The notes beneath the pieces were generated by a model that was not told the origin of the DNA, made no database searches, and saw only the letters and a program-made list of their open reading frames with translations. Position numbers and translations under genes: made by a program. From a virus (taxonomy: Duplodnaviria; Caudoviricetes), in IMG/VR virus record IMGVR_UViG_3300021410_000065, positions 1 through 59,479 of that record: a DNA stretch of 59,479 nt; one strand, 5' to 3'. Shown piece by piece: positions 1 through 59,479 of this stretch. Every line of letters begins with the position of its first letter. The stretch's first letter is position 1.

Positions 1-309
1 TTATTTCGCCGAGGGCGCCACCACGCCATCCGTCAGCGCATCCACGATATCGCATCCATGCGATACCGCGACGTGCACGGCATCGCGCGGACTATCGACG
101 CGACTGCCCTGCGCAAATTTCGGAACCACGTAATCTTCGCCGAAGCTCTGAATCATGTTGGCGCGCGTAACGAGCACGGTGGCCGTGAATTGCGGTGCTG
201 TTCCGTCATCCGACGACCCACCGGGAAATTCACGCGAGACCCTCGCATTGAGGCGAAAGCCTTTGTAGACCAAGTTATTTTGATGCACACGAAAACCTTT
301 CAAGGCCAA
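1..309 (-). CDS. Host hypothetical protein (start uncertain)
   Basis: Protein-like 102-aa ORF outside attL; no motif recognised. Confidence 0.55.
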   Translation of the reverse strand: MALKGFRVHQNNLVYKGFRLNARVSREFPGGSSDDGTAPQFTATVLVTRANMIQSFGEDYVVPKFAQGSRVDSPRDAVHVAVSHGCDIVDALTDGVVAPSAK

Positions 310-547
310 GCATCACGCCCCTTGGCAACAGGGAGGTGCATAGATTCCAACCCCCATGGCGCATGGTTGCACGCCATGGATTCAGCTTTTGATGGTAGCC
401 CGAATCGCCAGGGTGGGATAGCGGTTTGCATCGTGGATTTCCATGATCGCGGGGCGGCCCCGCATTCGAGCCATGCCAAGGCACCAGTTGATGGCAAACC
501 GCAACATCCAAAGGTGAAACGCCTCCGCGACAGATGCGAAAAAAACG

Positions 548-556
548 TGCTAGAAT
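548..556 (+). promoter_or_regulatory. Extended -10 element of tRNA-His promoter
   Basis: TGC-TAGAAT about 20 nt upstream of the tRNA. Confidence 0.5.
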
Positions 557-576
557 TTCGTTCTCAGCAGTACAGT

Positions 577-653
577 GGTGGCTGTAGCTCAGTTGGTAGA
601 GTCCTGGATTGTGATTCCAGTTGTCGTGGGTTCGAGCCCCATCAGCCACCCCA
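577..653 (+). tRNA. tRNA-His (GTG)
   Basis: GGTGGCTGTAGCTCAGTTGGTAGAG...GATTGTGATTCC...GGTTCGAGCCCC...AGCCACCCCA; 77 nt with extra G-1, GTG anticodon and CCA end. Confidence 0.98.
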
Positions 654-656
654 TCT
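607..656 (+). repeat. attL, 50-bp direct repeat (3' half of tRNA-His)
   Basis: Identical to 58514..58563. Confidence 0.97.
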
Positions 657-690
657 AGCCTAGTTCTCCGGGCTGTTTCAATAAACCAAG

Positions 691-826
691 TGGTGACATG
701 ATCCCGCTTTGGTGACAAACGAGAGTACGGCGTTCTGCCGATCGCTCAAAAAATCCCCCTAGCGTTCCCCGTTTTTTCTTAAACCTGTGCCGTTCTTGCG
801 CCGGGCGCGGTTGTTTCGTCTCACCA
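691..826. promoter_or_regulatory. Putative integrase arm-type binding sites
   Basis: TGGTGACA at 691 and 710, inverted TGGTGAGA at 819..826; related TGGTGAC at 58412 and inverted GGTGATAA near 58464, inside attR. Confidence 0.55.
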
Positions 827-886
827 ACATTGGCACTCTCGAGGCGTTGTAACGTCGCTTCCGTCCCTGCGTCTGACATGCATATA

Positions 887-902
887 CTGTGTTTTTATAC
901 AG
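887..902 (+). promoter_or_regulatory. LexA (SOS) box
   Basis: CTGTGTTTTTATACAG fits CTG-N10-CAG and overlaps a TATACT -10 at 883..888. Confidence 0.85.
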
Positions 903-910
903 GTGTCGCT

Positions 911-1135
911 ATGTCAGAGATCGAAATTCTTGCAAAAATTTGCGGCGATGAAGTCGCGCACGGGTCCAATTCCCTCCCAAACCCCGAGAAGGCCGAAGAT
1001 CGAGAGTACGCCGTAACGATGCACGCGCGTTACGCTGGACCTGTTCGCGTCTTCTACAAGCGCCACGTCGCCAAAAAAGGGAAGCACAGCCACTATTACT
1101 GGCTGGTTTACCGGGCGGAACGCGTCGAAGCTTGA
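911..1135 (+). CDS. Small SOS-regulated hypothetical protein (74 aa)
   Basis: ATG 911 follows an AGGTG RBS and the LexA box; lies upstream of SRAP. Confidence 0.7.
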   Translation: MSEIEILAKICGDEVAHGSNSLPNPEKAEDREYAVTMHARYAGPVRVFYKRHVAKKGKHSHYYWLVYRAERVEA

Positions 1136-1164
1136 CGCCTATACTCCACACATAGGAGAACGCC

Positions 1165-1839
1165 ATGTGTGGACGAATCGCCCAATCTCGCGCCGTCGCC
1201 GACTATCTGGAGACGATCGCCTGGAATTCCTACAGCCTGCCCGACGTGCTGGGCCCGCGCTACAACGTGCCGCCCGGCACGAAGCCGTTGGCGTTCCACT
1301 GCTTGGCCGGCGACCCGGAGGTGTCGCGTCTTTTCTGGGGCTACAAGCCGCTGTGGTTTAAGCGTGCTCCAGTGAGCAACGCCCGCCTGGACACCATCCT
1401 CGATCCCAAGAAATCATTCTGGCGCGGACCGTTCAAACACGGCCGCATGCTGGTGCCTGCCGATGGCTGGTACGAGTGGACCGGCGAGAAAGGCAGCAAG
1501 CAGCCTTGGTTCATCCACTCCGAGGGCGACGAGTCCATCATGATGGCAGCGATCTGCGCGTGGCGCCCCGGTGCCGAAACAGACGCCGAACACGGCATGG
1601 CCATCGTGACCGATGATTCCGCAGGTGGGATGGTCGACATTCACGACCGCCGTCCAGTCGTGCTTCCGCCGGCGCTTGCGCGTGAATGGGCGGACCCGGC
1701 CACGACACCTGATCAAGCTCGCGAAATTATCGCGGCTGCTCTTCCATCCGATGCGTTTCGCTGGCACAGGGTGCGCACCGAGGTTGGAAGCTCGAACTAT
1801 CAAATGGCCGACGCCGTCTCGCCAATTGAGATGCCGTAG
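1165..1839 (+). CDS. SOS response-associated peptidase (SRAP/HMCES/YedK family, abasic-site protection)
   Basis: N-terminal MCGR, plus RYNVPP, NARLDT, PADGWYEW and IHDRRPVVL. Confidence 0.95.
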   Translation: MCGRIAQSRAVADYLETIAWNSYSLPDVLGPRYNVPPGTKPLAFHCLAGDPEVSRLFWGYKPLWFKRAPVSNARLDTILDPKKSFWRGPFKHGRMLVPADGWYEWTGEKGSKQPWFIHSEGDESIMMAAICAWRPGAETDAEHGMAIVTDDSAGGMVDIHDRRPVVLPPALAREWADPATTPDQAREIIAAALPSDAFRWHRVRTEVGSSNYQMADAVSPIEMP

Positions 1840-2052
1840 TAGCTTTGGCGAATCAACAATGCATCCTGCAACTAACGCACTAGACATCGTACCTATCGGA
1901 TCGGCAAATTGGCTTTGCGGCGGTACAACGCTTGCGAGCGTGGATATGTAAATCCCGTAGTCGCGGTTAGCAGATGCACAGTCCGCTGAGCTTTATATGT
2001 TTTAATGCAATTCAACACGTCGAAGTAATAGAACGTAACAGAAACAAGATAT

Positions 2053-2832
2053 TTGGACATAATGCCCATAGGAACTCCTGCCACGATAGGCGCCCAACTT
2101 CAGCAGGATGTTGAAATTTGGCTCGCCGAATCCACGGAATATCGCTCGCGGCTAGATCTGCAGCACCGTCGCTTCTTGAGGAGCACGGAGCAATTAGACA
2201 ATGCCGATCGTGGGTGGGCATCCGCCGTTCGGGCGGTTCTCATCGCCGCAACGGGGGACTATGATGCGACGATGGAAGTGCTCGCAGACCTCAAGCGTAG
2301 AGATCCGCCACGCTTCGAGGCCACTGCGGCTACCACATTGATTATGCTCGCGCGTTATAGCGAATCGTTGGTGCACTACAGGGTGATCATTGACCCGGAG
2401 TTCGGGGAGACGCACTTCTTGCATCAGGGCGCACCTAACGGCGGATTCGAAACATACGTGCGGGCAATCGACAAGGCAAAAACCATGTTTCCAGATCTTG
2501 GCACTTTTGAGCGCGAGGATGAAGCACGTCGCGTGGTCTCGATCCTCAACCAAAATGGCGAAACCGAAGATCATGTCGTAGCGGCATTAGATGTGGCTGG
2601 AGAGGTGCTGCGAGATCACGGAATGTTCCAGGCTTGGAAACATCCTATGATTCGGCCGGTGGAGAGTCCTCGTGATGGCCAGCATCCGTATTTCGGATAT
2701 GAGATATTCCTCAAAGTGACGGATGAGGAAGCGTTAGATCTGACCGTCGAGTATGTCGAGCGTCTTGCTCATTCTAGTGTCGTTATTCCGTCCTCGATGG
2801 TATTTTCGTTTGCGGCCTATCATGCCGAGTAG
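2053..2832 (+). CDS. Moron gene 1: helical (possibly TPR-like) hypothetical protein, partner of the HEPN gene
   Basis: 259-aa ORF in a visibly more AT-rich stretch; its stop overlaps the next start. Confidence 0.75.
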   Translation: MDIMPIGTPATIGAQLQQDVEIWLAESTEYRSRLDLQHRRFLRSTEQLDNADRGWASAVRAVLIAATGDYDATMEVLADLKRRDPPRFEATAATTLIMLARYSESLVHYRVIIDPEFGETHFLHQGAPNGGFETYVRAIDKAKTMFPDLGTFEREDEARRVVSILNQNGETEDHVVAALDVAGEVLRDHGMFQAWKHPMIRPVESPRDGQHPYFGYEIFLKVTDEEALDLTVEYVERLAHSSVVIPSSMVFSFAAYHAE

Positions 2833-3199
2833 CGCCGAACAGCTCTGGGCGTACGCGCAGACGATTCCCACGAGCGACGAGGAATTGATGCGCAACAAAA
2901 TTGGGCGTAGCTATTACGCTCTTTATCATCACGCGATAAATTTTCATAACGCTCTCCCCGAGGCTGAAAAAGGTGGCCTGCGCGCGCATACAGGAGGCGT
3001 TCATCAGCAGTTGATTGATCGGCTCTGTAACCCTAGCGTCCGTGATGTGTCGGTGCAAAGCCGCTCACGCAGTATCGGCACTTTTCTAAGCCTAGCAAGA
3101 GCACTGCGCGACCGCGCTGATTATCACCATGATCAGACTGTGACTGCCACGGATGTCGTCAACTGCACACGGTTCGTCTCGAAAGGCCTGACGTTTTAA
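2822..3199 (+). CDS. HEPN-domain protein (125 aa)
   Basis: IGRSYYALYH ... GGVHQQLIDRL ... LRDRADY pattern; ATG 2822 overlaps the end of the upstream gene. Confidence 0.75.
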   Translation: MPSSAEQLWAYAQTIPTSDEELMRNKIGRSYYALYHHAINFHNALPEAEKGGLRAHTGGVHQQLIDRLCNPSVRDVSVQSRSRSIGTFLSLARALRDRADYHHDQTVTATDVVNCTRFVSKGLTF

Positions 3200-3222
3200 C
3201 TCGGGCAATGCGCTGGGTCGAT

Positions 3223-3447
3223 CTAGAATGCACGCCCTCGCCACGAGCACAGCGCGTTGCCACGCTCGTTGTGCGCAAGAATCTGACGCGCCGTCGGATC
3301 TGTGAATTCATCTTCGACAGCGACAAAGATGGGCTTCGCGATCGCGCAGTACTCAAGCCCCACCGGCTGCCTACTTGCGCAGCCAGTCGCGCTTAAGCTG
3401 GTCAGCAGCGCCGCCATCAGGCAGGCGGTCAATCTGAACATCGACAT
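3223..3447 (-). CDS. o-spanin (Rz1-like lipoprotein)
   Basis: MSMFRLTACLMAALLTSLSATG-C lipobox and AAGGA RBS; overlaps the i-spanin. Confidence 0.8.
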   Translation of the reverse strand: MSMFRLTACLMAALLTSLSATGCASRQPVGLEYCAIAKPIFVAVEDEFTDPTARQILAHNERGNALCSWRGRAF

Positions 3448-3619
3448 TGCGAACTTCCTTAGCGGCCACTGCCGCTTGTTCATTGGTCTTCTCGGCCACT
3501 TCTTCGCGCGCCTCGCTACTCCCTTTGGCCTTTGCGCGGAAATAAATGCCGATCCCGGTAACCACGGCCGCCGCGATAGCGGCCAGCCAAGGGCCAAATT
3601 CAGCCAGTAGCGGCGTCAT
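3371..3619 (-). CDS. i-spanin (Rz-like)
   Basis: N-terminal TM helix plus coiled coil, directly downstream of the endolysin. Confidence 0.75.
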   Translation of the reverse strand: MTPLLAEFGPWLAAIAAAVVTGIGIYFRAKAKGSSEAREEVAEKTNEQAAVAAKEVRNVDVQIDRLPDGGAADQLKRDWLRK

Positions 3620-4296
3620 AGCGGCCCCTCATAGACGTACGGGACCTGCATTCCCGCTTCCAGCGTGGCGCGAACCTTGGCTGCTGCTTCGGCCTTGGTG
3701 ATGACGCCGTTGCCATCGATGTCCAAGCCGCTGTTCTGGCGGTATGTCGTGGGGCGGCCTTCCTGCGTCCATAGCGCTGAGGTCTCGGGCTTGCCGATCG
3801 CGGCCGGCCAAAGGATGGCCATGTAGACATCGCTCAAGGAATGCAGTCGATTGCGATACGGCTCGAAGTACTCGCGCACCAGGTCGAGCTGCTCCACGGC
3901 CGTCATCGCCGCAGCCTGCTCCACGGTCCGGCCCATCGATTTAAGCGTCGAAGGCATGAACTGGATCAAGCCAATGGCACCGGATCCGGCGGCGTTACGA
4001 ACGGTCGGGGTGAAGCGGGCTCGCGGGCCCGTCTCCCATGCCATGCAAGCCATCAGATGGTTCGGCTCGATCCCCAGCGCCGATGCCACCTCCACCGCCC
4101 TCTTCCGGAATGCCGGCGTCACGTTCGGATGGTTGCCCCACGCGAGCTTGATAGCGCTGCTCGAGCTTGGGCTGCTTGACGAGACGGGCGAGGATCCCGA
4201 GGAAGATGAGGACGATGCCGCCGTACTGGACGTACGCAGGCGGGAAAGTGCTTCGAATATCGCTCGGAAGAATTGCCCAAATTTGGAATGCTGCAT
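3616..4296 (-). CDS. Endolysin, lytic transglycosylase (SLT-like)
   Basis: MAWETG catalytic Glu and SGAIGLIQFMP; lysis cassette position. Confidence 0.88.
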   Translation of the reverse strand: MQHSKFGQFFRAIFEALSRLRTSSTAASSSSSSGSSPVSSSSPSSSSAIKLAWGNHPNVTPAFRKRAVEVASALGIEPNHLMACMAWETGPRARFTPTVRNAAGSGAIGLIQFMPSTLKSMGRTVEQAAAMTAVEQLDLVREYFEPYRNRLHSLSDVYMAILWPAAIGKPETSALWTQEGRPTTYRQNSGLDIDGNGVITKAEAAAKVRATLEAGMQVPYVYEGPL

Positions 4297-4408
4297 CAGG
4301 TACCGCCGTAAGGTAAGAGAAAAAGAGAGCAGCAGCGCCTTGGAACCAAATGGTCCACATGCGCCACCAGGATCGCCAGTCGGGGACGAGTTCGGGAAAG
4401 AGCTTCAT
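3995..4408 (-). CDS. Putative holin overlapping the endolysin gene
   Basis: LVPDWRSWWRMW...ARLVKQPKL with two hydrophobic segments. Confidence 0.72.
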   Translation of the reverse strand: MKLFPELVPDWRSWWRMWTIWFQGAAALFFSYLTAVPDAAFQIWAILPSDIRSTFPPAYVQYGGIVLIFLGILARLVKQPKLEQRYQARVGQPSERDAGIPEEGGGGGIGAGDRAEPSDGLHGMGDGPASPLHPDRS

Positions 4409-4414
4409 GGGTGA

Positions 4415-4933
4415 TTACCTGCGTTGAGGTGTGGAAACTGCGGGAGGTGACGGCGGATCGAAGGTGCTTTCGATCGCCTTGGACTGAACTACGGTTTCAG
4501 TGTTGGTCAGGCGCCCATCGATGCCAGACATCCGGCCCTCGACGCCGCGCACGCGCTCGACCACAGCGTCGAAGCTGCGGATGCTGTCGACGCCAGTGAG
4601 CACAGCCCAGCAGATGAAAGCCAGAAGGAATGGCGCGCCCCAAGCCATGAGCTTCAGCCAGCCTTCAAGGCTGACGATTCGCTTTTCGATGAGCTCTTTG
4701 TCCCGGCGCACCTGGTGGGCGACGTTCTCCACCTCCGTTATGCGAGCGTCGGCATGCTTCACCTCGGTTTGAATCGTCGCGATGTTGACGAGCATTTCGG
4801 TCTGCTTCAGCTGGCCAGCCTGAAGCTGTCGCATCGTCTCCACGATGTGCGACATGCGCTCGATCATCGTGGCGGCCTGCGCGCCGGTCATGCTGTCAGC
4901 GTTGTGCATGTCTGGATGGGTCATGGAGGGCAC
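4415..4933 (-). CDS. Coiled-coil membrane protein of the lysis region
   Basis: Coiled coil plus one TM segment (LMAWGAPFLLAFICWAVL). Confidence 0.7.
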   Translation of the reverse strand: MPSMTHPDMHNADSMTGAQAATMIERMSHIVETMRQLQAGQLKQTEMLVNIATIQTEVKHADARITEVENVAHQVRRDKELIEKRIVSLEGWLKLMAWGAPFLLAFICWAVLTGVDSIRSFDAVVERVRGVEGRMSGIDGRLTNTETVVQSKAIESTFDPPSPPAVSTPQRR

Positions 4934-4947
4934 TGCAGATAGGGACG

Positions 4948-4968
4948 AAAAAAAACCCGCACAGCGGG
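4948..4968 (-). terminator. Intrinsic terminator after the giant gene
   Basis: CCCGC-TGT-GCGGG followed by T8 on the minus strand. Confidence 0.7.
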
Positions 4969-4995
4969 CATCCGGTCTTTCATGGCGAAGTCCTT

Positions 4996-7900
4996 CTATT
5001 GCGCTCGGCGCATGCGTTCATCCACAGACATCGCAAGCTGATTGCGCGCCTGTACGAGAGTGTCGAGCCGCAGGCGCTTCTCGTCCGCCGGCATCGTTGC
5101 GCTGGTCTCGATCCGCTTGATCTGCTGTCCAATCTCCTGCATGCGCTTATTGGCCGACTGGTAGAGGCCCCGCAGCTTGAGCTTGTCGTCGCCGGCGAGC
5201 TCTCGCGCGCGCTCGATGTCGCCCTCCTTGCGCGCCTGGGTGAACGCGGCATACACCTGGTCGATCTCGCGCTGCTGATCGTAGAAACGCTGGGTGTACT
5301 TGCTGCTGGTGGTATCGGCACCCTTTAGGAAATCGCCAACGACAAACCAGTTCTCGATCTTGGCCATATCGCGCGATGGATTTGCGGGCATATCGAGGGC
5401 TGGACGTGCTGCCCAGTCGGCGGCGCTGAGTGCCTGGGTGCCGAGCCAGCCGAAATACCCGCGTACCAAGTGTTCGATTCGCTGCGGCGAATAGCCAAGC
5501 GCCTTGCCCAGCGCCACTGCGCCGGCACTGGTGCGCGACGTGTAGCGATCGCCTTCCGGTAGCCGCTCCTGCGACGGCGTGTCGATGTTGCGATCGCGGA
5601 AGCTGTCGTAATTGAACGACGCCTCAAGGTATGGCTTAAGCATCTGGGGCATGGGGCTCATTTGCAGCTGATCGCCCAAGACGCTTGCCACGGTCTTGCC
5701 GAAGTCCTTCAGACGGTAATCGTCTCCGGCGAACGCCAGCTCAGTGCCGCGCTCCACGATCGTGCCCAGGGCGCCCACCTCGAACGGCTTCGGCACGTAG
5801 ACGAACTTGTCGCCTATACGCGTAACCCAATAGGTGTTGCGCACCCAGTCAGGAAGCTTTTTGTACTCGTCATCGTCCTTCATGCCCAGGTACAGAAGCG
5901 CCGATGCCATGGCGACGGCCCCCGTGACGGCCACGAACCGCGCGGGGTTTTCCTTGGCGCCGCGGCCCAGCTTGTACATACCCTGCAAGCGCGCGTTCAT
6001 AAAGGGGACCACCTGCGACAACAGACGTACCGCCGCAAACTTGCCGCCAGCCGTGAAGTCCATCAAATCGCGGGCGAGGTAGCTCGCTTCCAAGTGGGTC
6101 TTTCCACTCTTTCGGGCCTGGTTATAGATGGCGGCACGATTGACCGTTTCTGCGCGATCGCCAACCTCCTGATACCAGTCGAACGCTTTGCGCAGATGAC
6201 GGCCGAGGGCTGCCGGCGAGCCGATCACCTGCCCCCGCTCAACGCCCAGGTCCTCCACCAGCCGCTTCACGTTGCGAGCTTGGCCATCTTGGAACGAGCC
6301 GAACCGCACTGCCCCACCGCCGGCCAGCAACCGGCGGAAGGTATCGGAATCCTTGCCTGTAGATTTCCAGCCGTCGGCCATGTTGCGCAGCGGATTCGCG
6401 GAGATGTCCGTATTGATCGCCACCGCGGAGATCGAGTCGCGCATCAGGTTGCGCAGACGGAAGGTTGGGCTGATCGTCACGCCAACCGTGAGCGCGTGCT
6501 TGAACTTACGCATGCCCTTCATGATCGGATCATTCGACCCAACGTAGTGCAACGACGTGAGCGCATCCAGCACGAGCGGATCATGCACCAAGTAGTGCCG
6601 CTCCTGCCCCTTCACCATCACCCGAACGCTGCCCTTTTCGGCGCCCGCCAGACGATCCGCAACGCCCATCGTGCTGGCTGCCTGCAACGCCTCCTGGGCG
6701 GCAAGGTTCTTCATGCTGCCGGAAAGCAGATGCGACCAATTCGCCACGGTGTTCGCCGTCAGGTCGCCCAATTTCTCGCTACCACCCTTCAGCTTACGGA
6801 ATGCCCTCTGACCCACCAGTCCCCCGATCTGGCCGGGGCCCATCGTGCCGGTCTGGTCTTCCTCCATGACGCGATAGAACGGCACGTAGAACTCGCTCTC
6901 CCAGAGGTGCCGAGTGGCACCGTCGATCAAGCCTGCTTGCTCAGCGACATCCATCACCGAGGTCTGCAAATCGTTGAACTCGCGCAGGGCTGTGCGGTAT
7001 ACGTCCGCGCGATTACGGCCGTCGGGCATCTTGCCGCTGGCCAATTGTTTCAGGGACGCGATCTCAGCCGAGGAGAAAAGATTCTCGCGTCCCTCGCCGG
7101 CAAGTTTTTCGGCGCGATTGCCCGCGATCCACGCCATGAAATGATCGTGCTCGCCCTTCAGGTCGGCCAACACATCTGCCAGGCCTTTGGACCCGTCGAC
7201 ACCGTCGAGCGCGCCATCAGTAAGCTTGACCTTTCCACTGCGCACCAGGAACTCGGCAGCGCCGTCTGTACCCTTTGACAAGCGCGCCTGCATGTACGCC
7301 TGTTCGCTCAAGCCCTTGATCGGCGCGAACTGATCGAACACACCCTGCACCAGCTTGGTCTGCCAATTCTGCGTGTGCTTCTTCAGCCTATCGCGGATCG
7401 GCTCGCGGTCGGCGAAGGCCCCAATCTTCTTGAGCGCGCTATCGCGTACCGCTTGGCCTGCAGCGTGCAGTTGTTGCCCGGAGAGCGTGGTCGCTGCCGC
7501 GCGCGACTCCATCGGACCGCCAGAATCAAAAAGCCCCGCATTTGGCGGGGCTTTGTCGTTTCCGGGTCTATTCGAGTTGCTTACTTCGCTCGTAGCTCGC
7601 GGAGTCGGCTTAGGATCACTGGCTCCGCCGCCTGCATGTGCGAGAGCAGCGATTCGACTTCGGACGGCGTCAGGCGAGTCATGCTTGACGAGATAGCGTC
7701 CTTCGGATTCTGTGAGCGCGTCAAAGCCTCGGCCGCTGGCCGCGCGGAAGTCTGATTCGACATTTCCATAGCGTTCTCGCAGTGCTTTCAAGGTTTCGGG
7801 GGACAAGCGCAAGGTAGCACTGTACTGCTTCCCGGTCAACGCGAAAGAGCCAATAACGCGCCCCCCATTCTGCGTGATGTGGGACGCAAGCGACGCCAGG

Positions 7901-10900
7901 GTGCCGCCTTGCGTTAACGTATCGTCCACAAGGAAGTACGTCTCACCACGCCGTACTTCGCCATCGAATTCTGGTTGCTGGAAGATTCGATCCAAGCCTC
8001 CCAACGCAGTGCGCTTTGCGCGTACTGATTGATAGATGGCTCGCGCTACTGGAAGGCCCAGCGAATCCCCAAGTTGCAGAGCGGACGCCAGCGGAATCGT
8101 ATTGAAGCCAGTCGCTTCCTCAGCCAGCACCGGCACGATGGTCGGCCGCTCATTGCCGATAGCGGAACGAACCTTTTCGATCACATCCTCTGTCATCAGG
8201 GAGGACACGAGCTCGGCCGCAGCGGCAGCATCCCCAGCTTTTGCTGCGGCATGCGTGGGGTGCTTCCCTGCGCTGCCCAAGTTGTGGCCGATCACCGTCG
8301 GTGGCAGGTCGACGGGTTCAGGGCCGCGCCGAGAATCTGCGGCCAGGGCTGTCTTTCGGCTGCTCGCGGTAAGAGACGCGGCCGCCTCCAGCATGCCCGC
8401 CTGCGCACGATCGGCGCCGGCGCGACGCAGAAACCGTCCAGCATCTACAACCATCTGCTGCAGGTCGGCATTCGTCAGTTTGAGATCGAAACCCATCGCT
8501 CGCAGCGCCGCGCGCAATTTGGCGTACACCCGCACCAGAAAATGCGGCCGCTGTCCGGTTTCCGCCATGCGGGCGAGCACCTCGCGGGCGCGGTTTGCCG
8601 GGGTGTAGTCCGGATAAGCCAGAAAGACGGCCTCCATCGTCGCGTAAAGCGGGTGGCCGGGCTTCACGTCGCGCGGGATCTTCGCGCCCTCAGGTGCCCG
8701 AGCCAAGCGACGGACATCGGCAAGTATCGCAGGGAACTGTTCGCCCAGGAATGCTTCGACTCCAAAGTGGCCGATAACCTCATGTGCCAGCACCTGTTGC
8801 AAGCGCGCTTCGCTGGACAAGTTGTCGGCCACCAAGTAGATCGCCCCTCCTTCGGTTCGAGGGTAATACACGCCCTCTGCCAATGGGGACGGCCGCGCCG
8901 CCTCGCCGATTTCACCCACGGTCTTGACGACCGAAACCTTCAACCGCGATGCCCCCGGGAGCTGCGACATGAATTTTCGCGCGGTGGCACGCGCCGTATC
9001 CACCGACACGCGACTGGCCTGATCGTGGGCGCGAGACTCAAAGGACGTGCCATGGGTGCGAAATTCTCCGGTTTCCCCGAGCGATTTCCCATCTCGCGTG
9101 ATGGCATCCGTAGGCGAGACGTCGGCTGCCTTCAGGGCTCGGGCCACATTCGCGGCGGCGTCGATCGAAGCGGGGCTGGTATCCCGCACGGAGATGAATG
9201 CACCGACGGCGTTCGACTTCTCGAGCCCGCCAAGCACTGTATCCAGACCGCCGGAGGTGCGCAGCGAGGCCATCTTTTCCAATGAAAGCGGCACAAAGGC
9301 TGACGGGCGCAAATCAGCGTTCACGAACAGCAGCCCTTCCTCTCCGTTCGAAAGCTCGCGCACAGCGACCTTTGCACGCTCTGGCGAGTTGACCGGCTCG
9401 CCCATCTTGCCCGACCGCTTAAAGACCCGCTGAGAGACCGGGATTCGTGTGACTCGCGACCGTGCCGGTATGACGTGATTCGCCTTTTCCGTTTGGGTCG
9501 CTGGGTCGTAGAAAGAAAAGGTTGGATTGCCGATGGCAAGCATGCCGCGCAACTTCACATGCGAACCGCGCGTCAGATCCGCGTATGCCTTAGTGACCTC
9601 TCGGTCCGCCCTGGAGAAGGACGCGTTGCCGCTTGGATGATTGTGAGCCAGCCAGACGTTCGACGCATTCTTGATCCGAGACACGTGTCCCGCGATAAGG
9701 CCGATCGGCGCGGTTGCGCTGGAACGATCCCCAATGCTGAATCGAATGACGCTCATCGGCCGCCCATCGGCGTCAGTGACGAGGGCGACCATCTGTTCCT
9801 GCGGCGACTTACGAATTTGTGCGAGCGCGTGCGCCGCGTCCTCGGCCGAGCTGATTCGGCCATTGGCTGCCGTCAGGTGCCCCGTCTCTCGCGCCTCGAC
9901 GTATGCTGCAAAGCGGCCGTGCTCTACTTCTTCGTGGTAGACCGCACGCGCGGGGCTGCCGATGGCGGGGAGATTTGGTACGTCGCGTGATCGTCGGGCA
10001 TCACCCCCGGGACGTTGGGTCCCAGAGCTTCCTCGGGCAGCTGGTACTGCTTGCTGCTGCGACGAGCCGCGACGGTCGGGGTCGGCGCCGAACATGTCGG
10101 CGGTGTATTGGTCTCGGGGCTGTTCGACATCTAGGTTTTTCCCTTCGGCGTCTTGGCCCGCGCCGCCTTGAATGCCCGGACGAACGCCATCGTGCCCGAG
10201 ACCATATCGCGCTGCTTCTCGCTTAACTGCGGCCTCGAAGTCGCCGTCGTCTCCTGCTCGGATTGCGGCACGTTCGAGGATTGCTTCAATTCCGGTTTCA
10301 TCTGTAATTCCTTTCTCGACGAGATAGCGGGCAGCGTCGAATCGCTGGCCGACTTTCTCCAATGAGGCACCCGCTCCCTGCGCTGCCAGAGCGTCAAACA
10401 CAGCATCGGCGAGATCCGCAGCGAAAGCCGTGTCACCACGCGCAGCATCTTCGGCCTCGCGCTCGGCATAGGCGCGCTGAGCCGCCTCATCCATCTGCGC
10501 CAATGTGTAGACCGGCTCGCCCTCCAACGCATCGCGCACTCGGTCAAGCGCCGTTTGGCCCAAGTCTACCGAGTCAGCATCCATCGGCAGGTAGCCCGCT
10601 TCTTGCATCGCGGCGACAAGCGCATCTTCCTGCATACCGTTGCGTTTGAAAAGCCCCGGTGCTCGGCGATTCGCCAAATGCGCACGATCCCCATAAATGT
10701 CGGCAGCCAACTTCGGCGAAATGCCGCCGCTTTGCTTCAGCAGACGGACGAACGACTTGCGGGCCGTTTGCCCGAAGTCGACGGACGTTTCCGCAGCAGC
10801 TGAACCGCGTGCAGGCATCGTGCGGGGCCTGGCGACGAAGCCGCCACCTTGCTGGATCACGTCAGCATCGCCATGCGCAGCAGCGGCACGAGTTGCTGCG

Positions 10901-13773
10901 CTGCGCGTAAGGAACGGCTTCCCGCCCTTCGCCAGGATGTCAGAGGCAGGCTTCTCGACCTGCAGCGTTCCCAGACCGGGATCAGGATCGACCGATGTCC
11001 GATCAACTCGCGCGGCCGGCGCCGTAAAATCCCCCGTCTTGGTCCAATCCTTGAACTGGGCCATTGACATCTCAGTCATCGCGCCCAGGCCCTTCCAGTC
11101 GTTGCTGTAACTCGATTGGTAGGCCTCGCGGGCCGCTTCCTCATTGGCGTAGCCCATCATGACCTTGTGCTCGTCAAAAGCGCCCGAGGTCGGGTCCACC
11201 TGGTCGATCACAAACACCGGTCCGGCGTAGTCGGAGGCCGTGCCCGGACGAACATATGCGTCAACATGATCGCCGTCGTTGCCAGTCGTACCACGGATGT
11301 ATCCGTAATGGCCGGCCATGCGGTTCGACCATTCCTGCCCGTCAGGCGACCGCCCACGGCGCTCCGAACCCTCCGGATTCTCCACGGTGATGTCCAGACC
11401 GGCCACTTTGATATGGCCCTTTCGATAGTTACCCGCCTCTTTCTGCGCCTCGCTCGGAGGCGCAAGGTCATTCGAGTCAGATTCGGCAGACTCATGCGCG
11501 GCGGCATCGAGCGATGCCGCCGGATGAGCAAATCCAGCGCGCATAACATCATCGGTCAATCCAAGCGACTCGCGCTCAGACGCCTGCGTGCGTTCAGCTT
11601 CCGCGGATGCGAAACGTTGGTCTGCAGTCTGTGCTGTGCCTTGTGCGTCGACAGTAACGGTGGGCGCCGGCAGCGCGGGCCGCGCTGAGCGTCCTTCCAG
11701 TGCCCCGTTGACGCCTTCCGTCAATGCCTCTGCCCCATAGGGTTGCATGCCATTCTCATGGCGGATGATGGCGGCGGTCAGACGCTGCAGCGTGTCAGGA
11801 TCGCGCAGGTTCAGCTGGGCAGTGGCCGAGACCCCCATCTCGCCAGCGACAGCGCGGGCATACGACGCAGTGTCGTTCTCGGACGACGGGGCCCAGCGAT
11901 TGAGTATCGCGGTTACCGTATCGAGGCCGTGCTTATCCTGGTACGTGAGTAGGTTGCGCGCAAGCGCTCGAATGCCTGCCTCCGGGCTGGAGAAGATAGC
12001 AAAGCGGCCATCGGCGCCGTCCACCTCGCCCTGAAACCCGATACCCTTCTCGATGTTGCCAGGGTTATTGTTTCGGATCCCGCGCGGCGCATTCCGAGGC
12101 ATGCCGGATCCTTGCCGCATCACGAACCCATCCCCGCCCGCACGCACATTCTCCGGAGCTGGTAATGCCGCGCGTTCCCGCGGTCCTTCGAGTGCCTCCA
12201 GTCGCTCAGGCGCTGGCAGCGCCAGAGTCTGCTCTTCGCCCAGGGGTTGCTCGCGCAGATCATTCAGGTCGACAAACCGGCTCTGACCATTGACGCGCAC
12301 CCGAGCTCGTCGGCCGTTTTCCCAAGCGCCGCCGGATTCGTAGCCGATGAACTCGGCAGGCTGGCCGTGCCAGAAGACCTGCTGCCCGCGCGCGAATCCA
12401 AGATCGGGGCTCGGGGATGGCTCGCTTGCTTCGGCCGTCTCGCTTTCTGCTGCCTCATCCGCGCGAGCCGCTGCCGCATCGGCGATCTCAGGAGGCATCA
12501 CCGACTCCGGCGCAGGGCGCACGATGAAACCATTGCCCGCGCGCATGACTTGAGCGCCGTCGCCCAAACCCTCTGCCGCGCGCCGCGCCCCTTCAACGGT
12601 GGCAAATGGCTTGCCATTCCGGAAGGTGACGTCCGTATCTGCAACGCGGCCAGCTACCGGGATCGAGCGCACTCGCGCTCCGTCAATCGCACCGTGTGCA
12701 ACCCCGGGGCCCGTGCCTGCCATCGCCCCCATGACTGCGTTACCAAACGACCCTTCCAGCACATCCATATCCATGCCGCCGGCGGAGTTCACAGCTGCGC
12801 GGGTGCTCACGCCCTCGGCAACCTCCTGCGCACCTTCTTCTGCGCCCGACAAAGCGGCGCGTCCTGCAGCTTGGCTTATCACTCCGCGGTTGCCCAAGAC
12901 GCGCCCCGCTGGTGACAAGATCACCCCTGTGGCCCCGCCCGTCACTGCCCCGATCGCTAGGCCAGCGGCGCTGGCCAAGTCCTCAGCTTGGCGCAGCACC
13001 TTCGCACGAGCCTGCGATGGGCTCATTCCATCTCGTAAAGCCTCCCTGAAAGGCTTTGACTCGCGCTCGAGTTCAGCGTCATCCATGCCGCCGATAATTT
13101 CCCGCGCCTGTTCGATTGCCGAGCCGCCACTTTGCGCCGATCCCGCAGCCGCGCTCGCTCCAATCTGCCCGGCCAAACCAAGCGGGCCCGCTGCGATGCG
13201 AGAGAGCAAGACAGGCCCCATCGAGCCCAGCGCTTCGGCGGCCTGCAAAGCAAGACCAGCGGTAGACGGATCCGAGCCGAATGTCCAGCTTGACGGGTCA
13301 GCGAGCGACCCATCAGGCTTGGACGTCTCAGCGGCGCGCTTCGCCGCGGATGATCGGGACTCCAACAGTCCAGCGCCCCATTCTTGCACCGTATCTGCTG
13401 CGGGATCGAGAAGATTACCTGGCATCGCAACGCCAGCGTCGAAAGCTTGATTTACAGCGGTGGCGCCAACCTCTCCGATCGCTTGCGCGACCTTGCCAGC
13501 ACCGCGAATAGCACTGCCTGTACCTCGCACAGCGCCACCAGCCACGCTCAGTGGAACGTCGATGAACTGGATGCCCTCCGGTTCGACCTCCGCAGATGAC
13601 TGCGCACGGGACGGCAAGAACGGCTCCGTCTCCGCAACGAATTGCAGCGACGCTGGCTCGGCTTGCCTTGGGCCATTGGCCCGGACATTCGCGGTGCGAT
13701 CCGCTACGCCGCCGCGAAACGCCGCACCATCTTGATCGACTGGCGGCACGTCCAAAAACTGAATTTCAGGCAT
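4996..13773 (-). CDS. Giant polyvalent virion/ejection protein (~2925 aa): lysozyme-like, InPase, JAB/RadC, zincin peptidase, PRTase and LPD38 domains
   Basis: RGIRNNNPGNI (~12080); GNYRKGH...YGYIRGTTGNDGDHVD...FDEHKVM (~11450-11050); LAHNHPSG..S..D (~9640); LAHEVIGH (~8780); FLVDDTLTQGGTL (~7920); EYKKLPDW...YVPKPFE (~5870-5780). Likely start MPEIQF at 13773 (AGGAAG RBS); the ORF is open to 13848. Confidence 0.9.
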   Translation of the reverse strand: MPEIQFLDVPPVDQDGAAFRGGVADRTANVRANGPRQAEPASLQFVAETEPFLPSRAQSSAEVEPEGIQFIDVPLSVAGGAVRGTGSAIRGAGKVAQAIGEVGATAVNQAFDAGVAMPGNLLDPAADTVQEWGAGLLESRSSAAKRAAETSKPDGSLADPSSWTFGSDPSTAGLALQAAEALGSMGPVLLSRIAAGPLGLAGQIGASAAAGSAQSGGSAIEQAREIIGGMDDAELERESKPFREALRDGMSPSQARAKVLRQAEDLASAAGLAIGAVTGGATGVILSPAGRVLGNRGVISQAAGRAALSGAEEGAQEVAEGVSTRAAVNSAGGMDMDVLEGSFGNAVMGAMAGTGPGVAHGAIDGARVRSIPVAGRVADTDVTFRNGKPFATVEGARRAAEGLGDGAQVMRAGNGFIVRPAPESVMPPEIADAAAARADEAAESETAEASEPSPSPDLGFARGQQVFWHGQPAEFIGYESGGAWENGRRARVRVNGQSRFVDLNDLREQPLGEEQTLALPAPERLEALEGPRERAALPAPENVRAGGDGFVMRQGSGMPRNAPRGIRNNNPGNIEKGIGFQGEVDGADGRFAIFSSPEAGIRALARNLLTYQDKHGLDTVTAILNRWAPSSENDTASYARAVAGEMGVSATAQLNLRDPDTLQRLTAAIIRHENGMQPYGAEALTEGVNGALEGRSARPALPAPTVTVDAQGTAQTADQRFASAEAERTQASERESLGLTDDVMRAGFAHPAASLDAAAHESAESDSNDLAPPSEAQKEAGNYRKGHIKVAGLDITVENPEGSERRGRSPDGQEWSNRMAGHYGYIRGTTGNDGDHVDAYVRPGTASDYAGPVFVIDQVDPTSGAFDEHKVMMGYANEEAAREAYQSSYSNDWKGLGAMTEMSMAQFKDWTKTGDFTAPAARVDRTSVDPDPGLGTLQVEKPASDILAKGGKPFLTRSAATRAAAAHGDADVIQQGGGFVARPRTMPARGSAAAETSVDFGQTARKSFVRLLKQSGGISPKLAADIYGDRAHLANRRAPGLFKRNGMQEDALVAAMQEAGYLPMDADSVDLGQTALDRVRDALEGEPVYTLAQMDEAAQRAYAEREAEDAARGDTAFAADLADAVFDALAAQGAGASLEKVGQRFDAARYLVEKGITDETGIEAILERAAIRAGDDGDFEAAVKREAARYGLGHDGVRPGIQGGAGQDAEGKNLDVEQPRDQYTADMFGADPDRRGSSQQQAVPAARGSSGTQRPGGDARRSRDVPNLPAIGSPARAVYHEEVEHGRFAAYVEARETGHLTAANGRISSAEDAAHALAQIRKSPQEQMVALVTDADGRPMSVIRFSIGDRSSATAPIGLIAGHVSRIKNASNVWLAHNHPSGNASFSRADREVTKAYADLTRGSHVKLRGMLAIGNPTFSFYDPATQTEKANHVIPARSRVTRIPVSQRVFKRSGKMGEPVNSPERAKVAVRELSNGEEGLLFVNADLRPSAFVPLSLEKMASLRTSGGLDTVLGGLEKSNAVGAFISVRDTSPASIDAAANVARALKAADVSPTDAITRDGKSLGETGEFRTHGTSFESRAHDQASRVSVDTARATARKFMSQLPGASRLKVSVVKTVGEIGEAARPSPLAEGVYYPRTEGGAIYLVADNLSSEARLQQVLAHEVIGHFGVEAFLGEQFPAILADVRRLARAPEGAKIPRDVKPGHPLYATMEAVFLAYPDYTPANRAREVLARMAETGQRPHFLVRVYAKLRAALRAMGFDLKLTNADLQQMVVDAGRFLRRAGADRAQAGMLEAAASLTASSRKTALAADSRRGPEPVDLPPTVIGHNLGSAGKHPTHAAAKAGDAAAAAELVSSLMTEDVIEKVRSAIGNERPTIVPVLAEEATGFNTIPLASALQLGDSLGLPVARAIYQSVRAKRTALGGLDRIFQQPEFDGEVRRGETYFLVDDTLTQGGTLASLASHITQNGGRVIGSFALTGKQYSATLRLSPETLKALRERYGNVESDFRAASGRGFDALTESEGRYLVKHDSPDAVRSRIAALAHAGGGASDPKPTPRATSEVSNSNRPGNDKAPPNAGLFDSGGPMESRAAATTLSGQQLHAAGQAVRDSALKKIGAFADREPIRDRLKKHTQNWQTKLVQGVFDQFAPIKGLSEQAYMQARLSKGTDGAAEFLVRSGKVKLTDGALDGVDGSKGLADVLADLKGEHDHFMAWIAGNRAEKLAGEGRENLFSSAEIASLKQLASGKMPDGRNRADVYRTALREFNDLQTSVMDVAEQAGLIDGATRHLWESEFYVPFYRVMEEDQTGTMGPGQIGGLVGQRAFRKLKGGSEKLGDLTANTVANWSHLLSGSMKNLAAQEALQAASTMGVADRLAGAEKGSVRVMVKGQERHYLVHDPLVLDALTSLHYVGSNDPIMKGMRKFKHALTVGVTISPTFRLRNLMRDSISAVAINTDISANPLRNMADGWKSTGKDSDTFRRLLAGGGAVRFGSFQDGQARNVKRLVEDLGVERGQVIGSPAALGRHLRKAFDWYQEVGDRAETVNRAAIYNQARKSGKTHLEASYLARDLMDFTAGGKFAAVRLLSQVVPFMNARLQGMYKLGRGAKENPARFVAVTGAVAMASALLYLGMKDDDEYKKLPDWVRNTYWVTRIGDKFVYVPKPFEVGALGTIVERGTELAFAGDDYRLKDFGKTVASVLGDQLQMSPMPQMLKPYLEASFNYDSFRDRNIDTPSQERLPEGDRYTSRTSAGAVALGKALGYSPQRIEHLVRGYFGWLGTQALSAADWAARPALDMPANPSRDMAKIENWFVVGDFLKGADTTSSKYTQRFYDQQREIDQVYAAFTQARKEGDIERARELAGDDKLKLRGLYQSANKRMQEIGQQIKRIETSATMPADEKRLRLDTLVQARNQLAMSVDERMRRAQ
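7528..7554 (-). terminator. Intrinsic terminator inside the giant gene
   Basis: AAAGCCCCGC-CAAAT-GCGGGGCTTTTT on the minus strand, starting about 27 nt after the nested ORF stop. Confidence 0.75.
7581..7769 (-). CDS. Nested +1-frame small protein (62 aa) inside the giant gene
   Basis: Has its own promoter and terminator; helical, protein-like C-terminus RLTPSEVESLLSHMQAAEPVILSRLRELRAK. Confidence 0.65.
   Translation of the reverse strand: MEMSNQTSARPAAEALTRSQNPKDAISSSMTRLTPSEVESLLSHMQAAEPVILSRLRELRAK
7811..7839 (-). promoter_or_regulatory. Internal sigma70 promoter for the nested ORF
   Basis: TTGACC-N17-TACCTT with TG extended -10. Confidence 0.65.
10131..10301 (-). CDS. Second nested +1-frame ORF (56 aa) inside the giant gene
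   Basis: AAAGGA-N7-ATG; MKPELKQ...LSEKQRDMVSGTMAFVRAFKAARAK. Confidence 0.5.
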   Translation of the reverse strand: MKPELKQSSNVPQSEQETTATSRPQLSEKQRDMVSGTMAFVRAFKAARAKTPKGKT

Positions 13774-13784
13774 TCGTTTTCTTC

Positions 13785-15533
13785 CTATTGTGCGCTGCGG
13801 TTGAACGCTGCGCGCGACATGTCCGACCCGCCCACGGAGGTCGTCCACTCATCTTCAGCGCCCTTGGCGCCTGCTTTAGCTATTGCCAACTTGTCTTCAG
13901 CTTCTTGCAGGCGGGTCCTATGAGCGTCTCGCTCTTCAGCCGGCCGCTTAAGCCCGGGCGGATTGGATCGCAGCCGATGCACTTCCTGTTCGAGCGTCCG
14001 CACCTGCGCCCGCGCAGCGTCCAAGCGCGTCCCCGCTGGGCTGTCAGGAGATTCACTGGACGGTGCGATCGCAGGTGTGCCGCGGCGCGGAGGCGCTGGT
14101 GTCGGTGCTGCCGGGCTGGCGGCTGGCGCTTGCTGGGCGCCAGTGCCTCGCGCTCGGTAGTTCGGATCGAGTTGCTGCTTGACACGCTCCAGGTCTGCCG
14201 GCGGCACAACTGATTGAGGAACGATCACGTCGTGCCCTTCGTACCGAGTGACAATTGCATGCCGCCCGTCGCTCATGCGAACCCCGCGCAGCTCGGCTTT
14301 GCCGTCACGCACAGCTGCGGAAAGGGTAGCCAAGTTCGCGGGCGTAAGCGCGCGTGATCCCGGCATGCCACGATTGAGCGCGCCAATGTTTTCGCCGATC
14401 GCGATCTGCCGGCCAATCTTCTCTCGCTGGTCATCGCCGATGTCTGTCATGCTTTCGACGCCGTTAAGCTTGAAGACGTAGGAGGTGAAGTCCTTGTTGC
14501 TCGCCGCAGGCTTCGAATCGCCCGCCTCTGCGCCGTAAGCGATAGCCCGCGTCTGGCCGTCTGCCCCCGGCGCATAAAGAATGTCGTCTTTGCCCAGCAC
14601 GCGCGGCTTGGCGGCTTCTGCCTGGCGTTCCAGCTCGGCCTTCTGCTGTTGCCTCTTCAGGTCGGTTGCTAAGTCCATGTGCGCCTTAGCTTGCTGCACC
14701 ATCATCGAGCGCGCTGTGGCTGGATCGCCAATCCGACGGATGTAATCATCCATCTGCGCTTGCGTGAACGGAGTCGTGAACTTGGCCTTGCTCGATGGGT
14801 CGTAGCCGGTGATCTCATAGATCGGCTTACCGCCGCCGGTTTCCTCGCGAGCTCGAATACCTTCGACTTGAATGCCGGTTTCGCTGAACCGGTTGAGAAA
14901 CGGAACGAACGCGTTGGGATCGCTGCTCATCTGGTACCGGTTCATTGCGGCGCTGAACGCGGTCTCTCGATGCTGGCCAATTACCTTCTCGCGACGTACC
15001 AACAGATCGAGCGCCTGATCAGGCGCACCCAATTCCAGGGCCTTCCGGTAGCCGCGAGTCAAGGTGTCCGCCATGTCGGCGTAGTCGTCGTTGCCGCCTC
15101 GTGACAAATCACCGGTCGTCAGATTTTTTTTTTGAACCGGCATCGGCTGAAGTCCACTGCTGGATCCGAAAGTTGCTCCAGCACCCCCGGCCGTTGCAGT
15201 TGGCATCGACTGGCGCACGGCGGCTTGCTGGTTGTCGTGCGCAACGGCCATGTCCAGTCCCAGAGAGCTTGTCAGGCCAGCCTGCGACTCCACGTTGAAA
15301 GCGGGCGCGACAGCGATTGGGGATAAGCCAAGCGGCGCTTCGCCGCGCGCTGCCTGTGGCGCTCCCGTATGGGATGTCACTTTCATCGCATCCGCTATTG
15401 CCTTCGTCTTGGCTTCTGCAGCAGCAGCCTTCTCCCGTGCAGCCTGCCTATCAGTCGACTGCTCAAAAATCTGCGACATCACCATACCGTTACGCAGGCC
15501 GTCGGCGAGGCCACTAGCAAAACTACCACTCAT
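13785..15533 (-). CDS. Internal virion/ejection protein
   Basis: Gly/Ala-rich N-terminus GSFASGLADGLRNG; lies just before the giant gene. Confidence 0.7.
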   Translation of the reverse strand: MSGSFASGLADGLRNGMVMSQIFEQSTDRQAAREKAAAAEAKTKAIADAMKVTSHTGAPQAARGEAPLGLSPIAVAPAFNVESQAGLTSSLGLDMAVAHDNQQAAVRQSMPTATAGGAGATFGSSSGLQPMPVQKKNLTTGDLSRGGNDDYADMADTLTRGYRKALELGAPDQALDLLVRREKVIGQHRETAFSAAMNRYQMSSDPNAFVPFLNRFSETGIQVEGIRAREETGGGKPIYEITGYDPSSKAKFTTPFTQAQMDDYIRRIGDPATARSMMVQQAKAHMDLATDLKRQQQKAELERQAEAAKPRVLGKDDILYAPGADGQTRAIAYGAEAGDSKPAASNKDFTSYVFKLNGVESMTDIGDDQREKIGRQIAIGENIGALNRGMPGSRALTPANLATLSAAVRDGKAELRGVRMSDGRHAIVTRYEGHDVIVPQSVVPPADLERVKQQLDPNYRARGTGAQQAPAASPAAPTPAPPRRGTPAIAPSSESPDSPAGTRLDAARAQVRTLEQEVHRLRSNPPGLKRPAEERDAHRTRLQEAEDKLAIAKAGAKGAEDEWTTSVGGSDMSRAAFNRSAQ

Positions 15534-15544
15534 GTGAAGTCCCC

Positions 15545-16756
15545 TTAGATTCGTTCCAGGCCAACGAGGCCCGCGGCCATATCGGCCTGAAGGTGTTGCG
15601 GAAGGCGGGTTGACCGGTCTTCCTTCGGTTCGGTGTCGCGGTGATCGCGTTCAGGCGCAGGTATGGGCGAAAGTCCCAACCGGCCCTTAATTTTCGCGAG
15701 GTCTTTGCCGAGCGCGCGGATCGCGGCGTGGTGCTTGCCACTCACACTGACCATATCCAATCCCAGGCCACCTGGCGCCACTTCATCACCGAACTGCTCG
15801 TTCATGTCCTCGGCATACGGCCCAGTGTGGCGCCCGCTGTCCTCCACGCCGTCCTTGTATTTCCAGTCTTCTACGGGCACCTTCATCAGACCTTGCAATG
15901 CCTCAGCGTCATCGACCGGCCGGCCGTCCTCCTTCAGCGTCTCGGACGACTTGGCGTACATTGCACCCGCCATCAACCCGGTACCAAGCAAGCTGCCGAT
16001 GCCAGCATTTGCAGAGTTAGCAGCGTTGACCTGCGATTGCCACTGGTTCAACGCCAAACTCCCAGAAGAATTGTTTGCGCCCACGGCTGTACCCATAAGC
16101 CCCTGCGCCGACTGCCCGGCGGCAGCAGCCTGATTCGTTTGCCCGGCCATCGCGCCCTGCGCGGAGTTGCCTCCCTGGAGGGCGGCAGCCGAGGCCGCCA
16201 AGCCGGTACCAGTTTGGTTGCGCCCGAAGCGCGCCGCCTCTTGACGCATCGACATGCCCAACAGCTTCGTATCGCTGCGCTCCTTATTCACTGCGCCCGC
16301 TGTCGCAAGCGCCTTGGCGTTGCCCTGTTCTGTCATGGCTTGAAGTCCAAGACTGCTCGTCGGCGCCACCCCCATCCGACCCATCTGGCGACCCATCTCA
16401 GCCGTCGAGGCATCGAACTGTCGCCCGACCGTCGCGGCGGCCAGGCCTTCGCGGCGCGCGACCTCTGCCGGCGAGTCGTAGGTCATGGCCTCATCGGCCA
16501 TCCGATTCTCGATGGGCTGGAAGACTGATTCGTACTGGCCCCACTGCGAGTCGGCGCGACCCGCGTTGTCACCCTGTTCGTCCAGCGCCGCCTTCAACAG
16601 CTGTTCATAGATCGGCTGGAACTGATCGTTGAGCGCCTTTTGATCCGCGTATTGCTCGCGCGAGAGTTGGAGCGCTTCGCGGCCGATTTCCGCGTTCGCC
16701 TCGGCGGCACGGCCGACTGCCGGGTCCGCTTTCGGCGTTGACGATTTACCGCCCAT
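15545..16756 (-). CDS. Pilot/ejection protein with C-terminal peptidase S74-like chaperone domain
   Basis: MGGKSSTPKADP start, Ala/Gly/Gln-rich body, SSETLKED...WKYK...HTGPYAED. Confidence 0.72.
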   Translation of the reverse strand: MGGKSSTPKADPAVGRAAEANAEIGREALQLSREQYADQKALNDQFQPIYEQLLKAALDEQGDNAGRADSQWGQYESVFQPIENRMADEAMTYDSPAEVARREGLAAATVGRQFDASTAEMGRQMGRMGVAPTSSLGLQAMTEQGNAKALATAGAVNKERSDTKLLGMSMRQEAARFGRNQTGTGLAASAAALQGGNSAQGAMAGQTNQAAAAGQSAQGLMGTAVGANNSSGSLALNQWQSQVNAANSANAGIGSLLGTGLMAGAMYAKSSETLKEDGRPVDDAEALQGLMKVPVEDWKYKDGVEDSGRHTGPYAEDMNEQFGDEVAPGGLGLDMVSVSGKHHAAIRALGKDLAKIKGRLGLSPIPAPERDHRDTEPKEDRSTRLPQHLQADMAAGLVGLERI

Positions 16757-17174
16757 GTTTGTCTCCCAAGAAACGGCACTCTTCGTAGAGCATGCCGAGA
16801 ATGATTCCGTCTTCCCCGCCGAAGGCGCGACGTATCACCCCCTCCTGCTTGAAGCCCAAGCCGAGATCCATCCGGATCGCAGCTTCGTTGGTTGCGCGAA
16901 CCAAACCGGTGACGCGCGCAAGGCGCCATTGCACGAATGGCACCCAAAAGACTGTGCGAAGGAACTCTCGCGACAAGAAGCGACGGCTGCCGTCAGAGGC
17001 GACGTGCAGCATGCAGTTGAAGTCCGTAATCCCGTCGTACACGACCACGCCGAGGATCCGGCCGTCGCCGCTGATGCTGGCGACGCATTTGGTCGAGGGG
17101 CCATGCTCGAACTTCTCGCCCAAGCAGTCCGACGCAAACCGGAAGTACTCCGGCCGCTGGGTACCGTCAATCAT
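16746..17174 (-). CDS. GNAT-fold acetyltransferase
   Basis: RVTGLVRATNEAAIRMDLGLGFKQEGVIR. Confidence 0.82.
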   Translation of the reverse strand: MIDGTQRPEYFRFASDCLGEKFEHGPSTKCVASISGDGRILGVVVYDGITDFNCMLHVASDGSRRFLSREFLRTVFWVPFVQWRLARVTGLVRATNEAAIRMDLGLGFKQEGVIRRAFGGEDGIILGMLYEECRFLGDKHGR

Positions 17175-17391
17175 CCGTCGCCTCGGCGACAGCCGGCGGC
17201 GCGAACTGATCCAATGCGGCAGCGACCGCGCTTTCGATCGCCTTGTTGTTGGCCGCCGTTTGTGCTTCGTCGTGGGCTTTCAGCGCGTGCGCGACCGTCA
17301 TCATCAGCCCAGCTGCGAGCTCATGACTCAGCGTGTTTCCCAGATTCGCCCGCAGGGCCTTATCGATTGATTCAAGCATTGTCGTGTCCAT
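17167..17391 (-). CDS. Hypothetical protein
   Basis: Coupled to the GNAT gene; protein-like composition. Confidence 0.6.
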   Translation of the reverse strand: MDTTMLESIDKALRANLGNTLSHELAAGLMMTVAHALKAHDEAQTAANNKAIESAVAAALDQFAPPAVAEATDD

Positions 17392-17414
17392 AAAAAAACC
17401 GCCTCAGCGGCGGT
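17392..17414 (-). terminator. Intrinsic terminator
   Basis: ACCGCC-GCTGA-GGCGG followed by T7 on the minus strand. Confidence 0.7.
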
Positions 17415-17602
17415 CAATTCTTCGGGTAGGTCTTTTTCACTTCATCGACGGCATCGATCCATAGGTCGACCTCCGGCGGCATCTGCTCGCCTCGGGCGCG
17501 CAGCTGTGAGGCAAGCTTGTATACGGCGTCCAACTGTTCTCCAATCTCTGGATACTCAGCGCGCCGGCGAGCGGCATAGTCGCCCTTATGATGGATTTTC
17601 AA
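17414..17602 (-). CDS. Small tail-fibre-associated protein
   Basis: RRRAEYPEIGEQLDAVYK...VKKTYPK motif, typical of genes downstream of fibres. Confidence 0.7.
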   Translation of the reverse strand: MKIHHKGDYAARRRAEYPEIGEQLDAVYKLASQLRARGEQMPPEVDLWIDAVDEVKKTYPKN

Positions 17603-17972
17603 CAGTGAACTCCATATCTTGGAACGGGAACGCTCGGATCCGGACGATGTAGGTGCCGGGAAACGCGAAAGACAGATCGATGTCGCTGCCGTCCGCCGCG
17701 TATTGCTCGTCCTCGATCGTGATCAGCGCACCCGCTGGCACACCGCGTAGCAACGATCCCGATCGTTCGATTGCGAGCGCAGGCCGCGCTTTCGGCTCGC
17801 CGTTCGCGAAATACGTCTTTGCCCTGTCGAACACACCGGGTACATAGTCCTGATACCGGCCAAGTTCTTTGGTGACGCGCGCACTGTTGCGATCCATCGT
17901 CGCATTTAGCGTAACTTCGCCTTGCTCGTCGTAAAACGTCCAAGCTTGCGCGGACAGAGTTTCGTCGATCAT
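17586..17972 (-). CDS. Tail-associated hypothetical protein
   Basis: Coupled ORF downstream of the fibre gene. Confidence 0.65.
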   Translation of the reverse strand: MIDETLSAQAWTFYDEQGEVTLNATMDRNSARVTKELGRYQDYVPGVFDRAKTYFANGEPKARPALAIERSGSLLRGVPAGALITIEDEQYAADGSDIDLSFAFPGTYIVRIRAFPFQDMEFTVENPS

Positions 17973-17979
17973 CTATTTC

Positions 17980-19902
17980 CTATCGCATGATGCCCAGCAT
18001 CGCGATGCGGGCGTAAATCTGGCTTGAGCCACCGATGCGCAATGCCTCCACTGCAAACTGCAGCGGACCGCTCACACCGGCTTGCGTGATGTAGACCTGA
18101 TAGCCGGTTGTTATCGAGCCACCCCCACCGTTCACGTTCGGCTTGAAGTCCGTATCTCGCAACTGTCGGTTCGGCATGAAGTTGCCGCCGATGTAGGCCG
18201 GTTGAGTTTGCCCTGCCACGATCCCGCCCAGGCGAATCTCATAGATCACAAGCAGCGTGCATGGATATGGCGCGTTGATCGCCAGGGTGACGGAGTTGTT
18301 GCCGGTGGCGCCACCGTATTCCTGGCCAGCCTCGCCAGACGCCGCAACGACCACAGACATTCCGGCCAGCTTGATCGTGTCCACGGCCAAGTCCTGAATG
18401 TTGGCCCGTTTGATATACGCCGTAGCAACGTTCAAAAGATTGGCTGCCATGGTGTTGGCCTCAACGCGATCACCGTGCATCTGACCGAAGGTCACCTTCC
18501 CGGCATCGAGGCTTTCGATATTCGCGCTCCGAATGTAGGCCCAGCCCACATTCAACAGGTTGGCCGCCATCGAGCCGGCCTCGACGCGATCGCCGCTCAT
18601 CTGCCCGAAATTCACCTTGGCAGCATTCAGGCTCACGATGTTTGCGTCTGCTACGTACGCCTGCGTTAGGATCGCCAGGCGGGCCGCCAGCGTGTTGGTC
18701 GTAAGGCGGTCAGCGTTGAGCGTGTTTGCCGCGATACGATCGCCGGACATCTCGCCGAAGGTGACCTTTACCGCAGAGAGATTGGCAATGCGGGCGTCAT
18801 CGATGGCCGCCAAGCCGATCTTGGCGCGGCTGATGGCGGCATCCGCGATCATCGCATTGGCGATCACCGTGGTGGACACGCCATCTACCGGCGCCTGCGC
18901 AAAGACAACCTTCGGCGTTTGGCCCGGCGCCGTTGGCGGCACCACCGAAAAGCGATCAGCGACAATCGCAAACTCGCTGAACGGGACTCCGTTGCGCTCT
19001 GTTGAGGCGAAACCAAATCCCGTGACCCGGCCATTCACCTGAGTCTTTACGGTCCACTGCGCGAGCAGACCACCGTCGGTCGATGCCCGCACGATCGACT
19101 CCTGCTCGAGCGCGGCCATCAACGTCTCGTTGTCTTGCGTGAATTGCGCCACCCACTGTGTGAGTGATCGTGCCACGGCGTCATCGCCCTCGGCACGTGC
19201 TTCGGATTCCGCCGAGATTCGGGCGGCAACGGATCCGGGCATTTCGCCATCGATCAGGTCGATTCGGTCGCGCAGCCCCTTAATCAATTGCGACTCGCCG
19301 ATCTGCCCATTCAGCAGATCCAGCACATAGTCGGGGTTCAGCGACACCTTGCCCTCAACACCCGATACCCCGTGGTACGGGCCGACCTTATCGCCGACGC
19401 TGATGAATCGCACCCAGTAGTAGTACGTGGTACCGCTGCCCACCTGTCCATCGGCAAAGAGCCATGCCGTCGTGTCGCCCACTTTCTGCGCGGTAGCCAG
19501 ATTGTTCGTAGTGCTGCGGAATACCTCGGCATAGCCGAAGTAGTTGAACGCCGGCTTATCCCATTGAACAATAACGCTGGCCAGCCCGGTCATCACCGTC
19601 ACGTTCGTTGGCGCCGGCGGCACGCCGTCTACCACTTCCGGGAGCGGCGGCAAAAAGGTGCCACCAGGCGGAACGACCAGCGGCCGGCCGTTCGGGCCAA
19701 CCATTGACGCAAAGCCGTTTTCGACCAGATCGCCCCACGTAACCGCCTTGTCGAGCTGCTGGCCACCCTTTCCAAACCGGATGTCCAGCATCTTCCGAAC
19801 CGCGTCGAGCATCTGCGTGGCCGACGGATCCCCCGCCAGCCGCGCAGCAGGGATCGCCGGCAAGTCTGCATAACGGATGCCGGTCTTTTTCGAGACTGCC
19901 AT
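17980..19902 (-). CDS. Tail tip/host-specificity fibre (FN3-like, DUF1983-like, internal repeats)
   Basis: PPAPTNV...YYYWVRFIS; WTVKTQVNGRVTGFG..SEFAIVADRF; IADAAISRAKI. Confidence 0.8.
   Translation of the reverse strand: MAVSKKTGIRYADLPAIPAARLAGDPSATQMLDAVRKMLDIRFGKGGQQLDKAVTWGDLVENGFASMVGPNGRPLVVPPGGTFLPPLPEVVDGVPPAPTNVTVMTGLASVIVQWDKPAFNYFGYAEVFRSTTNNLATAQKVGDTTAWLFADGQVGSGTTYYYWVRFISVGDKVGPYHGVSGVEGKVSLNPDYVLDLLNGQIGESQLIKGLRDRIDLIDGEMPGSVAARISAESEARAEGDDAVARSLTQWVAQFTQDNETLMAALEQESIVRASTDGGLLAQWTVKTQVNGRVTGFGFASTERNGVPFSEFAIVADRFSVVPPTAPGQTPKVVFAQAPVDGVSTTVIANAMIADAAISRAKIGLAAIDDARIANLSAVKVTFGEMSGDRIAANTLNADRLTTNTLAARLAILTQAYVADANIVSLNAAKVNFGQMSGDRVEAGSMAANLLNVGWAYIRSANIESLDAGKVTFGQMHGDRVEANTMAANLLNVATAYIKRANIQDLAVDTIKLAGMSVVVAASGEAGQEYGGATGNNSVTLAINAPYPCTLLVIYEIRLGGIVAGQTQPAYIGGNFMPNRQLRDTDFKPNVNGGGGSITTGYQVYITQAGVSGPLQFAVEALRIGGSSQIYARIAMLGIMR
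18400..18800 (-). repeat. Three 40-50 aa repeats in the fibre gene
   Basis: KVTFGEMSGDRI / KVNFGQMSGDRV / KVTFGQMHGDRV at 150- and 120-nt spacing. Confidence 0.8.
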
Positions 19903-19904
19903 TG

Positions 19905-21560
19905 CTACTCTGCCGTGACGTTTGCCAACGTGGAAGCCAAGGTCACCTCACGCACGGCGTTGGGGCCGGAGACAGTGAACTCAAACTCGCGTGCCCGGTA
20001 GTTACCCAGTAAACGAAATGGGCGGCCATTCACCGCCGTGCGATCGACCTGCAGCGTCTGCGGGCCGGCGTCCGTTTCGATCGTGCATGTCAGGCGGAAC
20101 GGCACCGGATAGGCGTCCGCAACGACCATTGCTGCGCCCACGTTCTGCGCGCGCTCCAGGATGAACCGCTTACTGCGCCATGACATGGCGAGCGGCTGGG
20201 CGCCAGCATCCCATTTGTAGAGATTGCCGTCCGCCTGCACGATGAACAGTTCGTCGCGGCGGCCGTCGGCATACGCCGCCGTGGCGTATACGTCCGTTTC
20301 CACCAACTCGAGCGTACCCGCGCCGAGATTCAGAATCAGGCCACCACGTTTCGCCCCGGTGTCATACCAGCAGAAATACCGGCCGTCGTGCGCTGCCGCA
20401 TGCATCGACTCAGGTTTGTAGGCCTGCCACTCATCGCGCGTCATCAGGCCCTCAGTCACGACACTCATCACGCCGGTGGGGCTCACCATCACCAAGCCGT
20501 CTGGCGACGCATAGGCGACGCCGCCGGCAAGCGCTTGGATACTTCGCTTCGACACGCACGGCTGCCATCCATCCAATTGGACAGGCACGAACGTCTGTGG
20601 GTCCGACTGGGTGGCGAAGTATGTGAGACCCTTCGTGCAGATGACTGTGCCCTGGCCCAGGATGGCACCGCCGACGATGTCGTCCGCCACCGGTGAAAAG
20701 TGCGGCCAGCCGTAGGGCTTGAATACCTCGGAGCGATAGACCCGCTTGCCGGAGAAACCGACCATGAATCCGGCCGGGTGAGACATAAGCCCAAAGAGAT
20801 TCTCGGGCGGCGGGATCAGCGCCGCATCCGGCAGCGCCTCACCGAGCATGGTGGTGTCCACCACACCTCTGTACGTCACTGCGCCGGCCGGCACCTCAGC
20901 CCAGTAACGCAGGACGGCGGTACCGGTCGCGTCCGTGACAGAGAGGTACAGGCGCTTGCGCGTCACGTTGTAAGCGCCCGCCGGCGGCCCTTCCATGTTG
21001 AACACATTGAGCGTATCGCCGCTCATAAGGTTCACCGGGTCGCTGACGGCGTTCGGCGGCCCTTCTTCGTCCCATCCAGTCACGAACGTGTAGGCCAGAA
21101 GGCACGCCTGCGCATCCTCGCGATCCGAGTTGCCCACCGCCTGCGTGACCGTCAGCGTCGCGCGCGCCGTCGGCGCCGGCACGCCCAGCCGATACGCAAT
21201 GGTAGGCATGTTGGCGTCACCCGTGGCCATCGTGGCATCCGTCACCATGGGCGGCTTCCCGGCTTCCGTAAAGTATGTTCGCTCCTGCGTGTCGTCCACG
21301 ATCGGGCCGCGCGCCACGTCAGTATCGTTCAACCAGTGAAACCAGAACCGCGCATCGTCGTCCAGGCCCTTCCCAAAGCGGTAGATCGCGCGCTTGCTGC
21401 CCAGCTTACCGAGCGCAGTGACCAACTGAGGCTGGCGGAAGGCACCGATCTTTCCGGACCATAGACGTGCGTTGAGCGCGTGCTGCGCGGCTGTATCCGG
21501 CAGCAGATGCGGCTCGACACGCGGCTGCATGCCACCGAATGCCTTCAGCGGGATCCTCAC
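19905..21560 (-). CDS. Tail nozzle/tube (head-stabilisation) protein
   Basis: FGGMQPRVEPHLLP..AQHALN start, beta-rich, GCVSKRS-like motif, ends WRSKRF. Confidence 0.72.
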   Translation of the reverse strand: MRIPLKAFGGMQPRVEPHLLPDTAAQHALNARLWSGKIGAFRQPQLVTALGKLGSKRAIYRFGKGLDDDARFWFHWLNDTDVARGPIVDDTQERTYFTEAGKPPMVTDATMATGDANMPTIAYRLGVPAPTARATLTVTQAVGNSDREDAQACLLAYTFVTGWDEEGPPNAVSDPVNLMSGDTLNVFNMEGPPAGAYNVTRKRLYLSVTDATGTAVLRYWAEVPAGAVTYRGVVDTTMLGEALPDAALIPPPENLFGLMSHPAGFMVGFSGKRVYRSEVFKPYGWPHFSPVADDIVGGAILGQGTVICTKGLTYFATQSDPQTFVPVQLDGWQPCVSKRSIQALAGGVAYASPDGLVMVSPTGVMSVVTEGLMTRDEWQAYKPESMHAAAHDGRYFCWYDTGAKRGGLILNLGAGTLELVETDVYATAAYADGRRDELFIVQADGNLYKWDAGAQPLAMSWRSKRFILERAQNVGAAMVVADAYPVPFRLTCTIETDAGPQTLQVDRTAVNGRPFRLLGNYRAREFEFTVSGPNAVREVTLASTLANVTAE

Positions 21561-22174
21561 GTCGCGCCATCCGTCGCCGGTGCCGCGGTGACGCCCGAAA
21601 GCTCATTGAGCTGATCGATCGCCTCATCCCGTTCTTTGGTGACGTCCAAGAGCAGTTTCTTCACGCGCGCGTCCTCACGCCCAAGTTCAGCGATTGAGTG
21701 CGCTTGCCGCTCGAGCTGGGCCGCATCTTCGGCAGCCTGCTGCTTGAGCTTGGCTGCAACGCCCTTCTCTTCTGCCGCAGCCTGCTGCGCGGCCGCCAGG
21801 TCAGTGCTCAGGCGCGAGACCGTCTTGTCGAAAAGACTCTGCTGCTCTGCCAATTTCGCCGCATGCGCAGCTTTGAGTTCCGTCACTGCGGTCGTGTGAG
21901 CGTCAGAATTTGAGGCCGCTTCGTCACGCAGTCGAGCCGCTTCCTTTTCCAATTCGCCCACTTTCGCCACCAGTGCGACGTTCGCCTGGCCAAGAATAGC
22001 CACAAGCGTGGGATCATCCAACGAGTTCGTCCGCATGCTCGCCGAGTTGATGATCGGCGGTAAGCCGGGAAACGGCGCGGGCGTCTCCACGAGCACGGTC
22101 AACTCGGCGTTGTCGAATTGGACGACGTTGTCCGCTTTCGCGAAATTCAGCACTACTTTCGATAGGTCAGCCAT
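21557..22174 (-). CDS. Coiled-coil hypothetical protein
   Basis: Ala/Glu/Lys-rich helices; start MADLSK overlaps the fibre stop. Confidence 0.65.
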   Translation of the reverse strand: MADLSKVVLNFAKADNVVQFDNAELTVLVETPAPFPGLPPIINSASMRTNSLDDPTLVAILGQANVALVAKVGELEKEAARLRDEAASNSDAHTTAVTELKAAHAAKLAEQQSLFDKTVSRLSTDLAAAQQAAAEEKGVAAKLKQQAAEDAAQLERQAHSIAELGREDARVKKLLLDVTKERDEAIDQLNELSGVTAAPATDGAT

Positions 22175-24848
22175 TCTGGCGCTCCAGTTCTTCAACGCGC
22201 TGAGTCAGCAAGCGCAGTTTTTCATTCAATTCTTGATTGGCCTTCAAGGCCAGCATGAGCAGCGGCATCGTCACGGGCATCTTCGTCCCGTCCGAAAGCG
22301 TCTGCACGAACGTGGAGTCGATCGCTTCCATGTCCTGCGCCATCGCACCGATCGAATACTCGAGCGTCGGATCCATGCCCGAGTCCGCGCGGTAAAAGAA
22401 CGAGAAAAACCGAAAGAGGTCAATCACGCCGAGCGCGCTGGCCGTCGACGGCTTGATGTTCTTCTTCTTGTTTCGATCCGAGACGTTGTAGGAAACGCCG
22501 CGCGCCACGCCATCAGAGGCGAGGATTTCCACGTACGACCCGCCATGTGCGACACGCTGTACGCCCGATGACACCGGAATCTCGATGTAGTTGCCCGAAG
22601 AGCTTTGGCGCATGTAGGGTCGCAACGGGTTGTTGCCGAAGAACCCCATATAATCGGCCCCGTCTCGGATCACACGTGCCGTGACTTGAGCTTGGAGGTC
22701 ATTGGTGATTGCCGTGGTTGCCGGGTTCGGCAGCGCGGTGGTGTCCCAGAATCGGCGATCGGTGTTCGCGTTCCCGTCGATCCGAACTACGACGCCAGTG
22801 CCGTTCCAGTATTGATCGATGGTATTGCCGGTCAGCGTGTGAACGAGACCGTTACCACCATCGGTACGAGCTTTCACCGAATTCAGCGTGGAGTTCAACG
22901 CGCTGATCGCATCAGCCACGTAGAAGCCAAGCCCCGGCACCATGGCGCCGAGGCGGGTCGAATAGATGTTTCCGTCCGGGTTGATCAGCACATAACCGCC
23001 CGAGCGGCTGTAAAGGCCGAGCGTTCCCAGCGTCGTACCGGACGAATCATTCTTGATGCGCCAGTCGAAGTCGGTAGCGTCAGCGGTGGCCATGTCGACA
23101 AACCCGCCATGAACGGAACTTTTGAGATCGACGTGGCCAGGCCCCACCGTAGCGCGTTGGTTTACGTCTGGCCCCACGTTCGCCGATCCCGTAAACACTG
23201 GACTGGCAAGCGGCGCGGCACCCGTGACACGCGCCAAAGGCAGCTGAGGAATCGATGCGAGCGGCAAAGTACCGCCTACTGACTGCAGACGCGCAAATTC
23301 CTGCCAATCGCTGAATGTCGTGGCATTGGTCTGAAAGCGCAGTCCAAGGCGGCCGCCGCCGCTGTAGCTCAAGCCCAACTGTGCGACGTACCCCTGGGTC
23401 GCCCACGGGAACACCTCGATCGCTCCAGCGCCCGCGAATGGCCAGTTCAGCAGCGTCGCGCCGGTGTCATTCCGACTGATCCCGTAATTCGCACCCGGCT
23501 TTGTAAGCGTGTTTGCATCGACCCCATTCGCAAGAAATCCGTCAATGGTGAACTTGCCGCTGTTGGGCCCCGTGTCGGGGACGTCGACAATGCTGTTGTA
23601 CGCGTCGAGGTTCGTGGCCCACTCGACGTCGACTGACTCGCCGCCGTTGGCCTGAGCGATCGTGCTGCGATGGCTGGTCGAATCGAGCACATTGAGTGCA
23701 GGGAAATTCCAGGGCGTTGTGGGTGTGCCCACAATGACGCAACGACGGCCGGTCGAGGTTTCGTTCGCCATCGAGATCGGGATCGGTAACGTGCCGTACT
23801 GGCTTTGGTACAGCGTCGCCCAACTTCCGCTTGCCTGACCGTTCGTGTGGTAAAGACTCGCCGTAAACTCGCTCACCCCCCGCGTTGCCACGGCACCGTA
23901 GTTGAAGGCGCGGGCGCGCACCGTGTGCATCGCGGTGACGTTCGACAGCTTGATGACGAAACACCCGGTGATCGTTGCAGATGAATTGCTATGCAGCGCC
24001 GCTGGTGCGACAAACGTTCGGCCGTGGTTGCCGGCCATTGCGGTCGCCAAAATCTCGCTGGCGTAATTGAGGCGAAGCGCGGGGTTAAGGCCTGCAACAC
24101 CGCCAGCAACGTTGATGTCGGTCGGCGTCAGAGCCCATGCATCCTCGACAGCCGGCGCGACGTTTGTATACGTCGCCAATTCGGATGCTGTGGGAAACAG
24201 AATGGACCATGCTTTCGCACTGTTATCCGTCAACTGAGCGGCGTTGCCACTGCGTACGAGAGTGGCGACCAGTTCAACTACTGCCACGGACGTCCAAGCT
24301 TGGCCACTTATCGGGCTGAGAATCCAGCACCAATAGCCGTCGGCGTGCTTGGCGCCGAAGACGACCAGCGGAAGCCCGCCGTTGTTGACGTAAGCCAAGG
24401 AACGCGTCCCGTTCGCCGTCGAGTAGTTCCGGAACTGCAGCGTGACGTCCAGCAGCTTGTTAAGCACTGCGGCGTTACCGTTCACGTTGGCGCGCACATG
24501 GCAGGTGGCATCCGCGTCGTCTTGCCACACACCGGTCTTGATGACGATGGAACCTGTGATGGTCCCCACTCTCGAGGCTACCATCGTCGCCGACTTTGCA
24601 GCGCCCGCGCCCCCCGCGTCACGAATGGCCAGCGCATCAGTGTCAGCCGCCACTTTCGAGCGCTGCGCCAAGCTACCGGAGGCGTCAAGTTCGGCGTACC
24701 CGTTCGGCCGGCCCTTGCCGTCCTGAATCGCCGCGGCCGCATCCTTTGCAGCATCGGCCACCTCGGCGATCGCGACGAAGTTGCCATCGACCTCATCGAA
24801 GGTAAGCGCAGCGCCTTTCTGTGCGCGAAGAATCAGTGGAATCGGCAT
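22167..24848 (-). CDS. Tail fibre with C-terminal peptidase S74 chaperone
   Basis: KGAALTFDEVDGNF head-binding start, GVAGL / APLASPVFTG fibre motifs, SDRNKKKNI...IGAMAQD...LKANQEL. Confidence 0.88.
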   Translation of the reverse strand: MPIPLILRAQKGAALTFDEVDGNFVAIAEVADAAKDAAAAIQDGKGRPNGYAELDASGSLAQRSKVAADTDALAIRDAGGAGAAKSATMVASRVGTITGSIVIKTGVWQDDADATCHVRANVNGNAAVLNKLLDVTLQFRNYSTANGTRSLAYVNNGGLPLVVFGAKHADGYWCWILSPISGQAWTSVAVVELVATLVRSGNAAQLTDNSAKAWSILFPTASELATYTNVAPAVEDAWALTPTDINVAGGVAGLNPALRLNYASEILATAMAGNHGRTFVAPAALHSNSSATITGCFVIKLSNVTAMHTVRARAFNYGAVATRGVSEFTASLYHTNGQASGSWATLYQSQYGTLPIPISMANETSTGRRCVIVGTPTTPWNFPALNVLDSTSHRSTIAQANGGESVDVEWATNLDAYNSIVDVPDTGPNSGKFTIDGFLANGVDANTLTKPGANYGISRNDTGATLLNWPFAGAGAIEVFPWATQGYVAQLGLSYSGGGRLGLRFQTNATTFSDWQEFARLQSVGGTLPLASIPQLPLARVTGAAPLASPVFTGSANVGPDVNQRATVGPGHVDLKSSVHGGFVDMATADATDFDWRIKNDSSGTTLGTLGLYSRSGGYVLINPDGNIYSTRLGAMVPGLGFYVADAISALNSTLNSVKARTDGGNGLVHTLTGNTIDQYWNGTGVVVRIDGNANTDRRFWDTTALPNPATTAITNDLQAQVTARVIRDGADYMGFFGNNPLRPYMRQSSSGNYIEIPVSSGVQRVAHGGSYVEILASDGVARGVSYNVSDRNKKKNIKPSTASALGVIDLFRFFSFFYRADSGMDPTLEYSIGAMAQDMEAIDSTFVQTLSDGTKMPVTMPLLMLALKANQELNEKLRLLTQRVEELERQNG

Positions 24849-24851
24849 GTC

Positions 24852-25316
24852 TTACGCAGGCGGATTGATGATGTTGTCCCAGTTGATCGTGATGTGATCG
24901 CCCGGGTCTTTGGTCTTCACGCCGAAAACGGATCGGCATGTCATGCGGCCTGCCGTGGCCGACGTGAACAGGCCTGCCTCGGTGAGCGCGCCAGTGGCGG
25001 TGCCGGGCGGCAACTCGGCGGTATAGGTCACCACGTTGCCGTTGACAGCGGCCGTGACGGCGACACGCGCGCCCAGCTGCGTGCGAAGCGCAGTGTCGCC
25101 GTCGGCGACGGCCGTCGTGCCCGTGCCCACGCCCATGTGCGACACGACGGCTGGCGTGCCAATCATCCGCTCGGCGATAAATGCGCGACCAGCAGTGAGA
25201 ATCCGGTTCTTGACCAGATGGCGTTCGGTCGTGCCATTGGCGCGGCGGATCGTGATGCGCAACTGTCCAGACGGCAGTGCGCCGTCCGACATCGCATCGG
25301 AATGAGTGGGAGTCAT
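24852..25316 (-). CDS. Virion structural protein (collar/fibre-related)
   Basis: HMGVGTGTTA...ALTEAGLF. Confidence 0.7.
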   Translation of the reverse strand: MTPTHSDAMSDGALPSGQLRITIRRANGTTERHLVKNRILTAGRAFIAERMIGTPAVVSHMGVGTGTTAVADGDTALRTQLGARVAVTAAVNGNVVTYTAELPPGTATGALTEAGLFTSATAGRMTCRSVFGVKTKDPGDHITINWDNIINPPA

Positions 25317-25326
25317 GGGCAGTTTC

Positions 25327-25917
25327 CTAGAATGTTGTCGTCGCGGCGACGTAGCCGCGTGTCACGTAGCCATCGGCCACGTAGTCATATTTCACGAGCC
25401 GGCCAACGTCAGCTGCGCGGATTGCCGACTGAATCGCTGTTCGAGCGCGAGTCGCAAGTGCGTCCAGCGCCTCTGCCTCACTTACGACGGCCCGCATGAT
25501 CTTCACAGCGAAAGCATCGACGGCAATCGAGGGTGACGCCAAAACCTGTTTTGCAATCAATTGCACGGCGTCCGCCGCCGGCACGCTATCGGCAAATCGG
25601 GAGCGGGTAATCAGTTTGGTCGAATCGTCCGCCCTGGCTATGCTCGCCAGCGCTGCTCTCACGCGCGTCGTTCGCGCGTCAGCCGCTTCCGCTGCGTCCG
25701 AAAATCGATACTTCATGCGCAAGGCGTCCAACGCCTCGGCTAGATCTATGATCACCGGGTTTAGGCCGAGCGGGTCAAGCTGCGCCGTTACGCGTGCAGC
25801 AACCCATTCGAGAGCCAACGCGAAGACCTCGGTTCCGCGCAGATCGAGCGCGGGAGCTACCACCTCCGCCTCGACCGACCAGACCTCGGCTTCGACGCCT
25901 GGGCGATCAGCCGCCAC
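25327..25917 (-). CDS. Virion structural protein
   Basis: Ala/Asp periodic sequence; likely GTG start at 25917. Confidence 0.6.
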   Translation of the reverse strand: MAADRPGVEAEVWSVEAEVVAPALDLRGTEVFALALEWVAARVTAQLDPLGLNPVIIDLAEALDALRMKYRFSDAAEAADARTTRVRAALASIARADDSTKLITRSRFADSVPAADAVQLIAKQVLASPSIAVDAFAVKIMRAVVSEAEALDALATRARTAIQSAIRAADVGRLVKYDYVADGYVTRGYVAATTTF

Positions 25918-26305
25918 GGAACTGCTCACGCACAGTGAAGCGAACCGTTTCGTACACCGTCTGCACGGTGCCGTCGGGAAACGTCGTTTCGACCTCGCCT
26001 TCAAACTCGCCGGCAGTGTCCAGCGCGTCCGGCAGCCAGCCCATCACGACACGTCCGCCGCGGCCAGGCACGTTGTAGGGCGACTGGGTTTCGACCTCGC
26101 GCGTTTCCGGATTGAGGTAGCCGACGATCGGATAGCAATTCATCGTCGCTTTGAGATCCTCCGCACCGACCTCACGGAAAAGCAGTCGCACCTGCGTGCC
26201 GGCAGCCGACAGGTCCACGGGGCGCTTGCTGATCTGGTCTGTCACCGACAGGATGAGTTGCGGTCGGGTGTCGCCCTGCACCAGCTTAATTTTCTCGGAT
26301 GCCAT
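25907..26305 (-). CDS. BppU-like N-terminal domain protein
   Basis: IKLVQGDTRPQL...PVDLS...GEFEGEVETTFPDG. Confidence 0.7.
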   Translation of the reverse strand: MASEKIKLVQGDTRPQLILSVTDQISKRPVDLSAAGTQVRLLFREVGAEDLKATMNCYPIVGYLNPETREVETQSPYNVPGRGGRVVMGWLPDALDTAGEFEGEVETTFPDGTVQTVYETVRFTVREQFRGG

Positions 26306-26307
26306 GC

Positions 26308-26943
26308 TTAGGCCTTCGCGTTCGGGCTCGTGGCGAGCTTGGTTTGAATTGCGCCTGTCATTGCGCCCTGAAAGAGCGTCAGGTGGTTGGTGGCGCGAGC
26401 GAAGAACGCCGGTACCGTATCGGCCTCTTTCAGGAAGGACCGGTACAGCACAAAGTCGGTGAGCGACGCACCATGCTCGCCCTCAGGAACCAATTCATCG
26501 TCCGCCGCGATCGTCGCTGCGGGCGGCTTGGCGTAGCTGACGGCCACGACCACGCCGTCGCGCGCGGGCGGGTAAACCTCAAACTGCGACGGGCTGCGGT
26601 CGTCGTACAGGTAGTGCCGGATCTCGGCGACGCCAGGCTGCCCACGCCATGAGGGCCGATGGCGATCCAGCACCTTGCCGTCGGCTACGGTCACGCTGCG
26701 GCGACGCGGAGCGGACACGTTATTCACCACCTCGAACAGCCAGCGTGAGCCATTTGGCAGCTTTTGCCTGGCGCCGGCTACCAGCGGCAGGTCTTCGGTG
26801 ACCTCGTACAGATCGGGTCGCAGCTTGTACGCATCAGCCCGCGCATCGGCCAGCCAGCGCATGAGCTCGTCGGCGGTCCAGTAATGGCCGCCTGCGTCCT
26901 GGATGATGTCGCGTGCCCGCGTAATGATGTCGCTGGCTTTCAT
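26308..26943 (-). CDS. Head-tail adaptor protein
   Basis: IITRARDIIQD...WTADELMRWL...FEVYPP. Confidence 0.75.
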   Translation of the reverse strand: MKASDIITRARDIIQDAGGHYWTADELMRWLADARADAYKLRPDLYEVTEDLPLVAGARQKLPNGSRWLFEVVNNVSAPRRRSVTVADGKVLDRHRPSWRGQPGVAEIRHYLYDDRSPSQFEVYPPARDGVVVAVSYAKPPAATIAADDELVPEGEHGASLTDFVLYRSFLKEADTVPAFFARATNHLTLFQGAMTGAIQTKLATSPNAKA

Positions 26944-27590
26944 ATGATTTCGGGCGCCGTACGAAGCTGCTTGCGACCGAAGCCGCGCGGGGCGTCGTCG
27001 GCCATGCGGTTGATGTCGTCGTTGAAACGAGCGCTGTACGCCGACACGCGAGAGACATCGGCGTACTCCGCGCCGGGGTGCTGATGCAAGCGCGCGAGCG
27101 CGCCCGCAGCGATCGTCTCGGCGTATCGCTGGTACAGCAGGTCAGGGACCTCCTGCGCGTCGCGGGTCGGCGCGTACGTGACCTCGAGGCGCAGTGCCCG
27201 TGGTGCCTTGGCGTTCAGCGCCGGCACCAGTGACAGCAATCCAGGCCGCCGGCTGTAGAAGCCGCGCACCTCGCGCGTCGCTCCAACGGAGGCGCTTGCC
27301 CAACCGAGCGGGTAAAGAGCGTCAAGCTCCGGCCGTGTGAGCGGATCGACTGGGCCCTCGGGGAGCCATGCTGCCGTCACTTCAACGATCTGCGTGTCTG
27401 CCTCCGGCGCATCCAGCTCGATTTCAGGCACAGCCGGCGTGAGAGTGATCGGGTCTAACGTCGCGCGCAGGACACCCGCGCGCGTGCAGAACTCGATGCA
27501 CGCGTCCCGGATAGCGTCTTCGATGGCCGGCGCCGGCGCGCCATTCACGAACGGCAGCACGTACCGGTCGAAATCGCCAAGCGCTGCCAT
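26940..27590 (-). CDS. Head-tail adaptor/closure protein
   Basis: VLPFVNGAPAPAIEDAIRDACIEFC; position in the operon. Confidence 0.7.
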   Translation of the reverse strand: MAALGDFDRYVLPFVNGAPAPAIEDAIRDACIEFCTRAGVLRATLDPITLTPAVPEIELDAPEADTQIVEVTAAWLPEGPVDPLTRPELDALYPLGWASASVGATREVRGFYSRRPGLLSLVPALNAKAPRALRLEVTYAPTRDAQEVPDLLYQRYAETIAAGALARLHQHPGAEYADVSRVSAYSARFNDDINRMADDAPRGFGRKQLRTAPEII

Positions 27591-28010
27591 TTACTTATTG
27601 GCGCCGTGGGAGTCTTCGGCATTTCGAAGGCTGACGACCTGCTGGATCATGTCGTCCTTCTTCATGGCCGGCTCAAGCGTCACATTGAATGCGCGCAGAG
27701 CATAGGCCTGAATATCAGGCTTGGTCATGTTCTGCAGGTTCGGCAGATCGATCGCGGTACTGTCGTCTTCGACAGACGTGTTGGGCTCGTCAGGGGTGCT
27801 GTCCACAACCATGCCGACACGTGAGGGATCCTGTTCCGCAGTATCGGTGCCGTCGATCCAAATCGAGGGGTGAGCGAGCAGCTTCGTGGCAATGATCACG
27901 GGCAGGTAGTGCACCTGGCCGGGCGTCCAACTCAAGCCGGTCTCCGCGACATTGTCTTTCTTTACCGGCTTGGTGCCGATGTATTCGACGGCAACGAGAT
28001 TCGTCGTCAT
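27591..28010 (-). CDS. Virion-associated hypothetical protein
   Basis: YIGTKPVKKD start; small helical C-terminal motif. Confidence 0.65.
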   Translation of the reverse strand: MTTNLVAVEYIGTKPVKKDNVAETGLSWTPGQVHYLPVIIATKLLAHPSIWIDGTDTAEQDPSRVGMVVDSTPDEPNTSVEDDSTAIDLPNLQNMTKPDIQAYALRAFNVTLEPAMKKDDMIQQVVSLRNAEDSHGANK

Positions 28011-28022
28011 TCGTAGCTCCTG

Positions 28023-28052
28023 AAAAGAAAAGGGCCGGGTTGCCCCGGCCCT
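28023..28052 (-). terminator. Intrinsic terminator after the capsid genes
   Basis: AGGGCCGGG-GCAA-CCCGGCCCT-TTTCTTTT. Confidence 0.8.
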
Positions 28053-28070
28053 CTACGATCGGCAGTCCTT

Positions 28071-28493
28071 TTACAGGACGCCGACCACCTTACCGGTCAC
28101 GATCGCGACCAGTTTGGTGTCGTTGGCGAATGCCGTAGCGCCCACCGTGGCCACCAGCTTGACGGGATAGTCGAAGGTGATGGGGAGAGACGCTGACGAC
28201 ACGGCACCCGCCGTGGCAAGGCTGGCGCCCGCCGGGATGAAGTAGTCGTCGTCCGCCACTCGCGGGTCTTCGTTGTCGGCCGGCTCGAAGCCCACCTTCA
28301 CCGAAGCGCCAGCGCCTGCGGCGCCGCTGAGGATCTGGACGGCGTGCACGCGCACGCCTGCCTGGATGATGCCGAAGTACAGCTTGTCGCCGGCACCCGG
28401 CTTGCCCTGCACGGTGTAGTCCTCGGCGAGGGCGTTACCGCCTTCGGCCATGTGCAGCAGCTTGGTGCCGTAATCGGGAGCAAAGATATTCAT
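28071..28493 (-). CDS. Capsid decoration/minor head protein
   Basis: Follows the major capsid gene; start MNIFAP with AGGA RBS. Confidence 0.65.
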   Translation of the reverse strand: MNIFAPDYGTKLLHMAEGGNALAEDYTVQGKPGAGDKLYFGIIQAGVRVHAVQILSGAAGAGASVKVGFEPADNEDPRVADDDYFIPAGASLATAGAVSSASLPITFDYPVKLVATVGATAFANDTKLVAIVTGKVVGVL

Positions 28494-28553
28494 GGTGTTT
28501 TCCTGATTTCTGGGGAAGGATGGTTGGGGCCACGTCACCGCGGCCCCGCCCTA

Positions 28554-29846
28554 TCAGCCGCCGAGATTGAGATTGACGACGGTGTCCAACACCATCACGC
28601 CGTGATCGGTCGGAACCTTGTCGCCGTTTTCGTCCGGCACTTCGAAGCGCAGCTTGGCCTTGCCGCCCATCACTTCGCCAGCCACTTCGAGGTTGCGCTC
28701 GAAGTTGTAGCGACGTTCCATCCAGTTGGCATACGTCTCGCTGGTCTGGTTTTTGCCGTAGACGTGCGCCAGCGCTTGCGCGCCGAGCAGCATGGCGCGA
28801 TCGACGGCAAAGCCGCCACCCAGTGCCGGGTTCACCGACACTACCCCTTCTTGCGCGGTTGCTCGACCGGCAGCCGTGCAGTACTTCGTCTGGAAACCAG
28901 CCGGCATGCGGATCGCACGGTCCATCTTGCGCATCAAGATGTTGTTCCAGATTCCGGCCTCGCCGGTGAACAACGGATGCTTCGAGCCGTGCGACTTGCG
29001 GTTCCAGGCGTTCTGGATGAACGTGCGCCATGCCGTCGGGCCCGTCGCCGTAAGGATGCTGTTCCATTGGCGGTTGGTCACGAGCAGCAGATACAACGGC
29101 TCGTCGTGGGCGGCAGGATCGTCAGCGATCTTGATCGGCTGCAGCTTGAACTCGGCGTCGTCCAGGATCGCGGCGAGCGCGTCGATATGCTCGAGCTTCA
29201 GGATGTCGGTCGAGTCAATCGCGTTCAGCTTGTCGCCGCCCTGATCGACAGTGTTGCCGTTCGCCACGAAGTGACGGTTGAAGGTGGGCGCCTTGATCGG
29301 GTTGATCAAGATCTCGCCGAAATCGGGGTCTTCCTTTTTGGGGATAACCCAGTCGGTGCCCAGTTGCGAACCGCGTTCGCCGGCCAGGTGAACGATCGAA
29401 GCCTGGTCGTTGTACCGACGGAAGTAGCCCTGCAGGTTGGCCATGGCCAAGCCGCGCAGGTTGTGCACCGTACGCTGCTGGGTCATCTTGCCGCCAGCAT
29501 CGACCACCTTGGTCGCCAAGTCGATGCGGATGTCCATCGAACTGGTGTCAAGGCGTTCGCCCTTACCCTCAGCCATGCGATCGCCCATTATCGGCTTGCC
29601 GCCGGTCTGGTTGATCAGGTCGACGCTCACGGCGTCACCCTGGCCTTTGGAAAGGTCCGTCACGCGGACGAAGGGCATATCCGGCGACGTTTGGCCCTTC
29701 AGCTTGGCTTCCGCGTCGGACTGCTTGGGCGCGGCGCCGGTCATGTTGTTGGTCAACGAGGCTTGACGCAACGTGTTGGCGAACAGAGCGGCGCCGAACA
29801 CTTTGCGGGCCATCTTGCTGCCAACGGGAATACGGGTGGTAGACAT
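28554..29846 (-). CDS. Major capsid protein (N4-gp56/DUF4043-type)
   Basis: VRVTDLSKGQGDAV, GGKMTQQRTVHNLR, HPLFTGEAGIWN, RAMLLGAQAL, DHGVMVLDT. Confidence 0.9.
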   Translation of the reverse strand: MSTTRIPVGSKMARKVFGAALFANTLRQASLTNNMTGAAPKQSDAEAKLKGQTSPDMPFVRVTDLSKGQGDAVSVDLINQTGGKPIMGDRMAEGKGERLDTSSMDIRIDLATKVVDAGGKMTQQRTVHNLRGLAMANLQGYFRRYNDQASIVHLAGERGSQLGTDWVIPKKEDPDFGEILINPIKAPTFNRHFVANGNTVDQGGDKLNAIDSTDILKLEHIDALAAILDDAEFKLQPIKIADDPAAHDEPLYLLLVTNRQWNSILTATGPTAWRTFIQNAWNRKSHGSKHPLFTGEAGIWNNILMRKMDRAIRMPAGFQTKYCTAAGRATAQEGVVSVNPALGGGFAVDRAMLLGAQALAHVYGKNQTSETYANWMERRYNFERNLEVAGEVMGGKAKLRFEVPDENGDKVPTDHGVMVLDTVVNLNLGG

Positions 29847-29878
29847 GGAGTCTCCTGGTCAGATCACGTAGGGGTGGG

Positions 29879-30934
29879 TTACGTGAGGCGCGCCAGATAC
29901 GCCTCCTGCTGATCGGGGGTCATGGAAAGGAGCTTGTTCGTCAGTGCGATACCGCTCATTTCTTCGATCTCGCCAGCAGCGTCGGTGGCAGGCAATGCGC
30001 CACCGGGAATGTCTGACAGCGTGTTGGGACCGCCTGTGGTTGCGTTGGCCTTTTTGATGGCCGCGTCCAGGCGCGCTTGGGTGTCGGCTGGCGTCGCCGC
30101 AGTCTTGGTCGGCACAGCGGCCGGCTTTGCGTTGGGCAACTCGATCACACCATTGGCGGCTTCGTACATCGCCACCGCCTTGGCGAAACGCTCATCCAAC
30201 GGCAGGTCCTTGAATCGGGCCTGCGTGCGCAGATAGGCGTCCACCTCGGCGATGCCGTTGAACTGGTCCGGGTCGTGAGTACGGGCGTGGAGCAGCTTGG
30301 GGTTGGCTTCGATCGCGTCTTCGATCGCCGACATCGCGGAGACCTGCCGATCGCGCTGCGCCTGTTCGGCGGCAGGGCGTGCGGCTTCGATCTCGGCGTG
30401 TTGCGTCTTCACGCGGTCCACCAACTTGTCCAGCACTTCGGCCAGCTGTGGCGATTCCTCGCGCAGCTGCGCCATCAGATCCTCATCCACGATTTCCGAC
30501 AGGTCGGCGGTCTTCGCGGTGCGGCCCGATGCGGCAGCCTGGCGTTCCAACTCGAGTTTCTCGGTCAGTTCGCGGGCCATCGTCTCTGCCGCAAGGCGTC
30601 GCTCGCGTTCGCTGCGCAGCACCTCGTAGGGGATCTCGTACTTGCCGTCCTTCGACTTGATGACCGAACCTTCCGGATCCTCTTTCGAGCCGCCTTCGGG
30701 TTCATCCTTCGCGCCGGCTTTCTCTCCGGGCTGGTCTCGTCCACTGGTGTCGGGCGCACCACCGTCGTTATCGCCCTCGCTGTTCGTGGACTCGCCATCA
30801 CCGTCGCGTTCTGATACTTCGCCAGAGACAAGGTCGTCGGGGCTGGCGCCCTCGGCGAACGCATCCATGTCGAAGCCTTCGGGCAGGCTCAAGGGATCGC
30901 GCAATGCTTGGTTCAAGTCGATTTCAGTACTCAC
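29879..30934 (-). CDS. Scaffolding protein
   Basis: Acidic N-terminus, SKDGKYEIPYEVL, helical; lies between portal and capsid genes. Confidence 0.8.
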   Translation of the reverse strand: MSTEIDLNQALRDPLSLPEGFDMDAFAEGASPDDLVSGEVSERDGDGESTNSEGDNDGGAPDTSGRDQPGEKAGAKDEPEGGSKEDPEGSVIKSKDGKYEIPYEVLRSERERRLAAETMARELTEKLELERQAAASGRTAKTADLSEIVDEDLMAQLREESPQLAEVLDKLVDRVKTQHAEIEAARPAAEQAQRDRQVSAMSAIEDAIEANPKLLHARTHDPDQFNGIAEVDAYLRTQARFKDLPLDERFAKAVAMYEAANGVIELPNAKPAAVPTKTAATPADTQARLDAAIKKANATTGGPNTLSDIPGGALPATDAAGEIEEMSGIALTNKLLSMTPDQQEAYLARLT

Positions 30935-31039
30935 TTTTCACGCTCCTAGTTCTCGGATAGGTCCGAAAATGCAAATAGCCCCGCCGGTCTCCCGTGGGGC
31001 TGTGGGGTGTCCGTATCCCTGGACTGGGAAAAATCTATG

Positions 31040-33220
31040 TCAGGCCGCGCGCGCCTCAGCTGGCTGGCCAGCGGTCGCAGCTGCGATGAGCGCTCGCTCG
31101 GTCTCGCCGCGCTCGCGCATCGCCGCCCGGCCCGTCTCGGCCTCTTCGTGCAGACGGATCTTTTCGAGCTCGGCCTGCGCGGCGCCAAGGCGGTCGGCCA
31201 ACTGGTCGTTGCCGCTGTCGCGCGCTGCCTTCTCGGCCTCGGCGAGCAGCTTGCGCGTGCGCGCTTGCCGCTCTTCAATCTTCGACTCCGCGTCGCGCAT
31301 GGCGAGTTCAGCCTGGGCTGCCTGGGCTTGCTGCACGGCTTCCTGCTGCTGTTTCGCCTCGGGCGAATCCTGATCGAGCTGGATGCCCATCTGCTCGCGC
31401 AGGAACTTGGCCATATCCTTGCGATGCGCGAAGTCGCTCATTTCGAGCGCGAACGGCACCAGCAAGGCCTGCTGCTGCGGCGGCAACGACTTCAGGATTT
31501 CGGCGAACTGGCCGAATTGCTGGGCGCGATATGTCGGGGTGCTGGGCACATCGGACAGCGCGATCTTGACCGGTGCCGACTGTACGTCGTTCCGCTTGTA
31601 CTGCTGCCCGGTCACGTCGTCGGTCATCGGGATGTTCACCATGACGCGCTTCTTTGTCATGCCGGTGTCCACCATGATCTCCGTCTGGTCGATCATGTCC
31701 TCTTTCAGCAGGTCCAAGAGCGCCGAACCCACGCCACGACGGGCGTAGCGATAGTTGTCGTTGATCTCGGCGAGCGTCGTTGTGCCCTGCTCCACAAGCG
31801 ATTGGATGGCCAAGCCCGACGATGCATTGCTCTGCTGGCCCATCATTGCGCTGTAGACGCCGGCGGCTTCCTGAATGGCCTGCTTGCGTTCCTGCATGAT
31901 CTGGAACTGGAACTGCGACAGTTGCATGTTCTCGTCCACGCGGATCGCCGTCTGGCCGCCCTTGCGCATCGGGTTCGTCACGATGAAGGCGTCGGACATT
32001 CCCATCTCGCGGGACGCGTCCGAAAGCGTGTTGTATTTCTCGTCCAGCGCATCGCTGTCTATCTGCGTGCGGCGCGCTGACAGCAGCCACATCATCTTCT
32101 GCGCGCGGGCGTTGAGCTCGTCCTGCGGCGACAGCATGGAGCGGATCAAGCCGTACGGTACGCCGGTCAGATCCTCCCGGTAGCCCCAGAACGGGATATA
32201 GGGGAAGCGCCGACGATTCGTGGAAACGTCACGAACTCGGTGCGGTCCGATGTGGAAAGCCACGCGCACCTTGTCGTATACCGCCACCTTCGGCTGAACC
32301 ATGCCGGTGGCGACGATCGCGCGGTGCTGCGGATCCGCCTGGTTGAACTCGATCACCCGGCCGCCGGGCAGACGCAGCACTAGGCCGCGAATCCAAACCC
32401 GGTACCAGACCTCGAAGCAACTGACTCGGCCGCGTTCGGTATCGCGCCATTCGTAATCGTCCCACGACACGCGCTCCTGCTCTAGCCCGTGCGCGAGGTT
32501 CAGGCTCACACGATTATCCACGGTCAGGAAATCGGCCCAATCGCGCCAGCCATGCCCCGCAAAGCGGATCAGATCGGCATGTTCAGGAAAGAATGACGCC
32601 AGATGATCGGCGTCGTACCAGCGGCGGCGCACCACGTATCGGGCGTCGGACCAATCGAGCTTCTTGCTGCGCCAGTCCCAGTACATTTCCCGCCGGTGCA
32701 CCGATTCGACGCGGTACGGGTAATTGAACGGGTTGGAGTCGCGTGACACCTCGACGCAGCCGAAGCCCGCCTTTATCTGCTGCGCGTACGCCTCGGATGT
32801 GGCCATGTCGGCATTCGCCTCGCGCTCCGCCTCGTGAATCTTGGCGGAGAGCGCTTCGGCCACCTCGGTGTGCTGCTCGTCGTCCGCACCCACGCGCCAG
32901 TCGGTGCGGGTCTTGGCCTCCATGCCGAGCACCGCGTCCACCGTAGGCTTGATCAGGTTGGTGACCAGCGGGCCAAGCCCGCGACTGTCGAGCCGCTGGA
33001 TGGTGTCAGCATCCAATTGATTGCCGTCGTAATAATCGACCGCCTTGTCCGCCTCGCGGCGCCACGCCGGCTGATTTTGGATCTCGCCCATCCAGCGTTC
33101 CAGGCTTTGCAGCTGGAGCGCGTGCGGATCCCGCGGAGCATGGTCGCGCGCAGACGCAGACTTGTCGTCCTGCTGGTGCAGCAGCGCCAAGCCGTTTACA
33201 GCGTCGTTCATCCTCGCCAT
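31040..33220 (-). CDS. Portal protein (P22-like)
   Basis: DYYDGNQL, NLIKPTVDAVLG, FPYIPFWGYR, PYGLIRSM..PQDELN. Confidence 0.92.
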   Translation of the reverse strand: MARMNDAVNGLALLHQQDDKSASARDHAPRDPHALQLQSLERWMGEIQNQPAWRREADKAVDYYDGNQLDADTIQRLDSRGLGPLVTNLIKPTVDAVLGMEAKTRTDWRVGADDEQHTEVAEALSAKIHEAEREANADMATSEAYAQQIKAGFGCVEVSRDSNPFNYPYRVESVHRREMYWDWRSKKLDWSDARYVVRRRWYDADHLASFFPEHADLIRFAGHGWRDWADFLTVDNRVSLNLAHGLEQERVSWDDYEWRDTERGRVSCFEVWYRVWIRGLVLRLPGGRVIEFNQADPQHRAIVATGMVQPKVAVYDKVRVAFHIGPHRVRDVSTNRRRFPYIPFWGYREDLTGVPYGLIRSMLSPQDELNARAQKMMWLLSARRTQIDSDALDEKYNTLSDASREMGMSDAFIVTNPMRKGGQTAIRVDENMQLSQFQFQIMQERKQAIQEAAGVYSAMMGQQSNASSGLAIQSLVEQGTTTLAEINDNYRYARRGVGSALLDLLKEDMIDQTEIMVDTGMTKKRVMVNIPMTDDVTGQQYKRNDVQSAPVKIALSDVPSTPTYRAQQFGQFAEILKSLPPQQQALLVPFALEMSDFAHRKDMAKFLREQMGIQLDQDSPEAKQQQEAVQQAQAAQAELAMRDAESKIEERQARTRKLLAEAEKAARDSGNDQLADRLGAAQAELEKIRLHEEAETGRAAMRERGETERALIAAATAGQPAEARAA

Positions 33221-34635
33221 CCTTCGCGGTGTATCTTCAATTTCTGTGTGCTCCTGACGGTCGCGAATCGCAGCGACATGAGGCCATAACGGCTGGCAGA
33301 GATCGCGTCGTCCATCTTCTTGACGACCACGCCATCCTTGCGGTGGTAGAGCCTGTATTCGGAAAGCCAGTCTTCCAGGTGCGAAAAGACCTTGAACTGC
33401 CCTTTCACCATCCGATCCAGCATGATCTGGATGCCCGCTTCCACGCCTGAGGATCCGTCCTCAAAGCTGGCCCGGTCGGGCAGCATGTTGACGTTTTCGC
33501 GCTGATACGCATCGCGCATCGGCACGCCGGTGTCTTTCTGGGCCTGCAAAGCATCGTGCGGCCATGCGACCGGTATCCAGTCGCCTTTCGCGCGGATCGC
33601 GGAGGCATGCACCGATACCGTCTTCTGGCGCGCCTTGTACACGTCGTACAGGTAGACGATGTCGGCGTCCGGGTTCAGCGCCATCCAAACCGCAGAAGTG
33701 GGGTGATCCCATCCCAGATCGAGGCCGACGATGCGCGGCCAGTTCTCCGGGATGCCGAACGCCGGCACCACGATGTCCGATTCCGGTACCGGGAACACGG
33801 CGCCGCTTCCCAGCACTGGCTTGCCGTAAGCTCTTGCCTCCCGCTCATGCGCCGGATAGGTCGCAATGATCGTCTCGGCCTGCTCACGGGTGTAGTGGCC
33901 GGCGTCCAAGATGCCCATGAACACCACGGCCGTGCCAGGGGCCTTATCCACCAGAAAGCGCATGACCGTCTCGGACATGCCCTTGAGCGGCGTAAACGTC
34001 AGGTAGACCGGCCCCAGCGTGGTATTCGTCCGGGTCAGCCCTTCCATGTAGATGTCGTGCGGCGGTTCTTCGTCGAACCACACGAAATCCAGCGTCTCGG
34101 CCTGGAACTTCTCGCGGCCTTGGTCATACGACCGAAAGCCCAGGATGCTGTGGCCCGCCTGAACATCACCGCCGCCACCGTGGCGCACCACTACCTGCGC
34201 CTTGGCATTGGCGATGCCACTACGGGCGCTCACCTCAGCGATCGCATCGGCCGGAATAGCAGCGTGCCCTTGATCGCTTTCGATGCCCGGCCGCCCGAGC
34301 AACAGCCGCTGCACGCCGTCGCGCGTCAGTTCCGCGGTGACCGATGCCGCCCACCCGGCCGTGGGCTTCTCGAATACCTTGCCTTCCCACCAATCCGGGT
34401 ACCGGCCGGTGAGGTGCATCGCCGTCTCATAAGCGCCCGAGTAGGTCTTGCCCAGCTGGTTGCCCGCAGAGAACAGCCGTTCCCGTGTCGTGGCGCCCAG
34501 CGCGTGGAAGTCTTCCTGCTTGGCATACGGCCGGTAGTACTTCAGCCGATTGCGCTTCGCCCGGTACGCACGTTCCTGCAAGGCGGCAGCCAGCGCGACG
34601 CGAGGATTCGCGACCGCCATACCACCTGCTGCCAT
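33208..34635 (-). CDS. terL: Terminase large subunit
   Basis: AGNQLGKT Walker A, VWFDEEP Walker B, GLDLGWDHP nuclease, DDAISASRY. Confidence 0.95.
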   Translation of the reverse strand: MAAGGMAVANPRVALAAALQERAYRAKRNRLKYYRPYAKQEDFHALGATTRERLFSAGNQLGKTYSGAYETAMHLTGRYPDWWEGKVFEKPTAGWAASVTAELTRDGVQRLLLGRPGIESDQGHAAIPADAIAEVSARSGIANAKAQVVVRHGGGGDVQAGHSILGFRSYDQGREKFQAETLDFVWFDEEPPHDIYMEGLTRTNTTLGPVYLTFTPLKGMSETVMRFLVDKAPGTAVVFMGILDAGHYTREQAETIIATYPAHEREARAYGKPVLGSGAVFPVPESDIVVPAFGIPENWPRIVGLDLGWDHPTSAVWMALNPDADIVYLYDVYKARQKTVSVHASAIRAKGDWIPVAWPHDALQAQKDTGVPMRDAYQRENVNMLPDRASFEDGSSGVEAGIQIMLDRMVKGQFKVFSHLEDWLSEYRLYHRKDGVVVKKMDDAISASRYGLMSLRFATVRSTQKLKIHREGWRG

Positions 34636-34636
34636 A

Positions 34637-35329
34637 TCAGTGCACCGTCTTGCCGCTGGCCTTGCTCACGCCCATGCGCGACAGGATCTGCTCGACGGGC
34701 ACACCTTCCAGGCGAGCAACCTCGGCGGCGGATGCACGAATCTGGCTTTCCACTTCTTCGTCTGTGGCGGCAGCCAGCGGCCCAGAGCGGACTTCCTTGC
34801 GATCGACCAGCAGGCCGAAATACTTCATCGCCGTGGTGATCGACGTGTTCTTGTCGAACGTCTTCACCTTCTTGGTGAGGCCAATCAGCTCGCGCTCGGC
34901 GCCGACGCCTTCGAACTCTTCCATGACCTCGATCTGGGCAAGCGCGGCGGCGGTGTCGTCGTCCAACTCGGTCGGGTGCTTCATCGAACCGTCGGGGTTG
35001 TATAGCCTGCGCACGTCGAACGTCACGAGCCTGGCCAACTCTTTCAGCACGCGCTCAGCCGTAAATTCCAGCTTCGTGGCGATCCGCGTCTTGCCCGACT
35101 CGATAGCCCGGGCAACCATAACGTTCGATAACAGGCGGGACGACTGTTCTTGCGCCGTGTGCGCGCTATATCCCGCACGAATTGCAGCCTGTGTCGCGTT
35201 CAGGTCGATCAAGTACTCAGCGACGAAACGCTCCTGACGAGCGGTAAGGGCTCGCTCAGGCGGTGGGGTCTTGCTCTTGGGCTGCGCCTTCGGCTTCTTG
35301 GCCGGCGCCGCTGGTTTCTTCGTTGCCAT
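34637..35329 (-). CDS. terS: Terminase small subunit
   Basis: LTARQERFVAEYLIDLNATQAAIRAGYS. Confidence 0.95.
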   Translation of the reverse strand: MATKKPAAPAKKPKAQPKSKTPPPERALTARQERFVAEYLIDLNATQAAIRAGYSAHTAQEQSSRLLSNVMVARAIESGKTRIATKLEFTAERVLKELARLVTFDVRRLYNPDGSMKHPTELDDDTAAALAQIEVMEEFEGVGAERELIGLTKKVKTFDKNTSITTAMKYFGLLVDRKEVRSGPLAAATDEEVESQIRASAAEVARLEGVPVEQILSRMGVSKASGKTVH

Positions 35330-35702
35330 CAGGCGTTACCTCGGATGTGCCTTCCACACTGCGACGCAGGCGCAAGCGGGTGCGCTGGTGGTGCCATTGG
35401 ATGGATTCGTTCACGCACTTCAGGGCAAGTGCATTTTCCAGGCAGGCGTAGGGCCCGGACTGGAAGCCTCGAAGGCGGTCGGCCACGATGGCCAGTAGCG
35501 TTTCATTGGTGAGGCCGTTGACGCCTACCTCTTGGATAGCGCCATCCTGGAAGCGAATAATCGTCTTGGACGGACCGCTGGCCAGATCCACGCCGATGAC
35601 GTACTCGTGATTGGCGTTCCCGTTGCCCGGCTCGTCGGTCGCGGCCACTGTCACCGGGCCGTCGGCGGCATCGCAAAAGTGATCGTTGATGATGTGGGAC
35701 AT
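35256..35702 (-). CDS. tad1: Tad1/Acb2-family anti-defence nucleotide sponge (Tad1-like)
   Basis: G.GNANHEY...IRFQDG....GVNG...LLAIVADRLRGFQSGPY..ENALAL....E...W...R...R..R.VEGT matches the Tad1 pattern as recalled. Confidence 0.8.
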   Translation of the reverse strand: MSHIINDHFCDAADGPVTVAATDEPGNGNANHEYVIGVDLASGPSKTIIRFQDGAIQEVGVNGLTNETLLAIVADRLRGFQSGPYACLENALALKCVNESIQWHHQRTRLRLRRSVEGTSEVTPDGNEETSGAGQEAEGAAQEQDPTA

Positions 35703-35716
35703 GGCCGCTCCAGACG

Positions 35717-35750
35717 CAAAAGAACCCCGCTCGGCGAATGCCTGCGGGCT
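35717..35750 (-). terminator. Terminator-like hairpin, second copy of tR'
   Basis: 24/25 identity to 36652..36676, followed by TTCTTTT. Confidence 0.65.
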
Positions 35751-35766
35751 TCAAAAAGAAAGAAAG

Positions 35767-36180
35767 CTATCGCTGATCGGGTGGAATCCAATCCTTGGGC
35801 GGCCGCCATCCCGTTTGCGTTGGCTTCGGCTCCCATCCGCTCAGTTCGACCGAGCCGGCACAGCCCACGATCGCTGTCCAGGAGTTCTTGCTGGTCGATT
35901 GACCTTCACCGACTGTGAACGCAATTCCCCAAAGCCGAGAACTTGGCGAGTATTGAATTTCGTCTTGAAGAAAGCGGTGTTGTGCCAAGAAGGCTACTGC
36001 GAGCTTGTCGGGATTAAAAAATCGCGTCCCGCTGCTCTCCATTCGTTGCGTTACGGCCCGCTCCAGGAACTCAGGCGTCCGATCTGGGCAAGGCGGTCCC
36101 GGCACGTACGGCCGATTCAGAAAGTAGAAGAACACCGTCCCAAGCGCAATGGTCAAAATAAACGACGTCGAAGCCCGCAT
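35767..36180 (-). CDS. YebF/colicin-M-immunity-like membrane-anchored protein, copy 2
   Basis: TM anchor, CPDRT, WGIAFTVGEG...AIVGCAGSVELS; start MRASTS with AGGAAG RBS. Confidence 0.62.
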   Translation of the reverse strand: MRASTSFILTIALGTVFFYFLNRPYVPGPPCPDRTPEFLERAVTQRMESSGTRFFNPDKLAVAFLAQHRFLQDEIQYSPSSRLWGIAFTVGEGQSTSKNSWTAIVGCAGSVELSGWEPKPTQTGWRPPKDWIPPDQR

Positions 36181-36266
36181 ATTCTTCCTATCGGTTGTGC
36201 AAGCTATCAGCAGATAGCGAGTGGCAGAGCAAGGAAGATAGCAAGGTTTGGCCGTTCTTCGACCGA

Positions 36267-36629
36267 CTATGGTGTCGGCCGCCAGAAACTGAGTTCGACA
36301 TAGCCGCTGCAATGCACGATCGCAATCATCGTGTTCGAACTGGTGGATGCACCCTCTCCAACAGTGAACGGGACGATCCACGATCGAGGGTCGGGCGAAT
36401 AGCCATACTCGTTACGGAGAAAACGGTGTTGTTCAAGAAACGGAGTGGCGACCGGATGCGGAGGAAAGGCCCAAGACGTGCGGTTTTTCATGTGGCGAAA
36501 CACCGCCTGCTCGAGTTCCTCAGGAGTTCGATCGGCACACTGCGGTTCGGGGACGATTGGCTTGCTGATCTGATAAAAGCCAGCAGCACCCAGCGCAAAA
36601 ATCACGAGAGCTGGGATCCACCACCGCAT
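36267..36629 (-). CDS. YebF/colicin-M-immunity-like membrane-anchored protein, copy 1
   Basis: TM anchor, CADRT, WIVPFTVGEG...AIVHCSGYVELS. Confidence 0.65.
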   Translation of the reverse strand: MRWWIPALVIFALGAAGFYQISKPIVPEPQCADRTPEELEQAVFRHMKNRTSWAFPPHPVATPFLEQHRFLRNEYGYSPDPRSWIVPFTVGEGASTSSNTMIAIVHCSGYVELSFWRPTP

Positions 36630-36644
36630 CTACTTTTCACCTAT

Positions 36645-36676
36645 AAAAAAGCCCGCTCGGCGAAGGCCTGCGGGCT
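36645..36676 (-). terminator. Late leader terminator (tR'-like)
   Basis: AGCCCGC...GCGGGC-TTTTTT about 35 nt downstream of the late promoter. Confidence 0.8.
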
Positions 36677-36712
36677 CGGGGCGCACTGATGAACAGTGAC
36701 TAATCGAGGCGT

Positions 36713-36741
36713 ATTTTAGGAGTGAAAATCACAACTGACAA
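36713..36741 (-). promoter_or_regulatory. Late promoter (pR'-like)
   Basis: TTGTCA-N17-TAAAAT immediately after the Q-like gene. Confidence 0.8.
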
Positions 36742-36762
36742 GATATTTCGTCAGTTGCGTCC

Positions 36763-37392
36763 CTATCCGGTTAATCCGCACTCGGAGAACAGCGCGGCGA
36801 TCGCCTCCATTGCGCGAGCTTCTTCCCCCTTTTTTCCTGCGCCACGCTGCCCATCTGCTTCCTTGGTCGTCCTGCTTCCTCGCAGCCAAGTCACCAGCAG
36901 GCCGTTGTGCTTCGTCGCTGTATTTGTGCTCACGTTCGCTCGCGATGCCGCGTCCTGCAGTAGCAATTTCTTCCCGAAGTATCGAGCAATGATCGCGTCG
37001 CGCAGTATCCGAGAGGTGACATGCGACGAAAGGGCGTCAGCCACGGCATGGTCGGAGATCACGCGTATCGCGGCCAACCAATCATGATCGTCCGCAGGGC
37101 TGCCGCAACACGGGCAGTTCGCCACGCGCTCGCCGAATCGCGCCCAAAGGATTGCCTGATGCAGGCGCGACAGCGATGTCACCTTGCTCAGGATCATGCC
37201 CGCCTGCCCTGCTCCATCCAGCCCGCCGAGCCCCTTCCCGCTACCTCCGCCCTTATCGGCCATCCTGGCCATCATCGGGCGCTCGACCGCCTGCGCCGAG
37301 TAATTGAATGCGAACGTTAGCGCGGCGTGCGCACTCGTAAATAGCCGTTCTTCCATAATTGCCGCTCCGTTGTTGGCCTGATCCTTCGCCAT
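36763..37392 (-). CDS. Late-gene antiterminator (Q-like); start uncertain
   Basis: Sits before pR'/tR'; GLGGLDGAGQAG, CPCC zinc motif, C-terminal HTH. Confidence 0.72.
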   Translation of the reverse strand: MAKDQANNGAAIMEERLFTSAHAALTFAFNYSAQAVERPMMARMADKGGGSGKGLGGLDGAGQAGMILSKVTSLSRLHQAILWARFGERVANCPCCGSPADDHDWLAAIRVISDHAVADALSSHVTSRILRDAIIARYFGKKLLLQDAASRANVSTNTATKHNGLLVTWLRGSRTTKEADGQRGAGKKGEEARAMEAIAALFSECGLTG

Positions 37393-37524
37393 ACCGCTCC
37401 CCTGTTTCATCTCAAAATTGACCACGACGCCGGCCCTACCGGTTCCCATCGCGCAGCCACTCCCACCAAATCCAAATTGCGATGCCTGCCCAAAGCGCAT
37501 ACTCGAGCGCCATGTATCCGTTCT

Positions 37525-37917
37525 TCACGCCACCTCCCGCACGGTGATGCCGTGAACGTGAAGCATCAGCTTCCGCTTCATGACGTAGTCGGGCGTCTTC
37601 ACTCCTTTCACGTCTTCCACCACCTCGCGCCCGTCCTGCTGATAGGCGAAGTCGGCCACGTAGGTGCAGGCGCGCTCAGCGCTGCCGTCGGCACGGCGTT
37701 GCGCTGGGATCAGCGTGAACTTGACCTGCAGCCGAAGGTCGCTGATCGCACCGGCGGCGAGCAATGCGCGCAGCTGGCGGTACCGCACGGATTCGCGCTT
37801 GCTGTCGAAAAGGATTTCGTCCACCGCGGTCTTCTCGTTTCGGTACTTGCTCTTGCGCGGTGGGCGGATGCGGGGATGGCCGGCAACGTATTGCGCGGCG
37901 CTCATGCGGGTGCTCAT
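37525..37917 (-). CDS. DUF1064-family PD-(D/E)XK nuclease
   Basis: SKYRN...FDSKRE...LQVKF...YVADF...VVEDVKG. Confidence 0.88.
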   Translation of the reverse strand: MSTRMSAAQYVAGHPRIRPPRKSKYRNEKTAVDEILFDSKRESVRYRQLRALLAAGAISDLRLQVKFTLIPAQRRADGSAERACTYVADFAYQQDGREVVEDVKGVKTPDYVMKRKLMLHVHGITVREVA

Positions 37918-38123
37918 GCTGCCTTCCTTTGGGTCTTCAGCCAGGTGACGCGTGCTGTGGCGACGCCGGACGGGGCGTTCTTGAATTGGTCGCACTGGCG
38001 CGGGTAGATCAGGCTCATGAATTCCGCTGTGGTCAGGTGCGCGCAGCGGGCGTAGCCCTGGCGGGCCATGGCGCCAGCGCCCTTCGGATCCGCGCTGGTG
38101 CAGTCGATGCACTGGACCGTCAT
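37914..38123 (-). CDS. Small Cys-rich protein
   Basis: CIDC...C...C; ATGA-coupled. Confidence 0.6.
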   Translation of the reverse strand: MTVQCIDCTSADPKGAGAMARQGYARCAHLTTAEFMSLIYPRQCDQFKNAPSGVATARVTWLKTQRKAA

Positions 38124-38290
38124 GACCGGCCTCCACGATGGCGATAGCCGTAGTCCTGCTCGCCGGCGGCACCCGTTCGGAAGATGTCGCCAAGGCGCGC
38201 GCCATGACGCGACAGGTTCCCCATCAAAAGCCCGAAGCCGACGCACTCGGCGAGAACGAAGCACAGCAATATCAGATTGGATTGATCCAT
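38120..38290 (-). CDS. Small membrane protein
   Basis: MDQSNLILLCFVLAECVGFGLL; coupled. Confidence 0.5.
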   Translation of the reverse strand: MDQSNLILLCFVLAECVGFGLLMGNLSRHGARLGDIFRTGAAGEQDYGYRHRGGRS

Positions 38291-38292
38291 CG

Positions 38293-38940
38293 CTATAGCG
38301 CCTGTCGGTTTGGCAGGAGTTGCGCCGCAGTTGCCGGATCCATACGGGTGAAACCGAGCCCCCGTCGATCGGCGCCGCGTGCGATCACCACCTGCGCCCG
38401 CTTTGGGTCGCCGATCAACACTGGCGGCGGCGTGTCGAACCCTTCGCGCCCGTTCTGAGCCTCGGCAATTCCGATCATGGTGCGCGGGTAGTCCGTCGCA
38501 TCGTTGCGCAGTCGGTAGCCGCGATAGCGGTTCTCGAACTCGTTGCGCACGAACGGCCACTCCTTTCCGTCCTTCGCACCGATCGCCACCCACCCGCCCA
38601 TATCCTGGATCACGGCGTGAATAATCGGGTCGTCGAATGCCACAGTCTGGTAGGGGCCAACCTGGCGCACCGCAAGATCAACCTTCGACCATGCCACGAG
38701 TGCACCGTCCTTGGTCGATCCGTGCAACAGCTTCACCACGTCGGCCGGCATTGGCGCAAATTGGCCGTTGTCAGGGTTTACGCAGTGACGGTTGAATGCA
38801 TCCTTCACCGCCTCCAAGTCGAAAGGCTTGGTAGCTTCCCACCAGACGCCAAGCGAAAAAGTCGAAATCGGCTTTTTGTAAAACGCCTGTACGTTGCTGA
38901 CCAACGTGTAGAGTTCTTCACGCTCGGACTCTTGCATCAC
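38293..38940 (-). CDS. Helicase loader-like protein (DUF6475-type)
   Basis: Follows the initiator; FAPMPADVV, AWSKV..AV..VGPY, FDDPIIH...MGGW. Confidence 0.78.
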   Translation of the reverse strand: MMQESEREELYTLVSNVQAFYKKPISTFSLGVWWEATKPFDLEAVKDAFNRHCVNPDNGQFAPMPADVVKLLHGSTKDGALVAWSKVDLAVRQVGPYQTVAFDDPIIHAVIQDMGGWVAIGAKDGKEWPFVRNEFENRYRGYRLRNDATDYPRTMIGIAEAQNGREGFDTPPPVLIGDPKRAQVVIARGADRRGLGFTRMDPATAAQLLPNRQAL

Positions 38941-39713
38941 TTCCTCCCTAACGCACGCTGCACGGCGTCGCGGTTGCTTGCTTCCAGGGCTTCCTGGCGA
39001 TTAAGTTGAGTTGCCGCCGCCTGTATCGGTGGACGGCCGCTGGGCGGGAACAAACCCTGGTAGCCGCCAGCTATGCAGTGCTCGACCACGGTGGTCGGAT
39101 CCCAACCGTCGGCGCGATATGCGGTCAACTTGCCGATCTGCGAACGGGCGGTCTCTTCGGTGATGGGCTTCTTGATCTCGCCGCGGTGCTTGACCCACCG
39201 AGCCCAGAGTGCGGAAGGCAGCCAGTCTGGCAATGCGATCGATTCGGCGTCGAACCCTCGCGAGCGCTTGCGCTCCGCCTTGATGGTTATTGATGGTTCT
39301 ATTGATGGTTCATTGACGGTTATATGCGGGTGCAACCCGTTGCACCCTTTAGCGTCGCCAATTGCACCCTTTGTGTTGTTAGTTGCACCCTTTGCGTCGT
39401 GGATTGCACCCTTTTCGGGGGGTGCAATTTCTGCACCCTTTATCCAGTCCGGTGAAATTCGGTATTCACGGCGCTGATTACGGCCGCCATTGCCCGAGTT
39501 CACCAGGATGATCCACCCAGCCTCTTCCATCCGACGCAGTTGATACTGCACGGATCGTTCGGACTGGCGCGTCTTATCGGCAAGCGACTTGATCGAGGGA
39601 TAGATCCCGGATCCGTCATCGCTCGAATGGTCGGCAAGCGCGAGCGCGAGCAGCATCTCGCCGCCGCCGTTCGGGTATCGCTTGAAAACCATGGTCATTA
39701 CTTCGACGCTCAT
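38937..39713 (-). CDS. Replication initiator (N-terminal wHTH, internal iteron-like repeats)
   Basis: LLALAD...YPSIKSLADKT..SERSVQ; repeated (T)TGCACCC motif at about 39330-39440. Confidence 0.85.
   Translation of the reverse strand: MSVEVMTMVFKRYPNGGGEMLLALALADHSSDDGSGIYPSIKSLADKTRQSERSVQYQLRRMEEAGWIILVNSGNGGRNQRREYRISPDWIKGAEIAPPEKGAIHDAKGATNNTKGAIGDAKGCNGLHPHITVNEPSIEPSITIKAERKRSRGFDAESIALPDWLPSALWARWVKHRGEIKKPITEETARSQIGKLTAYRADGWDPTTVVEHCIAGGYQGLFPPSGRPPIQAAATQLNRQEALEASNRDAVQRALGRK
39330..39440. repeat. Putative replication origin iterons
   Basis: TGCACCC(T/C)T recurs about five times at roughly 21-nt spacing within the initiator gene. Confidence 0.65.
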
Positions 39714-39724
39714 TGCATGCGCCC

Positions 39725-40165
39725 TTAAAACGGATATGTGTTGATGTCAGGGACGGGGATCGACGCCGGCCAACGGCCAAGCGCCACCAGCGCACGCACG
39801 CTTTTCACGTGTGCGTCCCACCAGATGCGTTGGCGCTCCTGGCGGCTCCATCTGCTGCCCTGATCCAGTTCGCGATGAAGATCGCGGGCGATCGCTGCTA
39901 CGTAGACATCACTCGCCTTAATCCGTCCGCCTTTCCCATGGCAAGCCCAGTTGCTGTGCGCGGGGTCGGTTTCCCCGACTCGCCCTGTAATCTGGCAAGG
40001 TAGGGTCTTAAAGATGTCGAGCAGCGCACGGCTGCGCACGTAGGGGAAACCACCAAGGCGTGGCGCGCGGATGCGCGTGCGCTTCTTCTGTTTGAAGGTG
40101 GACCGCGACAGCGATACGGTGCCGCGCGCCATTGGCGACTTCCGGACGAGCCTGCCTTGTTTCAT
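39725..40165 (-). CDS. Nin-region nuclease-like protein (DUF968/Ref-like)
   Basis: LPCQITG...DPAHSN...HGKG..IKASD. Confidence 0.65.
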   Translation of the reverse strand: MKQGRLVRKSPMARGTVSLSRSTFKQKKRTRIRAPRLGGFPYVRSRALLDIFKTLPCQITGRVGETDPAHSNWACHGKGGRIKASDVYVAAIARDLHRELDQGSRWSRQERQRIWWDAHVKSVRALVALGRWPASIPVPDINTYPF

Positions 40166-40635
40166 GCGCCAAACCCCGCGAGCAGCCCTTCGATAGCAGC
40201 ACTGGCAGCAACGTCCCCGATCTCGGGCCACAAGAAGCGTGTCGACTGCACCGTTCGAAGAAATGACGTGACCTTGATGTGGTGTTCGTAAAATTCCGCA
40301 TCATCCAGGCTGTCGTAGGCAATTGAGAGAGGCAACGCCACCAATCGGCCCTTCGGTCCTGGAACGAACGTACAGTGCCCGGCGCCCACCTCAACCCATT
40401 TGCGCAGGTCCTCGGAGTTCGCGAACTGTTCCTGGTTGTCGAACAGTGCGCCGAGCATGGCAAAGTGCAGTCGGTGGAACTTGGGGCTTCGCGGGAAGCG
40501 ATGTTCGAACGTGATCGTGTCGCCCGGACGCAGTAGGCCGAGCTTCTTCTTAAAGCGCGCGTATCCACGGCAATCTGCCGGCGTCAGACCATCCAGCTTG
40601 CCGAGCTCGTCCACGCGAAGCGCCAACTTAGCCAT
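40162..40635 (-). CDS. DUF1367-like protein
   Basis: PRSPKFHRLHFAML...LRKWVEVGAGH...SIAYDSLD. Confidence 0.72.
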   Translation of the reverse strand: MAKLALRVDELGKLDGLTPADCRGYARFKKKLGLLRPGDTITFEHRFPRSPKFHRLHFAMLGALFDNQEQFANSEDLRKWVEVGAGHCTFVPGPKGRLVALPLSIAYDSLDDAEFYEHHIKVTSFLRTVQSTRFLWPEIGDVAASAAIEGLLAGFGA

Positions 40636-40933
40636 GGCGCCCTCCCAGCAATCGGCCCCGGACCAGCATCACCGGCCGGATGTTGTTGTGCGTAATCGTG
40701 CACGCCCGACGGCGCCCTTCCTTCAGCACGCCTAAGTCGAGAAGCTCCTTCACTCGCCCCGCGACACAATTGATGGCCATACCGGTCCCACTCGAAAGCT
40801 CGATGCGCGAGAAGTCCGAGCCCGGACGCTTCGCGATGAAATCGACAATTTGCTGCTGCTTTGGGCCCAGCTTCCCTTCCGTCTGCAGCTGGGCGTATGC
40901 CTCTCTGCTGGTGTCTCGAACGTTGGTGCGCAT
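40628..40933 (-). CDS. wHTH DNA-binding protein
   Basis: TSREAY...SRIELS..TGMAINCVAGRVKEL. Confidence 0.7.
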   Translation of the reverse strand: MRTNVRDTSREAYAQLQTEGKLGPKQQQIVDFIAKRPGSDFSRIELSSGTGMAINCVAGRVKELLDLGVLKEGRRRACTITHNNIRPVMLVRGRLLGGRHG

Positions 40934-40935
40934 GG

Positions 40936-41163
40936 TCAGCCCACCGTACCTACGCGAGCGCGGATGTAGCGGATCGAGCCGAACGCATGCTGTTCCAGCA
41001 CCGCACGCACATACTCCGCCTTCGTCTTGCCGGAAAGCCCCGCAAGCGACGCAATCGCGTCATACAGATCCTCCGGGACAGGCGTATCAAGCCTGGCGGT
41101 ACATTTGCCGCCGCTCGTATCGCCGCCTATGCGCGACTCCTGGGACTCAATTTCGGGAAGCAT
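40936..41163 (-). CDS. Ribbon-helix-helix regulator (at the CII position)
   Basis: RLDTPVPEDLYDAIASLA...KTKAEYVR. Confidence 0.65.
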   Translation of the reverse strand: MLPEIESQESRIGGDTSGGKCTARLDTPVPEDLYDAIASLAGLSGKTKAEYVRAVLEQHAFGSIRYIRARVGTVG

Positions 41164-41256
41164 CGGATACCTATCGGATAAAGGTCGCATTCACGAAACG
41201 GTGCGTTTCCAGTGCAATGCGGTTCTGCCAATCAACTACGTTGAAAAGAGAACGAA

Positions 41257-41418
41257 ATGGAAAAGTGCCAAACTGAACTGCTGTTGGAACGCGCCCAGGA
41301 CATAGCGCGTCGATTTTTTGAAGAGCCGACTGATGCGGCGGTAATGCAGATCTTTCAGCGTGTCTGCGTGGAGCACGACATGGCTCAGGAGCTACGCCTC
41401 GGAGCCTCCTGCCATTGA
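41257..41418 (+). CDS. 53-aa antisense small protein (not in the ORF track)
   Basis: MEKCQTELLLERAQDIARRFFEEPTDAAVMQIFQRVCVEHDMAQELRLGASCH, translated by hand; purine-rich RBS. Confidence 0.6.
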   Translation: MEKCQTELLLERAQDIARRFFEEPTDAAVMQIFQRVCVEHDMAQELRLGASCH

Positions 41419-41573
41419 TCAAATGTCTGTCGGACCGATCGGAATGCGCTTGTCCGGCGCCGGATCGTTGGCCGCCATGTCACTGTCTTCATTCATCGAC
41501 AGCCACAGAAGCGAACTGAGAGCATCGCGGGTAAAAATTAGGCCTGCTGACCCGCTGTAAACGATTAGCGAAC

Positions 41574-41849
41574 TCATGCGGGCACCGGCGAAGATCCCGC
41601 AGGGGCGGGTAAGTCTGGCCATATCAACCAGTAATCGTCAGGTCGAAGTTCCTGGCGAGTTACTGCTTTGTCAGTTGCGCGCTCGATCGCCAGACAGTTT
41701 TCTGGCGAAGGTAAACGCCCGGCATAGCGGTGCTGCCACTGTCGTATCTGAGCGTCGCTTTTGACGTCATAGCCAAGATGAAGAATTCGTCGGCGCAATT
41801 CTGGTACGGTCGGCGAACCAGGAGCGGAGAGGTATGAGTTCAGGTCCAT
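41574..41849 (-). CDS. cro: Cro-like repressor (YdaS family)
   Basis: IRQW...PSPENCLAIERAT..AVTRQELRPDD; divergent from cI. Confidence 0.88.
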   Translation of the reverse strand: MDLNSYLSAPGSPTVPELRRRILHLGYDVKSDAQIRQWQHRYAGRLPSPENCLAIERATDKAVTRQELRPDDYWLIWPDLPAPAGSSPVPA

Positions 41850-41855
41850 ACGCCG

Positions 41856-41916
41856 ATACTAGTAGCATTAGCTACCGATGTAAAGTAGCTTTTGCTCTGA
41901 TAGCGCATGCTACGTT
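41856..41916. promoter_or_regulatory. OR region: PR, PRM and three operators
   Basis: GTAGC-N4-GCTAC-type palindromes at 41862, 41885 and 41900; PR TTTACA-N17-TAGTAT on the minus strand; PRM -10 TACGTT. Confidence 0.8.
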
Positions 41917-41922
41917 TCTGCC

Positions 41923-42966
41923 ATGAACGAGATCAAACTATCCGAGTACCGAATGGCGCGCCTGCAAGCTGCCATCGATAAGCTCGACCAAGGCAATAAA
42001 TCAGCCTTTGGTCGTCGTCTCGGCTATAAAGACGGCGCGTTCATACGGCAGCTGATGAGTGGCCTGCGCCCCATCACAGAGAAGACTATTCGTCAGATCG
42101 AAGGCTTGCACGGCATGGCTGGTTGGTTCGAGCCGTCAGCCAACGACAAGTCCGCGCCTGCACCAACGCTCGCCTCTTGGCCCTTCGCCTCGATCGACGA
42201 GCGAGACGTTCGAGAATTGGCACCGGGTGACCTCAAGGCGCTTGAGGGGGCACTGGCACTCGCCATAGCCCAACTCAAGCTCAACTTGAAGGTAAGCCCG
42301 CCCGTCCCCGTTGCGCGCGCTACACAAAGCAAGGCAATCGATCTCAGCTCGGTTGAAGAGCCATTTCCATTTGTCCCTTCTAAACCGATGCCATGGGAGC
42401 TTCCAACCGCAACGTCAATTAGGCCGGAGCCGCGCGAGTCTTTGCGCATTAGCTCAGCGAATGTTGGACATGTTGCGCACGCGGGCTACTCTGCGAACGA
42501 CCATGAGTTTGTACCGGTTCCCGAATTGAGCGTGCGTCTCGCCGCGGGTGCCCTCGGTATCGAGAACTACCATGAGACGGAAATCGGTGAGATTCAGCTC
42601 CGACGATCGTTTCTTGAATCATTCGGACTACCCCTCGACCGCATGAAGATCGTCTATGCAGATGGCAACAGCATGGAGCCGGTGATCCGGCATCAAGGCC
42701 CAATGCTGTTTTTTGAAGAAATGGTGACTGACTGGCGTCAAATCGACAGCCGCACCATCTACGCCATTAACCATGGCGGAAAGATGATCGTGAAATGTCT
42801 CGTGCGCGCGCGAGACGGAGTTTGGATGGCGCGGTCACTCAACCCAGGCCACAAAGATTTTCCATTGGTTGAAGACGATGGACGCGAAGTGCGGATCGTC
42901 GGGAGGATTTTGTGGTCACCCTACGATCTGCGCAATGGCGTCGATGAGCGCCTGGTGCGTCGATAG
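41923..42966 (+). CDS. cI: CI-like repressor with S24 autopeptidase domain
   Basis: N-terminal HTH, LAAGALG cleavage loop, GNSMEP Ser, IVKCL Lys, RIVGRILW. Confidence 0.92.
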   Translation: MNEIKLSEYRMARLQAAIDKLDQGNKSAFGRRLGYKDGAFIRQLMSGLRPITEKTIRQIEGLHGMAGWFEPSANDKSAPAPTLASWPFASIDERDVRELAPGDLKALEGALALAIAQLKLNLKVSPPVPVARATQSKAIDLSSVEEPFPFVPSKPMPWELPTATSIRPEPRESLRISSANVGHVAHAGYSANDHEFVPVPELSVRLAAGALGIENYHETEIGEIQLRRSFLESFGLPLDRMKIVYADGNSMEPVIRHQGPMLFFEEMVTDWRQIDSRTIYAINHGGKMIVKCLVRARDGVWMARSLNPGHKDFPLVEDDGREVRIVGRILWSPYDLRNGVDERLVRR

Positions 42967-42981
42967 AAGAGATCGCTTGCA

Positions 42982-43419
42982 ATGAATGTGTCGTCAGCGA
43001 AAACCAACATGTCTCGTTTCCTGTGCCTCTGCGCTGCATTTGCGGCCATGACCGGCTGCGCTACTAAAGCCCCAGAAGATCCTAAGCTCAGTGCGATTGC
43101 GGCATGGCGCCCCGCTGCTTCCGCTGCGGTGGATGCCGGACAACTCTCCCAGTCGCAGTATCTCCAGCAGCTTTATGAGATCGTTTCCGCACCGCCAGTC
43201 GATCGCAGTGATGTGATTTGGATGCGCAGACTTGCGCAAGATATTGATACCAGCGAGAAGCTTGAGCGCGGTTCGATCTCAGAGTCGGAAGCTGTGACCC
43301 AAATGCGATTTAGCGAGGTTCGTTACCAAGACGAAATCGACGCATACATGCGCAGCTTAATGCCCGCTCAGGCATCCTGCGTCACTTGGCAGGGTTTCAC
43401 ACAATGCAGATCGCACTGA
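42982..43419 (+). CDS. Lipoprotein co-transcribed with cI
   Basis: Signal peptide with AMTG-C lipobox. Confidence 0.72.
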   Translation: MNVSSAKTNMSRFLCLCAAFAAMTGCATKAPEDPKLSAIAAWRPAASAAVDAGQLSQSQYLQQLYEIVSAPPVDRSDVIWMRRLAQDIDTSEKLERGSISESEAVTQMRFSEVRYQDEIDAYMRSLMPAQASCVTWQGFTQCRSH

Positions 43420-43448
43420 CGTAGCCGAGAAGTCGGCTTGAACGGCAG

Positions 43449-43471
43449 ACCCGCAATGGCGGGTTTTTTTT
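43449..43471 (+). terminator. Terminator of the immunity operon
   Basis: ACCCGC-AATG-GCGGG followed by T8. Confidence 0.8.
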
Positions 43472-43537
43472 CGTCCATCCAATTCACCGCATTCATCGCC
43501 GGCATGCTCGCCAATCCCCAACTTCCGTCCGTCAGTA

Positions 43538-43579
43538 GTAGCATTTGCTCTTGACTCAATGAGTAGCGTTAGCTACTAT
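43538..43579 (+). promoter_or_regulatory. PL with two operators
   Basis: TTGACT-N17-TACTAT; GTAGCATTTGCTCT at 43538 and GTAGCGTTAGCTAC at 43563. Confidence 0.85.
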
Positions 43580-43685
43580 TCTTTCTACGCGCTGTGCATC
43601 AGCGTAGGAAGACCCCCTCGGCCCTGCAACCCATGCAGGAGGACGTACCGCCACGAAGTCGGATGGGGATGGGATCGCAGGACCA

Positions 43686-43698
43686 CGCTCTTTAACAA
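43686..43698 (+). promoter_or_regulatory. boxA antitermination element
   Basis: CGCTCTTTAACAA about 100 nt downstream of PL. Confidence 0.8.
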
Positions 43699-44068
43699 CC
43701 TGACCGATGAATAGCGCGACCTACAGGGACACGCCTACCCGACTTGCTGGGGGTAGAAGCAAAACCCAGAAAACCGACCGCCGGATCACAGCGCGCAACT
43801 TGGCGCAGCTGCCGGCGGACGGTGACCGCGATTTCGCGGCGCCTGTATCAGCCGATGGCGCGTAATCGGATGAAGACCACGGGGATAGTCCTGGACCCAC
43901 TGTCCATTGCAAGCCGGTTCGCCGGGTGTTGTGCAACTGGCGGTGTGCAGTACCAAGCCGTTCGCAAGAGCGGCCTTTGGCGAGCGCCATTGACCGAATT
44001 ATCAGACAACCGTGCAGGGTGTGTCGGTTGATGGTGCTCTCCAAAGTCGATCCACGTCCTGGGTGTTC

Positions 44069-44647
44069 TTACCCAGCGCGCCGGTCTAGTGCTGCTCGAA
44101 TGTACTCCGCGAGGGAAGCTCTCGCCGGATCGAACTCAGCCAAGAACACAACGTTGCCGCCCTGAAGATAAGCGTCATTTATTGGACCTTTCTTTTGATC
44201 CAAGGACAGCACCACAGAATGCTTAGCTCGCGCGGCAAGAGAAATATCAGCCTCGTCCTGAAACAGGCCGGTTTTCGGTCGCATTCGGCTGTGTCGCTCC
44301 TTCAGCGGCGTGCGCTGTTGCTGCATGAATTCAAGTTCCTCTATATCAGCAAACCGGCCCGAATTGAAGCCGCTGACACGCTGTTGCTCTAACGGAAACC
44401 TCTCATCGTAAAAACCGAAGTAAGAGTCAACCTCTACCAAGCACTTGCTGATAGAAGCCCGTATGAACTCTTCTAGCCACGGCTTGTTTTCACGGATCGG
44501 GGGAATTTCAAACTCTGCTTCGCGCGTTATGCAAATACAAAAATCAGGTCGTGGTAACGCGGCACTCAAATCAATCTGATGCAGGAAGAGAAAATCCCAG
44601 ACGTTGTTGTCGATGTATACGCTGATCGGATGCTCATTGGCGCTCAT
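44069..44647 (-). CDS. PIN-domain-like protein (moron)
   Basis: VYIDNNVWD ... E ... DEADISLA ... VLSLD acidic tetrad; visibly lower GC; antisense to PL. Confidence 0.65.
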   Translation of the reverse strand: MSANEHPISVYIDNNVWDFLFLHQIDLSAALPRPDFCICITREAEFEIPPIRENKPWLEEFIRASISKCLVEVDSYFGFYDERFPLEQQRVSGFNSGRFADIEELEFMQQQRTPLKERHSRMRPKTGLFQDEADISLAARAKHSVVLSLDQKKGPINDAYLQGGNVVFLAEFDPARASLAEYIRAALDRRAG

Positions 44648-45031
44648 TTGCCGACCTCCTGATGGTGATACGACAGATTACTCCGACGCCAGGGCAACAC
44701 CTCAAGGTTCGAACCGCGAGTGACGCGCCGGCCGACGCTGTAGACGCGTGGCGCACGATACGCGCTCTTCCTCCCTCAGGCGACTGGCCGGCGTAAGCGG
44801 CCACCTCTCTGAAAGCATCGCGCGCGGTGTTTTCAGAGTGGGGCGGAAAGCGGGATGACTGCAGCGACTCAAAACGCGGAGAGAGCACCCGGCCGGCGCC
44901 AACCGGCTCAACAAAGCGGCACACCGCACGCCAGGTATTGGGCGCATTCAGGATGCGAGATCTGATGACACCCCGGAAAGACGGGGCTTTCAGTGGAGCG
45001 GCGGTACGCAATTCAGTTCTTCCAACTTTAT

Positions 45032-45250
45032 TCAGAACGGAATTACTTCGCGACGTTCAGGTGGCCCTACGAAAAGCCCCTGTTTTGCCAGCAAATCCAT
45101 CTTCACGTTCCATTGGACAAACGTCGGATTCTCAATCACAAACGAGCCGAGTTCGATCGCAATCGGCCGACCACATAGATTGGAAAGCGCAACTGAGAAC
45201 GCCTCTTCAATTTCTGCCAAAGAGTGGTTCTTCAACGGAGTTTGATACAT
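45032..45250 (-). CDS. Hypothetical protein (72 aa)
   Basis: AAGGGA RBS; protein-like sequence. Confidence 0.5.
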   Translation of the reverse strand: MYQTPLKNHSLAEIEEAFSVALSNLCGRPIAIELGSFVIENPTFVQWNVKMDLLAKQGLFVGPPERREVIPF

Positions 45251-45479
45251 GAACAGTCCCTTAGATGATGAAAAGCTCTACCGATGGCTTTGGCATTGCC
45301 TGAAAATTTTTGATGGTCCCAAGCTTGATCGCGACGACTGCGAAATTTACATCAGAGCCGTTGGTTCAGAGGATACAAGTGCCGTGTGCAACGCCTTTGC
45401 ATCCTGGCTTCGCACCGGAAAACGATTTCCGTTCCCTGCCGATATTCGCGAATTGCTTCATAAGCAGGCCGAATCGTAG
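45249..45479 (+). CDS. Small protein with helicase-loader/inhibitor-like motif
   Basis: GGAG RBS; W.RTGKRFPFPADIREL. Confidence 0.55.
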   Translation: MNSPLDDEKLYRWLWHCLKIFDGPKLDRDDCEIYIRAVGSEDTSAVCNAFASWLRTGKRFPFPADIRELLHKQAES

Positions 45480-45547
45480 CCTTCGGCGTCGTGAACATTA
45501 ACCGAAGCTCGGCGGGTCTACCGGGCGAATCCCAAGGATGAAAACCT

Positions 45548-45868
45548 ATGAGCAACGCCCATACGCCGGGGCCTTGGCTTGTTGCGACGAGCAATTCATG
45601 GCGCCGCATCGTGAACTCTCGGGGTTTGGAAGTGTGCACGCCGACGCTGCAGCACAGTGACAAACATCCCGATCTGTGTTTCCCCAATGGTGGCGCGGAA
45701 GGTGCGGATGCCCGACTGATCGCCGCCGCGCCGGAACTATTGGAAGCCCTACAGCCCTTTGTGACGCGCAATTCGTCCGAAGAGTCAATCACCCTTGTCC
45801 TGAATACGTCAGACGTTAAGCGCGCCCGCGCCGCTATCGCCAAAGCCACAGGAGTCAGCGATGACTGA
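45548..45868 (+). CDS. Conserved phage early protein (HTPGPW...ARLIAAAPELLEAL family)
   Basis: Signature motifs. Confidence 0.8.
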   Translation: MSNAHTPGPWLVATSNSWRRIVNSRGLEVCTPTLQHSDKHPDLCFPNGGAEGADARLIAAAPELLEALQPFVTRNSSEESITLVLNTSDVKRARAAIAKATGVSDD

Positions 45869-45980
45869 CCTCCACTCCCACCTCGTCGACCCGCAAGACG
45901 ACGACGATCCGCCGCCCTACTTCCGCCGCGGCGACGATCCCGGCGATGACGCGCTGGCCGGCCACTACGACGACGAATGA
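45861..45980 (+). CDS. 39-aa acidic peptide
   Basis: AGGAG RBS; coupled on both sides; translated by hand. Confidence 0.55.
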   Translation: MTDLHSHLVDPQDDDDPPPYFRRGDDPGDDALAGHYDDE

Positions 45981-46165
45981 GCGCCGAGCTCGACGCCGCG
46001 ATCGCCTATCTTCAAGCGGCGCTCGCGCACTACCAATCCCAGACGATCAACGCGGCCGCGCCACTGGCATCCAGGGCGTACGCCGACTATGCGCAGGCCG
46101 CGTTTGACCTGCGCCATGCACAGCGCGTCCTGGAAACGGCGCAAAGGAAAAACGATGTTCGATAA
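45977..46165 (+). CDS. Hypothetical protein
   Basis: ATGA-coupled. Confidence 0.6.
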   Translation: MSAELDAAIAYLQAALAHYQSQTINAAAPLASRAYADYAQAAFDLRHAQRVLETAQRKNDVR

Positions 46166-46259
46166 CGAGAAGATCACCTTCTGGCACCTGAACGGCGTGC
46201 ACATCACGATTCACTGGGTCAACGGCCGCATCGTCGACGTGCAGGAGCGTCCGGTATGA
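46155..46259 (+). CDS. 34-aa hypothetical protein
   Basis: AAGGA RBS; MFDNEKITFWHLNGVHITIHWVNGRIVDVQERPV. Confidence 0.55.
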   Translation: MFDNEKITFWHLNGVHITIHWVNGRIVDVQERPV

Positions 46260-46483
46260 AGCGCCTTTGCAACGCCTGGCGCATTCACTGCGCCCGCCGC
46301 GACCAGCTGCCGCCGCTGGATCGCGATCGCTACGACATGGACATGCGCGAACTGGCCGTGTGCCTCGCGGCGTTCCTTGCCGTCTTCCTCTTCAGCGTAA
46401 TCATCATGCCGACTCTCGACGCCCAAGCCGAGGCTCGCATGGCCCAAGAACATCGCGGCACGACCACATACGCCGCCAAATAG
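46256..46483 (+). CDS. Small membrane protein
   Basis: One TM segment; coupled. Confidence 0.6.
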   Translation: MKRLCNAWRIHCARRDQLPPLDRDRYDMDMRELAVCLAAFLAVFLFSVIIMPTLDAQAEARMAQEHRGTTTYAAK

Positions 46484-46491
46484 GAGCCGTC

Positions 46492-47523
46492 ATGGCCGAC
46501 ATTGTTGAACTGGCCGTAGTGCCGAAGGAAAGCGCGCTGCAGGTATTCAGTGCTACGAATGGGCTGGATCCTTACCTGGAGCAGATCCGGGAGGTGCTGG
46601 ACGCCTTCGAACCGGACGTGTCCACCAAGAAGGGCCGCGACGCAATTGCTTCGATCGCCCACAAGGTATCGAAGGCCAAAACCGCGCTCGACGGTGTGGG
46701 CAAGGATCTTGTCGCAGACCTCAAAGATCTGCCCAAGAAGGTGGACGCTGAGCGCAAGCGAATGCGCGACACGCTCGACACCTGGAAAGACGAGGTGCGC
46801 GCTCCACTTACCGCGTGGGAAACGGCAGAGCAGGCGCGGATCGATCGCCACACCGATGCGATCGAGAAGATTCGAGCCGCCGGCGTCGTCACTCTCGAGG
46901 TCGACGCCGATTCGCTGCGCCAGTGCATCGCCGCGATCGACGGCATCGATGTCGGCGAGTCGTGGGAAGAATACGAACCGGAGGCGGTGCGCACGAAAGA
47001 GCGCACGCTGGCCAGCTTGCGCGAAGCGCTCGTGAAGCGTGAGAAGCACGACGCCGACCAGGCGGAACTGGCGCGCCTTCGGCAGATCACCGCCGAACGC
47101 GATGAAAAGGACCGGCTGCAACGCGTCGCCGACGAAGCTGCAGCCGCCGAACGCGCCCGAGCCGAAACCGCCGCGGCGAACGCCCGGGAAGAAGCCGCGC
47201 GTCAGCTTGCAGCGGCCAACGCCGCCACCGAGAAAGCCGAGAGGGAACGGTTGGAGGCCGAGCAGGCCGCCGAGCGGGCCCGCGCGAATGCTCAGGCGCA
47301 AGCAGATGCGGCAGCCGCGGCAGAACGCAAGCGGCAGGCAGACGCCGCCGCCGAGGAAGAGCGCCAGCGCGTGGCGCGCGAGAACGATCGCGCACACCGC
47401 GCCAAGATTAACGGCGCCGCCCTGGCGGCACTGATGGCCGGCGGCCTGACCGAAGACTGCGCAAAGACCGCAATCACGCTGATCGCGCGAGGCCAAGTGC
47501 CGGCGATCCGCATCGACTACTGA
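46492..47523 (+). CDS. Coiled-coil phage protein (often mis-annotated TolA)
   Basis: PDVSTKKGRDAIASIAHKV...PLTAWE; AGGAG RBS. Confidence 0.8.
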   Translation: MADIVELAVVPKESALQVFSATNGLDPYLEQIREVLDAFEPDVSTKKGRDAIASIAHKVSKAKTALDGVGKDLVADLKDLPKKVDAERKRMRDTLDTWKDEVRAPLTAWETAEQARIDRHTDAIEKIRAAGVVTLEVDADSLRQCIAAIDGIDVGESWEEYEPEAVRTKERTLASLREALVKREKHDADQAELARLRQITAERDEKDRLQRVADEAAAAERARAETAAANAREEAARQLAAANAATEKAERERLEAEQAAERARANAQAQADAAAAAERKRQADAAAEEERQRVARENDRAHRAKINGAALAALMAGGLTEDCAKTAITLIARGQVPAIRIDY

Positions 47524-47530
47524 GAGGATC

Positions 47531-48352
47531 ATGAACGACACAATCGAATTCGCCACCAGTACTGCCACCCAATCGCCCGTCCGACAGCAAGTGCCGATCG
47601 CCCCTACCGCCAACGGCACCGTCCCGGCGATCTCCGACCGCTCGCCGGCAAGCATGATGATCGCCGCGTTCAAGGAAGGCATCCCGCTCGATCAAATCGA
47701 GAAGATGATGGACCTGCAGGAACGCTGGGAAGCAGGCGAAGCCAAGAAGGCATTCACGGCCGCGATGACCGCATTCAAGGCGGAGCCCATCACCATCCTC
47801 AAGCGGAAGCACGTCAGTTTCGACACGAGCAAGGGCAACACCAGCTACAGCCACGCCGAACTGTCCGACGTCACTGACGCGATCGGGCCAGCGCTCGCCA
47901 AGCACGACCTGACCTACGACTGGGAGGTGCGTCAAGACGGTGGGCTGATCACTGTCGATTGCGTGCTGACCCATGTGCGCGGGTACTCGAAGAAAGTCAC
48001 CTTGTCCGGCTCTCCTGACGCCACCGGCGGCAAGAACTCTATCCAAGCGTCTGCCTCGACCGTGACATACCTCGAGCGCTACACCCTGCTCGCGGTTACC
48101 GGCATGTCCACCAAAGGCATGGACGATGACGGCGCCGGCGCAACGCAGCCGGAGGACATGACGCTGCGCGACACCTGGATTTCGAAGGTGAATGCGGCGA
48201 AAGACAACGAGTCCCTGCAGGCGGTCTGGCAGGACGGCTTGAAGGACATTCAGGCCAACGGCACCCCCGCTGATTACAGCGCGCTCAAGGCCGTTGTTCT
48301 TGCCCTCAAAAAAGGCTTTGACGCCGCAACCGCTCAAGGAGCATCCGAATGA
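47531..48352 (+). CDS. erf: ERF-family ssDNA annealing protein
   Basis: GGKNSIQASASTVTYLERYTL..TGM...DDDG. Confidence 0.88.
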   Translation: MNDTIEFATSTATQSPVRQQVPIAPTANGTVPAISDRSPASMMIAAFKEGIPLDQIEKMMDLQERWEAGEAKKAFTAAMTAFKAEPITILKRKHVSFDTSKGNTSYSHAELSDVTDAIGPALAKHDLTYDWEVRQDGGLITVDCVLTHVRGYSKKVTLSGSPDATGGKNSIQASASTVTYLERYTLLAVTGMSTKGMDDDGAGATQPEDMTLRDTWISKVNAAKDNESLQAVWQDGLKDIQANGTPADYSALKAVVLALKKGFDAATAQGASE

Positions 48353-49116
48353 TCATCGTCAACTGCGACCAAGGCAGCCCCGAATGGCACCAAGCGCGTG
48401 CTGGCGTCATCACGGCCAGCATGTTCTCGGTTGCGCGATCACGCGTCGGCGGCCTGACAGAGCAACAGCAGAAATATGTCGATGCGATTCTTGCAGGCCG
48501 AAGCGAAACGTATGCGCGAGACGTGGCTGGCTACAAGGCGGCACCAAAAGCCGAGGCCGTGCAACGGGCCCTAGACGGCGAGAACGTTGGCGACTTCAGC
48601 TTGGCGGCCAAAGACTATGCGTTTCGGCTGGCAATTGAGCGGATCAGCGGCACGCCACTCGACGAAGGCTTCGAAACATGGCAAATGAAGCGTGGGCACG
48701 AACTGGAACCGGCAGCCAGGATGGCGCATGAAATCACCACCGGGCTCGTGATTGAACATGCAGGCTTTGTGCTGACCGACGACGGGCTATTCGGCGCGAG
48801 CGCAGATGGCCTTATCGATGACGTCGGCGGCAGCGAATACAAGTGCTTTGTGTCGCCGGAGCGGTTGCGTTCAATTCTTATTGACAGCGATTGGAGCGAT
48901 CTTGTGGACCAGGTTCAAGGGTGCTTGTGGATCACAGGGCGGAAATGGTGGGACCAATGCCTCTATTGCCCCGCCCTTGAGCCCGCCGGCAAGCACTTCA
49001 CCCGGCTGCGCGTCGAGCGCGACGACAACCACATTGAGGCGATGGAAACCGAGCTGATGCAGTTCGCCCGCCTTGTCTCTCAGTACGAGGGAAGCTTACG
49101 GAAAAAGGCAGCGTAA
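48349..49116 (+). CDS. YqaJ/lambda-exonuclease family
   Basis: [40 protein letters not shown]. Confidence 0.92.
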
Positions 49117-49616
49117 TGGCGAGCGTGAACAAAGTCATCTTGGTCGGCAACCTGGGCCGTGATCCGGAGGTGCGGTATAGCCCGGAGGGCGCAGCGATCT
49201 GCAATCTGTCGCTTGCGACCACATCGCAATGGAAAGACAAAGCGACCGGCGAACGCCGAGAGGAAACCGAGTGGCACCGTGTTGTCATGTACAACCGCCT
49301 GGCGGAGATTGCCGGCGAGTACTTGCGCAAGGGACGCCCGGTATATATCGAGGGTCGGTTGAAGACCCGGAAGTGGCAGGACAAGGATACGGGCGCCGAT
49401 CGCTACAGTACCGAGATTGTTGCCGATCAGATGCAGATGCTCGGCGGCCGAGAAAATGAAAGCGGCAGCAACGAGAACCGAACGCCTCCCGAGCGCGGTG
49501 GTCAGCCGCGCATGAGCCGGCCTGCTCCGTCACGGCCTCAGCAACAGCGGGAGACGGCCGGCACCGGCTATAACGGCGCGAATCTAGCAGACATGGACGA
49601 CGATATTCCATTTTAG
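49116..49616 (+). CDS. ssb: Single-stranded DNA-binding protein
   Basis: [15 protein letters not shown]...DDDIPF. Confidence 0.97.
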
Positions 49617-49619
49617 TTT

Positions 49620-50369
49620 CTATCGCTTGCGGTCAGTGATTCGACTGAGCTGAAGTTTCAAAAGCTTCTCCATCTCATCGAACATTTTTAGATAACTCCA
49701 AAGATCATTCGCCTTAAAACTGTTTGGTGCTCCTGCAGATATTTTCCTTCTCAGCCAGAGCAGTTTTTCGACCGCAACGGCCACTGAATCCGAAATGACA
49801 TTCCTCGAGGTGAGAGTGGAAATGAGCTCAGAAAAATTGACCGGCATCGGCGGGAGTGCATCCTCTCGCTGATAGATCTCTCGCAAGAGCTTTTCTAAGC
49901 GAATCCAGCGCTCTTCTACAACCACTTGAGGACTCAGTAGCTGGGCGTCCATTTTGCGATAAAGGCGCAACAGGTCTGATGGCTCGGAATTCATGATCCT
50001 TGCTGACCGCCGCTTCTTTGCCAAGTCCTCATCGGAAGAGTTTTGAGGGGAGACTTCTTTGTTATCTGCTTGGACTTCCAATCCATTCTGCACGAGGCGA
50101 GCGGGTTCTGGCTCGCTCAATTCTGCGGGCTCAGACACATCATCGTTTTTAGGATCCGCCAACGCTGTCGCGACCGCTTCTTTCGCCTCTTGACCAGCGA
50201 AACCTAAATCTCCAATAGGCGTTTTAAGAGTTACCACACGATTAAACAGCGCTTGGAATTCAGATCTGAACATCTTTGCGATTGCAATCACTGCAACCGG
50301 CCAAGCAAGGGCAGCTACTAAATCCACAACCAATTGCCAAGACTGCAGCCAAAACGCCGGCAGATCCAT
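49620..50369 (-). CDS. Antisense moron: membrane-anchored protein with degenerate HEPN/DUF4145-like C-terminus
   Basis: LVAALAWPVAV TM segment; WIRLEKLLR...LLWLRRKISAG; visibly lower GC. Confidence 0.65.
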   Translation of the reverse strand: MDLPAFWLQSWQLVVDLVAALAWPVAVIAIAKMFRSEFQALFNRVVTLKTPIGDLGFAGQEAKEAVATALADPKNDDVSEPAELSEPEPARLVQNGLEVQADNKEVSPQNSSDEDLAKKRRSARIMNSEPSDLLRLYRKMDAQLLSPQVVVEERWIRLEKLLREIYQREDALPPMPVNFSELISTLTSRNVISDSVAVAVEKLLWLRRKISAGAPNSFKANDLWSYLKMFDEMEKLLKLQLSRITDRKR

Positions 50370-50425
50370 CACGTTCTCCAAATGTCGATCTCTGTTGGGC
50401 TCGGCATCGTATCTCACTTCGGAAA

Positions 50426-52951
50426 ATGGACATCATGACCGTATCCGGTACCGACCGCTACGCCGAATTTCTGCGCGCCAAAATAAAGATGGCCCGTTAC
50501 GACGGCTTCGACATCCTCCATCACGAAATGCACCCGGCTCTGTTCGGCCACCAGAAGGAGATCGTGCGGTGGGCAGTCAAGGGCGGCAACCGAGGCATAT
50601 TCGCTTCGTTTGGCCTTGGCAAGTCGATCATGCAGGCCGAGTGGTGCCGCCTGATGTCTGGGCTCGCCGGCGGCCCGGCGTTGATCACTGCGCCTCTGGG
50701 TGTGCGCCAGGAGCTTATTCGCGACGCAAAGCTGGTCGGCGTCGATCTGCAGTTCATCCGATCGCGCGCCGAGATGGATCCTGGCCATGCGTTCTATCTG
50801 ACCAACTACGAGACCGTGCGCGACGGGAAGCTCGACCCGCGCGACTTCGCGGCCGCGAGCCTGGATGAAGCATCAGTGCTGCGCTCCTACGGCAGTAAGA
50901 CCTACCAAGAGTTCTTGCCGATGTTCGACAGCGTGCCCTTCAAGCTGGTCAACACGGCCACGCCCAGCCCCAACCGGTTTAAAGAGCTGATCCACTACGC
51001 CGGATTCTTAGGGCAGATGGACACCGGCCAGGCGCTGACGCGCTTTTTTCAACGCGACAGTGAAAAGGCCGGCAACCTGACCCTCTACCCGCATAAAGAG
51101 CAGGAATTCTGGCTGTGGGTCAGCAGCTGGGCGGTATTCATTCAGAAGCCGTCCGACCTCGGATTTAGCGACGAAGGGTACGACCTGCCCGAGCTCGACG
51201 TGCGGTACCACGAAGTGCCCACCGACTACAGCACGGCGGGCGCCGACCGCGACGGGCAAACGCTCATGTTCAACGATCCCGCCCTGGGCATAACGGCGGC
51301 GTCCGCGGAAAAGCGCAACAGCCTCGATTCACGCGTAGCGAAAGCTGCCGAAATCGTTGCGCAAGATCCTGACGATCACTTCGTGGTGTGGCATGACTTG
51401 GAAATGGAGCGCCACGCGATACAGAAAGCAATTCCGGAGGCCGTAAGCGTGTGGGGCAGTCAAGATCTGGACACGCGCGAAGAATCGATCGTCGCCTTCG
51501 GAGACGGCCGGTTCCGGATCCTGTCCACCAAGCCAGTGATCGCCGGCAGCGGCTGCAATTTCCAGCGGCACTGCCACCGCGAGATCTTCACTGGCATCGG
51601 ATTCAAGTTCAACGACTTCATCCAGGCCATACATCGCATCCAGCGATTCCAGCAGCCGCACCGGTGCCGGGTGGACATCATCCACTCGGAGGCCGAGCGC
51701 GAGATCCTGCGCACCCTGCTGCACAAGTGGCGGCAGCACAACGAGATGGTCCAGAAAATGACCGAAATCATTAAGAAATACGGATTGAGCCAGTTGGCGA
51801 TGAAAGACGTGCTGGCCAGGTCCATCGGCATCGAGCGCATCGAGGTCGAAAGCGATCTGTTCAAAGTGGCAAACAATGACTGCGTGGCCGAGGCGAAGCT
51901 GCAGCCGGAGAACAGCGTGGACCTGATCGTCACGTCCATCCCCTTCGCCAACCATTACGAATACACGCCCAGCTACAACGACTTCGGCCACACCGAAGAC
52001 AACGCGCACTTCTGGGAGCAGATGGACTTCCTCACGCCGGAACTGCTGCGCATCCTGGCGCCCGGCCGCATTTACTGCTGCCACGTCAAGGACCGGATCC
52101 TGTTCGGCAATGTCACCGGCGCCGGCGCACCGACCGTCAGCCCATTCCACGCGGAAGCGCTGTTCCACGGCCGCAAGCATGGCTTCGACTACATGGGCAT
52201 GATCACCGTGATCACCGATGTCGTGCGCGAGAACAACCAGACCTACCGCCTTGGCTGGTCCGAGCAGTGCAAGGACGGCACGAAGATGGGTGTCGGCAGC
52301 CCGGAATACGTCCTCATCTTCCGCAAACCGCAAACCGATCGGTCGCGCGGCTACGCCGACGTGCCGGTGGTCAAGTCCAAGACGGAATACACGCGTGCGC
52401 AATGGCAGGTCGACGCGCACGCATTCTGGCGCTCGAGCGGCAACCGCCAGATGACCGCCGAAGAGCTTGCCGCGCTGGGTCCGGAGAAGCTGGCCAGGCT
52501 GTTCACCGAGCAGAGTCTTACCGGCGTGTACGACTACGACACTCACGTGCGCATCGGGAAGGAACTCGACGCGCGCGGCGCGCTGCCGTCCACCTTCATG
52601 AGCCTGGCGCCCGGCAGCCACCACTCCGAGGTCTGGCACGACATCAGCCGGATGCGCACGCTCAACGGCAACCAGGCGCAGCGCAACGTCCAGCAACACG
52701 TCTGCCCCCTACAGTTCGACATTGTGGACCGCCTGATCGAGCGCTACAGCAATCGCGGCGAGACCGTCTACGACCCGTTCGGCGGCCTGATGACCGTTCC
52801 GTACCGGGCAATCCTCAAAGGCCGCCGTGGCGGCGCCAGCGAGCTCAACCCCGCCTATTTCCTGGACGGGGTCCATTACCTCAAATCTGCCGAGCGCGAT
52901 GTGTCCATGCCTGGACTTTTTGACGCAATCGAGTTGGAACTTTGTTGCTAG
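50426..52951 (+). CDS. SNF2-like helicase / DNA amino-methyltransferase fusion
   Basis: FGLGKS, LDEAS, TATPSPN, QAIHRIQR; then VDLIVTSIPF, HVCPLQ, DPFGGLMT. Confidence 0.9.
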   Translation: MDIMTVSGTDRYAEFLRAKIKMARYDGFDILHHEMHPALFGHQKEIVRWAVKGGNRGIFASFGLGKSIMQAEWCRLMSGLAGGPALITAPLGVRQELIRDAKLVGVDLQFIRSRAEMDPGHAFYLTNYETVRDGKLDPRDFAAASLDEASVLRSYGSKTYQEFLPMFDSVPFKLVNTATPSPNRFKELIHYAGFLGQMDTGQALTRFFQRDSEKAGNLTLYPHKEQEFWLWVSSWAVFIQKPSDLGFSDEGYDLPELDVRYHEVPTDYSTAGADRDGQTLMFNDPALGITAASAEKRNSLDSRVAKAAEIVAQDPDDHFVVWHDLEMERHAIQKAIPEAVSVWGSQDLDTREESIVAFGDGRFRILSTKPVIAGSGCNFQRHCHREIFTGIGFKFNDFIQAIHRIQRFQQPHRCRVDIIHSEAEREILRTLLHKWRQHNEMVQKMTEIIKKYGLSQLAMKDVLARSIGIERIEVESDLFKVANNDCVAEAKLQPENSVDLIVTSIPFANHYEYTPSYNDFGHTEDNAHFWEQMDFLTPELLRILAPGRIYCCHVKDRILFGNVTGAGAPTVSPFHAEALFHGRKHGFDYMGMITVITDVVRENNQTYRLGWSEQCKDGTKMGVGSPEYVLIFRKPQTDRSRGYADVPVVKSKTEYTRAQWQVDAHAFWRSSGNRQMTAEELAALGPEKLARLFTEQSLTGVYDYDTHVRIGKELDARGALPSTFMSLAPGSHHSEVWHDISRMRTLNGNQAQRNVQQHVCPLQFDIVDRLIERYSNRGETVYDPFGGLMTVPYRAILKGRRGGASELNPAYFLDGVHYLKSAERDVSMPGLFDAIELELCC

Positions 52952-52975
52952 CGACGCGGCCTGTCGTACAGACCT

Positions 52976-53680
52976 TTAAAACTTTGGAGGATTGTAATGA
53001 GCGCTACTCAGATCAGTCGTGCCGACGTCAGGCCAATATCGCATCAAGCCTTCGACATCACCATCTTTCGCAGCGTCTATCACCGCATCCTTCAGCAATG
53101 AATGGGCAGCGTCAGCGAACGCCAACATATTTTCTATGACGACGCGAACACCGCTCTCATTCATGAACCCGTGGACTGGTGCGCTCATCTCATGGTTACC
53201 GATTGCCGCGAGCAACATCTGATTTGCTGCTTCAATTCGGTACGCGACGCGATCGTCCAGATGCAAGATCGCCGCATTTTTCTCATCGGATAAGTCGGCT
53301 TGTAACTCTCGAACCGCGACCAGAATCAACCGGTGGGCATCTGGGTAGCTCTCCCCTTTGGCCATTCGCCTAACGGAGAGCAGAGTAGCCGATAGCTTTG
53401 CATTCAGGCCAAAGCACTTAATTAGAAATGATGAGGCTGCACGGCGTTTGACGCTTTGCTCTTGTTCGAATTGTTTTCGCCGAGTTGATCGTCCCTCACG
53501 GAGCGCAGTGATCACTCCAATCGACGTGGCAATAGCTGCCAAGGCTTCCCAAAAATTGAAAGTGGCGTCTCCCCGGCTGACGCCAACGATCAGGCAAGCA
53601 GCGGCAGCTCCAATTGCCAACCAAAAAACGGCACCTCCGACCGGGCCCATTTCGCCGGAAACTCGCTGAGTTTTTCTCAA
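52976..53680 (-). CDS. Antisense moron: two-TM hypothetical protein
   Basis: Hydrophobic N-terminus, WEALAAIATSIGVITAL. Confidence 0.65.
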   Translation of the reverse strand: MRKTQRVSGEMGPVGGAVFWLAIGAAAACLIVGVSRGDATFNFWEALAAIATSIGVITALREGRSTRRKQFEQEQSVKRRAASSFLIKCFGLNAKLSATLLSVRRMAKGESYPDAHRLILVAVRELQADLSDEKNAAILHLDDRVAYRIEAANQMLLAAIGNHEMSAPVHGFMNESGVRVVIENMLAFADAAHSLLKDAVIDAAKDGDVEGLMRYWPDVGTTDLSSAHYNPPKF

Positions 53681-53725
53681 CTTTCACTCCTTAATTGGTC
53701 CAACCCTATCCCAGGAGCTCTCATA

Positions 53726-54349
53726 ATGAACGCTTATCCTCTCTCCTGGCCAGAAGGCTGGCCCCGTACGAGCGACTATAGGCGCGAACGCGCCCGATTT
53801 CACAAGAAAGGCAGCCGCAACTGGGCCGACGCTCTGACGGTAACCGACGGCGTGGCGCGCGTGTTGACCGAACTGGAGCGCATGGGGATCGACCGTCAAG
53901 ACGCGATCGTCTCGACCAACGTCCGCACGCGTCTCGATGGACTGCCTCGCTCTGGCGAGCGCGAGCCCACCGATCCCGGCGCCGCGGTGTATTGGCAAGA
54001 GCGCGGCGGCGCGCGGCGTGTACTGGCCATCGACCAGTACAACCGCGTGGCCGACAACCTTGCCGCGATCGCCGCAACGCTGGACGCGCTGCGCGCCGTC
54101 GAGCGGCACGGCGGCGCGCGCATCCTCGAACGGGCCTTCACCGGCTTCACGGCGCTCGCGGCACCTGGCGCGCGCGACTGGCGTGCTGTTATGGGATTCG
54201 CCGCCGGCGAGATCGTCAACGTCGATGTCGTCCGGACGCGGTACCGGCAACTGGCGCAGACGCTGCACCCCGACAAAGGCGGCACCAACGACGCCTTCGC
54301 AGAGCTCAACTCCGCCTACGAAAAGGCCAAGGTCTCGCTCGAGGCCTGA
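53726..54349 (+). CDS. Phage protein with C-terminal DnaJ J-domain
   Basis: AYPLSWPEGWPRT; YRQLA..LHPDKGG...F.ELN.AYE. Confidence 0.88.
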   Translation: MNAYPLSWPEGWPRTSDYRRERARFHKKGSRNWADALTVTDGVARVLTELERMGIDRQDAIVSTNVRTRLDGLPRSGEREPTDPGAAVYWQERGGARRVLAIDQYNRVADNLAAIAATLDALRAVERHGGARILERAFTGFTALAAPGARDWRAVMGFAAGEIVNVDVVRTRYRQLAQTLHPDKGGTNDAFAELNSAYEKAKVSLEA

Positions 54350-54364
54350 GGCAGGACCGTCGCT

Positions 54365-54622
54365 TCAATCAAGCAGGTGGTCGAGGTGAGCGCGTATCGC
54401 TTCGCGCGCGCTCAGCTTCACGGCGTCTTGGCCCTCGAGCCCGTTAGGTAACGAATGGTAGAGAACCTGCCAATTTTCGTTCATCGATTCGACGGTCGGC
54501 AGAAGGAACCAAATATCAGCGTAGAAGGTGCGTTGCGTTTCAGGCTTGTGACCCCTGCGGACGTAAATTTTCACGATCGCGCCACGATATTTGAACTCTT
54601 CGACCAAAACGCCCACCTCCAA
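54365..54622 (-). CDS. Antisense small hypothetical protein
   Basis: Protein-like 85-aa ORF. Confidence 0.55.
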   Translation of the reverse strand: MEVGVLVEEFKYRGAIVKIYVRRGHKPETQRTFYADIWFLLPTVESMNENWQVLYHSLPNGLEGQDAVKLSAREAIRAHLDHLLD

Positions 54623-54796
54623 AACACATTGACAGCGCCGTGTGCGGACAGGTCAAGCCGCCGGCGGCCGACATCCTATCCAATTTGGAAAATTTGGCAA
54701 AGACTGCTTTGCACTATCGGGGCAGGTCAGAAATCACCAACGTGATGACGATCGCCGGTAGGCTGCCCGCCCCCTCAAAAAGATAGGCAGGCAGTC

Positions 54797-55078
54797 ATGA
54801 CATACAAGATCGGCGGAATCCTGGACGGCTCGATCGTCGTCTGGCCAGAACACGACACCCCAGAGAAAACCCACCTCGGTCACGCGATCGTGGTGATGCC
54901 CAATCACGAGTGCATCACGCTGATTCAGCGCGATCAGGACGTGATCGTCCCGTATTACGGCCTCGACGCCCTGATCGAGGCGCTTCAATCCCTCAAAGAG
55001 GCACACGAATTCTATGAGCACCTCGACAGAAAATATCCAAGGGTCAGGCGAAAGCGGCGGCGCGCACGCAAGCGATGA
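54797..55078 (+). CDS. Hypothetical protein
   Basis: Protein-like ORF. Confidence 0.6.
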   Translation: MTYKIGGILDGSIVVWPEHDTPEKTHLGHAIVVMPNHECITLIQRDQDVIVPYYGLDALIEALQSLKEAHEFYEHLDRKYPRVRRKRRRARKR

Positions 55079-55454
55079 CCTACTCGAAGTGGCGCGCGCT
55101 ACCGGCCTGCGCCAGCACATGCACGGCATCAATGCGCCTGGCGCCCGATTGATCCTGCAACGGTTCGTCGGCGCGCTTCGCCTCCTGCGCTCTGACGGTG
55201 ATCCGCCCACGGTAAGCGCGACGGTCCCGGATGGCTGGCGGCTGGTGCCGCAAACCTACATCGATGCGGTCAAAGGAGCCGCTGAGATCGCAAGCGCCTA
55301 TTCCCCTTGCATCGACAAGGTAGAAGAAGATGGTGGCGACGACGCCGAAGATCCGACATGGGCAATCCACCATCGGCTTTACTACGCCGCGTTTGCTTTA
55401 GAACGCACGCCGCCCACCAGCGCAGCCGATGCGGTGGGGGATCATCATGACTGA
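55014..55454 (+). CDS. Hypothetical protein (VPDGWRLVP motif)
   Basis: Common phage motif. Confidence 0.62.
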   Translation: MSTSTENIQGSGESGGAHASDDLLEVARATGLRQHMHGINAPGARLILQRFVGALRLLRSDGDPPTVSATVPDGWRLVPQTYIDAVKGAAEIASAYSPCIDKVEEDGGDDAEDPTWAIHHRLYYAAFALERTPPTSAADAVGDHHD

Positions 55455-55845
55455 GACCAACCAAACTAAGCTGCCCGACATTCGCACGGACGTTCTGACC
55501 GACAAGCAGTTCGAATACAACTGCGCGCACTACGCTGATTGGGCTTTCTACACGCCGCCCGAACAGTTCCTTTTTCATCATTACGATGAGCCGACCGACA
55601 GGTTGCTGATTTGCCATCGCCCTATGGTGGGCATGGAGAAGTACGTTGTTAGCGGAGTGGATGGCGGCCATTACGGTGTTTACGACACGCGCGATGTGAC
55701 GAAGTGGCTAAAGAACGGGACGTGGATCGAAGTCCAAGATCCTACGTTCTTCTTGAAGCGCGAGGTCGCCGGATTGGAGCAACAACTGGACCAAAAAAAG
55801 GCGGCACTGGACGCCGCCATCGCGGCCAGCAAGGAGATGACGTGA
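55447..55845 (+). CDS. Hypothetical protein
   Basis: Coupled ORF. Confidence 0.65.
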   Translation: MTETNQTKLPDIRTDVLTDKQFEYNCAHYADWAFYTPPEQFLFHHYDEPTDRLLICHRPMVGMEKYVVSGVDGGHYGVYDTRDVTKWLKNGTWIEVQDPTFFLKREVAGLEQQLDQKKAALDAAIAASKEMT

Positions 55846-56678
55846 GCACAGCAGCAATACAAGCAGCGATGCGCACCCGATTCTGCGCGCCTGAGTACGC
55901 CCTAATGTTCGAGGTGGGTGATGGAACCGGCGCGGCTCAACGCCGGTGGGCCGACGCCGTGAGCATGAACATGTACCCATCACGCGGTTTGCTGATCGAA
56001 GGATTCGAGTTCAAGGCCAGCCGCAGCGACTGGCAGCGCGAATTGAAGGACCCTACGAAATCGTGGAACGTGCAGCAATACTGCGAACGATGGTGGATCG
56101 TCACTCTCCCGGGAATCATAAAGGATGGCGAATTGCCGCCCACGTGGGGCCTGATGCTGCTGGAAAACGGCAAGCTTCGCCAGGCGGTTGCCGCGCCGAA
56201 GTTGGACGCGACACCGCCCACAAAGACGTTCATGGCTGCAATGCTGCGCCGTGCGAGCGAAGCCGACGAATCGGTGGTCAGCGAAATAGTGAGCGCAAAG
56301 GTAGAGCGGATCCGAGCTAACAATGAAAAACGCATCGATGCGCAGGTTCAGGCGCGCACGCGTGCAGCCACCGAACTGATGGCAAAGGTGGACAGCATCC
56401 GCGAAAAGACCGGCATCGACATCAGCAGCCATGGTTTCGATGATGAGCTGTTCGTGCGCGCCGTGCGTCTGCTCATGGATTCAGGCGTGCAAGCGACGTA
56501 CAGCGGGCTTGCCAGCCTTCAGTCCGTGCTGGCACGGGCCAGCTTGGCCCTGAACAGCGCAATCGAAGAATTTAATCGCCCTGAGCCGACCATACCGGAA
56601 GCTCAGGAGACGGCGATGCGCCGCCGGAAAGGTTCGCTGGCCGTCACTCCCCCAGTAGCGGTAAAGGAAACTGTATGA
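55842..56678 (+). CDS. PD-(D/E)XK (MmcB-like) nuclease-domain protein
   Basis: RRWADA...GFEFKASRSDWQREL...ELPPTWGL; GTG start after AAGGAG. Confidence 0.78.
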   Translation: MSTAAIQAAMRTRFCAPEYALMFEVGDGTGAAQRRWADAVSMNMYPSRGLLIEGFEFKASRSDWQRELKDPTKSWNVQQYCERWWIVTLPGIIKDGELPPTWGLMLLENGKLRQAVAAPKLDATPPTKTFMAAMLRRASEADESVVSEIVSAKVERIRANNEKRIDAQVQARTRAATELMAKVDSIREKTGIDISSHGFDDELFVRAVRLLMDSGVQATYSGLASLQSVLARASLALNSAIEEFNRPEPTIPEAQETAMRRRKGSLAVTPPVAVKETV

Positions 56679-57001
56679 CCGGCCGCAACTCACAGGGCCC
56701 ACCCAAATGCGGGCATTCCATGAGGCGGTCGTTGATCCTGCCGCTTAAGCGCGAGTACTTCGAGCAGATCAAGGCCGGCCTTAAGCCCCTCGAGTTTCGG
56801 CTCGCCAACGACTATTGGACGAAACGGCTGGTCGGGCGTCACTACGATCGCATCGTGCTCACACTCGGCTACCCGCCGGCCGCCGATGATGCGCGCCGCC
56901 TTATTCGCGCGTGGCGCGGCTACGAGATCCAAACCATCACCCATCCGCACTTCGGCGCCGAGCCGGTGCGCGTTTACGCAATCGACGTGAGGCCATCATG
57001 A
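56675..57001 (+). CDS. ASCH/PUA-like domain protein
   Basis: LPLKREYFEQIKAG.K..EFR...YWTKRL. Confidence 0.8.
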   Translation: MTGRNSQGPPKCGHSMRRSLILPLKREYFEQIKAGLKPLEFRLANDYWTKRLVGRHYDRIVLTLGYPPAADDARRLIRAWRGYEIQTITHPHFGAEPVRVYAIDVRPS

Positions 57002-57132
57002 TGAGCATCGTATTTCTCACCTTCTTCGCCGCAACCGTCGGCTTCTCTGCCGGCGTCATCTGCCGCGCTGCCTGGGGCCGCGATTGACCGACCAGATGAA
57101 CCGCATTGTAAAAACTACAGCTAAGGATTGGA

Positions 57133-57351
57133 ATGTCCAACTACCTGTCCCGAACGGAGCTTCAGGAGCTGACCGGCTACCAGATTCGATCCGCCGTCAT
57201 TCGGTGGTTGGATCGCGGATCCTGGCCATACGCCACTGGCGGCCCAGATGGATGGCCGCGCGTGCTCCGAAGCTATCATGACGCCCGCCTTGCGGGCGTT
57301 TCCATGTCGAAGTCCAAAAAGTCCGACCAAACCCCAAACTGGAGCCGTTAG
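57133..57351 (+). CDS. xis: Excisionase (DUF4224-like)
   Basis: YLSRTELQELTGY...IRWL...G.PRVLR, directly upstream of int. Confidence 0.78.
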   Translation: MSNYLSRTELQELTGYQIRSAVIRWLDRGSWPYATGGPDGWPRVLRSYHDARLAGVSMSKSKKSDQTPNWSR

Positions 57352-58406
57352 TGACCGCAGCCCGCACCCGCAACGCGAAGCTGGGGCTATTGCCCCGCAT
57401 GGACGCCCGCAAGCGAAAAGCGGGTGGCTACACCTATCGATACCTGACGTATGACCGGAAATACATCAATCTCGGACACGACCGCGCTGAGGCGATCCGC
57501 AAGGTGCTGGAGATGGAGTATCGCGCCCCCGACACCGGCACGGCCGGCGAGATGATCCGGGGCTACATGGCAAGCACACTATTTACCGAGCTGGCGCCTG
57601 CCAGCCGAGCGGACTACCTCAATTCGAGCAAAGAAGTGCTTCGCGTCTTCTCGGCAATGCAAGTGAGTGCAATCAAATCGACCCACATCGCTCAATATCT
57701 GCGCGTTGAACGCAAGGCCGCCCCGGTGCGAGCGAACCGCGAAATGGCGTTCCTGTCGTCGGCATTTCAGTTTGGGATCGAACAGGGGCTGGCTGAAACT
57801 AACCCCTGCCGGATGGTGCGGCGAAACACCGAGCGCCCCCGGACGCGCTGCCCGTCATGGGAGGAGATCGCCAGCTTCTGCGACACCGCGCGCCGGCGCG
57901 GCAGCTCCAGTCACGTTATCGGACTCATGGCGCGCTTTATCGCCCTTACCGGACGCCGTAGGGTGGAGTTCATCGAAATGCGGCGTACAGATCTCTCAGA
58001 CGATGGCATCCGAGTCGGCTTCGCCAAGGCGAAGGCGTCAGAGGCAAAGCGTCAGGGATTGATCGAGTGGACGCCGTCCCTGCGCGCGGTCTTTGACGAA
58101 TTGGTGGCCATTGAGCATCCGCGATCTGAGAAGCGGGCGCCAGTGCTGGAATCGATGTTTATGTGGACCAATCGCTCAGGTCAGCCGTACACCGAGCAGG
58201 GTTTCAAGGCGATGTGGGCCAAGATCATGGCCGACTGGCTCGCGGAAGACCGGACGCGCGAGCGGTTCACTTTTCATGATCTCCGCGCCTATTACATCAC
58301 TGTCATGATCGGCGCGGAAAAGGATCCGGAGACTCACAAAAACCCGGCCACCACAAGGCGTGTGTACGATCGCCGCCGGGTCGTTAAGATCAAAACGAGC
58401 GCTTAA
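57351..58406 (+). CDS. int: Tyrosine integrase
   Basis: LTGRR (R), FHDLRA (HxxR), H..PATTRRVY (Y); adjacent to attR. Confidence 0.93.
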   Translation: MTAARTRNAKLGLLPRMDARKRKAGGYTYRYLTYDRKYINLGHDRAEAIRKVLEMEYRAPDTGTAGEMIRGYMASTLFTELAPASRADYLNSSKEVLRVFSAMQVSAIKSTHIAQYLRVERKAAPVRANREMAFLSSAFQFGIEQGLAETNPCRMVRRNTERPRTRCPSWEEIASFCDTARRRGSSSHVIGLMARFIALTGRRRVEFIEMRRTDLSDDGIRVGFAKAKASEAKRQGLIEWTPSLRAVFDELVAIEHPRSEKRAPVLESMFMWTNRSGQPYTEQGFKAMWAKIMADWLAEDRTRERFTFHDLRAYYITVMIGAEKDPETHKNPATTRRVYDRRRVVKIKTSA

Positions 58407-58513
58407 ATACGTGGTGACGGCACCCCTGAGAGCCGCGCCAATGCTGGGGCTCTCTCACTACCGTTATCACCTAAAATCTCGCGCAACCCGCATAAACACT
58501 AGAAAGTAGCGCA

Positions 58514-58563
58514 GATTGTGATTCCAGTTGTCGTGGGTTCGAGCCCCATCAGCCACCCCATCT
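58514..58563 (+). repeat. attR, 50-bp direct repeat
   Basis: Identical to 607..656. Confidence 0.97.
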
Positions 58564-58820
58564 TGCATCGCAGTCGTTGCATCGCATTCAGTGGATCTCA
58601 TTCATTGCATCGCACGCTCCGCACCGCAGATTCAGTGCAGCACATCAGTGCACCATAGTCAGTACAACACACCAGTGCGCCAGATTCAGTGCGCACTATG
58701 CAGTGCGCCCTATTCAGGGCAGCACATTCAATACAGCAGGTCCTGCTGCATTCGTTCATCGAGTACCTTCTCCTCGCTGAATCGTCCAGACTGAGTCCTC
58801 CAGACTGAACGATCCAGACG
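58563..58820 (+). repeat. Degenerate ~14-nt tandem repeat in the host tRNA trailer
   Basis: TTGCATCGCA x3, CAGTGC-like x8 and TCCAGAC x3, at 13-14 nt period. Confidence 0.7.
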
Positions 58821-59032
58821 CGTCTTAGCCGTCGAATCCTCATCCAATCGTCGTTGTTTACCCGTGTTGCGTCACGCGCGTCGCGAACGCGGTGTTTTTG
58901 CGTCCAAGGCCGCGGGCTTGCGCGGCATATCGCCACGCGGTTAAAACTTCAACTGGCGGCACCATCAATCGCCTATCCCAACGGCCCGCCGCCGCCCTCT
59001 CGCACCTTCTTACGCCTCGCGCGTTCGCAGTC

Positions 59033-59479
59033 TTACGTCCCGCTTCGGCGTGCCGACCTGACCTGCGCTTCCGACGCTTCCACAAGCGACTCCATAAAAA
59101 TGTAGCCGCGAGAGCGTTCACCAATCAGCGGGATCACCATGTCGTTGCGCCCGCCCCGTGCGCGCAAACGGGAAACCAGGATGGCCAGCCGATTACGCGC
59201 GCGATAGTCATGATCGTCCAGCGCATCGAGCAGCTCTTCAAACGATCCGCGATGGTCATGCGAACGAGCAAGCAGCGATATGACGGTGGTTTCACCGGCG
59301 GCCAACTTGAGCACGGCACCATCGGGCGCCGTCAATGAACCCTTTACGGCATCGATCTCCCATACCCCCGGTATGGCCTTCGAGGCACGACCCTGTGCGA
59401 GGGCCTCGGTAATGACTCGAGCGCGGTCGAGGCATTTCTTTAGTTCTTTGAGGAGCGCGGAACTGTTAGACATATTCAT
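59033..59479 (-). CDS. Host OmpR/PhoB-type winged-helix DNA-binding protein
   Basis: KLAAGETTVISLL...LAILVSRLR...ERSRGYIF. Confidence 0.8.
   Translation of the reverse strand: MNMSNSSALLKELKKCLDRARVITEALAQGRASKAIPGVWEIDAVKGSLTAPDGAVLKLAAGETTVISLLARSHDHRGSFEELLDALDDHDYRARNRLAILVSRLRARGGRNDMVIPLIGERSRGYIFMESLVEASEAQVRSARRSGT

Follow-up and report, generated by a model that had tools for sequence, protein, structure and literature searches.

We present a small +1-frame gene that straddles the junction of the PRTase domain and the ensuing linker in a phage gene for a polyvalent virion protein, found in a stretch of viral DNA of 59,479 nucleotides (hereafter the window). Taken as a whole, we regard this as the best explanation of the observations and as likely to be correct. 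The product of the nested gene is probably a small protein that acts as a partner of the overlapped enzyme domain. A preliminary description of this DNA had read here a separate short transcription unit inside the giant gene. All the elements it listed, namely TTGACC, TG, TACCTT, the ATG at 7769, the TAA and the hairpin, lie on the minus strand where it had placed them, and such a unit is supported by nucleotide-level conservation of promoter, start, frame and hairpin, together with RNA contigs from three studies. That the nested unit is more than a chance arrangement follows from its relatives, in which the motif is present in 72/72 loci, the constrained frame switches, rare codons are retained and the stem is fixed, and not from the window alone.

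The host gene encodes a polyvalent protein, the term for a very large polypeptide, carried by a phage or by a conjugative element, that unites many unrelated effector domains (Iyer et al. 2017, PMC5512222). Its 2950-aa provirus ORF combines InPase (residues 800-937), RadC (1332-1447) and LPD38 (2659-2827) domains with a weak Pfam match to Pribosyltran (1897-2007; 15.8 bits against a cut-off of 26.3). The latter falls within a PRTase domain that shows 38% identity to a plasmid 'phosphoribosyltransferase', with the common motif VDDTLTQGGT; we recovered 72 relatives of this domain in viral contigs, and the motif LVDDTLTQGGT is invariant. PRTase domains are known both as solo forms and within phage and plasmid polyvalent proteins, and the 2017 survey of these proteins calls their role 'somewhat enigmatic' (PMC5512222). 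Among phages, a blastn search with 7300-8100 returned a single short match, to Achromobacter phage CF418P1, whose homologous CDS of 2684 aa immediately precedes the lysis genes. As the preliminary description had held, the giant frame is uninterrupted across the promoter, the nested ORF and the hairpin (Table 1). The idea that the giant gene is in truth two genes split at the hairpin was ruled out, as the frame is continuous in 25/26 loci; the sole exception, L016, has a 1-nt deletion in a hairpin arm and further frame breaks.

Against that survey's account of polyvalent proteins, the nested unit appears to add something: neither the +1-frame ORF nor its promoter or hairpin figures in the term-matched passages of PMC5512222, and the words 'frameshift' and 'overlapping' occur there 0 times each. 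Literature (main texts) on the RLTPSEIESL motif, on overlapping or alternative-frame prophage immunity genes and on polyvalent PRTases since 2018 likewise yielded no account of the nested unit. Standard annotation had been expected to miss it, and indeed none of the annotated records inspected lists the nested gene; a gene in another frame inside a 9-kb ORF is invisible to gene callers.

Table 1. Coordinates of the giant gene and of the features nested in it (positions in the window)
Feature	Position	Strand	Basis
Giant ORF, 2950 aa, phage polyvalent protein hosting the nested unit	4996..13848	-	ORF list and Pfam
PRTase domain (giant-protein residues 1850-2072), predicted to bind the peptide	7633..8301	-	similarity to plasmid PRTase
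-35 box TTGACC, on Leu-Thr codons of the PRTase motif LTGK	7834..7839	-	sequence and codon use
Extended -10: TG, c, TACCTT, 17 nt past the -35 box	7811..7819	-	sequence and codon use
Nested +1-frame ORF, 62 codons and TAA	7581..7769	-	ATG at 7769, stop TAA at 7583-7581
Conserved peptide core (MTRLTPSEVESLL... to the C-terminus)	7584..7682	-	+1-frame motif in 72 loci, dN/dS
Short, higher-depth RNA-library contigs	7555..7793	.	three soil metatranscriptome studies
GC hairpin, 10-bp stem, 5-nt loop, U-run; resembles an intrinsic terminator	7525..7554	-	hairpin scan, fold, relatives

The nested ORF overlaps the end of the PRTase domain and the linker behind it. A profile built from 10 of its peptides was searched on the 72 PRTase loci of the viral contigs, and its best match lay in the +1 frame, at the same place, in 70/72 of them (58 at E<1e-3), while none of its giant-frame matches in these loci was better than E 0.9. 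The remaining two also carry the motif, L094 at 1.4e-5 once placed in register and L088 at 0.089 but readable by eye. Thus, homologous PRTase domains do keep the +1 ORF, a point that the preliminary description had proposed to check, with RLTPSEIESL in the +1 frame at the same place in all 72 viral loci. The tail from the motif to the stop measures 29-37 codons in 70/76 loci, every locus has an uninterrupted overlap zone of 30-55 codons, and the lengths of insertions and deletions between the ATG and the hairpin are divisible by three.

The frame under selection changes within the overlap. Third-position diversity in the giant frame is 0.22-0.50 before the inner ATG and 0.08 beyond it; the first 30 nt past that ATG are conserved at all three codon positions, and in a set of 64 unique sequences variability comes to peak at the third codon position of the +1 frame instead. 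The +1 frame has a dN/dS of 0.49 over motif codons 4-18, where the giant frame stands at 1.35 and the third frame at 1.19; over the 20 codons upstream of the motif the relation is reversed, the giant frame giving 0.46 and the +1 frame 1.33. Pairwise values within the close clade alone were indecisive (0.83 for the giant frame, 0.65 for the +1 frame), and the wider set resolved them. Sequence comparison thus shows that purifying selection acts on the +1 frame itself between about 7682 and 7584. The 62-aa ORF of the preliminary description is accordingly present and conserved, with the qualification that its own-frame constraint lies mainly in the last 33 codons, the first 29 being shaped mostly by the overlapping PRTase frame. 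Moreover, solo PRTases end in a giant-frame ...VRDRIL.AR..., which implies that the giant frame is also genuine over part of the overlap. In absolute terms the +1-frame dN/dS of 0.49 is only moderate.

Beyond the giant genes, a profile search of 1.84 billion representative proteins recovered 50 at E<=1e-3 (best 3.5e-15), many of them with two copies of the motif. Free-standing motif ORFs occur beside genes for MmeI-type enzymes; in one such locus (L105) a 98-aa ORF with two motif copies starts 4 nt before the stop of the MmeI-type gene, and in two further loci (L121 and L143) an HNH protein ends in the motif as its C-terminal tail. Among 47 metagenome loci, at least 15 contain a motif ORF with no open stretch of more than 100 codons in another frame of the same strand, free-standing status being judged on same-strand frames only. 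The PRTase and the nested ORF are found together in 72/72 viral loci, in 21 metagenome loci and in one conjugative-plasmid PRTase gene read in all frames (L029), which shows the same +1 nesting and a textbook Shine-Dalgarno sequence, AAGGAGGA-N8-ATG. Conversely, in L008, L009 and L125 the nested ORF persists without a PRTase, behind a different module. Given the free-standing relatives in loci with no detected PRTase, this enzyme need not be the only partner of the peptides.

Searches of Pfam, PHROGs, NCBIfam and PADLOC with the peptides gave nothing meaningful, the ESM Atlas returned only unnamed clusters with scores under 0.9, a cluster look-up of 10 homologues produced no informative names, and tblastn of a free-standing homologue against phages found no match. 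The peptide is a member of a widespread unnamed family with the motif RLTPSEIESLR, which also exists as free-standing genes; this adds an unnamed family of small proteins that recurs beside restriction-type and HNH genes.

Upstream of the nested ORF, the candidate promoter has a -35 box that agrees with the consensus at 5/6 positions and a -10 box that agrees at 3/6, the latter preceded by the TG extension: the 17-nt spacer ends in TGc, with TG at 7819-7818 and TACCTT at 7816-7811. An automated promoter scan of the window did not call it, because TACCTT fits only 3/6 positions. The Leu codon of the -35 box is TTG in 52/53, and in 64/67 unique sequences, compared with only 3-18 of 62-66 sequences at six other conserved Leu columns on the same tree, and the TG comes from a Ser codon for which 42/65 sequences use AGT, against a background use of 7.8%. 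Without exception, the relatives inspected have A as the second and T as the sixth base of the -10 hexamer, a pattern that the protein sequence alone can explain. A +1-frame TGA lies inside TTGAC, so that conservation of the latter could serve another purpose. Nevertheless, codon usage suggests that a promoter of the form TTGAC...TG-N-10-like is held within the PRTase coding sequence by synonymous codons that are otherwise rare.

Downstream of the stop, the hairpin reads AAAGCCCCGC-CAAAT-GCGGGGCTTT at 7554-7530 and is followed by TTGATTC. With 7 GC pairs in its 10-bp stem, its 5-nt loop and the ensuing UUUUUGAUUC, it has the stem-loop and U-run of an intrinsic terminator; its fold energy is -18.2 kcal/mol (3 nt before and 7 nt after included). 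An automated scan called it, and a search of both strands of the whole 59 kb for perfect stems turned up no longer one with a T tail. In 21 unique relatives the stem codons are fixed at 4/4 fourfold positions, as against 1/79 invariant fourfold control columns, while the loop varies, and L018 shows a compensatory A:T to C:G change in an extension of the stem. The suggestion that APPxAGL is a conserved protein motif with the hairpin as its shadow was ruled out by the fixed synonymous positions. Conservation of the terminator across homologues, which the preliminary description had proposed to check, therefore holds for the stem and fails for the U-run, which reads UUUCU, UUCG (the L010 type) or, in L018, GUUCUG with the G right after the invariant stem. 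We conclude from these alignments that this clade of Alcaligenaceae phages has an invariant-stem GC hairpin after the nested ORF, with the giant frame reading through it. With a promoter in the synonymous sites of an enzyme and a terminator in a linker that is still translated, regulatory and coding information would be layered in the same phage DNA.

The hairpin and the ORF also occur apart. The position of the hairpin is the exact onset of similarity between different cargo modules; it occurs without the nested ORF in L010-L015, L017, L020, L022 and phage CF418P1, and in L023 it stands at another junction. Most other PRTase lineages have the nested ORF and lack a strong hairpin: downstream of the +1 stop, 26/56 distinct sequences have no perfect hairpin of at least 6 bp, and stems of at least 9 bp are found outside the clade in three lineages only. 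One of the PRTase lineages, L077, has an unrelated 10-bp hairpin with a T-rich tail after the +1 stop, as expected if terminator function is what matters. The proposal that promoter, ORF and effector are shuffled as one cassette thus survives in part: the PRTase and the ORF do travel together in viral, metagenome and plasmid loci, yet the hairpin occurs without the ORF, the ORF without a PRTase, and most PRTase lineages are without a strong hairpin.

RNA libraries offer an independent view of the unit. In three soil metatranscriptome studies, whole contigs of 222, 233 and 228 nt span 7565-7786, 7555-7787 and 7566-7793, with a depth over 7555-7793 of 3.9-28 as against 2-5 in the flanks; these are unstranded contigs with no true ends, in libraries that may contain DNA, and contig depth is a poor measure. 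In a fourth study a relative's 261-nt contig with a depth of 92.6 passes through the hairpin, and the next contig, 7256-7528, has a depth of 4.8. The three-study contigs thus stop at 7555-7566, and those of the relative break at about 7528-7531. On the other side their first positions, 7786-7793, fall 11-18 nt short of the predicted start at 7804, although a contig end is no evidence of where transcription begins. Parts of 6000-9500 that are uncovered in the RNA libraries are uninformative. Together, the contigs support, short of proof, a discrete RNA of about 240-280 nt that runs from just past the promoter to the hairpin.

Such an RNA could act without being translated. The best-placed alternative, which we nonetheless judge unlikely, is that the conserved nucleotides serve a small regulatory RNA, a site for processing or stability of the late mRNA, or a recombination joint between modules, with no +1 protein being made. 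It is strongest for the hairpin: instead of terminating transcription, the stem could be a palindrome used in recombination or bound by a protein. The coincidence with the onset of cargo-module similarity, the occurrence without the ORF and at another junction, and the unconserved U-run are all in its favor, as are the conservation of all three codon positions just past the inner ATG and the fact that RNA contigs do not show translation. However, the third-position periodicity and dN/dS favor a +1-frame product, and the free-standing ORFs and in-frame C-terminal tails imply that the motif is a real protein motif. Further, a structured small RNA is not favored because the predicted whole transcript folds no more stably than its shuffles (z = -1.16; 28/200 shuffles fold at least as well), and Rfam offers no family (best 22.6 bits against a threshold of 70, from the hairpin alone). 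The unrelated T-tailed hairpin of L077 also speaks for termination.

If the +1 frame is indeed translated, the ribosomes could enter it either at the inner ATG or from the giant frame. A point against the former is that upstream of ATG 7769 there is no Shine-Dalgarno sequence, with at best a weak GAG. By the latter account, which we consider improbable, a share of the ribosomes on the giant gene would shift by +1 (or -2) past the PRTase and yield a truncated protein ending in the RLTPSEIESL helix before the hairpin. The overlap zone being open in every locus would permit this. In a small number of lineages the open +1 stretch contains no ATG at all: L077 and L079 have TTG only, and L089, L090 and L100 only a GTG 36 codons upstream. 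In addition, PRTase sequence and motif share one frame in P0007 (215 aa) and P0030 (66 aa), which may, however, be sequencing errors or fragments. Against a shift, synonymous choice preserves the start codon: in relatives with Tyr or His followed by Gly at the start position, the ATG is formed by TAT-G or CAT-G in 31/31 unique contexts and never lost to TAC or CAC, while at other conserved columns Tyr is TAT in 29/67 and 11/64 and His is CAT in 36/67. The plasmid version has its textbook Shine-Dalgarno sequence ahead of its own ATG, three loci keep the ORF behind a module that is no PRTase, a conserved -35 box stands upstream with the short RNA contigs starting after it, and no conserved slippery site was noticed in an unsystematic look. 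Finally, that the open +1 frame, the hexamers and the palindrome arose by chance in a GC-rich CDS, their conservation being a shadow of the giant protein, is very hard to credit: although off-frames of GC-rich genes are often open, and the giant-frame helix ...DAVRDRI..., real in solo PRTases, is bound to limit what the +1 frame can encode, codon use is mixed at the other conserved Leu, Tyr and His columns of the tree, the stem is fixed at 4/4 columns against 1/79, the giant-frame dN/dS exceeds 1 inside the motif, and the motif recurs in unrelated free-standing genes.

Returning to a nested gene with a protein product, we examined the partnership with the PRTase domain by co-folding, a check that the preliminary description had put forward and which came out in its favor. 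The peptide and the PRTase domain are predicted to associate with a score of 0.77, against 0.32 for the best control; in a benchmark, 0.77 was reached by 58/80 solved complexes and 2/110 mismatched pairs, counts that hold only roughly because our own alignments were used in the co-fold. The runs share at least 72% of contacts, with a partner pLDDT of at least 63. The score expresses model confidence and is silent on inhibition. The modeling thus lends support, falling short of proof, to docking of the peptide on conserved surfaces of the PRTase domain, and a dedicated predicted binding partner offers an experimental handle on these enigmatic domains.

We propose that synthesis of the short RNA may not depend on late transcription, so that it could occur in the lysogen, for instance, and would end at the hairpin. 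The peptide would regulate its cognate PRTase effector, in all likelihood by inhibiting it or conferring immunity to it. Producing cells or lysogens might thereby be spared the activity of the effector, or the PRTase effectors of incoming relatives might be weakened, and the hairpin could also insulate the C-terminal module and the lysis genes from internal transcription. One further proposal, that the terminator renders the full-length giant mRNA dependent on a Q antiterminator, has nothing to stand on: the models PF06530, PF03589 and PF06323, the last of which matched no control genome either, have no match in the window.

A bolder version, which we advance tentatively and think rather doubtful, is that the RLTPSEIESLR peptides constitute a portable family of small anti-PRTase (anti-effector) proteins, overprinted as an antidote on the coding sequence of the effector in those phages and plasmids that inject or express one. 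If this were true, overprinting would mean that recombination can never part effector and antidote; the internal promoter of the prophage would be active while the late region is silent, and the lysogen would be protected both from its own effector and from superinfecting relatives armed with PRTases. The free-standing and fused copies beside restriction-type genes would then be the same module, recruited by hosts for defense.

In its architecture the nested unit recalls lambda Rz/Rz1, where the whole of the small +1-frame gene Rz1 is contained in the larger Rz gene and both proteins are produced; the Rz1 lipoprotein cooperates with Rz in lysis, and one late mRNA serves for the translation of both. 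The nested unit, too, is a small +1-frame gene inside a larger phage gene. Unlike Rz1, it seems to have a promoter and, in this clade, a terminator of its own, and the predicted partner of its peptide is an enzyme domain of a virion effector protein. There is also a likeness to phage morons, promoter-gene-terminator units that are inserted between late-operon genes and expressed from the prophage: here, likewise, a putative promoter, a small ORF and a hairpin terminator lie together in the late region, with the RNA contigs limited to the unit. In contrast to morons, it sits not between genes but inside one continuous frame of 2950 aa that stays open, and it is therefore no moron.

Effector-immunity and toxin-antitoxin pairs offer a third comparison, in that a small protein is always encoded with an enzyme effector (72/72 loci) and is predicted by modeling to bind it. 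The partner gene here overlaps the coding sequence of the effector rather than following it; by analogy, the PRTase might be toxic and the peptide might neutralize it, and the peptide has no sequence match among known antitoxins. Should the analogy hold, bacteria would offer here a clear example of nucleotides shared between an effector and its regulator. ShosT is the PRTase toxin of the ShosTA defense system, and it was seen as a weak PADLOC match only, at E 0.0026.

The polyvalent protein encoded by the giant ORF of the window, a 59,479-bp provirus record, matches InPase, RadC and LPD38 in Pfam, along with a sub-threshold match to Pribosyltran. Its homologue in Achromobacter phage CF418P1 (OQ817832, 6422-14476), a 2684-aa polyvalent protein, is the last large late gene ahead of the lysis genes; it is annotated 'putative portal', a label that is probably wrong because Pfam finds no portal family in the window's homologue. 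A preliminary description had proposed that a promoter, a +1-frame gene and a terminator are nested inside the giant gene. The positions it gave for the -35 and -10 boxes, the ORF and the hairpin are all exact on the minus strand, and frame reading confirmed its claim that the giant frame stays open throughout. We regard it as probable that the nested gene is real, and that it would be transcribed from its own promoter inside the PRTase coding sequence, with its RNA ending in the Alcaligenaceae clade at an intragenic hairpin terminator and its product binding the PRTase domain.

Elements of the nested unit and the enclosing gene
Feature	Position	Strand	Description	Basis
-35 box	7839-7834	minus	TTGACC	read in sequence
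Spacer after -35 box		minus	17 nt, ends TGc	read in sequence
-10 box	7816-7811	minus	TACCTT	read in sequence
Nested ORF	ATG at 7769, TAA at 7583-7581	minus	62 codons	ORF reading
Hairpin	7554-7530	minus	10-bp stem (7 GC pairs), 5-nt loop, then TTGATTC	sequence and terminator scan
Giant ORF	4996-13848	minus	2950 aa, open across all nested elements	

We compared 72 viral-contig PRTase loci, which share 36-73% identity with the query. In 70 of them the best match of a ten-peptide profile is +1 and equally far from the domain (E<1e-3 for 58 of these), the best giant-frame match being no better than E 0.9. The remaining two also carry the motif RLTPSEIESL (L094, 1.4e-5, in register; L088, 0.089, readable by eye), so that the +1 ORF is kept in 72/72 loci. 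In 70/76 loci the stop follows the motif after 29-37 codons. Within the close clade, diversity at giant-frame third positions falls from 0.22-0.50 ahead of the inner ATG (7682) to 0.08 directly behind it, and among 64 unique sequences the most variable codon position switches at the motif from the giant-frame third to the +1-frame third. The +1 frame has a dN/dS of 0.49 across motif codons 4-18, where the giant and third frames have 1.35 and 1.19, respectively; for the 20 codons ahead of the motif, the values are 0.46 (giant frame) and 1.33 (+1 frame). Indels from the ATG to the hairpin are multiples of three, and therefore read-through into the rest of the giant protein is preserved as well. 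The C-terminus of solo PRTases has the giant-frame reading (...VRDRIL.AR...); hence, both frames are real across a few codons, in keeping with a +1 dN/dS that is no more than moderate. Leu codons at PRTase reference positions 194 and 202 (window ~7735 and ~7711), both within the N-terminal half of the nested ORF, are nearly fixed as CTC (64/67 and 52/61), so that the opening 29 codons of this ORF may not be wholly without constraint of their own.

The ATG at 7769, 29 codons ahead of the motif, is found in most loci and is composed of a giant-frame Tyr or His codon and the G of a Gly codon. That codon is TAT or CAT in 31/31 unique Tyr/His-Gly contexts and never TAC or CAC, as against mixed usage in control Tyr/His columns of the same alignment (TAT 29/67 and 11/64, CAT 36/67). 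In other lineages an ATG is found at -20 or -31, or a TTG at -29; a TTG or a distant GTG is all that five sequences offer, and the phage versions of the ORF lack a clear Shine-Dalgarno sequence. The -35 box falls on Leu-Thr of the PRTase motif LTGK, with the Leu codon being TTG in 64/67 unique sequences, against 3-18 of 62-66 in six control Leu columns, and in 52/53 in a separate count (background 12.4%). The Ser codon giving the extended -10 TG is AGT in 42/65 (background 7.8%), and A2 and T6 of the -10 box are kept in the relatives displayed, which the protein sequence could explain. TTGAC also contains a +1-frame TGA, a possible alternative reason for its conservation. An automated scan of the window for promoters and terminators left the promoter uncalled and called the hairpin.

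Five soil metatranscriptome runs from five studies each contain 5-11% of the sampled words of 6000-9500, and four of them were aligned. Three studies each yielded a contig that aligns over its full length with 1-2 mismatches: 222 nt at 7565-7786, 233 nt at 7555-7787 and 228 nt at 7566-7793, the predicted unit being 7804 to 7528. Their depths are 9.9, 3.9 and 28, those of the same runs' other contigs, in the flanks, are ~2-5, and depth is a poor ranking measure here. A relative is present in the fourth run (17 mismatches over 152 nt, with a 65-nt skip in the variable tail), in which a 261-nt contig of depth 92.6 extends through the hairpin to ~7531 and the next contig, on 7256-7528, has a depth of 4.8. 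As the covered part is the high-coordinate side of the hairpin, only a minus-strand RNA could have the hairpin as its 3' terminator. These contigs, which are strandless, have ends that are not true RNA ends and come from libraries that may contain DNA, hint at a discrete nested-unit RNA in several studies. The predicted RNA is not unusually structured relative to shuffles (z = -1.16) and matched no Rfam family. A 1694-nt contig from run X1 (depth 27, ~9% mismatches) covers 9181-9500, a part of the giant gene slightly beyond the RadC match, and is probably another organism's conserved domain.

The hairpin with short flanks folds at -18.2 kcal/mol and, of all T-tailed perfect stems on the window's two strands, has the longest. 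We compared it across 16 loci from viral contigs and 10 from bacterial genomes (Achromobacter, Castellaniella, an Alcaligenaceae MAG, and the distant Chitiniphilus and Xanthomonadales). The stem GCCCCGC/GCGGGGC is identical across all Alcaligenaceae-clade loci, with the 5-nt loop taking nine forms. In one codon alignment of 21 unique sequences, the stem codons GCC, CCG, GCG and GGG are each invariant and the loop Pro codon has three forms; a fixed codon occurs in 1/79 control columns with an invariant fourfold-degenerate residue. In one relative (L018), the stem is extended by C:G versus A:T elsewhere, a two-sided change altering two giant-protein residues. Given the fixed stem codons, the varied loop and this two-sided change, the stem is selected as nucleic acid, with the peptide APPxAG being a by-product. 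The giant frame is continuous over the site in every one of the 26 loci except L016, which has a 1-nt deletion in the 5' arm (3015-3035) and other frame breaks. L016, the only locus with a broken giant frame, also shows ATG to ATC in the MESR motif after the hairpin, and is either a decaying prophage or a sequencing error.

Several observations do not fit a simple terminator well. The U-run varies among relatives, and the hairpin occurs without any nested ORF in L010-type loci and in CF418P1. In a Chitiniphilus prophage (L023:751-769), the hairpin GCCCCGC-CCAAT-GCGGGGC, read as APPNAG...SGP, lies at a different giant-gene module junction, suggesting a portable junction element; it is located there upstream of a repeated domain. 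Moreover, a strong hairpin is absent behind the ORF from most other PRTase lineages. These points bear on a purely RNA- or DNA-level element, an explanation chiefly for the hairpin, which we deem unlikely. In L077 and L079, an unrelated 10-bp hairpin (AAACGCCTCC-N6-GGAGGCGTTT, then CTGTTTT) lies 16 nt past the +1 stop, the giant frame running >500 codons beyond it; it resembles a separately evolved answer to the same need. The proposed Q-dependence of the full-length giant mRNA found no support, with no Q-family match. The other perfect T-tailed hairpins of the window are only those at 39328-39438 (+; a cluster of three overlapping stems), 28052-28031 (-) and 57281-57299 (+), and likely mark operon ends or a regulatory region. 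A motif [LMFV]-E-S-R recurs in giant-protein linkers (GPMESR at ~7510-7499, LLESRS near residue 163, SFESRA near 1590) and in L010-L015 (~2990-3080) forms a near-direct repeat either side of the hairpin (ATGGAGTCGCGC ... ATGGAATCGCGC), the two copies beginning 63 nt from each other; the motif may be a site of protease processing or an insertion/duplication trace.

Searched against 1.84 billion representatives, the ten-peptide profile recovered 50 proteins at E<=1e-3 (best 3.5e-15), all small and many with two copies of RLTPSEIESLRQD.KEA.AY..K.F. They constitute an undescribed small-protein family, with no covering model in Pfam, NCBIfam, PHROG or PADLOC. Two natural records, P0007 (215 aa, on a contig of 6.6 Mb) and P0030 (66 aa), have PRTase sequence and peptide in one frame; true frameshift variants, fragments and sequencing errors are all conceivable. 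These records are relevant to the possibility that the +1 peptide is a frameshift product, which we consider quite improbable. A metagenome scan for the motif yielded 47 loci: in 21 it is +1 to a PRTase match, in one (L132) +1 to the C-terminal fragment of a disrupted PRTase, in another (L125) nested in a 1690-codon ORF in which a PRTase was looked for and none found, and in 15 any other same-strand frame lacks an open stretch of >100 codons; nine are without clear class. Chance is a scarcely credible explanation of the nested unit as a whole. Among the 15, one or two motif genes adjoin an MmeI-type restriction-modification enzyme gene (L103-L105), a motif gene adjoins a Z1/helicase gene (L130), and the motif forms the in-frame C-terminal tail of ~160-aa HNH proteins (L121, L143); these loci have no PRTase match, and their gene neighborhoods seem to have a defence-island flavour. 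A free-standing member matched 12 plasmids by tblastn, 11 typed as conjugative, inside CDSs annotated as phosphoribosyltransferase or TraN. In the one plasmid whose frames were examined (L029), the match is +1 to the CDS, in a 53-codon ORF with AAGGAGGA-N8-ATG ahead, and the PRTase is 38% identical to that of the window.

The nested unit combines features of three known kinds of arrangement, namely nested +1 genes (lambda Rz/Rz1), morons and effector-immunity pairs, a combination not found in the published literature searched. In the 2017 paper on polyvalent proteins, the passages retrieved by term search contain neither 'frameshift' nor 'overlapping'.

Co-folding of the 223-aa PRTase domain with the 62-aa product, from custom alignments of 34 rows each, gave a score of 0.77, the best control reaching 0.32. 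This mark is attained by 58/80 solved complexes and 2/110 mismatched pairs, counts that are rough given the custom alignments; the runs had at least 72% of contacts in common and a partner pLDDT of at least 63. This check, suggested in the preliminary description, supports binding of the peptide to the PRTase domain in the model. Given the strict linkage, the predicted interface and the need for an effector to stay quiet in the producing or lysogenic cell, we posit that the peptide most likely has an inhibitor or immunity role. The predicted contacts involve peptide residues 25-60, its conserved part, and domain residues 23-33, 57-61, 66-79, 87-97 and 104-113, with several invariant positions among them.
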